From Botryllus schlosseri (Eukaryota): a stretch of 64,000 nt of DNA. The position numbers were made by a program, and so were the translations under genes. Below are positions 1-64,000 of this stretch, piece after piece. The number at the start of each line of letters is the position of its first letter. Positions within the stretch are counted from its first letter, which is position 1. The stretch covers positions 8,060,001 to 8,124,000 of the forward strand of contig CM119385.1 of the NCBI GenBank assembly GCA_051294905.1. Reading direction: 5' to 3'. The notes under the pieces are model-generated. The model had not been told where the DNA came from and did not search any database. It was given only the letters and a program-made list of their open reading frames with translations.

Positions 1-277
1 ACGTAATAATGAGTCAGTGGCGTTTGAAAACAGACGTTTGTGCTACCGCTAACCTGGTATATTATCTCATTCTTGTTCACGAATATTCAGTTTATGTCAT
101 AGTCCTTGTACAAACAAAAAGTAATCGCTCTTTCACAAAAAAAAATCGATTAAATATGGGAAGTAGTCGATTACGATTACTTCGTATTTTTTTCGAATGT
201 AATCGATTGCGATCACTTCAAAATGCTGTAATCGTCGTAATCGATTACGATTACTAATCGCGATTACCCAATGTCTG
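1..277. mobile_element. Right end of a non-autonomous hAT-type element (GATTAC-rich family), truncated by the window edge
   Basis: Positions ~70-277 closely match 37425-37636, including the GATTACGA-rich subterminal repeats and the terminal (c)ccaatgtctg / cccatgtctg. That second copy has a complete TIR pair and an 8-bp TSD. Confidence 0.8.
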
Positions 278-1854
278 GTTGCGATACATCGTGCAAAAAC
301 CATTCTCGCTAATTGGCGTGCGCAACACTGATAAAATACGACGAACAGAATTGCAACTGAATATTAGCGTCAGAAAGGTGATTTCAAAAGGACGGGGTTT
401 TGCCACGCGCCTGAATGTATTGCTGCTGATTTGCTCACGTGCTCAGCAGCACTACGAAATACCTTGCTGATTTTTAAATCGATCAATTCACCAACCAGTC
501 ACCTACAGGCCTAACCGAATTCTGGGTACGCGGCATACCCAAAATATTCCTAGGAATGCGCGGCATACCTAGCATACCCGAGTTCAGCGCCCATGATTTG
601 CGCGTCCTCCTAGGACACTTTAAAAAAGAGGACGTATGGTAGCCCTATTATAACCCCACCCGTCAGTCCTTCGGCTTTCTTGAAACGAAAGTGTCTATTT
701 TTGAAAATATGGTAATTTTTGAAAATGAAAACTGTACCCAGATGTGGTGCACAAGAAGTCAGCATTGCCAATGAAATAGAAATAATACCTCACATTTCCA
801 CTCAGTAAAAAGCAGAGGTGGCGATATAACGAAGATATACCAAAATCAATTCCAGGTAAAAAAATTAGTGAATAGTACTCAATCAGTCACATCACATACT
901 TTGGTGTCAACAAAGATTTTCTACTTCCCCACACGCGTTGATAGCTCAAGAAGGATAATTCTACTTGATTCATCCACAAAAGTGTTGTAATTCTTGATTG
1001 AACACCTGTGACTAACATAATTTCCAATTCAAAATGTACCTATTTCTGAGATGCATTTCTGAACAGACAATAATGTTATCAAAACCTATTCACAAAAATC
1101 ATGCAATTATCACAAGTAAATCAATAAATAATGATTAGTCAGTCCTACCACATGCTGCATAACGTAGGAGCCAATCAAAAATATGTTTAGCTATAATTAA
1201 TGCTAATACAGAAATGGCGCCTGCAAATTTTAGCATGTATTGGAAGAGTTGCGAAGTTTTGGAGTGAGATTAAAGCAATATCAAACTAATTTGATACGTG
1301 CCAGACCTGTTTAATGCAAAATTTTACACTAGTCAGCATTGACAAGTCCGCCATCAAATTTTACAACCATGTTGGGGGTGATTTAGAAGTCAAATCAATG
1401 GCTTAATAGAGCCCACATCATACCTTGAAAGAGATTTCGGCATCAGCCATTAGAGGTAACACAATATCATCGATTTTAGTGACGCCACCATGATAGCATG
1501 GAGTTAGCGAACTGCAATTTATGCGATTGCCATACTGGAAATGTTAATACATTTCTAACAGCTTACAAGTTTACAGATGCAGCCTTTCTAGTTTATTTCA
1601 TATCCAAGGATAGCTATGAATGTAAAGCGGTTCAAATAAAATCCTCTTGAAATTTCGGAAATGCTCCTTAAGCTAGATGCCATATATTTTGTACATTGAG
1701 TGAATATATCGGCTTATCAGTGAAGTTTCTATTCATTAGTTATTGGCTCAAAAATCCGACATCAGTTGGGCTCTAGTTTCAACCACTAGGTAGGCCTACT
1801 AGCAATGAAAATTTGGATCAAAATATCAATCATAACGAAAACATAGAGAGAATA

Positions 1855-3069
1855 TTATAAGCCATCACGCTTCAATCGTTCAACAATGGGAAGATATGCT
1901 TCTAACAATTCACAGAACTCCTTTTCCAAGATCTTACACCGTTCCTCGTCGGATGGCATTAGTGTCTTCATATTTTTCATGTAAGCTTTTGCAGAGAAAG
2001 GCTGATTAAGACGCCGTTTCACTTCCAGTCTATACGGCTTGTATGACTTCTCGTCTAAAACGTTTGTGTGTTTTAAGCGAATGATCTCGTAAACACGTCG
2101 ACTCTGACGCTTGTTCAATTTCAATTTTTCATTACATTCTTTGAACATGTCAGATGAATATCCGTTCGAGAGTTTATCGGGGTGAAAGCAATCCAAATTG
2201 ATCGAATTTTTGCAGTCGATATAGTCACGAATTCTCTGGAAGTTCTCCGATGGATCTTCAACGCAGATATCTCGAATATTGCTTCTTGATAAGAATCTTT
2301 TCTGGATAAAATCAACAGTTTCGGTGGCATGGCCTTGCCGCTGGTACGTTGGGATAACAATGAACTGTGCAATACGAGGTCGACAATGCTCGGGATAGGC
2401 ATAAAAATTATACGCAGTGCAGTATCCAACAAAATAGTACACAAATTTTCCAGTTTCATCAGACACTTTTTCGTAAATTGTGTAATATTCCCATTTGTCA
2501 TCATCAACATCGATATAACTAGCTGCGTCAATGAACCACATCATTAAAGTCTGCATCCTGTCATGGTATTCTTTGAATCCAGGGTAACGAGCAATACTCG
2601 GATTAAACATTTCGAAAACTTGTTCAACACCAGTCTTAGCTGTTCTCCGGTATTGATGGACCATTTCTCCGTGAGGAAGAAATGAGGCATCACACTGAAT
2701 CTGATGCGTAAATTGATCCACACTCCAGCAACAACCTGGGGGTATGACTTCTTTCATGTTACTCATTACATCATCAGGTTTTATCTCGTAGTGAGTCTTT
2801 GGATCGATTTTGTCAGAGTATTTGAGCTCCACGAAAGTTTGAAGTTTGCAGGCGGTGTAATATATATTGATTCTTAAATTTTGATAACCGAAAATCTGTT
2901 CCTTCTCGCCAAATATCTGATGTGACATGTCCGGATGAAATGCCTTCGATTCGTCTTCCAGATCACTGACGCCGCGAATCATTTTTAAATGCACAGACTC
3001 ATTGGCATTGCACATGTACTTGTCAATGTTACTTTTCAACGCTTCCATTCCGTCAACAACCATCTTCAT
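1855..3069 (-). CDS. HAT1: Histone acetyltransferase 1 (HAT1, type B catalytic subunit), single exon, 404 aa
   Basis: Uninterrupted ORF with HAT1 motifs along its whole length: HQIFGEKEQIFGY, YHDRMQTLMMWFIDAASYIDVDDDKW, RPRIAQFIVIPTYQRQGH (acetyl-CoA motif A), VEDPS and RRVYEIIRL...YRLEVKRRL. Recognised from knowledge of the human HAT1 sequence. Confidence 0.96.
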   Translation of the reverse strand: MKMVVDGMEALKSNIDKYMCNANESVHLKMIRGVSDLEDESKAFHPDMSHQIFGEKEQIFGYQNLRINIYYTACKLQTFVELKYSDKIDPKTHYEIKPDDVMSNMKEVIPPGCCWSVDQFTHQIQCDASFLPHGEMVHQYRRTAKTGVEQVFEMFNPSIARYPGFKEYHDRMQTLMMWFIDAASYIDVDDDKWEYYTIYEKVSDETGKFVYYFVGYCTAYNFYAYPEHCRPRIAQFIVIPTYQRQGHATETVDFIQKRFLSRSNIRDICVEDPSENFQRIRDYIDCKNSINLDCFHPDKLSNGYSSDMFKECNEKLKLNKRQSRRVYEIIRLKHTNVLDEKSYKPYRLEVKRRLNQPFSAKAYMKNMKTLMPSDEERCKILEKEFCELLEAYLPIVERLKRDGL

Positions 3070-3230
3070 CAGTAAACTTTACAAACAAACTCCATTCATT
3101 CAAAGAAGTGGAGACAGACAAAGTTACTTTGCTTAGACGGAAACTTCGGCGGGAAAACAGAAACTATACCTCGATCACCGTCTTGCCAGATTGCCGATGT
3201 AATGAGAGAGAAAGAGACATATCATCAACC

Positions 3231-3817
3231 TATAGAATGTAAACGTGGAATGGCAGCGACCGATTTTGCAGCTTCGTTCCGCTTCGCTGAAGCTTTACTC
3301 AGACTTATTTTACGGCAGCTACTGTAGAATTTCTGGCAATCCAAAAGTTGTCTTCCAGAGCTCAGAATTTACTGAATCTGGTCTTGATCGAAAGCTACTG
3401 TCGCACTGATTTCGAAAATATCAATCAAAATATGGTGAAGCACCGTAGTGAGATGAAAAACCACCCTAAACATCTAAAATCTGCATTGTTCAGAACAATC
3501 GGATGACCGCAAAACAATGACCATTTCAATGACCCATTCCGGCTCTTCGATTGTTCGGACAATGCCGATAATTCAGACTTGGAGGGCGAATTCTAAGCGG
3601 TTCAGTGCCTGATCATATTTTTATTTACATTTTCGGAATCAGTGCGACAGTAGCTTTCGATCAAGACCAGATTCAGTAAATTCTGAGCTCTGGAAGACAA
3701 CTTTTGGATTGCCAGAAATCCTACAGTAGCTGCCGTAAAATAGGTCTGAGTAAAGCTTCAGCGAAGCGGAACGAAGCTGCAAAATCGGTCGCTGCCATTC
3801 CACGTTTACATTCTATA
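3231..3817. mobile_element. Foldback / long-TIR MITE (Mutator-like?)
   Basis: ~210 bp arms starting tatagaatgtaaacgtggaatggcagcg (3231) and ending cgctgccattccacgtttacattctata (3817) are near-perfect reverse complements. A further inner inverted repeat is present. The element is flanked by the direct repeat atcaacc (3224-3230 and 3818-3824). Confidence 0.85.
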
Positions 3818-3859
3818 ATCAACCAATATATCCGCAAATTGGTTGAGATGGGTATGTAC

Positions 3860-4273
3860 TAGAGGTCGACCGATATTGATTTTTACAGGCCGATACCGAT
3901 ATTTCGACGCTCACAAGGCCGATAACCGATATCATAGGCCGATATTAATATGGAAGGAGCAGAGAACTATTTCGCCAAAAATATTATATATTAGGCAAGG
4001 TGGCACTTGTTCATGCCACAGAAAGGTGAACAACAAACGAGAAAACTGAAATCGAAAAGACTTATTGCTTAATTGTGAACATTCGTTGAAATTTGGGATA
4101 ACCCGAAAATCAAAACATGATACAGAATTGCAGATCAGTTCAGAAAAGGTAGATTGTAGTTAGATATAAAATATCGGTCGCGATATCGGCCTAGATTGGT
4201 CGATACCGATATTCGAGAAAGTTCCAAATATCGGCGCCGATAATCGGCCAAGCCGATAATCGGTCGACCTCTA
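3860..4273. mobile_element. hAT-type MITE (CCGATA-rich)
   Basis: TIR tagaggtcgaccgat...atcggtcgacctcta, with a perfect 8-bp TSD gtatgtac (3852-3859 and 4274-4281). Confidence 0.93.
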
Positions 4274-4439
4274 GTATGTACGTTTTTGTACAGTGTTACT
4301 ATTATGTATTTTCGATCATTCCGGGATTCTTTTTGACCGCAAAATCATCAAGGACAAAAAAAAAACTACGGTTATTTTGCTCATAAACCAATGATATATA
4401 TACATTGTCATAAACCAATGATGATGATAGAAGACACCG

Positions 4440-4580
4440 TGTTCAGTCCACTTTCAAAACACCAGCAGATTGAGGTACAGTGAAAAGATAGGAAGACTGT
4501 GTCGAAACGATCTGGAGTAGTCTTTGAAATTACACATCCACCTGGTCCTGATGTCACGAAGAGGCATGCTCAGCCACGCT
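4440..4580 (-). mobile_element. Diverged 3'-UTR fragment of the CR1/L2-group LINE family
   Basis: Matches the motif gaaaagataggaag..gtcgaaac...ggagtag...gaggcatgc shared with the copies at 9885, 17575 and 57553. Confidence 0.7.
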
Positions 4581-4597
4581 GAAGGGAAAGTATTAGA

Positions 4598-6610
4598 AGT
4601 CAGTCAGTCAGGTTTATTAATATTTTCATCGTTTCAAAACATCACAAGACTGCGATACAATGAAAAGATAGGAAGGTGTCGAAACAACTTGGAGTAGCCA
4701 TTAAGATCAGACACCCACCTTAGCCTAGTTCGGCATACTTGATAGAGCAATGCGTTTTCTTGTATTCTGCAGTCTTGATCATATGGCAGGCTAGTTGTTC
4801 TTCGTTGACGCGCGTGTGCTGTACTTGTGCGCTTTTGTCTCCGAGGTGAAGTAGTCCTTGAAATTTGAGGTACATTGACCGCAACGGAACTGATACATAA
4901 AATTGGCAATTTCTAGCTTCCTCATATCTTCTAAGTTTAGAACACCAAATCTTTTGAGAAGCGATTTATCAGTTGCACATCCAGGCCCCCGTAGGGCTTC
5001 GGCAATGATACGGGTGATCCGATGTTGAAGTTTTTGCAGTGGGTCAATTTTATTCTTGCAGGCAGCACCCAACAAAGAATTCCGTATTGTAACTTTGATA
5101 GGAATAGAGAGTTGAAGAGTATCAACAGCACGCTGACTGGCAGAATGTAGCTAAGGCGGCGAAATAGACCACATACCTTCGATAGTCGTGGTTTAAGTGA
5201 TTATATGTGACTCTTCCAGGACATGTCCGAATCCAGTAAAACACCAAGGTATTTGGCATTTTTAGTGTTGGAAATTGGTTGGCCAGCGATGTCAACGGTT
5301 AGGTTATCGCAGGAGTTCACGACCAATAATTGGGATTTCGCAGCGTTAACCCGAAGGCTATTATGGGACGTCCACTCATGCACTTTGGGCATTTGATCAC
5401 TGGTGACGGCATTCAAGCTTGCGGTAGTAGGTGTGTGAGATAGGAGGTGAGTATCGTCAGCGAAGAGTGTGATGGTATTCAATGATGAGGTTTTAAAGAT
5501 ATCATTGATATGTAAAGTAAAAAGGACAGGTCCAAGAACAGAGCCTTGCGGAACACCACCGGTAACAAGGTGGGGGGGGGGTACAAAGTGTTGGATATCG
5601 AAACCATTTGATATCTCCCAGTCAGGTAGTTTTTCATGAGCTCTAGTTGTGGACCCCGGAACCCGTAGTGCGCCAATTTTGAGAGAAGAATACTGTGATC
5701 GACGCAGTCAAATGCCTTTTTTAGATCAAGAAAAATGCTACATCCCACACTTCGTCTCTCCAAGATGTCATAGTACTGTTCAGCCACTGTTAGCAGGGCA
5801 TGCGAGGTTTGATGTTTTCTGCGGAAGCCGAATTGTTGTGGAGAAATGATAGACATCTTGGCGAGGAACGAAGACATGCGGGAGAGGAGCATTTTTTCGA
5901 AAACAATTCCAATACACGGTAGGACAGATATAGGTCGGTAGTTGGGGACATTAGTTCTATCTCCGGCTTTGTAAACCGGGACAAGTCTGGCAGTTTTCAG
6001 ACAATTCGGGTAGACACCATTTTCTATCATGAAATTGAAAAAAATGGACAATGAGATGACCGATGTGTAGGCTAATCAGTTTTAAAAACCAGGCTGAAAT
6101 TAGATCATATCCAACTGGCTTGTTAGATTTAAGTTCATGTATGGCAAGTGCTACTTCCGTGGAAGTTGCTGGCTCGAGCATGATAGATTGGGATACTGAT
6201 TTAACCTCAGGCCTGGCCGACGCAGGTTTAGAAATAGATGAGGTGATATTAGATCCTACATTGCAAAAAATATTCTTTGAAGTAATTTGAGATGGCCGCA
6301 GGATCTGTCAGATTGTCCCCCGTAATCGAGTTCGTGATTTGCGAGACAGGCATAGGGCTTTTTTCTGGTGCAAAAGCAATTTAATTATTGACCAGGTTTT
6401 TCGAGTGTCCTTCTTATGTTTGTTAAAGAATTTCGCGTTAGCTTTCGCTTTTGCCTTGGAGATATGATGGGAGATGAGATTTCTGAAGCGTCGAAATCTT
6501 TCTCGATCGTCTTGTGAAGAGCACATAAAAGGACAGACGACAAAAATATGTTGGTATATGTGACGGAAGCGTTGATATATCATATCCGCTGAGCTATATA
6601 AATACATCGT
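4598..6610 (-). mobile_element. 5'-truncated, frameshifted non-LTR retrotransposon (CR1/L2 group, Crack-like), RT remnant
   Basis: RT motifs occur across several frames: YRPISVLP, QFGFRRKHQT, FLDLKKAFDCVDH, GVPQGSVLGP, LFADDT and KYLGVLLDSDMSWKSHI. The C-terminal LQKLQHRITRII...HKYSTR region is present. The 3' end has AATAAA and a (CTGA)n tail. No endonuclease domain is seen. Confidence 0.95.
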
Positions 6611-7248
6611 ATATAATCACATCATGGTCCGGTAACCTCAAACGTTGACAAGTAATAGACACTTACGTGACCTTTGACACGAACCAATCAGGTTGAAGCA
6701 GGATGTAAACAAAGAACAAGGCCGGGCAAGCTTACTATGAGCGCTTATGGAAAAGGGTTGAAAAATGAAGGTGTTTCGCAAAATTACATTGATTTGGGAA
6801 TAGCTGGCTTTGGTGAATGGTAATAACGTAGAGCTAGTATGTATTTGCAGTGTTCTAACCTACAATAAACATGAATGGTGGCAAGGACTCATCAGCATGG
6901 TATGTCCAAATGAATGGATTTCTGACAACTTTTCGGATGAAGCAACTATTGCTGTATTATCCTTAGTCGTATACTATCTGATCGTCGTACCGAATAACAT
7001 GTATTAGATTAATCTTGACTCAGGATATGTGGGGTATTCATTATGTGGGCTTGACGTTGCGTTCTATTTATGGAATCGTATATAGTACAGTCTACAGTCT
7101 GCATCATTATCTAGCAAATTACTGTTACACTGGACACTTGTCTGCATATTCAATGATCATATTAATATATATGTTAAGCAACATGATCCGTTCCCAGCTG
7201 AATTCGTCATTTTTTGTTCTAGCTCATGTATTGAATCAATCAGGACAA

Positions 7249-8547
7249 ATGCCGGATAACCACTGTGCTAATAGCCTGTGTAACTTTGAGATGGCTACCC
7301 AGACCGTTCCGTTCCTGGTGTGCGCTTGTACCTTTCCCAGAGCCAATAACATGCATGGAAGAATGAAAAATCTGGATAAAGGCATGTGGACTTCCTTGTG
7401 GTCATCTGAATTCTAATTTTATTAATAAAATGACATATGTACCAAAAATATTGAATCGTGACATAATTAAGATGAAACAATTCTGTGTTTCAAAATGAGT
7501 CCTATCTGAAATCCAGCCACACTTGATGCCACAATCAACTTGATGTGTGTCTCGTTTTATTCCACTCCAGTTTTGTTGCCTGATGGTGTGTAATGGATTG
7601 AAATTGTTGAGAGCAATATATTCAATAATGAGATGAATAGTTGAAATTGGTAGCGATGATATGTTGCATGAGTCGGACGAGTACGCCTTGATAGGTGCCT
7701 GCACAGCAGTGCTGCTCTGTAAAATTAACATATTATATATTTTGTGCAGGCTTGATAGATATCTTTTATGAAGCTGCAGAAAGAGGAAGTCGATGGATAA
7801 AACGCAAGAAAATCAAATTTCTGGAAGAAGCAGAAGCACAAAACAGGAAACTCGTCCAGGAAAATTACAAATTGACGGACAATTATTGCTAGTGAAGTTC
7901 AGTTCTCAGAGGAGCATCATAATGTCAAAAGATGCGGAGAAGCTGAAATTTTATGCTAGACTACATTAAATTCTTTCTGAATTGCCGACTTATCCTACTA
8001 ACGTCAAATTTATAGTATTGCTGCAAGCATAGTATTAAACCATTGGATCAACCGTATGTAACTGCTCCATTAAATTTCGATTTGGCCATGTAGATATGTG
8101 GTTCTTGAAAAGGCACCGTTTGCATTCATTCATGATTTCTCAAAACTAGAATGATTATTGACTGTCAATAAATTACATACAACTTTGAAAGGATTGATGG
8201 ATTGTGGTGCACTTACTTTTGTGCGGGAACTGTTCACAGGGACCATTTCAGATCGAAATATTAGTGAAATATGTGGATTCGACAAGAAATGTGAGAAAAT
8301 GATGAAGTTCAGCTATGGTGAACCAGGAAATGCTATCATGGCAGAAAAGGGATTCACCATTGAGTCTGAACTCAAGAAATTGAATCTAGATTTAAATATT
8401 CCAGCACATGATTTGGCACACCGTCAAATGCCTGAGCCGGACTGTTCCGCAACAAGAAAGATGGCGAGACAACGTATTCATATTGAACAGCTGAGGAGTA
8501 TAAAATTTTGTCTGGGGTCATACTATGCAGCATTGTGTATCAACTAA
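7249..8547 (+). pseudogene. THAP + DDE_Tnp_4 transposase pseudogene
   Basis: THAP remnant MPDNHCANSLCN..GYPDR..FPEP..*KIWIKACGLP..INKMTYV, followed by KLKFY, TRMIIDC (first Asp), TTLKGLMDCGALTFVRELFTGTISD, MAEKGF (normally MADKGF) and RIHIE. Multiple stops, frameshifts and a deletion are present. Confidence 0.85.
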
Positions 8548-8759
8548 CCAAATATGGACTAATTGCTTACTCTAATTGAAGATTGAAAATTAAAAATGAC
8601 TGACGCAACATATTTGGCAATTGTGCAAATTCGGTTTCATTGTGAATATCGTAATGCCTAATAGCATGCTACGGATCGTAATTGTGCGGTGCCATGGTCA
8701 ATGTGTACCAACAGTGCATGTCTATTCATACTATATTCCAGTGGTGTGCATTGAAGCTC

Positions 8760-9420
8760 ATTTAGACGCCCAATATTTTGAATGACCAATTCTGCAGGTG
8801 AAAATGTTCCAGGATTATTTGTGTTTGGTGGAATGTTATAAAACTGAAGACACCAGATACACCAAAATCTACCTTGAGGCAGGAGTTGATCGGTTGTGAG
8901 TACGGTCGAGAGATTGCTTGTCGATCACGATCGAGCTCTCTGATGCTGATGCAAATCACAATGTAGTCCTTGTAGCTTCAGCAGCTGGATTGTCTTAATC
9001 AATGTATATATGCATGAGAACATATATCAGAACCTGATGTGAAAATAAATCATGGTTACAATATCTATATTGCAAGAGTCTCTGAAAAAATGTCTTTTTG
9101 TTTACTTACCCTGTCTTACAAGTGCAAGACGAATCAATAATGGATTTTCTGAGAACGTGTATTTCCATTGAGTGTGATATCTCACTTTTCCGCAAGTTGC
9201 GATAACATTGGCTGTTCACTAGTATATTGCTTCCACAAAGAGTGGATTGTCTCCACAATCTTTGTCCCTACGTCCTGTACGTAGCGCTCCATGAAATACT
9301 TCGTAGCTTTCTCCGCGGTGTTAGAAGAAGATGCCTGTTCCACTCAAATCCAGAAATTCGATAGAATCTTCATAGCTTTCAAGTTTCATAATCAATACCA
9401 GGGATATCTAGTTCTAGATA
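8760..9420 (-). pseudogene. Remnant of the second ORF of the ISL2EU-like element (SWIM-finger region)
   Basis: Frameshifted minus-strand pieces KATKYFMERYVQDV and IIDSSCTCKTG followed by a GTAAGT donor resemble the SWIM region of ISL2EU ORF2 proteins. No YqaJ exonuclease domain was recognised. Confidence 0.45.
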
Positions 9421-9884
9421 TCCCTGTCAATACACCCAAATTGCGATGTGTGGCAGCAGCTGTATTTTATAGCATATATTTCTGAACATGAGATATGCTT
9501 GAAAATTTCGCTCGAGACCGGGAGCCTATGAAATCGTCAAAATATGCATTACCACAATCCTATAGTATAGTATACAACAATCGGCGCTTAATCCGAAAAG
9601 TTGTCAAAAATCCATGCATTTGGACACAGCACGCTGATGCGCACTTGCCACCATTCATGTTCATCCTAGACTAAAAGCTGCAACTACATACTAGCTCTAC
9701 GCTATTACTATTCATTAAGGCCAGTCATCCCCAATTCAACGTATATTTGCTTAAAACCTTCATTTTTCAACTTTTTCCCATAAGAGCTCATAGTAAGCTT
9801 GCCCGGCCTTGTTCTTTGTTTACATCCTGCAGCAACCTGATTGGTTCGTGTCAAAGGTCACGTAAGTGTCTATTATATCCGCAT

Positions 9885-10035
9885 ATAGAATCTGTCGTTT
9901 GCTTTTGTATATCACCTTTTTTTACTTTTTATTCAGTGTGCATGCCTCCTCTTTACATCGCCTAGCCTAGGCCAAGGTGGGTGTCTGATTTCAAAGTCTA
10001 CTCCAAGTCGTTTCGACGCCTTCCTGTCTTTTAAT
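9885..10035 (+). mobile_element. 3'-end fragment of the CR1/L2-group LINE family, (CCGAA)n tail
   Basis: Reads gcatgcctcctctttacatcgcc..ggtgggtgtctga..tactccaagtcgtttcgac..aataaaccgaaccgaac, matching the other copies. Confidence 0.8.
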
Positions 10036-10149
10036 TGTATCGACATTTTTTTGGTATGTTGAACTGATAAAAATTGCTAATAAACCGAACCGAACATTTG
10101 ACTTGAATGTGGACAGTGCTCGTCGATTGTTGGATTGCCCTCGAAATAT

Positions 10150-10189
10150 CATAGCAATTTACAACGTAGCTACGTTGTAAATTGCTATG
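10150..10189. repeat. Perfect 40-bp loop-less palindrome with a flanking direct repeat
   Basis: catagcaatttacaacgtag|ctacgttgtaaattgctatg, with gaaatat at 10143-10149 and 10190-10196. Confidence 0.95.
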
Positions 10190-10654
10190 GAAATATCGTT
10201 CCACAGTAGTGGTCTGGCATTATCATTTTATTAAAATTTATATCAAATCAATACATAACAAGATTGCGATATGATGAAAAGATAGGAGGATGCTTTGTAG
10301 AACAGTCTGTTCGCAGTTCGGAAGGTAAAACATGATTTGATTATAAATAACCGTGAATCCAATCTTTTGCATCGAAAGTGAAAAACTACGTACGCCAGAC
10401 ATACATGAAATCTGGATATGCAATGGATCAACCGGCGAATCCGGCTACGGATGACTGAGCACGGAAAGTCAGTCTTGGAACAGGTCGTTTGGGAATCTCG
10501 TCATCTTAGCCTGCTTGTTATTTTCTCTCTTGGGCTGTGTATAGGTTCTGCGTACCTCGAGATGGTTGGTTCTATTCTGCGTAATGTGCAAGGTAAGAGT
10601 GTATACTATACAGTGAATGTAAGCATGCAGGTGTTTTATTTGCCCTTGCCCCCT

Positions 10655-10820
10655 CAATCAAGAATAGCGTATTGCTCTTCATTTAGTGTACAATGTACAT
10701 GCCTCTTCTTTACAAAGTCTAGGCCGGGTCGGTGTCTGATTTCAAAGACTACTCCAAGTTGTTAACACGTCTTCTTATCTTTTGATTATACTGCAATCTT
10801 GGCGGTGTCTGATCTGATCA
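10655..10820 (+). mobile_element. Diverged 3'-end fragment of the same LINE family
   Basis: Reads catgcctcttctttac..ggtgtctgatttcaaagactactccaagttg..cttcttatctttt. Confidence 0.7.
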
Positions 10821-12320
10821 GAGAGAATTGTATAGATAATGAGCTGAACTGAATTGAAGCTCGTTCAGGTCTCGAATTGATCGAAAACATTGGACAAAAT
10901 GAACATCTAAAATATCCGCAAATAGCTATAACGGTGCCGGAAAGTTTAGTATAAACATAATCCTTACAACAAATGCAAAGTGGTTGCCGATTTCTTACCC
11001 ATCTTTCTGTATTTATTTTGAGTAATCTATGGAACTGGGGCCACTCTATATAGTCTCAACAGTAGTGAGTGGTTCTCTAGTTTATCTTGATTTCATCATT
11101 TGCATGCCAGAATGCAACGGACATGTGGTACAGCGTACTAGTAGACCAGGCCTATTCAATCCAATAGTGTGGCTGCTATTGAATTACTGAGCAATCTTAC
11201 CACAGTAATAGCTTTATCACCTAATTTTCAGCTGTTACCTTATTACATTGCTGTGGAATCGAAGGAGCTGATATCACATTTTTTTAAATACACTTCTTTC
11301 TTGAACTGGTTTGTAAGGTATGCTGCATCTTCTGGTACTGATGAGGTCCTGGAGTGTCCAAGTCCAGTAGTTTCATAGTTGGACTGCACTTATTTCCAGC
11401 TCTTCTTAATTTTTATAGCTTATGTCCATATCCGGGGCATCAATTTATACATGAATCTATATTCATATCATAGAGACGTGATTTGACGAGAAAGATAGCG
11501 TCACATTATGACCATGGATTCCCATTAAATATGCTCAGTTTCATTTGAGATGGCAGGATGCCAGGTTTTCTGTAGAAATGGTGGCAAGTTGAATGTGATT
11601 TTGATAGTACCCAAAAAACATTTGAAGAGCGAAGTGGACAGGTGAAGCCAATTATACACAATCTGGTGCCGATTGCAAGGAGAGAAGTGATTTTGAGGAT
11701 GACATCGGCATATCAGTTTAAGAGGTCAAGTACAACGTTCCTGCAGAATATCTGAACACGCCAGCGGTGTTGTCAGAGTTTGAGAATCAGTATTAGCAAT
11801 GGCAGTATGTGGTTTGAAGGAAGTCTTGTCATATTGTATTGATAGAAGCTGGTGACTGTGATTAATTTTGACAAATACAATACGAATATATGTTCATAAA
11901 ATAGTTGATAGTTAGGACCTAAAGCTAGGTAACAGTTCTAGAACATCTACTCTACTGAAAAGTAGAAAACTGAGGAGAAACGAGAGAATGAACGGCAACT
12001 GGCTTTAGATCATTGATTTTGATCTTCAAGTGGCATTGGCAGTTTTTCTGAAAAATGAACCCATGTCTTGACGCGTTCATTCGAAAGATACTATTCTGAT
12101 CCTTCATTGACCCGAGTCGCACTGTTTCAAACCTAACCATGACCAAGATATGAGGGAAAAAAATGGAAATTTTACAAAAACAATGTAAAAAACAGACGTA
12201 AGCTACCCTGATTCCACAGCGACTTAGTACACTGAGCCTCAATACTGATATTGCCTACTAGGCTACTATGATTGCTTGTTCCATGCTGTACCATCTTAGT
12301 CTTACTATGTTGGGTTGGTG

Positions 12321-12754
12321 CAGGTTTGTAACCAAGTCACAAGGTTCATAAAGTCAATCTCACTTTTAGTTTTGACTCGAGTCAAGTCGTGTCATTTTCA
12401 ATTTACCACCTAGTCAAGTCCAAGTCATTGAACAGAGGGTTGAGTCCGAGTCATAGTGTTGTGACTCGAGGCCAAGTCGTAGAGTTCGCTGTTCAATTAT
12501 GAATTTGAATCATGTTCAACTTACTTTCTTCAACTCTGCTCGTATGATCTAGAATGCCTCGGATTCATAATATAGTAATTTTCCTCACTCGTAACAGTTT
12601 CTGACGCTATTTTTCAAGTATGAGTACTGATAGAGGAACTACCAATAATGTGGTAACTTACTTATTCTTCTGTCTTGGCCGTGCGCGAGTCTTTGAGTCG
12701 TATTACTCGGTCGAGTCATTTTTCGTAGTCGTAACTCGAGTCATTACCACACTG
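12321..12754. mobile_element. hAT-type MITE (GACTCGAGTC-rich family), diverged copy
   Basis: Reverse-complement match to 34875-35451, with ends caggtttgtaacc and cattaccacactg. The TSD is not clearly preserved. Confidence 0.8.
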
Positions 12755-13358
12755 GTTTGGGTAGGTGTACATTACTACAAGGGTAAGTAGAGGTTAATTC
12801 AGTCAACAAAATCGATGGAAGGACCCTACACTGCTGAACCGGCACAGCAATACAAGAGTAAAACACCTCATAGCCTACATAACATAGCTGATGATCAGAC
12901 TTGCTAGCCAGTTGTCCTTGATTGCATCTATCACTCTTACAGGCACTTTTATGCAAGTGAGGCATGCGTCTGGTTTCAACAAATACCCAACGAAAGCCAT
13001 TAAACCACTGGGTTTGAGTGGAAATGCCATGTTGATCATTGGAACTGGTTTTTGTCTCGTGTCTTTTGCAGCGGTGAGTTTTCCTATGTATGCGTTGTGG
13101 ACAGTTATATTCTGCGTCTGACAGCAGTGACTTGATCCCTAGTTGCATCATCATTGAAAAAATCGTACATGGTCTCATCCAATCCTCCCAAGCGTGATTA
13201 GATTTTGACCTCGAGATATAATTGTATGGAATAAATGCATAGATTATTTGGTTGTGCATGTACAGCACAATTGTACATACCATATTGGGTAATGCACGTC
13301 GCCAATCGTATATAGACAATAGGCATGTTTGCTCCATTGAGAAGATAAAAGGATAGTG

Positions 13359-14207
13359 CAGTGGTTCTCAACTGGGGGTCCGCAAAGCATTTCTAGGGGG
13401 ACCGCAAAGCCTCTAAATTTGCAAAATGGTTGATAACCTATTTTTCATTTTTTATATCAGCGGAATCACGAGGTAGTTAGTGCTTCATTACAGCTAACTT
13501 CATGACTCACATCAACAGAATGGCTGGCCGTCTTAGATGAAATATTCTACAGTGCAAACTCATTTTAATTTCCAATAGCCCACTGATAAAAAAATATTGA
13601 TGTTTAGCGATGTTTTGTTGGGGTATGTGAAAAATAGTTCGAGTTGGAGTAGTAAGGTCGAGGTGACTTCGAAATGTTTATAAAAATCCATTTTCACCTG
13701 CGATATACATAACTGCTATTCCGGAATAACTTCGAGATGAGCTGCTAGATAGATATGACTAGGCTGGTCGTTATATGTTCATTAAAAAATCTGTTTCCCT
13801 GTTTTGATGCTATCGCCATTCGCCATTTGTTGTGATCATACTTGATGGTGTTATTTGGAACGTTTCCCGTTATTATTACATTCGCCATCACCTTTTTTAG
13901 TGGAAAGTGATTTTCGGCACTCCTTTGTATCAAATCGAAGGCGCGAATTTCAAGACACGACCACGTATTAAAAAATGCATCTGCAGTATTCGCTTCGAAA
14001 TAATATAAATCTACCCAACTTCTACATAAATAGTATGATGTTATTATCAAGAAAAGTCATATTGTTGCCGTTTATAACTAGCATACAGTTATATTTGCAC
14101 AAGAACGATGGCTGTTGCACGATAATAGCGCTAAATTTGACGAAAAAAGTGTAGGTTCGCGAGGGTCCACACATGGTCCGCGGAGGCGAAAAGGTTGAGA
14201 ACCACTG
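13359..14207. mobile_element. hAT (Charlie-like) non-autonomous element
   Basis: TIR cagtggttctcaac...gttgagaaccactg, TSD ggatagtg/gaatagtg (7/8). Internal sequence is homologous to 17398-18569. Confidence 0.88.
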
Positions 14208-14649
14208 GAATAGTGGTTTGGTTGGAAAGTCCGGTAGCTCAAATAATTGAACTTAGTGTAGGCTGTATTCAACAGTTGAAGCTCTTAATGAATATGTTGA
14301 TACCGACAATTGCGATAGTACTGATCATGATTTAGATCCATGCGTATTTTGACGGACTTGCTTCAAATTTATAGGTCCAACGAAGCGGCTATTTTCTTCC
14401 TCATACAATCGGGCCCGGACTTAGCCCCGTCGGTAAATTGGAGATTGATCTCACTCCGGACGAGTTGAAAAACTGAAATGGTCATCTGACTGTAAAGCCG
14501 GAATATTTTTGCTTTCGAACTGTTATAATATTGACTTGAAAAACGACCGAGTGCGTCTTCAGAATCGTTATATGCGACACGGGGGGGAGTTGTTAATTTG
14601 ACACTTTTTTTGCCGCGCAATGTGACCAGAGAGAGAGCGAGGTCAGATA

Positions 14650-14900
14650 TATTTGAGACTCATCCATCGTGATGCTTTGACGACGGAGATGCGATAATGT
14701 CGGAGTTTAGCCAGATATGGACTTGTCGTTGAGGAGTGGAGCAATCTTAGACGAAAGTGGTCGATATGCGGGCAAAGCGAAGATTCTGCTGCTCGGGTCA
14801 CGCAGAAAGAGGTCAGCGTGTGAACGACATGCATGACGTGTTAGCGTATGAGCTTGCCTGTTTTGGATTTTCATCCGTGAGGCGCAAGAAGCTCCACTAC
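14650..14900 (-). mobile_element. Probable 3' end of a degenerate RTE-like LINE
   Basis: Degenerate translation SSRIFA..R resembles the RTE ORF C-terminus. The terminal ~33 bp are shared with the SINE tail at 30155-30187. Confidence 0.45.
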
Positions 14901-15796
14901 TTAAAAGCATTATACGTAGTTGAGAGCTAGTCAAAGACTACTACATGCGGAAAGATTCGTGTCAATTTTGTACTTTTTGGAGCGAGTCACATGACGTGTC
15001 CGGTTTCAAAACAACAAGAAAGCACAAAGCAGTCTATTATATTAACTTAATTCAAATCCCGCTACAGAAGTCCATGAAATAGTATAATTTCCATATTTCG
15101 CGGTTAGCCGAAATATAAGTTTTGCGGATTGATATTATAGCTGTGAGCAGAATAGTCGTCGTTGCTATGCAATTAGTAGGAACGACCTAGATTACTACTC
15201 AATTACAATTATAAGTAGCGATTCCAAAACATGCCAAACCGCGCAGAAGAAAATATAGATGGTCCTTATCAGGGTTGCCCGACAAATGAGCATATGCGAC
15301 ACAATGCAAAACGACACTTCAGCATGTGACTTTATAACCCAAAAACTTGACCAAACCCGAAACATTGCCCTGAAATTAACCCTTATATATATCCTAACCC
15401 ACCCATAACCCGTAATTCAACCCACATGCTCATGTGTCGCGTGCCCAATTGTCGCATGTCGTAGTGTCGCATGCTCATTGCTCATATGTCCACGAAACGC
15501 TAACCAGCTTTTCCATGCCTTGTGCACCACCACGGGAATTTCATAGTGTTCAAGGGTGTTTGCTTTTTGTGTCATCGTGGGTGTCTTTCAATCTCTCTCA
15601 TTCTGCAGTCGCTGTCACTCCCATGCGCCCCGATGGCGGTCTTTGCCATTGACTTGCAGCTCGGCTCATTTTCCGCCAGGGCTTTTCAATGCACTGCAGT
15701 TGCAGCGACGTCGACGATGAGTAGCCCAGACAATCCTCCAACACATAGAACTTGGTCAGAACCGGAATTCGAGACGAATTCCGCTGGTGTCGTGAC

Positions 15797-15951
15797 CAAT
15801 GTTCCCTCTAGGCTGCGCACGTGGGCAAATGCGCAGTGCTAACACGGTGGTGTCTGCGCACAAAAAATCCGAAGTGATGACCTTTTTTTAGTCGTTGCGT
15901 ACTGTTGTCCAAGTTTCTGCGCAGACTCGTCAAAAATTAGAGGGAACAATG
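15797..15951. mobile_element. 155-bp hAT-type MITE
   Basis: TIR caatgttccctcta...tagagggaacaatg, with a perfect TSD gtcgtgac (15789-15796 and 15952-15959). Confidence 0.92.
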
Positions 15952-16589
15952 GTCGTGACGCTGGTGTTTAACCAATTTTAATAGTTTCGGAAAGTAGGTT
16001 TGGACGTTTGGTGGAGGGTCGCCATGCTTCTAGCACAGCGGTTCCCAACCTATTTATGGTCGCTACTCGCGGCCTAATTCACGATTTGAAAATTTTCCGC
16101 TACCACCTCAAGGTTGGCACACCATCGCCCACTTACGGCCTGTTTGGGAGGGTGATTAGTGATTACTAAGAAATGGGTCAGCACCTTCGCGTCCCCCCAA
16201 GCTGTAAGCCATTCCTTTAGCAGCTGTTAATAGGAGGTGACTATCTTCGAAATGGTAACGTACATCTATCTCATCTACGTGATCAACGTAAAACGACAAA
16301 CACTACAAATAGGCGCAATCTTCATATTTAGCTAGGGTAGTGAGATTACAGTTCGGTTTATTAGCAATATGAGTTATTTCACACGTTTTTTATGCTTGAT
16401 TTTCAGCATAACCGCTTGAGAAAATTTTACAATGCAAATAGGCAAAACCTACTCCAGTACTCCGACAAGGTACAAAACTACATAACGGCAGTGGTGTGGC
16501 AGCCACTTGCCGGTTCTGGCTCTGCGCGAGGGGCAGCAAAATGAGGCCACACAGCACGAGAGATGGCACATCACGAGCTAATTTGTTAC

Positions 16590-16815
16590 GACTTGCGATT
16601 TGGTCCATATTTACGCTTGTGTCTGATACATACCATTGGTGTTTCAAATCCGAGCTGTGAGAGGAGTTTCTCAAACTTCATAATGGTCAAGTCGTGTTTC
16701 CGTTATACCACTAATGATGATCAGCTATCAGCTTTATGGATTCTTTCTGTAGAATAACTTGATTTTGAAGTTATCGCTGATTTAGCTTCGGCGAAAGCTG
16801 GAAAAGTTCAATTTG
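16590..16815 (+). pseudogene. hAT transposase C-terminal dimerisation-domain remnant
   Basis: LIHTIGVSNPSCERSFSNFIMVKSCFRYTTNDDQLSALWILSVE*LDFEVIADLASAKAGKVQF matches the hAT consensus TIPVTVASCERSFSKLKLIK..LR....RLS.LAILSIE...DF...KARK. Confidence 0.85.
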
Positions 16816-17397
16816 CGGCGGCTATTGATCTTTTATTTGAGTAGTACATCCCAGCCTCCACAGTCCACAGACATCCGAATCGCGATTTGATAATAAATGA
16901 ACCAAATTCCAACGTCAGTAACATTTAAATCTGTTATATTCTCAAATCGCAGACGCAGGGCTAACACGCTACATTACGTCCAGAACATAGGGAGCATAGA
17001 AATAGGCCACCTCGTATCATCGTCCGAGTCATATTGTTTATGCGTTCAACCGGCCAATCATCGTATTTTTGCCAATTCCATCGATTGCGAATAAAGGCGT
17101 TGATAGAATGGAATCACTACGACAATGATAATATAATGCAGTGGTTCCCAACCGGGGGGAATTTTGAAATTTGTAGGGGGGAATCTGGCTTAGGGGTTGT
17201 ATCGGAAGATATGCTGGGTTCACAAGGTTTTATAGATTTTTATGGTAGAAACGTTAAGTATGAAACTAGTTCCTTACAATTGTATGTTTCTTGGCAGCTT
17301 TTAAGCTGTATGTTTAAATGCCTTCCGTAGATATTACACCCCCTGATAAAGTGAGGCTCGCGAGACGATTTCGTTGGGCCCGTGAAAGCCTCTAGAC

Positions 17398-18569
17398 CAG
17401 CGGTTCTCAACCGGGGGTCTGCGAAGCATTTTCAGGGGGTCCGCGAAGCCTCAAAATAGTTGATAAGTTAATTTGTATTTTTTCAATTCGGAAAATCACG
17501 AGGCAGTTTCGCTTCATTACTAGTAGAACTCCAGAGCTCACATCAACAGAATGGCAGTCTGAGCATGGAAAACATCATCATCATCATTGGTTTATTAGCA
17601 ATTTTATCAGTTCAATACACCACAAAAATGCGATACACTGAAAAGACGGGAAGATGTCGAAGCGACAAGGAGTATAGTCTATGGAATCTGACACCCACCT
17701 TGGCCTAGGCGATGTAAAGAGGAGGCATGCACACTGAATGAAAGTAAAGAAGATAGTATAGAAAAAGAATGCGACAAGAAATAGGGCGGAATGTCATGGG
17801 AAGCGAGATCGATAGGTCAGTCGTGGTCCGGTAATCTTGAGGATGGACTGTATTTATTTAGTAGTAATTGCTTGTATTTCGACTTGAATGTGGACATGCT
17901 CGTCGACTGTCGACTGTTTTCCATGGTCTGAGATTAAATTTCCTACTGTTCAGACTCATTTTAATTGTTAAATTGTCAATAGGCTACGGATACAAACATT
18001 TCCCTGTTTAGAGATGTTTTGTTGGGGATTGTGGAAAAAAAGTTGGATGAGTAAGGTCAATCACGGTGACTTCGAAATGTTTACAAAATTCCATTTTCTC
18101 CTGAGATATATCCCTAATAACTTCAAGATCAGCTGCTAGATAGAAATGACCAGGCTCATTAAAAAATTATTTGTCAATTTGGGTGCCATATTTGTTGCGA
18201 TCATACCCAAATGTGTCGTCGGAAGAGGTATACGCGTTATTCTTACATTCGCCATTGTCTATATTTGTGGAAATGGATTTTCGGCACTCGGTAATATCCT
18301 ATCGAAGGCGCGGATTTTCAAGAAATGCAATTGCAGAATTCGATTTGAATTAATAGGAGTCAGCTCAATTTCTGTATATATAATATGATTATTTTCAAGA
18401 AAAGTCATTTGCTGCTGTTTATCACTAAGTCTACAGTTATTATTTGCGCAAGACAGATAACGATTGCACGATAATGAAGCTAAATTTAAACTAAAACTTT
18501 GTGGGGGTCCGCGGGGTTCCGTGACGGCCCAAAAGGGGTCCGCGAAGACAAAAAGGTTGAGAACCACAG
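17398..18569. mobile_element. hAT (Charlie-like) element nested in 17139-18984
   Basis: TIR cagcggttctcaacc...ggttgagaaccacag, with a perfect TSD ctctagac (17390-17397 and 18570-18577). Same family as 13359-14207. Confidence 0.92.
17575..17910 (-). mobile_element. 5'-truncated LINE copy (ORF2 C-terminus plus 3' UTR, (TGA)n tail) nested in the MITE
   Basis: The minus strand encodes STSMSTFKSKYKQLLLNKY, a typical CR1/L2-group ORF2 end. The shared 3' UTR and aataaaccaatgatgatgatg follow. This segment is absent from the sister MITE at 13359. Confidence 0.85.
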
Positions 18570-20613
18570 CTCTAGACCAAATTCATACTATGCAGGAAAA
18601 AGTCATGCCGACTTCAACACAAGGTCGCTGGTGAAAATGTTTACCTTTTTAAGTCAACATATGAGCTAAGGGGAAAAACATACCAAATTCATCGATTCAA
18701 CTCAAGGCCATATAGCCATAGTGATTTATTTTTCGTCAGCGGCTACCCGACCGGTAAAAACAGGTCAGATTTAGCTGTAGTTTACCAAAGTGTAGTGCGG
18801 TCCGCATTCAACATAGTTCGGACATATCTGAATATGTTTGGCCTTATATTGCTCAGTCAACAAATGGTAGTGCGTTAAAAAGCACCTTTTTAGTCACAGG
18901 CAACTTTTTCACAGGGGGGGGAGGGAATTTTAGCTCAAATATCTGCCAAGGAGTCCACGAGACGAAAAAGGTTGCGAACCACTGATATAATGTAATACAC
19001 CATTATGAATTGATGCCTGATAAATTTTTTTAATGCAAAAGTAGGGTATGGATTTGGAGGTAAACATTTTGCAATCACTTGACTTCACGAGTTTGTTACC
19101 CCTGTCCTATTCTGTAGGCATACAGCTGGGATGGCCAACTATTTTTCCCGGCGGGCCAATGTGAAGCAGAAAATATGCTGTTGGCCTGAGAAAAAAGTTT
19201 AGACTATGTTCACGTTCAGTGATGTGCAGTCTTATTTCTGAATTGAAAGCAGTGAATTACATCGCCTTTCAATTCATGACATAACATCGTTTGCGAGTTC
19301 GCTAATCGCGTATACACTGATCACATTATTTCATTGAATCAGGATTCGGAAACGTATGACGTAACAAAGTTCGAAACCTGGCAACAAACAATATTTGAAC
19401 TTGAATATGAAAACATACTGACTTGTAACTACATTTGTTATCGCATAATTTGCTATATTGACTTTATTGTGAACCTGGATTACTGACACGACGTGTATAA
19501 CCTACGTAGGTCGTAGAGGTTACGTAATCAAGGTATACAAAAGACTAGACTTCAGTCAGAGTAAACGCATTTCCGGATCAGTTTATCCTGCGGTTTTTCC
19601 CACACATTAACTAACAAATATATTTTGTAGTCTAAATTCCAAGGAATTTTTGGCGGGTCGCTTGAAATCGTGTCGCGGGCCGCATTTCGCCCGCGGGTCG
19701 CACAATACCCAGGTATGTAGTACAGGATGTGTTTTAAAGTTTTTTTCAAGTTATTTATTATCCATAACGTCACGAATCTTCAATTGTGTGAAAATGTAGG
19801 GTAAAATTGGCCCCTTTGAGGAAAAACGCTTCGACCTTGTCATAAACTATAGATAACTAACCTACTTAGTTTAGTCATCTATATATTATATACATGAACG
19901 GACCAAAATATCTTTGATCAGGACTATATTGTTATGCAGCATTTTTACGACTGGGCGTCATCATCATCAGAACATCCATTCTGTACCGTAACAATGATCC
20001 ATATCTACGTGCTGTAACTGTTGAAAATACGACGATTTTGAGGGTTGCATACAAGTCGTATAAGTCGACTATATCGAGTGCAAGTCATATGTGGGCAAAT
20101 ATTAGATGTATTTTCGAAAGTATTTACACAATTATGGCATAATTATACAACATTTGAAAAAAAAAACAATTTTGGTCCTTTTAAATGGCAGTTTTTTAAG
20201 ACCCTGTTTGAGATGTGTTACAAAGTGCTTTGAAGTATCATTTGTTCTAAATCCAACCCTAGTTGCAATACAAGTCACAGGCAAATTTTCTGTTGAATAA
20301 CAATTTACAAAATACATACGCGTGAGAGTACAAGACGAAAACGTAGGGTTTGTGCGTTCATAATGCACGAACTAAAACACACATGATATCCGTCCCAATG
20401 CTCGTAGAATTGAACTATAGATTACTAATCTGTGTAGGTTAAAATCTATAATAATTAAACGCCGTTCCAAAATGGTATGGCAATAATTCGGGTTCATGCT
20501 TCAATAGGTATTACTGTTGACACCCGATGCGGATGATTGAATCGCGGTCACAAATTTGGGGTGTGTAGAGAAAGCTGCTTGTCTGGTAATCACGAAAAAT
20601 AACAGCTCTAGGA

Positions 20614-21347
20614 ATGGCGGTGTCGCGTTCCGCGCAACCACCTCCCTACGAATCACCACCACCGTGGATACCTGCTACACTGCGATGGAAAAACCCGATA
20701 TACTGTAGCAACCTATCTCTGTACTTGCCGAGAACAATTAAACTGAAAAAGCAGCTTGAAGGGCAACCATTAGGATTTAACATTCGCGGTGGGCGAGCTA
20801 ATGAGGGTGGTGTTTACATTTCGAAGGTAATTGAATGTAGGTGTTAGTGTCCTCAGGCGCGAGTAATCCGATATTGTGTTTAGGTGTTAGCTGAATCAGA
20901 GGCGGAAAAACTTGGTCTCAAACCCGGGGATCAAGTACTTACCGTTAACGAGGCAGACTTCACAGATATTCCTCACCATGAGGTACCTAACAGACACAAT
21001 GGCTTTTGTCCGGCTTGCTTCAAATGATATCATTTTCCTTCAGGCGGTAGAACTGTTGAAGAGGTCAATGGAACTAACCATGAAAGTTCAATATTTTCCA
21101 TACGGTACGCGAATCTCTTGCAATATGTCATAGCCACCCTTTTGAAATATTTGAATACGATATTGTGAACATTTTAAATAGCACAACATATAGCAGACAT
21201 GACACGAGACATGAAACGCCTATCTTAAATTCATGTTCGAAACCCCAACATGTCACTCTAATTCCAGTATGAAGTGCTCACACCAGTTTTACCCTTACAG
21301 GTTACGACCTGCAGATGAGAATATCGGGAACACTCGGACCAAAATAG
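20614..21347 (+). CDS. PDZD11: PDZ domain-containing protein 11, 4 exons, 139 aa
   Basis: Exons 20614-20826, 20884-20982, 21044-21104 and 21301-21347, all GT-AG and in frame (420 nt). Protein PPYESPPPWIP...YLPRTIKLKK..LGFNIRGG...GVYISKV..SEAEKLGLKPGDQVLTVN..DF.DI.H.EAVELLK...MKVQYFPY follows human PDZD11 closely. Confidence 0.95.
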
Positions 21348-22196
21348 AGACAAAAAACTGTGAATATATTTCGGTTTGTGAGAGATTGTTGCTGGTTGTT
21401 TGGTCGAACACAAACCGCGCATTGATCATCAAGTTATTTTATATGTTTTTATAAGTTCATAATTATTGTATCTTCAATTGTATATTACAATATGATACAA
21501 ATACTATATTCAATTGTATATTGAAGTTCTGTACCGCCAAGAGTCTCTTCATATTTGTTGAAATTATTTCGTATTTAAATCTTATCAAGACATTTGGTTC
21601 ATTATACATCACTGTTTTTCCATTACAAATTAGAATACCATTTTTCATATTCGTGTGTTACATGCTAGTGTTGTAGCTGATGTTGACTGTCTCTTGGAAG
21701 CGTGTCCTCAACGTCAGAGTTAACAGCGGCGTAATGTAGCAGCGTCGTTCACTTCGTAGGTAGTTATTTTTTACAATTTGATAGGAGACTATAACTACAG
21801 TAATTTGGCATGTAATCGTGTGGTGGCAACATTTTGTCTCACTCCGCGGCTGCACGCACGCGACATTTGTTTTGTTTGTATTCATCGGTGTGTCATTAAA
21901 AGTTTGTTTGGCGACAGACTTTGTTATTCCTGTTGTTACGAGAGGCCCCGGCTACTCCGAATCCATTGTTATCCCTAGCAGCCAAGGGGCGTCATGTCAA
22001 CCAGACATGGCACTCATGTGCTTCGACTGCTAAGCTAATTGATGCTGGAGACATCAAGTCTATTACACTGCCACAAACTACTATAAAGCGTTTCCATGCC
22101 ACGGCAAATCATCAAAGTTCAATTTCGCTGTCGGTGATCAGTTCAAGACGCATTCCGGTCAGTTGTAGTCGGCAAATTTCATTGTAAGGATATAAT

Positions 22197-23636
22197 ATGG
22201 ATATAATATTTGCAGTTGTATTCCTGGCTTCAGTCGCTAGCATAATTGGCCAAGGTAAGAAATCAATGTGTATCAACTAAGATTTCTGAAATCAGCTCGC
22301 ATGTCTTCGACAGATCATCATCGCGGCGGTAGGCGAAACGGATGCTGTGGTTATGCTTCAAAGATGATCTCTATTGGCGAAGGTGATGTCTGATCACTTT
22401 CAATTTTTCAGTAATAGACGCAATAATGAGATCTGTTTTGAAACAGATTCATTCGGAAATCACATCAACTTAGACGTTGGTCGGTGTTCTACATCATGCA
22501 GCCTAGGCTACGCTGGTGCCTACCAAAGCGTACTTGAGCGAATTATGGAGAAAAAGGTATGCAGCGAACAGTATATAAAGCTGTGGTTCTCAACGAACGG
22601 GTGGCGACCCAAACTTGCGTCGTATGATTTTATTTTGGGTCGCCTTTTTCAGGCATATTGTAACAAAATAATTGAAAACTTGAATTGATGACAAAACTTG
22701 AAAACACCGGAGGCGCATATTCAAGAAACTATTGCGTAACAATCGGTATTACGACTATTGTTTGGATCGCAAGATTCTACCGATCTGGGACATCTTGACA
22801 ACCAGTTATATATAGAATGTGTAACCTACATGCAATAGTATGTTACCTTTCCAGATTAACAGGCGGTTATCGTTCACTCGGAGTCAATGTTTGCCTTTGC
22901 GAACCAGAGTGGACGACGTTCTTCTTCGAGACGGGGTGAGGCAAATTGACGTGATCGAATCATGCGCCTTCCGTGAACCTGTGAAGACATGCACGAGAGT
23001 GGCGAAGTTCAAGAAGTTCTTTGCAAATACCGAATTCGAAACGATAGTCGACGTTGGCGAGTGCCGGGGCGGGTGTCGTAGTTTGAAACGTACGTATGGA
23101 GGTAGGCCCCCCAGCCCAACGACAATAGTATTGTTCATATAATATAATCATATACGATGCTTCTTTTTGCAGACCAAAAAACGTGCAAAAAGACAGAGAT
23201 CGGCGTCATATCTGTACAAGGTCCGGACGGAGTGCTAATCGTCAACACAATAGCTAAATGTAGGTGCGAGCAAAGTTGCTATCGACAGCGCTTCAACGTG
23301 GAGTTGAAAGAATTGGCCGTGCTACCAAATGGGATGAAAACCGTGCGAACAAAAGTATATCTGATAACCGGTCCTGTATGCAAGCTCGAAAGATAACTAA
23401 CTTTTCTCTATTTGAAGGTGGTAGATGTCGGCAGATGCGCTGGTTCCTGCTCCCCGATCAAAAAATGCGTGATGAAAAGTCATGACGCGAATACGGATTC
23501 AAAAGCCAACTGTCTGATGGCTCTAGAGACAAATGATGTGAAATGCACGCCTGTCAAATCAAAGGTACTGGTCTTCACCGGCGAAAGCGGCCATGACTCG
23601 TACGTGAATCAAATCAGGAAATGTGGTTGTCGGTGA
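22197..23636 (+). CDS. pnhd: Pinhead, secreted cysteine-rich (triple cystine-knot-like) Admp antagonist, 6 exons, ~290-294 aa
   Basis: Exons 22197-22254, 22314-22382, 22447-22556, 22855-23089 (or 23101), 23173-23354 and 23418-23636, all GT-AG and in frame. Signal peptide MDIIFAVVFLASVASIIG. Three repeats of (L/V)DVG(R/E)C..xC, with CxC ending the later repeats. It lies directly upstream of Admp in the same orientation, the diagnostic arrangement. Confidence 0.88.
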
Positions 23637-25267
23637 AATTGCGTAGGGCGCTTGGGCACCACTCGATACTCAAGTAGGCTACCGCTGAAATATGATTACC
23701 ATCTTTGCATCCTCAAATAAATCATGATGCCCAATACGTATTACACGGAAATCTATTTGGGTGGGTGATTTTTCGACGCATTATATGACTCTTAGTGCAC
23801 TGCACACATTCAATAATTTATATTCGATACAATATATCTTGCTTTTGCGTAATATAATATTCTTCGAAACACGTGATTCGTTGAAGAAGGTAGGTATTAC
23901 CGGGAAATTTAGACAGGTGCTTTATCGTAATAAGAGCAATCAAAAGAGTTATGATACGACGAGCGTAGTTTTCCCTGCTTCGTTAATTAGGCTCTCTCGT
24001 TGCTTTTCGGAGTTGAGTATTTACAGTGCATTGTTAAGTCACAGGTGCGAACATCTCCTTACACAAGTGTCACAAAATCTTTTGTGCAAGCACCTGGAAA
24101 TTATTAGATGTCAGACAACGCCGAGAACATCACATCCTGTTTAATTTCCAAATATCATTCGAATACATTTTATTGTCGCTTCGTTTAATTCCCAGCTAGA
24201 TCTTTCATACGTGAAGAGCTATGGATTTTGAACTCTAATAAGCAACTTCCTGCTAGTTAAACTTTGTCCAATGCCGGAACATTGAGCATAAGCATATACT
24301 TTAATGCAGTTAGTAGGCAAGGAAAAACAGACTACGACTAAGACATTCCGAACTTTAGAGATCGCATTTTAGCAGTTGTTTGGGTACATGACCTGAAATG
24401 CTGATGGTGGCATTACAATCATGTCATGTTCGCATCAAGGCCTCGAATAAATTATCAGGACGAGTAAGGTTTACATCCTGGCCGAAACATTTCATTCGAG
24501 TTCATAAAATCGTCAGTATCAGTATATCAGTGTCATTATATTACCATTTCTATCAATTCAAGACTTTGTGAAGTCCACGAATCATTATTTGGCCTAAAAA
24601 ATATAGTAACAAAATGGACGAACGTGTTAGAACGAGGCATGCACATTGCACAGTCCACACTCATGAGAAACTACCTGAATTATGGGAAGGCAACGAAGAT
24701 GCACGCTACAGCATAGGTATGGGAGAGCCCGGTAAGTAAGAAATACTCTAATCTCAAGGCAATCATGTAGTTCTTAACGCAGATGATTGTCAACACTTGT
24801 AAAAACACATTTGCTGTCCAAGACTGTTATCAACGACAGCTCATCCGAAACAAAAGCAGTAAGTCTGTTTATTTCGCACCTTTTGTTCTAACCCCGTTTA
24901 AAGTAATCCGCATCCTAATCGCCAGGCAAGAAATTAGAGCAATGATCATTTCGGGCGAAGACGGGTATATACTTGCACCACTCTAAGAATATTGTGCACA
25001 TCTAGATTTAGCTTCTTGTTCACGGAAATGGATGAAATATACCAATGGAATAGACAGGTGATTTTCGACAGGTCAGAGTCATGGTAGTCAATGACCACTG
25101 TAAGACTTTCTATGTGCGTCTTAATTGAAGATTTACGAATAGCACGATAAAAGTACATAGCCTATATATAAGCGTCGGAAAATGAATGTTCAAGATTATC
25201 AGTTGCCAACCAGCATCTGTATTTAACTCTTCGAATATTGCTTATCAAATATTTACAGTTGGAAACG

Positions 25268-28200
25268 ATGATGATGTCTTGTTACAAGTTTATAGTATGT
25301 ATGTTAGTGGTGATATGTTGTGTTGAGGGTGGAATCCTTCATCCGAAGCAGAAGAGGACGATACCAAGAAACGTACGAATACACGCTGGCGAACTAAACT
25401 CTCACCGTAATGCAGATATGATTAAGACAGAAACGGAGACGAACCGCTCCACTGTCGACAATAAGATCTTTGCAAAATCTGAAGCAATCAAGAAACTTTT
25501 GGATGTTCTTGGTTTGCAAGTAAGTGTTTGCGAAAAGATGCGCTGAATCGATGATAATCTGCAGATCGAATTTTGACAGGTACCCGAAAACATGACTGAG
25601 ACAACAGTCAGGCGTAAAGTAAAGAAGCCTCCCAAGTACATGACCGATCTTTACAGAGCTGTCGCAGATGCTAACGGAGTGACAAGAGATCCGGGGTTGC
25701 TGGACGCAGATATTGTTAGAAGCATTCCAAATAGTGGTAAGACTATATTTCCTTGGGATGATCGAATAGTCAGTGTTTTTATAACAGATTACCAGCGTCT
25801 TTCGGAGAATGGGCATATAATTAGTGAGCAGGAGCGACCGTGATCTAATATATATGGCTATAAGTCGAACCCGGGTCTATAGAATATAGGCTACTCCACA
25901 CAGACCTTGGTATTTTCCTTGAGTAAAAATTACAGCAGGGATGGGCAAACTTTTAATCCCGAGGGCTGCATTAACAATATGAATGCCGCGGGTCGCACAA
26001 TAGCAAGCAGATTACGGTTAAAAGATATTTAACATGAACGAGGGGTGGAGCCAGTGGTGGCCCTACGAACGGGGGGGGGGGGGGGGTGGGCTGGGCGAGA
26101 CTTACCGGGGGGGCCCCTATAAGTATCCATCCATAACTTCTGGGGGGCTCCGCCACCCAGACCCCCCTTCCGCATCGGTTATTTTTATCTATCTTTCACC
26201 ACCGCAAAAGGTTTGCCCAGGTCCTGAATTCGCCCATATCTGTTTTGCATGTGTGCAAGGATAGACTACATCAAAACTAAGTAATTATACCGCATGCAGA
26301 GACGGGATGATTATCGGGATACGGGACTTTTCTAACAAATGCAGTGATTTGATGATGATTGACACATCTGTACGGAATCATATTCTTGCTTGGTACACGG
26401 ATTTCCATGTTTATTCGTCATTCTCCTTAAAAAAAGCGCAAAATCCAAATAGGGGGGGCCCCTTCGACCAGGGGGGGGGGGGGGGCAGGTGACCGCCCAC
26501 TTCGCCCACCCCAAAAGCCACCACTGGGTGGAGCAGTGTGATAAACGACACCGTTACTGTGCCAATGGGTAACTGGTTATCAACTCGGCTGCGCCACAAG
26601 TTCCAAAATGTCTGAGACAAGTGTACCTGTTTGATGCGGGCGTGATCGGAGTAGTTGACCTTCAAGGTCGTATCGATCATTCCTATCTGATACCGAATAC
26701 TGTGCATGCGTATTTTCTGCGTACCATCATCGTTGTCGCCTGTTTTTCTCATGTCTTTCGGTTGGATGAAAAATTAAAGACTCTCACTCTTTCTTTCTTT
26801 CTTTCTTTCTTTCTCTCTCTCTCTCTCTTTCTCTAGGGCTTATCTGAAGGTTGTTTGGTACGACTCTTAAATCACACGCAGCTTCTGATTGCATGATTAC
26901 GAGTCTGACTCTAGCCAATATACGACTCGAGTCATCCCAACACTGCCGTCGCCAAAATGTATTTTACACTTTCAACTTTGATTTTATATCCCATCATGTT
27001 TAGACCTCCCTTCATGTTGTACAAGATTACGCAATAACCAGAATGCCAAACGTTAGCGTACATAGCTGTGAGGTGGGTGCTTGGTGTGTATAGGCTACAC
27101 TGACTACACATGCATTATGCTCCATCTCGTGGTTTGAGAATAGATTACTAACTTACAGATGGTTTTAGTTTGACGTTGGTACATCGCCGATGCCATAACC
27201 AGCCAGTTGGTATACAAATACATATAATATTTTTTTATTTCAATTCTAGCGCCGCCGGCTTCTAAAATTTACAAATTCAATGTCAGCACTATAGCTAAAA
27301 ATGAGGTATTGGTGGATGCAGAGATTCACATTTTCCAAAGTCGGATGGCACACCGGAAATTGAAGGAATACAGGGTGCCACATCCAAACAGACAAAGGCT
27401 TCCTCTCGCTACAACACAAGTCGTAAAACTGTATGAGGTATGTCGAAATTTATGTCATACAAAATCAAATATCATTTCAATATCATTCCATCCTATATTT
27501 ATTCAATCGTTTATTAATATTATTTTATAAAGAATACAATAGAAGGAGTCGAATGAACTTTGAAGTCTTTCAATCGAACACCCATCATTAACATTTTAAA
27601 ATAACATCTAATCGTCTACTCGGACCAGGGGTGGACAAACTTTCTAGCTCGCGGGCCGCATTCAACGCTTGAATCCATTTGCGGGCCGCACTATATAAGA
27701 TTGCTATACTAAGCCAAAATTCAATATTGTTATTTGATTAAAAATAGTGACCGAAGACATGGAAATATTATATATGTATTTGTATATCTAAAACAAACAA
27801 AACATTGATTTGATGGTAACGGACACGCGTCAAAAACATTGACGAGAATTTATAAGCAGGTGTTCCTCATTGTCAAAGTTAGGGATAAAAGTCGGTTGTC
27901 TCGATTCTTAGAACTGGATGTAAATTTGGGCATGTGAGCAGCGATCTGGTCATAGATTTGCTGATTGTACTTTTAGTTTAACTCCAAGACACACAATGCT
28001 GAGAGCATCATAACCATGTTGACTTTAAATACGCTATTACAATATAAAAATATTATAAATATGAATGCTTCTCCACATGCAAAGAACGAATCTATCTATA
28101 ACACAATCGCGAATCGGTTTTTCCAATTACTGCACTAAAAGTAATACAATGGCCCGTAATGCCAATTTAAAATCACACTCGTGGTCCGAATTAAGTCATT

Positions 28201-31200
28201 TACGTTTCAGTTTCTGTGATGTTTAGCAATTGAAACCTTTCAAATTGCATGGGCCTCCAGGTCGGGCTATCGCGCTATCAATGAAATAAAAAATACTACT
28301 GTAAGAATATAACTTATCATTATAATGTTGAAATATATTAAGAAAAAAGTTTAATCGAGTACCCACAGTAATTTGATTTGTAGAACGCATTTCATCAATA
28401 CATTTACGTTTCTTGAAGCTTTCGCGGGCCGCACAAAACGGTGTTGCGGGCCGAAGTTTGCCCACCCCTGACTTAGACCGACGTAACATAAAAAATCACC
28501 CGCTTGCAATGATTTTTTTATTTTTAACCCACGTCTAATTGCAGTTAACTGTGAGCGGCAATTCCACCGAAAGCAAGAATATCATTGCGGCACGCCGTAT
28601 TCATTTTCATCACTGTGGATGGCACGCGTTCCCAATTTTATCTACTGTAAGAGCATTTTCAGTTTTTTGTTATTGTTCAGAGATTTCAAAACTTGTTTGG
28701 AGCTTGTGAGCCGATTTCCACCAATGTATAGGTAGGTAGGTAGGTAGGCGGGTAGGTAGGTAGGTATTATAGGGGGAATGGGGCTTAGCTAATCGGCTTT
28801 TTGCCCCAGGACGATATCTGGCGATATCGACTCCTGTACTATTTCAATGGTTTACAACTCTTTATATAGCCCTTCCACTTGATATCGTGAATTCGATGAC
28901 TGGTCATATAGTATGCACATCTGTTAGTAGGGACTCTGTCCTTGGTGGTAGCCTACTTTATTTAGGGTTACCATATTTTGGAATCGGGAAAGGAGGACAC
29001 TTTTTCAAAATTTTCCAGCTTAGAATACCGGAGGAAAATCCTGAAAATTGTTAAATTTTTTTGCACTTCGTGGTTGGTTGACTAAAAAAAGGTCACTTTC
29101 CGGCTCAACTCCAGAAATAGTTTTTCTTTCACACTTTACGTTGGCTGACTAAAAAAAGGTCGTCACTTTCGTTCGAACCACGAATTTCCTATTTGGCGTC
29201 ATCGGAGGACATTTTCAAAAACCTGAAAATGCAGGACCTAACTTTATTCCGCTCGGCGGTCTGACTTAGATTCATCCGGGCACGGTCATACTTAGGGCAA
29301 CTGAGGAGTATTCCACCAATGTGATTCTAGACTTTCGGCATTGACTTCTATTGCGGCCTAGCAATTCATGCTTGCCGCATACGCTTTCGATTTATATTTC
29401 GTTTCAATTCATTTGTATTTCATCCTAATAGGACTAGGTGATAAATTTTTGAAGTTATTCCGCGAAACAAGCAAAGGTAAATATAGGCAACGTGGTTACT
29501 GGTTATCGTTGTAAGTATAGCGATTTCCAAGTAAGTGCAAAAATATTCTAGAAATAATTTTTGCTAAAATACTGAAAACTGTTAAGTAAAAGTAATGTAA
29601 AATCATAACCACTTTAACAAGTAGCGCAAGTAGTCAAAACCTACGTGAGTACTTCGAAGATGTAGAATTACTTCCGCTATTGGCCACCTCTGGAATAACA
29701 GGGTCCTGATAAAATGCATTGCACTCAAAAGGTAAAGCGGTGGATAGGAAAGGAATCGGGGAATTACGGATTGGGAATAGAAATTGTTACTTCCGATGGA
29801 CAATTCATTGAAGACGTACCTTCCCGTGAGAGCTTACAGCCTATACTGATAATTTTCGCAAATGCACAACCGCACGTATCCAATCAGACGGGATCTTCAG
29901 TGAGCTCGAAGTCCAACAGAGGTGAGGTGGTAGGACGTAGAACAGTTGGTAGACTTAGACTTGGGCTGTTACGTATTATCAGGCTCTAATAGCTCAATTC
30001 CGCAGAGCTTGCCCAAAAGAGAGTTGCTGTGTCAAATTAAACATATCTTCAGAAACGCAAAATTAATGTATTATATGCATTTATAATTGTAAGCTAGCTG
30101 AATTAAGTGCATATGATTATATATAGAGAGATATGATATTCTTTTTCGCCTTCACCATCGAGATGCTTTGACGACGGAGTTGCGATACGGCCGTGAGGTC
30201 ATCTAGTCTGCGCCCCCATTTTTTTCTCCTCCATGCTAACCGTGATTGCTGAGCGCCTGGCAGGATATCTGCGGATGCCAATTTTCGAGTCTTTGGTATG
30301 ACCCGGCCGGGGATCGAGCCCACGACCTACCGAACGAGAAGCCGGATGCATAACCATTACACTATCTCGCACTTTTCAGAATTATCGGAAAAACTAGCGT
30401 TACATTGCTTAGAATACTATGCTTACTTGGAAATCGCTACTTCTATAGTTGTATTTGAGAAGAAATTCACGAGGTTACTTCTATTTCTAATTGAGTATCA
30501 ATGGAGACCCAGCACTCAATTATTGTAATTAACCAACTATAAAAGTTAACGTCATTCGACTCATACCACACGTTAACAACATCGACGCACGTATGGCTAA
30601 ACTGCATTTCAATCAAGACGAATAACACGATCAATTGTATTATATTGTAACGGAAACAACATAAAACAACCAACTCCTTATTGTGACCATATCTTACCGT
30701 TAAATCGGTGATATCTCCAGAGGAACAATCAATCTAATCTTTAAAAATGTTTAGGCTACTCGAATAGGTGATTTAAAAAGAACTTGGCCAAGTATGCGAC
30801 GTGTTCACTGTTCAAACATTCATAGGATAGCGGTACATACTGTGGACTGCCCTCTACTCTTATGAGAGAGAGAGAGAGAGTCTTTATTTTCATCGAACCA
30901 AAATACATAACAAACGGCAGTGATGGCAGTACAGAAAATATGCGTGCACAGTATTCGGTATTAGATAGGAATGATCGATAAGACCGTGAAGGTCATCTAG
31001 TCTGATCACACCAGCATCAAACAGGTACACTTGACTCTGAACAGTCTGGCTGTAAAGAAATGTTTAGTTATAAAGGAAAATAGAAAAAAAATTAAACAAT
31101 GGTGGCAAATGATCAATGAAGCAATGTCTGGGCGAGGTAGGGCAACAGTGTTAGTGTAACGACAAGAGGTGATCAAGTAGGGCTTTTTTGAATCTAAGGC

Positions 31201-32102
31201 AATTCACGGATATGTGGTGGTAATGCATTCCAGATGATAGGTCCCGAGTAGTCGATTGATCTCTTAGTTAGGTTGCTATTGGGTGGGGGTAAGTAGATGT
31301 TTCCTTTAGACGAGGATCTCGTGTAATGGACAGAGCCAACCCTCTTTCTTTTTTTTATATATATTCAGAATATACAATGGAAACACCGATAATAAAGGAT
31401 GTATCGACCAATAGTTTGCTCGCACGGAAGAGAAGATCCACTGCCCGCCAAGATGGTACATATTGGCAAAGTAGTCGTGGAAGAATGGCGGGAGAAGTCT
31501 ATTCGAGTAAAGACACTGATTCACCGGGTGATATTCATTTTCCTGATACCGAATATGAAGCGCCAACACGTAGGAACACATATCGCAGTTACGACTACCT
31601 AGCTAATGGTGGCCAGCATCGGCCTTCACGACAAACTGAACAAATAGCCAGGGATGAAATGGCTCCATCAATATACTCTCCCGAGAGAAGAGACAGAAAT
31701 GGAAAAGACATCGTGCAATCAGACGAGCGGTCGCGGTACCAAAGTTCTTCCTTTTTGTCTTCTGCCGGAGATTCTGGGCAGGTGGGAATCTGCCGGAGAT
31801 ATCCCTTGTACGTAAACTTCGAAGATACCGGATGGGCAGGTTGGATAATTTATCCGCAAGGCTACAACGCATATCATTGCAAAGGGACATGCCCTTTCCC
31901 GCTTGGTCAACAGCTGAATCCTACCAATCATGCTACAGTACTGAGCATTATGCACACTTTGGGATTGGGAGACCAGCCTGTCGAAATGCCGTGCTGTGTT
32001 CCGAACAAACTTTATGATATCAATCTATTGTATTTTGACCAAGACGATGTAGTTCTAAGAAGGTATAAAGAGATGGTAGCAGGTTCTTGTGCTTGCCAAT
32101 AA
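25268..32102 (+). CDS. ADMP: Anti-dorsalizing morphogenetic protein (Admp; TGF-beta/BMP family), 6 exons, 540 aa
   Basis: Exons 25268-25519, 25580-25736, 27250-27437, 28545-28646, 29732-29921 (weak AAG acceptor) and 31369-32102, totalling 1623 nt in frame. It has a signal peptide, prodomain PPKYMTDLYRAVADANGVT and FNVSTIAKNEVLVDAEIHIF, and an RKRR site. The 7-Cys mature domain GYNAYHCKGTCPFPLGQQLNPTNHATV...CCVPNKLYDINLLYFD...MVAGSCAC is Admp-specific. Confidence 0.95.
26052..26526. mobile_element. hAT-type MITE (G-run rich) in Admp intron 2
   Basis: TIR cagtggtggc...gccaccactg, with a perfect TSD ggtggagc (26044-26051 and 26527-26534). Confidence 0.9.
27626..28470. mobile_element. hAT-type MITE in Admp intron 3
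   Basis: TIR caggggtggacaaact...agtttgcccacccctg, subterminal gcgggccgca motifs, and a degenerate TSD actcggac/acttagac. Confidence 0.82.
28729..28766. repeat. (TAGG)n microsatellite
   Basis: Direct reading: taggtaggtaggtaggtaggcgggtaggtaggtaggta. Confidence 0.9.
30141..30370 (-). mobile_element. tRNA-derived SINE with an RTE-like 3' tail in Admp intron 5
   Basis: The minus-strand head gcgagatagtgtaatggtta (A box) ... gggctcgatccccggccggg (B box) is followed by gtcataccaaagac. The 3' end shares ~33 bp with 14665-14697. Confidence 0.75.
30870..31315 (-). mobile_element. CR1/L2-group LINE 3' fragment in Admp intron 5
   Basis: The minus strand encodes GNIYLPPPNSNLTKRSIDYSGPIIWNALPPHIRELP, a typical ORF2 C-terminus, followed by a UTR ending in AATAAA-like sequence and (TC)n. 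Confidence 0.75.
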
Positions 32103-32432
32103 ATTTTTCCATCGCAACTTTCATCGAGATGGCTATACATTTTGACTATCAAGTGTGCAGCACAGTGTGTGTGTGGCACTCCCATTGTATTCAATCCATT
32201 AATGGCCCACTTGACCAAGTGTTGGATCGAATGCTTTACTGACCATAACCCATGACATGACCAGGAATCCTGATCATAAGATATGACATATTGCAATATG
32301 TTGAACATTGTTCGTGATTTTCACATATAGTCTCATGACAAATGATAATGATTATTCCACATCTACTCTTATCTTGCATCAATACATTGCATCCGTTACT
32401 TTTGCATCATGTTGTGTTTAATGCAGTATTCA

Positions 32433-32465
32433 AATAAACATTGTCACGACCACAAAAACAATAAA
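32433..32465 (+). promoter_or_regulatory. Candidate polyadenylation signals of Admp
   Basis: AATAAA at 32433-32438 and 32460-32465, ~330-360 nt after the stop codon. Confidence 0.5.
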
Positions 32466-32665
32466 GATGTACAAATAATATGATCATGGCCATAGCGCAG
32501 AAAAGCTGCAAACAATGTTCCTTGCTCAGTTCAGTTGCTTCTTGTACACACCCCATTTCACTATGCGCGCACAGATGTAGCGCTGTCTAAGAAATTGACT
32601 GTGACCAGCAGAGGCAAGCATAGGTATGAAATAGTATAATCATGATCACAGCATCACACCACTAT

Positions 32666-33328
32666 TCAATACTTTCCACAATCAGAAGAAGAATACTGAG
32701 TGCATGAGCTATCATCAACATGCTCTGTAAAGTCCGCTTGTGAAGTTAAGCCAGCTCCATCTGCGAGATTCCTCATATTGCAGTAATTTGTTCCAGAATC
32801 CAGTATCGCGTACCAGGTTTCCGATCGTGAGAATCCAGAGATTTCACATCCACCATTTTTTTGAGCTGAAACTAATTTGTTCATAAATTTCGTAACAACA
32901 GCTCGTTTCATTCTTTGAGGCTCATTCGTCAGTATGTCGCATTGTCCAATGTTATCACAAAATCCAAATGTAATATCATCGACATATTTCGATTTCGGGG
33001 TAGTGTGAGTCAATTTTATTTGGTTTTCTGCGACATCGGTTACCTCATACAGGCACTTCTCCCCTCCAGCGTTACAATTTTCTGGCCCGGCCCATTTCTT
33101 AGCAATATCCAGTAGACCCTGTTTGACCAATGAGCAGTTTGTTTGTGCCAATGTCCACTTCAGATGACATTGTGCATGGATTGGGTAGGTAATACTGAGC
33201 GCTGGTGAAAGTATACTGGCACTAAACACCAAAAATAAGACAGCTGCTACTCCGAACATAGCGTACACACACTTTCCGCACCTTTTACAGCCAGTCTGCT
33301 TCAATGCTGCGTAAGGATAGCTTCCCAT
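32666..33328 (-). CDS. Uncharacterised Cys-rich secreted or signal-anchored protein, single exon, 220 aa
   Basis: Intact ORF with an N-terminal hydrophobic segment (MFGVAAVLFLVFSASILSPALS). Motifs HAQC..KW, GGEKCLY, THTTP..KYVDD.TF, SETWYAILDSGTNYCN..NL and CTQYSSSDC.KY are ones I recall from a conserved unnamed invertebrate/fish family (recall only, not searched). Confidence 0.85.
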   Translation of the reverse strand: MGSYPYAALKQTGCKRCGKCVYAMFGVAAVLFLVFSASILSPALSITYPIHAQCHLKWTLAQTNCSLVKQGLLDIAKKWAGPENCNAGGEKCLYEVTDVAENQIKLTHTTPKSKYVDDITFGFCDNIGQCDILTNEPQRMKRAVVTKFMNKLVSAQKNGGCEISGFSRSETWYAILDSGTNYCNMRNLADGAGLTSQADFTEHVDDSSCTQYSSSDCGKY

Positions 33329-34874
33329 TTAACTTCCAGCAATAGCAAAGACGGTGAAGGCAGCAATGAATGCAAAGGTCAAACTGGGTTGTTTTGATTG
33401 TACGTCAGCGCAGTGAACCGTGACCAGTGATCCTCAAACCACTGCGCTAGAAGTCCTAGAACATCCTAATTTTATAAAAATCATGACATCCCGATCCCAT
33501 TTAACCATCTATTAATTAATTACGCTGATGTTCATTACACATTTCAACTGACGATTGGGATACGGTTTCCTAATATATGCTGTTGTCACTAGAATATCAC
33601 AGAATCGTGTCATCTCATTTGTTTCAAAACATCCCATGAGTGCGCGTTTGAAAAGACCTCGAAACATATGCTCATTGCTCAACTTAAAAGTAAACACACT
33701 ATTAGACTTGCAATAGCAATCTAAAAAGATGGAAGCAGGAAAATAGTCACCTGATATATTTGAATGAGAAACAATCACATCAAATTATAATACCGCTAGG
33801 ACCGAGGAGCATGTACGACTGTACGTACATTGTGCAATCGTATTCTATGAGTAGGGTAAAAGGCGCATGTCACAATACCGGTTATCATCTCATTCATAGA
33901 TATACTCTGCAATATGTAGTGTAGTTTCGTCAGCCTGGACTTCTACAATGTATATGTATAATTGTACGATGTACGTACATTATACAATTATACATGCTCG
34001 ATGTGAGCTCCCGTCCTATAGTATCGATTGCAGAATTCCTTCCCCGAATAAAATCAGTTCTCGTCAAAATCTATGTTCTATATATGGCAGTGCTCTTCAA
34101 CCGGGTGTTACTACACCCTAGGCTGTACCAAAATTTTGAAAGGGTGTACCACTCAGATGGGGTGTACAGGGGGTGTACCATATCCGCATTTAAATGAAAT
34201 GATGACTGGCTAAAACAGGCAAGTTTATGCTTCAGTACATGTTGACTGAGTATGCAATTATATTGCACAATGTTCACATCAGCTGCATATCTAGTTTGTA
34301 AGTTATATTCTTTCTGTAATATCATAAGAAAGAACAGGATGGAGTTGACATCTGTTTATAACAGGGGTTATCAACCTTTTTTGGCCGTGGCCCATTTCCT
34401 GATAGAAAATGTTCTGTGGTCCACCTCTTATCCAAAAGTCATAGATGGATGAGAGTGAGACAGTGACATATGTTTCTGTTTGGTAGCGTTACGTATGAGT
34501 AGTCGGGAGCAGCAGCGTGACGTAGTGGTGGTATTAGGCAGTTGGGCGTGAAGTAGTAGGTAGTTGGCCTTGCATTTGCAGGCTTGAGTTGGATGTACCG
34601 GTCGGAGTCTCTGCGCGGATATTTGGCTGGGGCACGGCCTAGTCACCGACGGTGCTGCGCGAGCACCTAAGGACTGTCGCCCCGTTGGTAGTTCGTACTC
34701 GCTTGTAGATGGCAAGGCTGCTTCTGGGTATGTGTGTGTGGGGTTCGCGTGGAGTTTCGTTACAGTTTGCTGTGCAGTGTGCCCTGTGCATCAGACATGG
34801 GGTGATTACTTCATGAATGTAGTCGATTGCGATTACGATTACTCCTGAATCACGCGATTACGATTACGATTACG

Positions 34875-35451
34875 CAGGGCTGTAATGACTCGAGTCCGAC
34901 TCGAGTCACGATTTTCTGATGACTCGACTTGACTCGAGTCATTTTTCCAAAATATGGAAATGACTCGACTCGACTCGAGTCAATCTGTGTATTGACTCGA
35001 CTTGGACTCGAGTCATTGCGCATGACTCGAGCCAAGTCATTGACTCGAGACTCAGACGTCCAAGACCGACAGTTCAATATAATTCCAAAGCCAACACACT
35101 ATTGGGATTTCGTCTGTTGGTACAGGTAGGCCTACTTGAAAATGCGACCAGAAACTGCTGAAAGGGAGGAAAATTCGTATATTATAACATCAAACCATTC
35201 GATACCACCAAATACAGTTATAAAAGTGGGATTTAAACATGACTTTTACAAGAAACTGAGCAGTCAACACAATGACTTGGACTCGACTCGAGTCATAATA
35301 CTGTGACTCGGACTCGACCCTTTTTTCGCTGACTTGGACTCGGACTTGACTCGGTGGTGAATTGAAAATGACTCGACTTGACTCGAGTCAAAACTATAAA
35401 AGTGAGATTGACTTGTGACTCGGTAACTATTGTGACATGGTTACAACCCTG
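34875..35451. mobile_element. hAT-type MITE (GACTCGAGTC-rich) nested in 34792-37636
   Basis: TIR cagggctgtaa...ttacaaccctg, with TSD cgattacg (34867-34874 and 35452-35459). Confidence 0.9.
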
Positions 35452-37145
35452 CGATTACGATTACAGCAAAATCAGGAAGTAGTCGATTACGATTATATTG
35501 GAAAAGTAATCACGATTACACACGATTACATTTTGCTTCTTAGAACTAACCTTGGAAGATATATTGAAATACAATATAAGGATTTCAATGAAAAGGCCTA
35601 ATGAGAAAAGAACTACTTTCTTCATAAATGATGCGTCATCTGCTTGTTACGCCACAATGCACCCATTGCCAACTTTATAGGGGACGATTTATCGCACCCA
35701 ACGATTTGAATTCTCGCCAGGTCCGTAACTGCCGCACCCCCAAATCCGCAATAGGGTGAGGAGCGAGCTCGAAGGGGACTCAAAAGTATTTCGTAAACCA
35801 ACATAAAGTATTTACGAGAGATTTTATTAACTTGAAAATTTTCTTCGAGCTTGGCGATTCAAATGTCTCGAGATAGCTTGATTTTGAAATGCATACCCCG
35901 TCAAGAAAAAAGGAATGCATAATTTATAGGAATAGGAATTTCGGTGCCGGTCATTACGGCACTACGACACACCAAAAGACATATGCAGTTTCGGCCAACA
36001 TGCGACCCCACGAAGAGTGATAATAAAGAAAGACCTTGGCTGAAAATTAGGGTATGTGTCCATTGTCAATAGCAGCGCCTGACTAATAGTCCGGTCCTTC
36101 CAATCCGAGCCCACAATCCAAAATCCACCTTTGGCACCCACAGAGGAATAAAGACATCACAATTTGTGTGTGCGTCTCTCGAAAGTTTTTCTTTTAGCGT
36201 GCTACGTTTGGGCGACCACAATATCTTTTTAATATTTAACAGACCGGAAGTTACGAATTAACAACATACAATAAAGTAATTATAACAACATACCAGAGAT
36301 GTTTTAATTATGAATTAAGTGCCCCCAGCTCTACAGGTAAATCTGACCATCGGGCGCTGAGAAAGGATTTATAAGGAATAGTAGCATATAATGCGATTAC
36401 CAATATTATAATTGACAAAAAGTCTTCAACTTGAAAATTGATCACCCTATGGGGACCCAAGACCAACGCTTGCATGGGGTGGGGAACGAATAGCTGTTTT
36501 GGTACTGATTCTAGCTACAACCCACGCTAACATTGTATACAAGCGGATGGCTGTGGCGACAGGTACAAATGTAAAGAATGATGAAATAACGATTGGCACC
36601 CGTTTCAAGTAGAGTCATATGAGAATAAGATAAAGTGAACATAAAATTCTTCCGTTAACTCAATACAGATGCTGCAAGCTGCCGCTACGAGAAACGGCAA
36701 AGAACGGCTCGTTTATGATATAAGCAGTTGTTGATTTTAAATGCTGCGTTGTGGAAACCGTACTGTTTTATTTGACAAGTGCAAAATTTCAAATCTTTGT
36801 CCGGTGTACGTACGTACATAGGCCTACTGCTCGCCAAGCAGCAACGGTCAAACTGGGTTTAACTAAGCATAACCAAACATCAATACATAAGTTGGAAAGT
36901 AGGCAGAGCAGTGATTATTATTCTGCTGCGAGGTAGTGGCATATGGAGCGTCTTGATAACCTGATATAGCCTACAGCACGGCGGGTGTTCTTACAATCAC
37001 ACTACAATGTACGTACATCGAATATCTATTTACTATGTGTGGATACTTCTTACGAAATGAGGAGCAAAGCTAAATACTTCTGAAGTAATAATGACAATGG
37101 CGGTTGAAAATTTGACGATTGCGCTATCACTAACCTAGTAAAATA

Positions 37146-37411
37146 CAGAGGTGGTCAGTAACGAAGTACTTCTACTTTTTGAAGTACCTGAAGTAGATTT
37201 TGCCTGCTCAAACTACTTTTTAAGTAATTATGATTTTAGACTACTTCTACTTCTACTTGACAGTTTTCAGTTTTGTAGGCAAAAATAAGCGTAGAATACC
37301 TACTTACTTACTTACTTGTGAACCACAACTCTTACTTCTACTTGAGTAGAAATTCCGGTGTTACTTCTACTTCTACTTGAGTAGCGACGGTGACTACTTT
37401 GACCACCTCTG
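37146..37411. mobile_element. hAT-type MITE (TACTTC-rich) nested in 34792-37636
   Basis: TIR cagaggtggtca...tgaccacctctg, with a perfect TSD gtaaaata (37138-37145 and 37412-37419). Confidence 0.92.
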
Positions 37412-40367
37412 GTAAAATATATCTTCCTTGTTCACGAATGTTCAGTTTATGTCATAGTCCTTGAACAAATAGAAAGTAATCGTTCTTTCACAAAGAAATC
37501 GATTCGATATGGGAAGTAGTCAATTACGATTACTTTGGATTTTTTTCGAATGTAATCGATTGCGATTACGATTACTTGAAAATGCTGTAATCGTCGTAAT
37601 CGATTACGATTACTAATCGCGATTATCCCATGTCTGCTGTGCATGTGCAGTGCGTTGTGCATGTATCGTATAGGAATTTATAGATCGTCTGGGTTCCGTT
37701 AATGTGTCCGTGAGCATCGCTGTTATGAGGTTCGTGTGTCGTATTAATATAATATTATAACCGCATAGACTTGTGGTGTTGTTAGTCTCGCCGTATATTT
37801 TGAGTGATCGTTGAGCAATTGAACATGCAATGCAGGTGGCAGTCGCAAAGAGACGAGATCCCGAGCCCAGTAACACACCCGCGATCCCATTATCGCTACG
37901 AGTATACGCCGTAACGGGGTAGCTACAGATAAATCTCCTCCAACCAACATACCAACGAAATAACCGAGCTCCCCCGCTAATTATGGGTTTAGGGTGCGAT
38001 ATTTACGGCCATGGAAAATCGTATAATTCTTCTCTAGGCCTACATCTACAGTTCCACTCGCGTAGCGACATTCAATGATCCAATCCCCGCATCCACTGTG
38101 TGATTGGGGTTTTCGTACCACTAGGGGGGGGGGAATGATATTACCATTTGGGCTCGCTTCAAACAACTCTTTGGTGAATGGGATAATACAGAAAATTGGA
38201 GAAAGCATTTTTTTAATATGCTAGCTGTACGTACAATGAACCGGTAGCCTACATAGTATGTCTTGTAGGCCTACCTATTGAAGTTGCGATATCAGATCAT
38301 TAAATCCAATGATACAAAAAAGTCATGTTACTCTTACATTGTGTACAATAGGGCTCTTCAAAGATGACTTTTTTTCTCAAATCGTACTGGCTACTTGATG
38401 AAATTGTTAGGTTACCGAATTTAAGCCTACAAACAAAATTTGATTCAATTCCAGCCAGTAACCGCTTTGCTACAGGAGAAGTAAGTTTATATTTATTATA
38501 TAAAAATAAATAATAAAAATTTTGAAAATTTTCTGTTTACCCCACTATCTGCGGGATGCTTATAAATAACGCAGTGTACATAATTGCAGGGGCGTCGCCA
38601 GGGTATCTCGGGGGTAGAGTTTGAGAACAACTGTTAACCACTGTTCTAGATGGTGGTCCTGATTAGTATTTAGCATTCAACTAGGCTACGTTGCAGCCTT
38701 GTTCATCCTTATTTCAACAGGCCAGAAGGGGCCAACATGCTGCAGACGTACGGTCGCAGGCAGCCATTAAACGATAATTATGCGGCCCTCAACACATATG
38801 GTTAAATTAGCATGTGTTGGCGACCGTTAATATGCAATTTGAATTAAAGAAGTAGTCTGCAAATTTATGAGATTTTCAACTTGAAAATTGTATTCGCGCT
38901 TGGCGTTACTCAGGATGACTTGGATTTGTCGTTTTTAATGTAATAGTGTGATCTGGGCCCCACTGTGCAAATGCAAGCCGCAGAGGAAAATGATAAAGAC
39001 ATACCTAGTCGGAATCGTGTGCGTCTCACGAATGAAGGTTTTTCTCGTACGTTTGGCCGATTCCAATATATATTTCGACAATATACCTACAATTCTGATG
39101 ATGGAAGGTTAAGAAAATGCAACAAAGTGATTAATAGAAACCGGAAGATGCATCTTCATTAATTTTGTTCCGATTGGGCTCCATCAGGTCTATTAGTTTA
39201 ATCTGATCACGTGCGGTAAGTATGGATAAATATGTGACAGTAATATATGGAACAACCAATATTATCGACGAAATAAATTTGCCAGGTGTAACATTTTTTC
39301 GCGCTCCGAGCGACTATAATGGTAATCTACATGGAGTGATGGAACAGATCACCATAAGCGTTCTCCGCGGTGCGAAGTTTCCAGTAACCAATTTAACATC
39401 AGTAATGAGTATATGACGTCCAAATTTGGCCACGACGACTCCCCACCGGAATGCGGCCGTATGCTATGTATGGAATCGAAGCCGTGAATAACAAGGAGGT
39501 TGAACTTCCCCCTGAATTAGGCTTTCTATACAAAATCAGTGATTTATCTGATCAGGGGTGTACGAGTTTTAAGCAAACGGTAAAAGGGTGTACCACGACG
39601 AAAAAGGTTGAAGGGCATTGATCTATGGTACCATACATGATGTAAAAGAAACTCGACGAGAAGGTAAGCCTTTCATGTTGACTATTCGCAATCGGACGAA
39701 TTCAATAATCGTATGCGTAACGGAAGGTTTTACGGCAACAGTTTCGATATTTCACTGCAATGATGGTTTCATCTATCGTAAAATGTCGAAGTCGACATGA
39801 ATTTTATCTATGCCAGACTAAACTTACAAACAGAGAGCAGTTTTCTCAGCTTTCCTGTCTTATTTTGATTCAGTTAACGTTCTGCAATAAAATCAAATCT
39901 TCCATTCAGAAATATGTACTGAGACAGACGGACAGAATGTGACAAAATAACGTATATATGCACAAAATTGTACGTTTGATTGGGTTCCAAAGTCATGGTT
40001 CAAGAAGATGAAAAATATGTAATTTCGACGAGCGATGAAACATTTAATGTCCCTACCATTTAATGATTTCAAGTAAACATTAGTTAGTTTAATATTCTTC
40101 ATACCGCCAAGTGGTTCCCTTCGTTCGGTCACAGAGTTCATCAATATTAATGACGGTGACCAGCTGTCGACTAGACATATCAGAGAATCGAGCCACAAGC
40201 GCAGTTAATGTACATAATCAATAACACTAAACATAAAATACAAAAGATTGTACTGGATGAACACTGAACACGTGAACAGTCTTTTAACACCAAAAAATCG
40301 TTCGTGATCTCCAGCATGTAGTAGACATGTACAAATTATATAGAATACATTACTGATCCTCTTCACT

Positions 40368-43300
40368 TTAAAAAACAAAGAACAAGAGCAATAAGGAGAA
40401 GATTTTGAATTTGGCTGACCAAGGCAAAGAAGTGATCAAGATATACATTATAATCAGCAATACCGTAGCTTCCAGGACCTGAAATACAGAAAGTAAACAG
40501 TATGCCAGATTTAATCAAGGTACTCTCGTAAGTGCGTATACTATTAAAATCAAGACAATACGTTTTCAATTTCATTTTGCGAATAAAATTTAAGAGAAAC
40601 AGTATCTGCATAGAAATTACCGGGGAAGAAAATTCGATGGTTGGAGCTAGCTATCCTAGTATTGTAGTCAAGATGGGGATTTGAACGGTCGATAAAAATT
40701 ACCAATGTGATGTGACGTTTTAGTTAGCCATGTGACGTCACAGATAGATTGCGGAGTAACAGAAAGTGATGCCACTACGCGTCAAATTCAAAATTTAAAG
40801 TGATAATCATAATAATAGCATCGTATGTCAGCTATATGCGAAATACGACATCGAAACGACTATAGTTACTGTATACCAGGCGTGACCATAACCTTTTCTG
40901 CAAAAGGGCCACATGCAATTCACGAGTTATTACGAAAGTCACAAGCCGCGCGAAGCGCGAAATTTTATCAAAATTTTTGAATGAGCTAGGTCAATAATAT
41001 CGTTACTTGAGTATAGTGCGAGTCTGCTGTATATCGCGGGGCTCAGTTTGCAAGGACATGACTATTCGGCACCAGGACATATCGATATCAAAAGCGTTGG
41101 CCAACATGCGTCATTCAATTTGTACCTATATGTTTCATCGTCGACGGTCTTTCTGCGAGCGCAAACGCAAAGTCACTTGTTGGACGAGACTTTTCTCTCT
41201 TAATTCCGAACATAGACTCCATATGGTAAATTATGCGTTGTGTTCATTTTCAGGAGGGAGTACCAATATTAAAAGCAAAGAATCGAGTGACAACATATCG
41301 CGCGAAGCGTGAAGAAAAATTTTACTTCGGCTAAATCTGCCGCAAAATATTATATTTTATTGTAATGCACGAATATCGACCAAAATGTGACTGGCCCATG
41401 GATATGCAAATGCGTCGGAACTTCGGAACTGATAGTTTATTCATCAACATCCCAAGTGTTGCGGCCAATCAAATTTTTGGTTGGCCTTGCAAGTTCATAA
41501 TCTAGGCAATCCATTTAAAAAAAAATAATATAACCAATTTCGAAAAATACCTCGCGGGCCACTCAAGACCTTCTCGAGGACCACTGGTTGGCCGCTCCTG
41601 CTGTATACAGTACAATAAGTCACATATATCATTTGGTCCTTTAAAGCGATTGATTACCTACTACTATACAGCACCAAATATATTATCTATTTTCATGCAA
41701 AATGCATTTCCACAGTGCTTACCTTGATACCGACATGATCTGATGTTCTTTGCCGCAATTTCAACTGGAAGGATCTGACAGTGCTCATGGAGATCAGGTC
41801 AAATCGGTCGGAGTGACTTCGATCATTTAATGTTGGTGAGTCATCTACTTCGATTCTATTTGTCATCGTATTTGCGTCGGTGTGACCGTGGAGATTCCAT
41901 TTCTGAATTTCGTGAGAGTGACCGTGCGTGAGAAGATCACTCTTATCGCTGTCTTCCGTTACAGAGATTTCCATGTCCCGTATATATTTTTGCAAAGATT
42001 TTGCCAACTTCGACAATTGTTGTTTCTGAATCACCCCACAATTCGATTTGGATTTGGCATCCAGCATTGCCTTACCACGCAATTCCATAGCTGCATCAAT
42101 CGCATCGACATTTACGACGCTGTCCATGGACTCAGCAATGGTTCTAACGTGAGCCAACTGCTTCCTCATCTCTTCAAGGAGCAGTGAATGAGGCGGCATT
42201 GGAGAAGCTTTCGGCAGAGGCGCAGTTTCAGAAGTGACGCTGGATAAAGTGATGGATTTTTCGGTGCTAGCGATTGGTGATATTGTCTGAACGATTGCCT
42301 CTTTCGTTTCCAGCTTTCCACCTCCTATAGATCTACCGACTTCCGACCCGTCAGCATCATAAGAACCACCAACACAAAGATTTCCATCTGTGGATACCCC
42401 GATTGATCTCATCTCACTCAGAAACAACGACGTTGGTCGGTGACTACTTGTTCCCACAGCAATGTCAATAGTTTTTGACCATTTCGATTTTCTGCATTTA
42501 TGACAAACTCTTTTGCGGCTATATGCCGCGCTACTCGATCTTGATCCTGCAAAAGTCTGCAGTCAAATATTCTTTGAACACAAAATACGTAAAATTGTAT
42601 GTTCGTTTACCATACCGAAAGTAGCATTAACTTTGGCTGTTGGACTCATCTGCAGACCCACCGATTGGTTTTGGCAATCGGGAGACAGGGGCATCCCAAC
42701 ATCAGACAAAGTACGCGACAGGGACAGCTGACTTCGACTGAGAGACGGGGACATAAGTGACACAGGACGCATCATTCTTTCCACTTGTTGCCTTTCATCT
42801 GAAGACTGAAATATGAATGATGAAAACGCAAAAATATCAATACAGCATTGACTGGTCAGGTAAGTAAAACGCTTAAGAACCTCGTACGACCGGAAAACGG
42901 AGTTATCATCAGCAAATACGCTTTCGCTGCTTCGCGGAACTCGTAGAACTATACCGACATCTTGCGGCGAATCAGCTGAAGTGGAGCTGGAATGCAGTTG
43001 GCGGTGTACAGCTTGCTTGTACCGCAGAAGCTCAGCTATGAAAGTTTCGAACGTTAGTTATTGCCTAGTTTCTATATTCTCAAAATGAATATGGTACTAC
43101 CGGCCAGTTTTTGATTTTCTATTTCCATTTCATCCAAAGCCAGCCGGAGCGATTCCCGTTCATCTTCTAGAAACTGAAGATCACTGACGCTAGGATTTCT
43201 CCTCATTGCCTCTTTTGCCATTGAATCCTACAATGTCACATCGATCAAGGTTTGAATAAATAACTCAACAAGATTAACAAATTACTTTCTGTGCGATTAG

Positions 43301-46300
43301 TTTAACCATGTTGTCATTTTCGAGTTGCACTTCGATCAATTTTCGTGCCAGCACACCCGATTGATCTTCCGCCAACTTCAATCGTAGTTTCAGGTCTGTT
43401 TGCTGAGTCCCGCCTGGCGCAGGTGCGCTAGGTAAATCCCCGTAGAGATCCTGATACTTATCCAACTCATCTTTGAGGCCATCCTACATATAACGGAACA
43501 ATATCGCCAGACATACATTATCATCTAGTTCAGTGTTTATCAACCTATTTTGTGCCGCGGAGTAGGCCTACTTTATGCATTACGAAATCCTCGCGGACAC
43601 CGAATGGAATATCATTATGGCGTAATAAAGATGAACACGGAAACAATTTATTCACCTTCAGCTGTTCAATTATAGATAACTAACCTACGTATGTTAGTTG
43701 CCTATAGTTCAATGCGATATCTTGACTTGTTTGAATACGCAATACGCATGTAAAATACATTCTTTGGTATCAAATTTTGAATGAAATACTCGTAGACAGC
43801 GTCTCATTTCAAATTCAGTATGCGACTTGGAGACAAATATTTCAACAAAAGATTTACTTTTCCAATTAGTTTGTAACATCCAGTTCCACGCTTATCTCAC
43901 TATTTTTTCCAAAAGGCTTTCACCAGAATTAATTTCATACAATAATGGAAAGATTTACCAATTTTTACATTGCCCTTATAATCAAGTTGACAATCACATG
44001 ACAATTGATTTTCTACCCCAACGATTTGCATCATATCCATACAAAGCGGTTCGTTATGTGGAAAGTTTTCCCGACTTTTGAAGTCACAAAGTTGAAGGGA
44101 TAGCTATTACTTATATAAATCATCAATAGGTTTTACAAATCACTGGAAATTTGTTCCTACGTATTTTATGCAATGTTATATGTTGTATACTATTGGGAAA
44201 TTCCGATTTCCGGAAATTCCGGGCCACATTAAAAAAGAGTTAGGGCCGCCAGCTCCCCCTTTTGCTTTGCAAACATAGCTATTCGACCCTGTACGTATCG
44301 CGGAGTATGATAGCATCAATGGTACAGTGCATTGTAATGAAAGAGCGACAGGGCCTTAAGTATATAAAATATCTTATAATTGAGTGGCAATAAGTGCAAC
44401 AATAAATCACGACCAGGCAGTCGATCTGGTGTTACTGGATCCAACTATACCTAAATAAACGAACAGCTATTTGCGTTTGCTGTGAATCATATCGTTTTGC
44501 TCTACCTCTAGGATAAGAGTATAAAATGAGCAAATCATCAAGTTTCTCGGCGAACACCGGTGGAAAATCACGGATCAAGTTAACACTGATGTAAAATTAC
44601 CCGATCTTTTTGCATATCCACAAGTCGTCTTATAAGCACTGCTTCCTTTTCATCCATGAACTGCATTTGTCTTTTAACCTCCGAAGTGCTGTCAGATGAC
44701 ACACAGACCTCCGAACTTTCCGAGATTATGCAAGGAGAAGGAGCATGTAGACTCATTTGATCGATCTGCAGTGATAAATTGACCAAAATGCGTAATTATG
44801 TACTTGTACACGTTCTACTAGCGATGCTGCTGATGCACTATGACATACGCAGCTAGAAAATTTAGTACGTGATTCTGAAGCTTTGTTGCCTGCTGACTCA
44901 ACGCCTCCTTCGCTGTTTGGACAGTCACCATCCGATGTCGAAGTTCGAGATTTTCTTTTTCCAACTAGAATGATGTTTCGTATTCGTTAAAATCACACAT
45001 GCAAAAATAAACGTCCTGAAATGACACGGAATGCTTATATGCTACATGTTATATGTTAGTACAATGTACAATGTACATTTGACGTACAGAGACCTGAACT
45101 GGCACAGGTAATCAGTTCAGGACATAAGCGACCTTTAAAATGCATCATTAATATTCAAACAATATTTCAGTGTACCATCGAAAGGGGAATAATATTTCAA
45201 TATTGGATACTGACAGTTATGCAAAGTTGCATATAACCGCGGACATGAAGTCGACATGATTGAGAACTTTACATTCCGTAGGCCTATACGAGTCCGATAG
45301 CCAAGAAGGTTCCCGCCCCCGTTTACGGCTTGATTGTGCAAATGCGAGATAATAATAGGCCAAAGCTATGCATAGTGCGGTATAGACTAGGATTTGCCAA
45401 GGAATATTCTTTTCGTGATAATTTTGTAATCATGTCGTTAGCACCCACTTTCAATTGTTTTGAGTCCACCGTCTGCAATTCCCAGTGCAGAGAAACCGCA
45501 ACCTGTCTGCTCAGTTTCAATTCCTCTTCCAACTCCTCTATTCTGTTTTTGTCAACTTTGTGCTTTTCAGCGCTGCGTTAACAAAAAATAAATATCAATT
45601 TGGCCATAGCGAGACAGAAGATATCTCGACACGGGTATCAGTTTTCATAAACGTTGATGATATGTGTAGTAGTACATGTACATTGTACAATTGTACATTG
45701 TACAGTACAATGTACGTACGTGCAATCGTGCATATGTGTCATTAGAGTTCAATGCAACCCCAGAGCTATGGTACATCGGTCTTTCAATGAAACAATCTCT
45801 ATGTATACTGCGATAGATTCTATAACCAATAACCAAGCAGGCAACTAAAGCTTCCCAACGAGGCTGATGAAAGTCACAATTGTCGTAGCGCCGTTGAGAA
45901 CAACAGTCTGGCACCGGGTGAACCAGGCTAGTGATTTGTTGCGCATTCCCCGGATGGATAAAAACGTACGCCGGATAGGTGCAGAATGATTTAATTGTAT
46001 GTGCCACTTACTTTTGCAGTCGATAATGTAAAATTCGGCAATATTTATTGGCTTGATTCAATTGCCTCTGGACTTGTCGCAAAAGAGTATCTTCCTCCCT
46101 CTCGAATTGATCGAAATAGTCGTAAAGCTCGCACATCTCCTCCTTCATATGTTCGATGTTGTCGATAAGAGCCAAAGCTTCAACGTTGACCTGGATAGTT
46201 TCAACAGAGCCTCTTATCAATCGGAGCGCAATGGCGCATGTAGCCTATTCAAAATTAGGAAGAGACGCATAGGCTCGTCAGGAAGTTCATTGCATTCCAA

Positions 46301-49300
46301 GCGATGTTCTCGTGGGCGCAGCCAGAATCGGAATTTCCAAGACGGCAAAATAATTCAATCATTGAATCCAAATACATAAAATGTCAACATTTTCAAATTT
46401 GGGAGTGTTCAGAGCGCCCGTTGTCACTTTTTGTTAAGCTGTTGATTGCTATAACCAGAAACAAAGTGGTGCATGGGCGTTGGGCAATTGCCAATTGGGC
46501 ATTGGGCATCCGAACGCATGTCTGGTAGGCAGAGTGAAACTTGAACTACCGTATATATGCAACTGCTTGCGATCGCACTCGATGAGCTAATTTGAAATTT
46601 AACCAGAAAAGCAGGCTATTGATGACATTCAGAAAAGTGAGTGAACTTAGACCCACCTAAAGGCAATAGCCAATACTATACATCGCTTCGGAGATATTCA
46701 AGTTGTAATCCAATGTAGCACCAGTATGACGCATCATATTGCTTAGTATTTACACATGCATATTGCACAATCCTTCCATTTATCAATTGCGTAAAACGAT
46801 GAACTGGATCCTGGCTACTTTAGAAACAATAGGGTAAACGTGAATTGTCAGGTTTCATTCGGGTGGCACTTCGACTGTCTATAGCAGGGGTCGGGAACCT
46901 ATGGCTCTTTGATAAATTTATAATTCGGTACATTATTCGCATCCTATTTAGCAACATTGCCGCAAGTTTTTGATAACGACTGGCATCATTGCTCTTGTGG
47001 TAGCATAACAGTGACGTGTCCTTGTAGGAGCTCTGAAACTCAAAATCTGGAAATTTATGCCAAATATTGGCTGCTGCTAATTGCTAAAAATCAGTCCAAT
47101 ATAATTTATTTTCCAGTAATAGCGGAAATCCGATACATTCATGTTATATATGCATAATTGCATACATAAATTAGACAAATCTAATCCGTGGAGTTCGATA
47201 TAAGAACTTTGCATTATGGCATGAACAAAGTTGCTTTCAATATTTTAACCAATATCATATCCCTGTGCCCAATATTGCACGCCTTGGAATCTTGCATTGC
47301 ACAATGCGTTGATTTACAGAGAGAATAGCATACATGGCGACGCCTGAACAACAATTGAAACAAAAAACACAACAAATATGCTTGCTGTGGTATACAATTG
47401 TTCGTTTCGCGTGAATATGTACGTACATTTTAATGCTTTAGGTTTCGAAAAATATCGTATGGCTCTAAAATAAAATTAAAAGTGTGAAGCTAGCAAAAGG
47501 TTCCCTACCCTTGTAGCTAAGATAACCTGTCCCATATCCCATGTCGTTCTTCATTATGTCGCATGCTCATTGCTCATTGCTCAAACGCCGGCTTGATTAG
47601 TGCGGGCGTTACAACACCCAGTGTATATAGACAGAAATATGGTGCACACCGCGAATCCCATGAAGTGAACTTCGATTTCGTGCCACCACGACGTCATGAA
47701 TTGTCAATTGTGACGTAATAGTGAATTGGAATAATTGTAAGACTCTTTCGAAATTACAATTGCAAATATAGGGTCAATATGGCCATTTTGACAATATGTT
47801 CCGCGCGGTCGACGAACGACATTTAGAGCATCTTCGTCACAATCAACCTTGAGAGACCGTCATAAATTATGCAACATAAGCGCAGTACAGCTATTGAAGG
47901 CAGCATGTGCAGCGCACATCCACAGTGTGGCTAAAGAGACTCATATACCCCGTCAAAGCTATTGCGACCGATCCTATGATATTACTTTGATTATATCGTT
48001 AAATTATTATTTATCAATGCGATGCCATCATAATATTATTTTTTTTTATATAATTTACTATGATCCGCATATTATTCGTTAAGTTCTTGAGATTAGCGGA
48101 ACATCAAACCAGAATTGAGGTATCTTCCTGGCAGTTTAACTTATTCTGACTTTGTGCCATCGCTACGAAACCAACGCATATATAGAAATGATATCTGACT
48201 GAATCCCATCCCATGGGACTATGGTAGACTACTTCGTATCATGTGATTTGAAATGACAGGCTTCATGGCAAACAATGTACCGTACAACCGTATATATACT
48301 GAAACCCAAAGGGAATATGCTCAATTGTTAAGTTCACCCAGGACGTATGCTTTATAAGTTTAAACTCGCGATGAAGCTTGCACAATGATACATCACTTTG
48401 AAATAGAAGTCAAATTCGATCAATATTTATTATCAGTTTCAAGTGCTGATTCATTATTACCTCGTCGTTGCCCTCAGTTCCTTCGATTTTTCGTCTTATC
48501 GAGGCTGCCTCCTCGCGAAACGTCAGCATGCGCGACTCCCATTCGTTGCGAAAGTAGAACCGCGACGGATCGCCATAATCCACCAACAAATTCCGGTCGG
48601 AAAGTTCGCTCACGTCGACGCTCAACTCCTCGAATGTACTCGATTCGTTTTCACCCTCGACAAGAACCAGTGAGCTTTTATCTTCCAACGAGTCCGGCGA
48701 AAAATCGTTCATCTGCGGTGTCTGCTTGGTATTGGATGTATATTGATTTGTGCCGGTCGCCGATTTCCTGGGATTGTTTAGACGGCGCTTGGCGATCTTA
48801 TCATCACGCTTGGGCTTGGCGGAAAGATCTTCTTTTCGAACTGCTACGATGCTGGAGGATACAACTATTTTTCTCTGCGGTGACAGCGCGGTCTTGCTTT
48901 TATCTAATGTTTCTCTAGTCAATGATTTTCGTCTTGATGGCGAGATGGCGATAGTTGATGACGACCTGCGAATATCGCCTATTTTTTTAGGTTGTACCCG
49001 CTCCCTTGAAGCAGTCGGCCGGGATATTTTCGCTTTATCTCCAGCGACTGCACGCATAATGCTAGGCGCTTTTGGAATCGGATGTCTACCTTTCGTGCTG
49101 GAGCTATCAATGATTGTAGCGCACGGAAGGATTTCCTGGGTATCTGGTCGCTGTCGGATTTCGCCGCCTGGTCCCTTCAGTGATTCGTTCTTGAACTTGT
49201 CAATGTCTACTACCTGCGATCCGTCAGGAATGGATTTCCTCAGATCAAGAGTCTTTTCCGCTCTGCGAAGGTTGGAGCGCCGTGGCAGTGTTTTTGATTC

Positions 49301-50353
49301 TTTCATTGTCTTCTGACACGCGATGGTTTCTTGGTCATTGACTTTCTCCTTGTTGGAGTTGGAATGCGAAAAACCCCAGCAGGCTTGTTTTAAAAACGAC
49401 ACGCGCCTGCCTGATGGTAACACTCTCGACTCCGTACCGAAAAACGGCCACTGATTAGATTCTTCAATATCAATTTGCTGGATTTCCTCTGCATCTACAG
49501 CGCGATGATCGTGTATAATAAAAGATGCCTCTTCCGCCAGTTTTGATTCTAGTATTTGTGGTATTGCTCTTTCGTGCCCTCCAGCGACGGGACTTTGATT
49601 AGGATTTGCCGCGTTTGCTTTGTCAACTGTACTATCAGGGCCTATTACTGCGGATCTTATGGCGGTCGCGGATCCGTCCGGATTTAGTTCACCAGAGAAG
49701 TGATCAAGTAGGTGGTGGCGGAAATGTCTCCGGTGCGGGTGCGGGTGGATCTCGTGAACCAAACGTTGCGGTGAACTGTTGTCTGATCGCGCTTGTTTAC
49801 CCTGTGACATACTCTGAACTGTCGGCTGTATCGCATCCTCGCAACGGCCGCCTTCGGAAACCTCTTGACTTTCTGATAAATCGTTATGGGCTGATATCGG
49901 CGAATCCTGCCCTCGTCTTTGAGCTCTTGCGACTGCTGACGTTCCTGCTGATCTGTAAATACAAAACTCGCGCAATGAACGGGCGCCTTCGACTCACTTC
50001 TCTTGGGAGCGACGGAGGGCATGTGTATGAATTATTGAAGAAGGGAAAGAAGTACAGGAGATGAAGGTAGAGAGGCTAACCAGTTTTAATCAATACCTGC
50101 CTATCTCGCAATGAAAGATCAACCAGAGGCAGCTAATTCTCCGAAAGTATACTTCGATTTTTCTTTATAAAACAGTTAATCTTTATCATCTAAGATAGCG
50201 AAAGCTATCGTACAATATTCTGTGATGATTACAATAGTGAGTAGCAGCAAGAACAATAACAACAACAACAACAACAAAAAATCAGTATTAGAGGTTGAAT
50301 TGTTAAATATAGTCTCACCTCGTGAAATCTTCCGGTGGCTCTCTTTTTATCAT
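40368..50353 (-). CDS. SOGA: SOGA/MTCL-family microtubule cross-linking coiled-coil protein, 12 predicted exons, ~1231 aa
   Basis: Exons (5'->3') 50353-50319, 49952-48461, 46190-46012, 45572-45449, 44964-44869, 44765-44601, 43483-43286, 43227-43101, 43035-42881, 42805-42616, 42546-41723 and 40478-40368. All are GT-AG, phases are consistent, and the total is 3696 nt. SOGA-domain matches: RQLNQANKYCRILHYRLQ, LEEELKLSRQVAVSLHWELQTV, ELDKYQDLYGD and LKLRLKLAEDQSGVLARKLIEVQLEN. The first and last exons are less certain, and the specific paralogue cannot be assigned. Confidence 0.85.
46885..47513. mobile_element. hAT-type MITE in a SOGA intron
   Basis: Ends caggggtcgggaacctatggctc / ggttccctacccttg with atggctc subterminal motifs. 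The TSD is not preserved. Confidence 0.65.
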
Positions 50354-53300
50354 GCTATCGCTCAACCATTTGCAACTATGAATGTCCGATAGCGATTGGA
50401 CATTTTGCTTTTCTGTGATATCCAATTTCTTGCTATGTAGATGTACAGTAGGAGATCACCATGCTATGTATGTAGTGAAAATGATATTTCATGGAGATGA
50501 CAGAAATTCGTACTCGATCTCATTCCCAGGGTATAAGCCACTGAAATTACATATTGGACACTGGGCCTCTATTAGGCCAAGGTCACTCGGATCACGACGA
50601 TATTCTTCGAGAATCATTATGGATCGCCGTAACCCATTTAACAACCTCGACTAGTTCTGACCGTAAGTTTACACTAAACTTTAAACGGAATCCATTGTTT
50701 TAGAATGGAATTCATATTTCAAAATCTGAAATCAGTCCAGCATGTACTACGGTGCGAGCACGGCTTCTGTGCTATACGTGACCAAGCTGATGGTAACCTG
50801 ATCTATGTCTCCTGTATGACACGCATGCTGATGGTGAATGCAATTCGCTATCGACAAACCTCAACATTCTATTGACTGTAATTCGCACAACCCGCACATG
50901 AAGTGAAGTGGGAGAGGCTATATCCACGTGCTGCATCCGTGAGACTATCTACTATTTTTCTTCGTTATCGATTACTTTACTGATGACTCATCGCAGAGAA
51001 GCACATTGGTTGCCTCAAGATCAATAAGATACTGCCGAGGGAGATATCGATTACTTCACGCCCCCTCGTAGAAGATTATAAAAGTACAGAATTATATATA
51101 TATGCACATTGCGCGATGTACAGATTCCCATTCAAAACTCTCATCTTTGAGATGGCAGTATATGTTATGGCTATACAAATACAGTATACACAGCATCGCC
51201 GATACGCTAAACCCATATCTTGAGGAGAGCGTTTTGCGGTTGTTAACACAGTTATCCATCACATGACGGGTATTTAGTTCAATCCTAAATCATCAGGTTA
51301 AACTAATCGAATCTAGTAATCCTTCAGCTTGGACAAGAACTTGGCTTTTGATCAAACGATGAGGGAAAACCTGCAGCGGTAATTTCATTGTGATGTCACA
51401 GCTATGATTGATTGTCACTAATTCAATGTCAGTGCGGACTAGGTTATGGATTTTGAAATCGAAGTTGGATTCTGATCTTATCCATGATATATCTCTTTAC
51501 GTTTGTCTGTACAACACACCGCTTTGATGATCAGTCTGTAGTAGTAAGTATAACTCGCTATTATGGATTTAGGAAATGGAGTTTGTTTCATTTTCTCGCG
51601 ACTTGGTCGTCTAATTGACATAAGTTGTTGTTGTTGTTGCTGTTTATCTAACCAAAGCAACCTTCATCCGCAAAAATATGGTATAAAAATCGTTGTCACT
51701 TGAGAATCGATATGGCAAACGCTGTTCTGGGTCTTAAGTTCGGCCCTAAGGAGCCAAATATAATCAAATTCTTCTTCAGTAAAGGAATTGTATGTCCAAA
51801 TAATGCCAGATTAATTTGCATAAAATGTGGTCAAATAATCATACAGAATCTAGGATCGCACGGGCTTGAATTGTCCTCAGCGAAATTAACGAGCTCAGCC
51901 TCCCGAAATATTTTGTTGAAGACGCTCTTTGAAATCGTATCAACACTCCCGCAGTCCCAATGAATTTATAGTTTGCTAATTTTAAGATAGGCCTGTATTA
52001 AAACGGAATTGCAAAATCCCGTTTGCTCAAAATACGCAACAATGAGCTTATTTCATGTCAACAATGTGATTACTATTATTAATAATGCACTATTGCACAC
52101 TTTATATATCAAAGCCACACGATTTCGGTTACAAAATATGCATCTCGAAGTCGATCTATTTTGGTCAACACCATCGCAGTGTTTTGATGGCCGAGCAACT
52201 GAAAGATCTAGTCAGCTAAGTCAGCACTACCATCTCCAACTCCACACTATAACAGCTAGGGTGTTGAAAGTCATAGCGGGGAACCTATTGATCGGGAACC
52301 CGGCCTTAATCCAAACACGTTGAAAAGGTAAGCAATGTATTCGATACACTTTTCAAAGTAATTTTCTGGAGATCGACTCATGTTGTCATTTTCACCAGAC
52401 TAATGAATCCGCCATTCATTTATGATGAAGGAATGAGGCCTGGTGCAATAATTTATTGACATCAATTGAAAACTGCGTGCAACGTATTAATTAAATCGAT
52501 CTGGAATTCAGAACCTTGAAACACGCCCTAAAACCATTGTACACACTTTAAGCTCAGAAAGTCAGCATATAGCCCTTTGTACAGGATCATTAAATGTAAT
52601 GTTGGAGGCTGTTCCAGGCCACTGAATGTAGTGTTGGAGACTAACAATTAGGCACGGTAGACAATCTGACAAGCTCCCTGCGAGTCACGACATAAAGGCA
52701 CCCAATTCGTATGATTTGTGGTGACACGCCCGTCTTGGCAATCATTGGTTTCGGGAAATTACGCCAGATTAGTTGTCGAATTTTGACAGTTGTGGACTTG
52801 TGGTGATACGTCGTGTGAAGTGGCATACGCAGTGTAGGTTGGGGTTCTAAATCGAAACCCCGTCCTTCTGAAATGCCAATTCTATGTTCAATTTCTACAA
52901 CGTTATTTGCAACTAAGAAATTGGTATCACGCTGTTGCGTTTCAACCGAACAATATGATGACACTTTCCAAGGTGGAAGCCTCGCATTTCTCAACTGGTA
53001 TCTGAAAGTGAACAGTAGAAGCCACGCTGATTTGCAATAAGTTTCAACTATGTTTTCGTTTTGTGTGAAAATCATATTTTAATGGTTTTGTGATGCACAG
53101 TTCATTTTGTGCACCAGTGATCCAGCGTGTGAGAGTAATGTATTAAATGTGTATTGGGATCGATTTTTGTTTTATGACTAGGCAAAAATTTGTGGTTCCG
53201 CGAAGGCTTGAAGATTAATGGAAGTGTTCCCCAAGTTCGTAAAGGTCAACAACCATCATGTACTGCTCTCAAGAATCTTGATCGGAGCACGGGTAGATTT

Positions 53301-53688
53301 TTCATGGAATGACGAACGTTATCCGTGACAGTGCTCCATTTTATTCTTGCTCGTGAATTTGAATTAAATGCTCATTGCTCACGGCCGCAGAATTGATCTT
53401 ACACTGCCGCAGGTTGCGTTCCCCATATTTTAGTTAGCCTGTTATTGTGACATTACCAAGTTTATATTACTGAATAAAAATAAAATACAATACTTTTGAC
53501 GACAGAGAGGATACTGTGTCGTAAAGCCTATACATACGGAAATGGCAGTTCTCAGCTTATCGAGAAAGGTCATGATCAATTATACGCGTAATACACACTT
53601 TCTGTTCTATGTAATCAAATGCGTGAAGGCACATAAAATGAATCTCGAGAATAAATGACAGAATAATTCAAAACATTTAAAGTATTTA

Positions 53689-56600
53689 TTAGAACAACTG
53701 GAGAGCGGCTCTGAGATATTTGATCGCGTAATCCGGCATGAATAACTTGGTTTCAGGATTTTCGAGTAAAATCATCAGTAGCGCTCTGCCGCTTGAAGGC
53801 AGTTGCATCACCCGTAACTGGATATCGAAAAAGCTCATTCCCGGCGATTGTAGAAGAAGTGCCAAGGCATCCGCTAGCCCCGTGTCAACAGTAACAGGAG
53901 TAATAATGGTAGTAGTAGTGGCGGTCTGGGCTGGGAAGGTCGTAGTCCGACCCGCAGTGATTGGAGAGGACGTTGCTACCGGAGTTGTCGAAACTGGAGT
54001 ATTCGTTACTGGGAAGTTTGTTACTGTTGTTGGTAAAAGAGTGTGCGGAGTTAAGGTTGATCGCGGCTGAACCTTTGTATCGTCAACTCCGCTGCCTGGT
54101 TCGGTTGCAGTAGCCCGAACGTTCCACGGATCACCAATGAACATACTCTCTGTAAAATATCCGGCGGCCAAAGACACATGGTATGCCCGATTCAAAAGTC
54201 TTTCAATAATTTCTGGCGATAGATCGCTTCCCGAAATGTCCAATTCCATCTGGAAATCAGCCACCACCCTGCCGCTAGGAGCGGCCTCATTTGGTAAGGG
54301 TTCTCGAAAATCGGTTATATCGGCAGTCATTGAAATTAACTCCAATGAATTATCCGTGGATGAGATATTTTTTAATCCAAGTTCGAATGCTTTCAATAAT
54401 TCACCTTGAAAGATCGACGATACTCTAGTGAACTCCTTGCTTTGCGGTCCTAGCGTTACCAAAGGCATCGGGTCTATCGGAGCCATGAGGAATATAGATG
54501 CTGTGATTGTGAATGTGTAATTATTCGAGTCCTTTCTCGGTTTAATTTTGTTTCCCATACTTCCACTGGAATTGATCAAATGAAGAGTGGAGACAGATTT
54601 TGTCATGGACAGCGTCTTTGGAATGCCGACGACTGCTAACTTTTTTTTTTGTAAAGTTGATAATCTGGACATGTTCTCATCGTACCAATTGTATAAATCT
54701 ATTTCCTGAAGTCCGTTACTGAATGAATCGTCTGCACTCTCTCGCGTTGTCACTTCGTACGTTGCCATCATAATGTCTTGCCCGACAACGTCAAACGATG
54801 AAATATTCCACTCTTGGAACAGCGATATGTAGTAATATATTATACCGGCTTCAGACTCGATTGGAGTAATCGCTGGTAGTATGGAGCTTGATGCTCTGAA
54901 ACTTTTTGCGAGGTCGTTCGCATCGATGCCAGTGGAGGAACCATTATCGAAAACAGTGATCAAGTGATCAATAATCACAGTGTTTCCGTCGGTTAAATCG
55001 TTCTGGGTCGTCATATTTTTATCCGGGGTCCTCGTATCCAACAATGATACCTTGATCGGACTTCGAAAATCGAACAGCGTACTGGTCTCTACAAAGCCAA
55101 AGGAATCGATCCATTAGTGCTTACGAATCAACCGATATCGGCCTGGTGTAAAATAACCAATTTTTCGTTGATGTTGAGACAGTCTAGGGTTGCATTTAAA
55201 ACAAATGGTTGTTTAAAACACTTTGTTTAAATAAAATTTCAAACAGTGTTTTAAACAAAGGCCTTTAAAAATGTGTTATTTTCAAGTTGTAAAATCATGC
55301 CATAATTGTGTAAATACTTTCCAAAAAACATGTTGTATGAGCCTACGGACAATTACCACCCGATATAGCCGACGTATACGATATGGGGTGGTTGATAACC
55401 CTAAAAATAGTCGGTTCAACAGCTATAGTAGCCTAAGTAGATATTTCATCAAAGGAGCTATATTTACCCTATAATTTCAATTGCCAATGCCAATCCACTA
55501 TGACGTCACAATTGGATATTCGTGACGTCGTGGCTTTCAATAAAAATAAAAAGCATGTTTTGAACAAGGGCTTCGTTTTAAACATGTTTGTTTTAAATTG
55601 ATTTTTGTTTTAAATGCAACCCGATGAGACCAAAACAACAATCACTCATCAATGTGTTGATTGTAACTTGTAGGCGGGATGTGATTTGTTATTCTTCTCA
55701 TGTTGACTTTCATTGTATGTCGTTCTCTAAATTCATTACCAAAGTATTATGGTGATTGGTGATCATCATTCTGATATGATGAAGCACTCATATGACAATT
55801 AGTATGGTGTTTATAACGGACTTACGTGTTGTTAGGGTTGCATTTAATACAAAAATCAATTTAAAACAACAATGTTTAAAACACGGCCCTCGTTTAAAAC
55901 ATGTTTTTTTTTTGTTTTGTCTTATTAGCCATGCGACAGTGGATTGACATTGTCAATTGAATATAGAAGGCAAATATGGCTCCTTGACGAAATAGGCTTC
56001 CGAGCCCTGTCTTAGACGGACCAAAATATCTTTTATCAGGACCAAATCGTTAGCATTTTTACGGTCAGTGGTCATCATCATCATAACTTCCATTATACAT
56101 ACGCACCTATGCAAAACCTGTTCAACCGACGACGATTTCGAAGTTCCAACCATTCCATATCGTATACGTCGACTATATCGGGTGTAAATCATCCGCATGC
56201 TCAATAGTAAACGATATTTGGAAAGTTTATACAAATATGTCATAATTATGCAACTTTTGAAAACAAAACGATTTTGTTATCTACTCGGAAAAATCCCCCT
56301 TTTAGGCAATTCACAAGCGATCAGAGTTAGGTAAATAAATTTCCCGTTTATATATGTCCTATTTTTCGGATCCGTAAATATGGGAGGGGGCGAAAATTTG
56401 TGTGGAGCTTTATAAGGGGGCGATGTGTCGAAAAAGGTTGGGAACCACATATCTAAGCCATAATATGATTCTATCAATAAAGTGGGCTTGTAGCAATAAT
56501 TCGCACCTAACTTTCCTCGCCCGTCATGTTATATTGCTCATTCAGTGACTAATCGCAAATATTTTACCTCACCTGTGAAGTTTTCGTACACGGAAACGTT

Positions 56601-59600
56601 ACTTTGTTGCGTCACGGCCAATCCATATTTCCTCGTATAATCCGGCACGACGTATCTCATCATCTTATGATATAAACCAGAAGTCTTTCGCAACGCCTTT
56701 TCGACGTTGTCTAGTGTTGTGGAAGCCTTGAAAAATTTTGTTCGCTGATTCTTGGCTTCCGCCGCCATTCCTTCCAAAACAGGCCTGGCCAGTTCGATTT
56801 TGTTCACTCGCAGGTCAACCAAATTCGCATTATCGTGTAGCAAAGTCAAATCACTCTGTATCTTGGCGATTAGGTTTTCACGAACAACGGAATGCGGGTT
56901 CATGATCGATACATCGTAGATATTTTCGAGTCTAGTTATGACGGAAGGTCGGAGGTGAGCTATTCCTGTAAACGTTTTTAATGTCTTGCCCCTACCGCGT
57001 AATGTCGGCAACAGTCCAGTAGCTGAACCCAACGGCATATTCATCTGCACTGGACTCGAACCAATTCTTGTTAAAAGCGTCGGCGTCCGAGCAACCATGG
57101 AAATTGCTCCCAAGTTTAAAACGGTTTGAAATAACCTATGTAACTCAACGGCGTCCGTATTTACTGCGGCAACGATGTGTTCGGCGATTACGCTCCCTTT
57201 TAGAAACGAAGAGACTGCCACGTCTAAAACCTTGCTGTTTTTCCAACCGTAAACTCCCATGAGGTAATTTTGTAAATTGCGCCCTAGGTTCGTAAACGAA
57301 TGCGACTTTTCATCTTGCAATTGCTTGGAATATACGTAGGAAGTATTCAGAGGAACCAATCCGCCGAACAGTAGCAACTCTGTCATAAGAGAACATATAT
57401 ACAGTATCTATATATACACTCATCGATATTTATTCCAATATAGGGGACATCACAGTACAGAGGTGCACTGCAGAATCCGTACATTGGTCCCTAACCCAAT
57501 ATGTTTTGGTCCGAGCCTGGCGATAACTTAAGGTTGCTATTACAGCCATATTTCATTTCAATTCAATTTATTATTAGCAATTTCATCATTTCAATACACC
57601 GCGAGACTGGGATACAATGAGAAGACAGAGAGATGTCGAAACGACTTGGAGAAGTCATTGAAATCATACACCCCCGGACCCAGGCGATGTAAAATGGAGG
57701 CATGCACACCAAATGAAAAGTAAAAGGAGATAATATAAAAGGACAGGCTACAAAAGGGGGAGGTATGTGTCGGAAGGCGAGATCGATATGTCAGGTCGTG
57801 GTCCTGTAAACTTGAGGGCTGACTTCTATTGATTCAGTAGAAATAGTTTAAGCTCAGTTTGGGCGCGAAACTATGGTACGAATTTTATATAGTTGGTTAG
57901 TCGAGTGGCCGTTTGGCTCGATTTAGAGCCTGAATGTTTCCTAAAAAATCCTGAAACTATTAGCTGAGGACCGAACGTATTAAAATGTTATACTTTGTTC
58001 GTCCTCGCGTCTTGTTCTGAACCAGGAATTTCAGCTACATATTTTGGAATGAGGATATATAAAGGCTAGGATATGTTTCATGCGTATCGGCTTAAACATG
58101 AGACATTCTTATGAAATTAACCTCACTATATGGTGCTATGGTCGTAATATTTATTCATTTTGACCAGTAGATTCGGCACTTATCCAATTGAACGCCATAC
58201 ATAGCTTCACTTCTGAATGAGTATAATTATATCGCTCACCTTCGCAGAAAGTTCCTACTCTCACGAATCCATCCCGGCAATCGCATGCGTAGGATCCTCT
58301 CGTATTGACGCAAACTTCGGGGGAGATACAATCATGCATTCCTTCAAAGCATTCGTCGATATCAACACAATTCTTTCCGTTTCCAAAGAACCCGACATCG
58401 CAAGTGCAAGTATAACTGGACTGAAAATATAGAAGTATTTCACTGATTTTAATAATCGTAGAATCGTGTAGGGCTCGCCCGAACATTTTGAGGAAGCTTG
58501 GTGAACTATATGATCTAATTACTTTGCAGGCCAAGTGTATATGAGATATATGCAGCTGGGCTCTACATATACAATATACATTTATACAATCACTGCACAG
58601 TGCACAATAATAATTCGCAAGTTTTGTTGCTTTGCGTTATAATTGCTTCACAAATATGGTATAAAAGCAACCATATCGTTTTGCTTATCCATATTCTCAT
58701 ACATGGTTTTGCAATTGAATCGATAATACGCACCCTCGTGTTGTTACATCTTGCTCTTGCGTGACACGAATGTATACCTTCATCGCATTCATCTATATCT
58801 TGGCAGAACATGCCCTGAAATCCTTCCAATCCAATCGGACATTTGCATGAGTAAAAGGCGGACATCCCGAGATCGCAAATTGCGTCGGCAGCGCACTTGG
58901 TACTTTGTGCTGACGAAAATCGCGTTGGCCCTTGAAAACGTAGTCAAATACATTCGTTCCTGCCATCGCTTACATCTTTGGAGTATTTCATTGAGGCCTT
59001 TTACCATAAAACGGATCGCAGTCTACTCCGTCCTTTGTAGGATCTACGACTTGGCAAAACCGGATTCCATCCCCTTCGTACCCGGCGGCACAGTTGCATT
59101 CGTAAGATCCGACCGTGTTGAAGCAAGAGGCATTCACATGGCAACTGTGGGACTGCTTCAAGGACTGCAGAAAAATCATGAGATACACGTAAGATTCAAT
59201 AAAGTTTTGGTGCCCAAGTTCATAGATAACCGATGGTCTACAACTACTTGTATAATTTCCCGGATTCGCTTTAGCGTTTCAATATCATTTCTCAAGGCCT
59301 ACGTCAGACTGAATAATCTGATCACTATCATTTTTGAGGCCATTTTTTGGTCTGTTTTTGTAATTGGCCATAGTAACATAGTGTCACTATATCATCTTCA
59401 CTGGGTTGATCAACGAATTTTACTCACACTTTCGGCGAGCACTCACTCACCATGCATTCATCGACGTCTTCGCATTTTTTCGACAGAGCTAATTCAAAGC
59501 CCTTGTTACACTCACAGAAGTATGAACCTGCAGTGTTTACACAGATCCCGTGCACGCCACAATTCGTGTAGTCTGGACTCACGCACTCGTCGATATCATC

Positions 59601-61272
59601 ACAGAAGGTTACTCCATCACCCAAGTATCCGTTTAAGCATTTGCAACTAAAACTGTCAAATAGTGGCTCACATGTGGCTTTGGGATGACAGTTATTGAAA
59701 GACGGGGAGAGGCAGCGATTGATAGCTTTGCAGCCGGTGTTCCCTACAACAAAATAAGATTCGTGAAACATATATATTTGAGGGTGGTACCAAGGCCTGA
59801 GGAACTCTTGCGCCAATTTACAAGTTTAAGAATGACGGAATGTCATGGTGACGTAACAAGTACACGATGAAGCCTGTACATTCTTGTTCGCTGCTGGATA
59901 GTAAGTTTGCTACGTCACTGTGGGAGGGATCTACCAAGTGTTTATTCATAACGCTGAATAACTGACTTGATGTGCCGTAGTGAAACGAAATGCACGGAAA
60001 TAGAGTGTGCCGAATAATCTGCGAGAAATCGCAGTCACAGGTACATTAATTGGCTGAATGTTATAGGTCTACATCTGCAATCCCCTTTATTGCTTTACTA
60101 CGGAGCTTCAAGCTGGTATTTGTGCAATACTCGTTATTTGGTTTCTGCTGGTATTAGTTCAAAGCGGTTTGATGTCGCCAACGTTGGCATTAGCGTGTGT
60201 GGATTGTGACACTCCGCACTAGATCGATTACTTTTAGAAGATCTGGCCGTTGCAGTTTACATAATATCCTGCTGGTTCACGGTTTAAATCTATAAATATA
60301 TACGTTTCACGATCATTCTCACCATTTCCGATGTAACCAGGGGCGCATTTACAAATGTATGAAGATCCGTCAATCATACATACTGCGTTCGTCGGACAGG
60401 GATCTGAAAGCGAACGTGCATGGTAGCTTATATGTAGCGGTACTCATCCTTCAATGGATGATTCGAACCTTGACTCACCTGAATTGCATGGATTATCTGC
60501 TACGCAATAGGTTTTCCCAAATATAGTGTAAATGTTCCTGCATCGACAATCGTAGCTCCCTGCTGTATTGACGCAAATTTCCCGGTCTGGGTCACAGGAG
60601 TTTGTAAAATTGCGAAGGCATTCGTCGACGTCTGCACAGCCGTTACCGAGAAGGTCGACTTGGTAACCAGATTTGCAACGACATTCATAGCTTCCTGTAA
60701 ACGCAACAGGTGAAGGATAATCAGTCCGACCAATATCTACCTGTTTACGCCTATAGTTCTAATTACCGACGGTGTTATAACACTGCTGATCCCTGGTGCA
60801 CGCCGAAGATAACAAGCATTCGTCGATATCTTCGCAAAGACCCGTGAAATTCTTCGAGAATCCCCTCACACAATCACAATAATAGCTTCCGACCGTATTC
60901 ACACATATCGACCAGAATCCACAGACTCGTCCCAGACCGCACTCATTAAGATCTGCACACACAAAAAAAAGCGCAATCCTCGACAAGAATAAAAATGTTA
61001 CAATCCCGTTTTCATCTCAGCCTTTGGTCTTTTAGCTTATATAATATGAAGGTTTATTCGGACTAATGTAGCGCAAACCTTAGATACGTTTGATTTTCAT
61101 ATACCTCTGATTTTGGGGTAATCCTTGAAGTACTGTCCGTTTACAATAGCTGAATCCCTCTGTTGTACTGCGTCTGCATAACTTCTCAGCAATAAATCGG
61201 GCGTTACCTTTTCTACTGCTCTTGATGACAGTGACACGACGAAGTCAAACGTAGCGTCCGTGAAGTTTTTGA
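53689..61272 (-). CDS. Large extracellular SEA / calcium-binding-EGF / mucin-like protein (5' part unresolved)
   Basis: Phase-consistent exons run from a SEA-like exon (61272-61105) through 10 EGF-like repeats, most with D(I/V/L)(D/N)EC...C.NT.GSY.C.C, at ~60952-58240. A SEA exon follows at ~57380-56570 (LNTSYVYSKQLQDEKSHSF...KGSVIAEH), and a 1.4-kb last exon 55088-53689 has a further SEA-like unit and a Thr/Pro-rich stretch. A possible upstream exon lies at 63559-63416. The start codon was not found. Confidence 0.85.
55185..55624. mobile_element. MITE (TTTAAAAC-rich); an inverted second copy lies at ~55833-56280
   Basis: TIR tagggttgcatttaaaac...gttttaaatgcaaccc. The internal cgatatagccgacgtatacg reappears reversed at ~56160-56180 and, diverged, at ~20060-20080. 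Confidence 0.7.
57553..57845 (-). mobile_element. 3'-end fragment of the CR1/L2-group LINE family, (TGAAT/TGAAA)n tail
   Basis: Colinear with 17575-17860 (gtcgaaacgacttggag, ggaggcatgcacac, gtcgtggtcc). Confidence 0.8.
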
Positions 61273-64000
61273 CTGAATATAAATAGTATAACAATGTTTA
61301 TCTGTCGATATGTCTGTCGCCAAAATGATGACCTTTTTTTAGTCAACACCACAAGATTTCCAGTAATTATCTCAAAATCAGCTGTTTTCAATTTCGGTAA
61401 AGGAAATTTTTGGATTTTGAATTAATATGATATGACGCCAAAGTCTTCCACCTGACGCGTACGTGTGTATTTAGCATTTGGGATGGCGAACATTCGCTTT
61501 GCGATACTTCAACGTTGTATACCAGTGATGCTTGAATGTTTGGACATTAAAAATGTTGGTTTGGATTTCTTTAAAAAATCCAGCTTTAAAGATCAGGTAT
61601 TGTGTATCCAAGCTACCCTTCCTAATACCATGTCGTTCACAGGCTCCACATTCTTTGTGAATATGGGAGCGATATGTAAGAGAAAAATGCGCATCGTTCG
61701 AACCTTCCCGAGCTTGACACTACTTGTCAGTTGTCACTTGATGGCGTCGGGCGCTGATATAGTCAACAGTACCTATTGCGTACTATAGCAATTTACCTGC
61801 ACTCTGATTTGCAGCCGCGAGTGCCGTGTCCAACGCTATCGGCATGTGTATGTAATTTCTAAAATGGTGATTATGCTACAATGAATTTTGACGCAGGCGC
61901 TATGAGCATATAGGTGCTGATAGTACAAACTGCAGACAGTATCATCCAGCGAATTACGGATACCTATATATGCGTGCCTAATCTAGGCATTTCAAAGTTT
62001 GCAATTGTCTGCGGCGGGCTGAGTGTGTCGAATACCGCTTGTACGATACGTGCAGGACTGCAAGAGTGCAAGTGCTTGTTGCCAATTAGTGACTTACGCG
62101 TCTGCCGCTCAGGATTTGTTTGGGTTTCATTGATATAGCGTCTGATATTCTACATGTATATATGGAATATAAATAAAATATATGGTTCCACCATGTAGAT
62201 TACTAAGAGGACTGCATGTACCTCAACGTTTTTATGTTCATAAATCGGCAGAATCCGGCTTGATGCTTGCGCACTGCCCAGCTATTCGATAAAATTTATT
62301 GTAATACGCGTTCGTCGTAGATACGTCTTCAAAAGGTAAATTTCTACGTAACAAGCCCGTTGTTTCGTTGCAATCGCTATTGAAAGTTGGGCCGTAGCGC
62401 CGTTAGATATGGAGCGCGTAGTTGTTATGGCTATAAATACGAAAATATGCTAAATTAAACGTAAATCGTAGTGGCATGGCTTATGCCAGGGCGGGGCGAG
62501 GTAAATACGCCAAATCAACCAAGCAATAGTTTCAGCCGGTAGCGTTAATGCAGTCTAGAACTTATTATGTGGAACCTTCTTCGATTTCGCCTTGCAGGCG
62601 AGATCTCATTTACAACTAGGGGCGCCGATAAATGTCTGAAGTAATTACGTGTATTACCGAATATACTTTTCGACGTAATGAAGACGAATGATCCCATAAC
62701 ATCCAATTCGAAAATTTGGAGGGCGAATTTCGCCGCCTGGTGACACTAGTGGATTATTGAGTAATCTTGCAGAGGAGCTCTCTGGTTAGATGGTGTATTT
62801 TGCATCCAATTTAGCAAGCATAAACATAGTTATGGGTGCTTACCGAGATTTCAACAATTGCGCGACACCTCGGGCATGTCACACTCACAAGATCGCAAGA
62901 GTTCGGACGGGTTGGGTATCTTTCATCTCACGTAGATTACTTATGAATAAGATAAATATATTTGTACTGGTTTACATCTCTAGGAAAGCAGCGTGTAAGG
63001 TCGGATATTTCCATTGTGACGCGTCACCATGAGCTTTTGGATCATAGTAGCAAAAGGTCAAGAACCATTGCTTTATATGCGTTCATACTTTATGAGTTAC
63101 GACGGGGATCAAGACCTGAAAATGTTTGGAACAGACATGGAACTTACCATATTGCAAATGACGTCTACGTGTCTATTCATTTTTGGATTATATAATAGAC
63201 ATCAGTATCATTCTAGCGAATAATTAGGACTTAGTTGCGCGAATCGCTCTTAAAATACCACCGTCACAGTTGTTAATACGGATTCCGACTAATTTTGGAT
63301 ATGCGTCAATTCCCTAATGCAAATTTTATGGTGATTATCCGCGTAGATGCATTGGGCGGTCATCGCTTATATATCAAGCGCTGGATGTGCAAAAAGAAAG
63401 ATTAATACTACGCACCTTTAACCGAAGCCACTTCAGGCAGGCGAAAGCGAAAGCCACTTTTTAGTTCCGCCTCCAGCCTCTGCCTTATGAGAGAATCCAT
63501 CAGGGCTGTACTTGGAGTCTCTACGTTGAGAATAGAAGTTCCAAGAAACGCGTATGTGTCTGAAAGTGCATTGTAGCGTGATTGTTTTAATATGAGATGG
63601 GGTGCATGCATTCCGATTACTATCAAAACCAGTGGTTCCCAAACTTTTTCGGTGTGAGGGCCAAATTTAGAATTCCAGAGTACGGTCGGGGCCGCACGAA
63701 TACTACGGCTATGAAACGGACTCAAATAGTCATCATGGCTATTTCGGAGTAGTTTAATTGCCCTGGCGAGATTTCAAAACTGCACACTGTTTACTGCTAC
63801 TTATCTGCTGCATTGAGTGTCCGTTGAGTGACTCAGCTTTTCTCGCCTAAACGCGCGAAGCGCGAGAAATTTCTTTAGTTTCAAGACTGAATCGGTCAAT
63901 ATGACCGGGAATTGCATGTATTGCTATCAATTTTCATCCTGTCTCTGTTCACGTAATCGGATTTACCAGTAGAGCTGAGTGATGTGTGTTTGAAAAGGTA

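Follow-up and report, generated by a model that had tools for sequence, protein, structure and literature searches.

The locus analysed here is, in our judgement at a probability of about 0.85, an ascidian orthologue, present as a single copy, of the Pinhead-Admp tandem, with the switch described in Ciona as its proposed mode of action. It occupies positions 22197-32102, free of N, of a 64,000-nucleotide stretch of Botryllus schlosseri DNA (the window). Pinhead and Admp are both intact genes that are transcribed and correctly spliced. The two lie head to tail on the plus strand with 1631 bp between the Pinhead stop and the Admp ATG, in agreement with a preliminary description of this DNA that placed a secreted gene 1.63 kb upstream of Admp in the same orientation. 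A genome search found Pinhead as a single copy in Botryllus schlosseri, and genome searches found no second Admp.

Gene models and identities

The Pinhead coding sequence (22197..23636, plus strand) begins with an ATG at 22197, ends with a stop at 23636 and comprises six exons, 22197-22254, 22314-22382, 22447-22556, 22855-23089 (or -23101), 23173-23354 and 23418-23636. This model follows the open reading frame and RNA junctions: every intron is GT-AG, and all five junctions were seen in RNA contigs or reads (four runs from four studies). Two alternative exon-4 donors, 23089 and 23101, lie 12 nt apart and both occur in RNA, giving a product of 290 aa or, with the alternative donor, 294 aa. The 3' UTR (23637..23863, plus strand) is covered by RNA contigs that extend to 23848-23863, with an AATAAA at about 23717.

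Sequence comparisons confirmed the gene upstream of Admp as a probable Pinhead orthologue, as the preliminary description had proposed from its triple Cys repeat and secreted character. In BLASTP searches it matched Styela clava LOC120341668 (P0136) over its full length at 42.6% identity, a Saccoglossus “pinhead-like protein precursor” (P0248) at 8e-33, and an Arapaima protein from the pnhd cluster of fishes at 4e-35. The Styela gene likewise sits just upstream of Styela Admp. Exon 4 (22855-23100) also matched the Takifugu gene upstream of admp (37.5% identity, E 5.6e-13), and an 82-residue profile of the same exon (22855-23100) matched 153 protein clusters, many of them in three separate stretches.

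Pinhead is predicted to be a secreted protein of three cystine-knot growth-factor-like domains. Its N-terminus is hydrophobic and signal-like as judged by eye, and the structural model of the Styela orthologue has a predicted N-terminal helix at residues 4-23. The cysteine pattern comprises 20 cysteines and three DVGxCxxxC motifs, at residues 52, 145 and 221, in units that run DVGxCxxxC ... CxC. Pinhead matched no family in Pfam. The Styela model (pLDDT 88; 43% identical to Botryllus Pinhead) contains three cystine-knot domains, and by way of this model the knots matched Norrin, Gremlin-1, NBL1, sclerostin and TGF-beta2 with Z 6.5-7.5 over about 70 residues, the VIA Z-scores for Norrin, Gremlin-1, NBL1 and TGF-beta2 being 7.0-7.5. 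Each Pinhead repeat thus has the same predicted fold as DAN/CTCK and other cystine-knot growth factors. Several of the matched proteins antagonise BMPs outside the cell, in line with the mode of action proposed for Pinhead. Unlike those proteins, to which it has no sequence-level relation, Pinhead carries three tandem knots per chain, an architecture of its own. Antagonists, hormones and ligands match it equally well, so that it cannot be placed in any one subfamily.

Admp (25268..32102, plus strand) spans 6835 bp from ATG to stop, of which 1623 bp are coding. Its six exons, 25268-25519, 25580-25736, 27250-27437, 28545-28646, 29732-29921 and 31369-32102, encode 540 aa in an intact frame with one terminal stop, and all splice sites are canonical. 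Exons 1-2-3-4 are joined in one RNA contig (depth 48) that covers junctions 1 and 2 and the entry into exon 4; at 2695 nt, the contig has room for the remaining mRNA. For junctions 4 and 5 the model relies on the reading frame and the GT-AG rules, together with the homology of each exon to that of a relative. The mature cystine-knot domain (31791-32099, plus strand) lies within exon 6, inspection of the sequence revealed furin-type RKRR and RRDR upstream of the knot, and the protein retains the full set of seven knot cysteines as well as the ADMP-type motifs.

These features, together with the searches below, identify Admp at the sequence level as a BMP-family ligand of the ADMP class, whose members signal through Smad1/5 and have ventralising, or anti-dorsalising, activity. 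The match of Admp to Pfam TGF_beta (PF00019; 2.6e-31) takes in positions 2-104 of 104. Among its best 120 matches, the named ones are overwhelmingly ADMPs, and vertebrate ADMPs are 64-68% identical in the mature domain (160-169 bits); it reached only about 110 bits, equally, to the PDB sequences of BMP2, 6 and 7. The propeptide exons align with the ADMP propeptides of Xenopus, Takifugu, Latimeria and Capitella, and the mature domain is 83% identical to that of the Styela gene adjoining Styela Pinhead. When the Botryllus genome was searched with Xenopus ADMP, the Admp locus came first (160 bits, 65% identity), compared to 129 bits and 38% identity for the runner-up. This second locus holds the orthologue of BMP2/4, which scored 160 bits against BMP2. 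BMP5-8 is another, separate Botryllus locus (128 bits to BMP6). In a tree whose outgroup consisted solely of four Botryllus paralogues, Botryllus Admp fell inside a clade of seven tunicate-type sequences (support 100/100), and this clade joined the vertebrate and Capitella ADMPs with moderate support (76/78). Reciprocal search and phylogeny therefore both uphold the earlier naming of the gene as Admp.

Candidate regulatory elements and the proposed switch

The spacer (23637..25267) is unique in the genome and contains no dispersed repeat; its only matches to the rest of the genome are five of 44-69 bp each. A conserved non-coding island lies at 24776..24952, between 316 and 492 bp before the Admp ATG, and is a candidate for the proximal enhancer of Admp. 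The island is 81.6% identical over 179 bp to the corresponding segment of the nearest relative (L001:3682-3859), compared to 67-76% for coding exons, and forms a sharp peak of 76-84% identity over a spacer background of 30-45%. It contains conserved GTCTG, TAATCC, AATTAG and CAGATG as well as two inverted AACAAAAG motifs, is single copy in the genome, matched no family in Rfam, and yielded no RNA structure in a folding analysis (z -0.28). It was detected in L001 only, and not in Styela or in a further tunicate locus (L020). Closer to Admp, TATATATAA, a TATA-like sequence at 25163..25171 (plus strand), about 100 bp upstream of the ATG, is a candidate core promoter for Admp; in the relative, a TATA-like motif stands about 89 bp before the Admp ATG, and the surrounding sequence is not conserved.

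Upstream of Pinhead, RNA contigs define a transcribed non-coding block (21511..22196, plus strand) that ends at the Pinhead ATG. The contigs in runs X1 and X2 both begin at about 21511-21514, at a depth similar to that of the Pinhead exons, and their loose end is collinear genomic sequence. The block is either a long 5' leader or promoter-associated RNA. Compared with L001, it is conserved at 21856-21950 (77% identity) and 22034-22092 (75%), with a conserved TATA-like CTATAAAG at about 22080, and it has a weak nhmmer match in Styela (L018:9686-9929, E 4.9e-5).

In Ciona, Pinhead antagonises Admp and represses Admp in cis (Imai, Daido, Kusakabe & Satou 2012, Science 337:964, cited in PMC6989304 and PMC8188501), and BMP is required for Pinhead and has no effect on Admp (PMC6989304, in its account of Imai 2012). 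The Ciona intestinalis locus resembles that of Botryllus in being an ascidian head-to-tail pair with Pinhead upstream, a secreted multi-cystine-knot Pinhead and a BMP-class Admp; the likeness is drawn from the literature, no Ciona sequence being among our search matches. Botryllus differs in the transposons, at least 2.7 kb of them, in its Admp gene body. Carried over from Ciona and Xenopus, the Pinhead protein would bind Admp extracellularly and limit Smad1/5 signalling. As proposed for Ciona, an active Pinhead unit would also interfere in cis with the enhancer driving Admp, because it lies immediately upstream, and each cell would express Pinhead or Admp as a result.

The RNA runs are bulk samples, and they show that both genes are transcribed. 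Run X2 contained both Pinhead and Admp transcripts, a co-occurrence in a bulk sample and not in individual cells, and runs X1, X6 and X17 contained Pinhead only. No read-through RNA was found across the spacer, where depth was zero at 23900-25299 in all four runs, suggesting that interference, if any, operates without abundant stable read-through transcripts in these samples. A search of the 19-33 kb portion of the window for canonical BMP-response elements (GRCGNC-N5-GTCT and GGCGCC) found none, leaving BMP control of either gene without support from canonical sites; non-canonical ones may be present.

Studies in vertebrates do not agree on what Pinhead does. In Xenopus, Pnhd inhibits Admp (Itoh, Ossipova & Sokol 2021, PMC8188501), whereas zebrafish Pinhead acts alongside Admp and behaves as a BMP-like factor redundant with it (Yan et al. 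2019, PMC6989304). Antagonism of Admp by Pinhead is thus a matter of context. Both vertebrate systems resemble Botryllus in that the two families are adjacent and Pinhead is a secreted multi-knot protein.

An alternative to the Ciona-type switch is thus a pair of the zebrafish type, in which both proteins are BMP-like, Chordin-degrading and mutually compensating, BMP/Smad feedback acts in trans on separate proximal enhancers, and Pinhead is no antagonist. We consider this unlikely. The zebrafish genes show reciprocal repression, redundancy and separate enhancers, at -633 to -210 for admp and -431 to -225 for pinhead (PMC6989304), and Botryllus has one conserved block per gene, the island at -492 to -316, which resembles the zebrafish admp enhancer in position, and the region at -341 to -105 of Pinhead, in two pieces with a gap. 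Pinhead domain 1 also has weak fold matches to the mature domains of BMP, Dpp and Nodal. However, the GGCGCC Smad1/5 sites that the zebrafish enhancers carry, and that mediate their feedback, are absent from the whole Botryllus locus, and profile comparison of Pinhead with the TGF-beta mature domain (hhalign) gave 0.6%, that is, no sequence relation. The fold matches themselves are tied between DAN/CTCK antagonists and TGF-beta ligands. Furthermore, Ciona, the only ascidian studied, shows antagonism and cis repression according to the summary in PMC6989304.

Transposon load, linkage and the repeat-free block

Introns 2-5 of Admp have taken at least six or seven transposon insertions, which enlarged the gene body about 2.5- to 2.8-fold and left the coding sequence undamaged. 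Dispersed repeat families make up at least 2741 of the 5152 bp of these introns, each family having about 3,000-5,000 first-look candidates in the Botryllus genome. The preliminary description of Admp as expanded to 6.8 kb by transposable elements holds, compared to spans of 2.4-2.7 kb in three related tunicate loci.

Intron 2 contains a MITE-like repeat of about 475 bp (26041..26538). It has terminal inverted repeats (CCAGTGGTGGC ... GCCACCACTGG), two G-runs in its interior, and other copies at 89-92% identity. It had 3297 first-look candidates, and the 40 matches that were scored proved to be copies dispersed over many contigs and, for some of these copies, additional pieces. The high RNA depth over this repeat stems from copies elsewhere. 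An older dispersed repeat of about 850 bp lies in intron 3 (27622..28480; copies 78-86% identical, 3493 candidates), and a cluster of short dispersed repeats in intron 4 (28729..29308; 5304 candidates) comprises a 222-bp element (88% identity), an element of about 240 bp (83-89%) and fragments. Intron 5 contains a repeat fragment (30125..30371; one scored copy at 91% identity) whose translation carries the tRNA-like signature “GIEPTT”; as this signature is typical of tRNA-derived SINEs, the fragment is presumably a SINE. A young repeat of about 470 bp in the same intron (30856..31329; copies 97-98% identical, 4343 candidates) stops 38 bp short of the AG acceptor of the last exon (31367-31368).

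Compared to these introns, about 5 kb comprising Pinhead, its upstream flank and the spacer are without repeats. The contrast between this clean block and at least six or seven insertions in 5.2 kb of introns has a Poisson probability on the order of 1e-3, a rough figure that assumes equal rates and is uncorrected for exons and promoters. One interpretation is that the absence of transposons from the Pinhead and spacer block reflects constraint on a regulatory block. We suggest more tentatively, as a doubtful possibility, that the clean block of about 5 kb, the island and the spacer of about 1.6 kb shared by two species whose Admp bodies differ 2.8-fold are the physical footprint of the cis switch.

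The arrangement of the two genes is widely conserved. Pinhead followed by Admp was found in Styela, two further tunicate loci, Takifugu, one more vertebrate-like contig and Lingula, as expected from the linkage in other bilaterians that the preliminary description had mentioned. The neighbourhood extends further in tunicates: a convergent gene downstream of Admp (32666..33328, minus strand; 220 aa, no Pfam family) is 49-59% identical to L018:17577-18194(-), L001:11081-11722(-) and L020:8387-9016(-), and its place beside Admp is kept in Styela (L018) and the two other tunicate loci. In the coral Pocillopora, the ligand gene flanked by members of the Pinhead family is not Admp but TGF-beta sensu stricto. 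Linkage of a Pinhead-family gene to a ligand gene might accordingly predate Bilateria and not be confined to Admp.

Alternatively, the linkage could be a passive ancestral relic, with the two genes independently regulated and the clean spacer a product of ordinary promoter-proximal constraint and chance. The length of the tunicate spacer is not constant: L001, with 1591 bp (Pinhead stop 2615, Admp ATG 4207), is close to Botryllus, Styela has 2.8 kb and L020 has 3.2 kb. This variation is compatible with such a relic, as are the failure of most of the Botryllus spacer to align even with that of L001 and the lack of a transcript across it. This reading is nonetheless quite improbable, given that order and orientation are the same in every examined genome with both genes, from brachiopod to fish, that the linkage has been reported from arthropods to vertebrates (PMC6989304), and that insertions are so unevenly distributed between the clean block and the Admp introns. 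The idea that four repeat-swollen introns, one with a 97-98% element close to the last acceptor, have turned Admp into a pseudogene or mis-spliced gene is effectively refuted by its intact 540-aa frame, its retained knot cysteines and ADMP motifs, its canonical splice sites, the correctly spliced RNA contig and the lack of a replacement Admp in the genome searches.

A known system in a new setting

Pairs of Pinhead and Admp have been described before, in animals from Ciona to vertebrates, and the Botryllus copy brings no new type of system; as the orthologue of a known pair, it matches the preliminary verdict of “known, not new”. What is particular to Botryllus is the combination of transposon-swollen Admp introns with a short, clean spacer. 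The closest named relative, Styela clava, has an Admp of 543 aa compared to 540 aa in Botryllus, encoded in 2.6 kb compared to 6.8 kb. The linker that separates propeptide and knot is much longer in tunicate than in vertebrate Admp (540 aa compared to about 390 aa in total length). Both Styela genes carry only the annotation “uncharacterized”, and the analysis supplies RNA-supported models for their Botryllus counterparts.

Pinhead and Admp are among the few cases in which the order of the genes is itself regarded as a component of a developmental switch. Botryllus provides a natural experiment on this arrangement, in which the Admp introns have been stretched nearly three-fold while Pinhead, the spacer and the island have been left untouched. 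The contrast between stretched and untouched sequence shows where regulatory constraint probably lies, and it singles out the 180-bp element. If the island is the Admp enhancer that Pinhead transcription disturbs, it would offer a compact element for a mechanism of interference that is poorly understood.

Gene models and identity of the pair

Two multi-exon genes lie head to tail on the plus strand of the window (assembly, 495.5 Mb), Pinhead followed by Admp. The Pinhead model was built from RNA, using Logan contigs from three runs together with the raw reads of another, the four runs coming from four studies. Five GT-AG junctions are present in these RNAs: 22254/22314, 22382/22447, 22556/22855, 23089/23173 (23101/23173 in run X1) and 23354/23418. 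With an ATG at 22197 and a stop codon ending at 23636, they give a reading frame encoding 290 aa (294 aa with the alternative donor), and therefore the start and end assigned to Pinhead in the preliminary description are exact. According to the RNA, the second exon is 69 nt long (22314-22382) and the third begins at 22447; a second exon starting from 22412 was rejected because it breaks the frame and disagrees with the RNA. The two 5' splice sites of exon 4, at 23089 and 23101, are in frame and 12 nt apart (SLKHQKTC versus SLKRTYGDQKTC); runs X2, X6 and X17 show the short form, and X1 shows the long one. The protein has a hydrophobic, signal-like segment at its N-terminus and 20 cysteines, and the pattern C ... 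DVGxCxxxC ... CxC occurs in it three times. The gene is single-copy in the host genome.

Neither the window nor the Pinhead protein yielded a Pfam family for Pinhead. Homology upholds the earlier identification of the upstream gene as Pinhead: it is 42.6% identical end to end to Styela clava LOC120341668, matches the Saccoglossus "pinhead-like protein precursor" at 8e-33, and belongs to the same family as fish pnhd/Pinhead proteins, including the Takifugu gene directly upstream of admp. A profile made from exon 4 (82 residues, 22855-23100; the third exon in a provisional model) and two relatives found 153 protein clusters among 1.84 billion representatives, many of them matched three times along their length. 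AlphaFold predicts three beta-rich domains in the Styela orthologue (pLDDT 88, pTM 0.75). The middle domain of this predicted model scores Z 7.0-7.5 by VIA to Norrin, Gremlin-1, NBL1, artemin and TGF-beta2, and the other two give weak Foldseek matches to BMP/Nodal ligands and bursicon/thyrostimulin subunits, all Foldseek matches of the model to the PDB being weak (E ≥ 0.017). The prediction confirms a generic cystine-knot growth-factor fold for Pinhead; since the Z of about 7 is tied over many cystine-knot families, we assign no subfamily. A diverged tandem copy of the ligand as the origin of Pinhead is without sequence support, profile-profile comparison having detected no relation between the Pinhead family and the Admp/BMP mature domain (probability 0.6%).

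The spacer between the genes is 1631 bp and Admp spans 6835 bp, in agreement with the 1.63 kb and 6.8 kb proposed beforehand. Admp runs from an ATG at 25268 to a stop codon ending at 32102 and encodes 540 aa with one terminal stop. An RNA contig from run X2 (depth 48) joins 25519/25580 and 25736/27250 and extends just into the exon that begins at 28545; junctions 28646/29732 and 29921/31369 were placed where the frame and canonical splice sites allow, guided by homology, exon by exon, to a relative.

Named matches, a reciprocal search and a phylogenetic tree bear out the assignment of this gene to Admp. Its last exon encodes a complete TGF-beta domain (Pfam, 2.6e-31), and among the best 120 matches from 5.8 billion proteins searched, the named ones are overwhelmingly anti-dorsalizing morphogenetic proteins, with 64-68% identity in the mature domain. 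Xenopus ADMP searched against the host genome finds the window locus first (160 bits, 65% identity) and a second locus at 129 bits and 38%. Scores to solved structures identify this second locus as the BMP2/4 orthologue and another host locus as BMP5-8, while the window Admp domain scores about equally (~110 bits) to BMP2, BMP6 and BMP7. In a maximum-likelihood tree that left out four very divergent host paralogues (own_L006, L008, L009 and L010), the window Admp forms a clade with six tunicate-type sequences at 100/100 support, and this clade joins vertebrate and annelid ADMPs, as against the host's own BMP-like paralogues, with moderate support (76/78). A first tree, which included these four paralogues, was scrambled by long branches and uninformative.

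Tunicate Admp proteins are 540-543 aa long, whereas vertebrate ADMPs have about 390 aa. In the tunicate proteins, a linker of ~120 aa separates a conserved RxKR/RKRR site from the cystine knot (last exon, 31369-31790), and a second RxxR-type site lies 25-40 aa ahead of the first knot cysteine. By analogy with BMP4, these two furin-type sites may allow two-step processing.

Pinhead-Admp linkage in other genomes

Pinhead followed by Admp on one strand is also found in Styela clava, in two further tunicate contigs (L001, the nearest relative, and L020), in Takifugu, in one more vertebrate-like contig and in the brachiopod Lingula. Spacer and Admp lengths are 2.8 kb and 2.6 kb in Styela, 1591 bp and ~2.4 kb in L001, and ~3.2 kb and ~2.7 kb in L020. 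In the Lingula anatina contig (L023, 10001-22326), 1.85 kb separate a Pinhead-like gene from a clear Admp downstream of it, whose mature domain shows 62% identity; the two genes are annotated only as uncharacterised. The literature (PMC6989304) already places pinhead directly upstream of admp "from arthropods to vertebrates", so the arrangement is known, as the preliminary description had maintained for other bilaterians.

Downstream of Admp in the window is a convergent, apparently intronless gene (32666-33328, minus strand), a 220-aa ORF with an N-terminal hydrophobic segment and many cysteines and with no Pfam family. The same convergent gene, of 200-220 aa, follows Admp at three tunicate loci (Styela, L001 and L020; 49-59% identity), and in L001 two methyltransferase genes are inserted between the two.

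A related arrangement was seen in the coral Pocillopora damicornis (L022, 10001-27944), in which 1.8 kb lie between a member of the Pinhead family (P0162) and a TGF-beta-superfamily gene that follows it in the same orientation. The mature domain of this ligand is of the TGF-beta sensu stricto type, not Admp (114 bits to TGF-beta2/3 versus 64 to BMP6), and a second Pinhead-like gene lies just downstream of it on the other strand. The literature searched contained no description of cnidarian Pinhead genes.

Transposons in Admp and the repeat-free block upstream

Searches of the host genome (3,000-5,000 first-look candidates per intron query) found dispersed repeat families in every one of the four long Admp introns (1513, 1107, 1085 and 1447 bp), with all matches but one on contigs C1-C16. 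Intron 2 holds a 475-bp MITE-like element with terminal inverted repeats (copies 89-92% identical), intron 3 an older dispersed element of 850 bp (copies 78-86% identical), and intron 4 a cluster of short elements matching dispersed repeats. Intron 5 contains a tRNA-like fragment, presumably from a SINE, and a young repeat of ~470 bp (30856-31329) whose end lies 38 bp before the last AG acceptor of Admp. All 39 other scored copies of the young repeat, of thousands of candidates, are 97-98% identical, which suggests recent or ongoing transposition in the host genome.

Together, repeats cover at least 2741 of the 5152 intron bases, and L001 shares the six-exon structure of Admp but its introns measure ~70-280 bp; the term "TE-expanded" is therefore right, as a lower bound. 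Older, decayed repeats may account for the rest of the intron excess. Within the MITE-like repeat (26070-26491), RNA reads and contigs show two kinds of joint between two G-runs, one going back about 421 and the other skipping 380; high RNA depth here comes from copies elsewhere in the genome, and the joints could reflect homopolymer artefacts, circular molecules or tandem copies at other sites.

Host-genome searches found no dispersed repeat in the 1.9 kb upstream of Pinhead, in the Pinhead gene or in the whole spacer, and repeats begin again ~2.7 kb past Admp. Aligned to L001, the spacer is at noise level (30-45%) save for one island, at 24776-24952, which is 81.6% identical over 179 bp, more than the coding exons. 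This island is single-copy, lies 316-492 bp before the Admp ATG, and was not found in Styela or L020; it shows no stable RNA fold, and there is no Rfam match across 21.5-32.3 kb. Its position (-492 to -316) is comparable to that of the zebrafish admp enhancer at -633 to -210 (PMC6989304), and we infer that it is a candidate proximal Admp enhancer.

A second conserved block, at -341 to -105 relative to the Pinhead ATG, can be recognised weakly in Styela as well. It is transcribed, with contigs from two runs starting near 21511. The partly conserved, non-coding stretch 21511-22157 has RNA depth equal to that of the Pinhead exons in each run, and may represent either a 5' leader of 680 nt or a distinct promoter-associated RNA. 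As a 5' leader, it would place a conserved TATA-like motif at ~22080 inside the transcript. The RNA runs mapped to the locus contained no stable transcript across the spacer.

A candidate cis mechanism

By analogy with work on Ciona and Xenopus (PMC6989304 and PMC8188501, each of which cites Imai et al. 2012), Pinhead protein would bind Admp in Botryllus and dampen signalling through Smad1/5, and the Pinhead unit, when active upstream, would block the Admp enhancer in cis, giving complementary expression. At this locus both genes are intact and transcribed, they are tightly linked, and they belong to the right families. Two points count against this model: in zebrafish, Pinhead acts with Admp, not against it (PMC6989304), and the canonical Smad1/5 motifs used in zebrafish, like the canonical BMP-response motif, are absent from the window locus.

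The observation of a Pinhead-Admp pair is confirmed, and its interpretation is supported to the extent that sequence allows a test. The host is an ascidian, with Styela the nearest named relative for both proteins. The pair is orthologous to a known system first discovered in ascidians and is therefore not new. Its added value is modest and lies in RNA-backed gene models, a measured transposon load, and the contrast between a stretched Admp body and an untouched regulatory block with a single conserved island. This contrast is a concrete lead for the cis mechanism.
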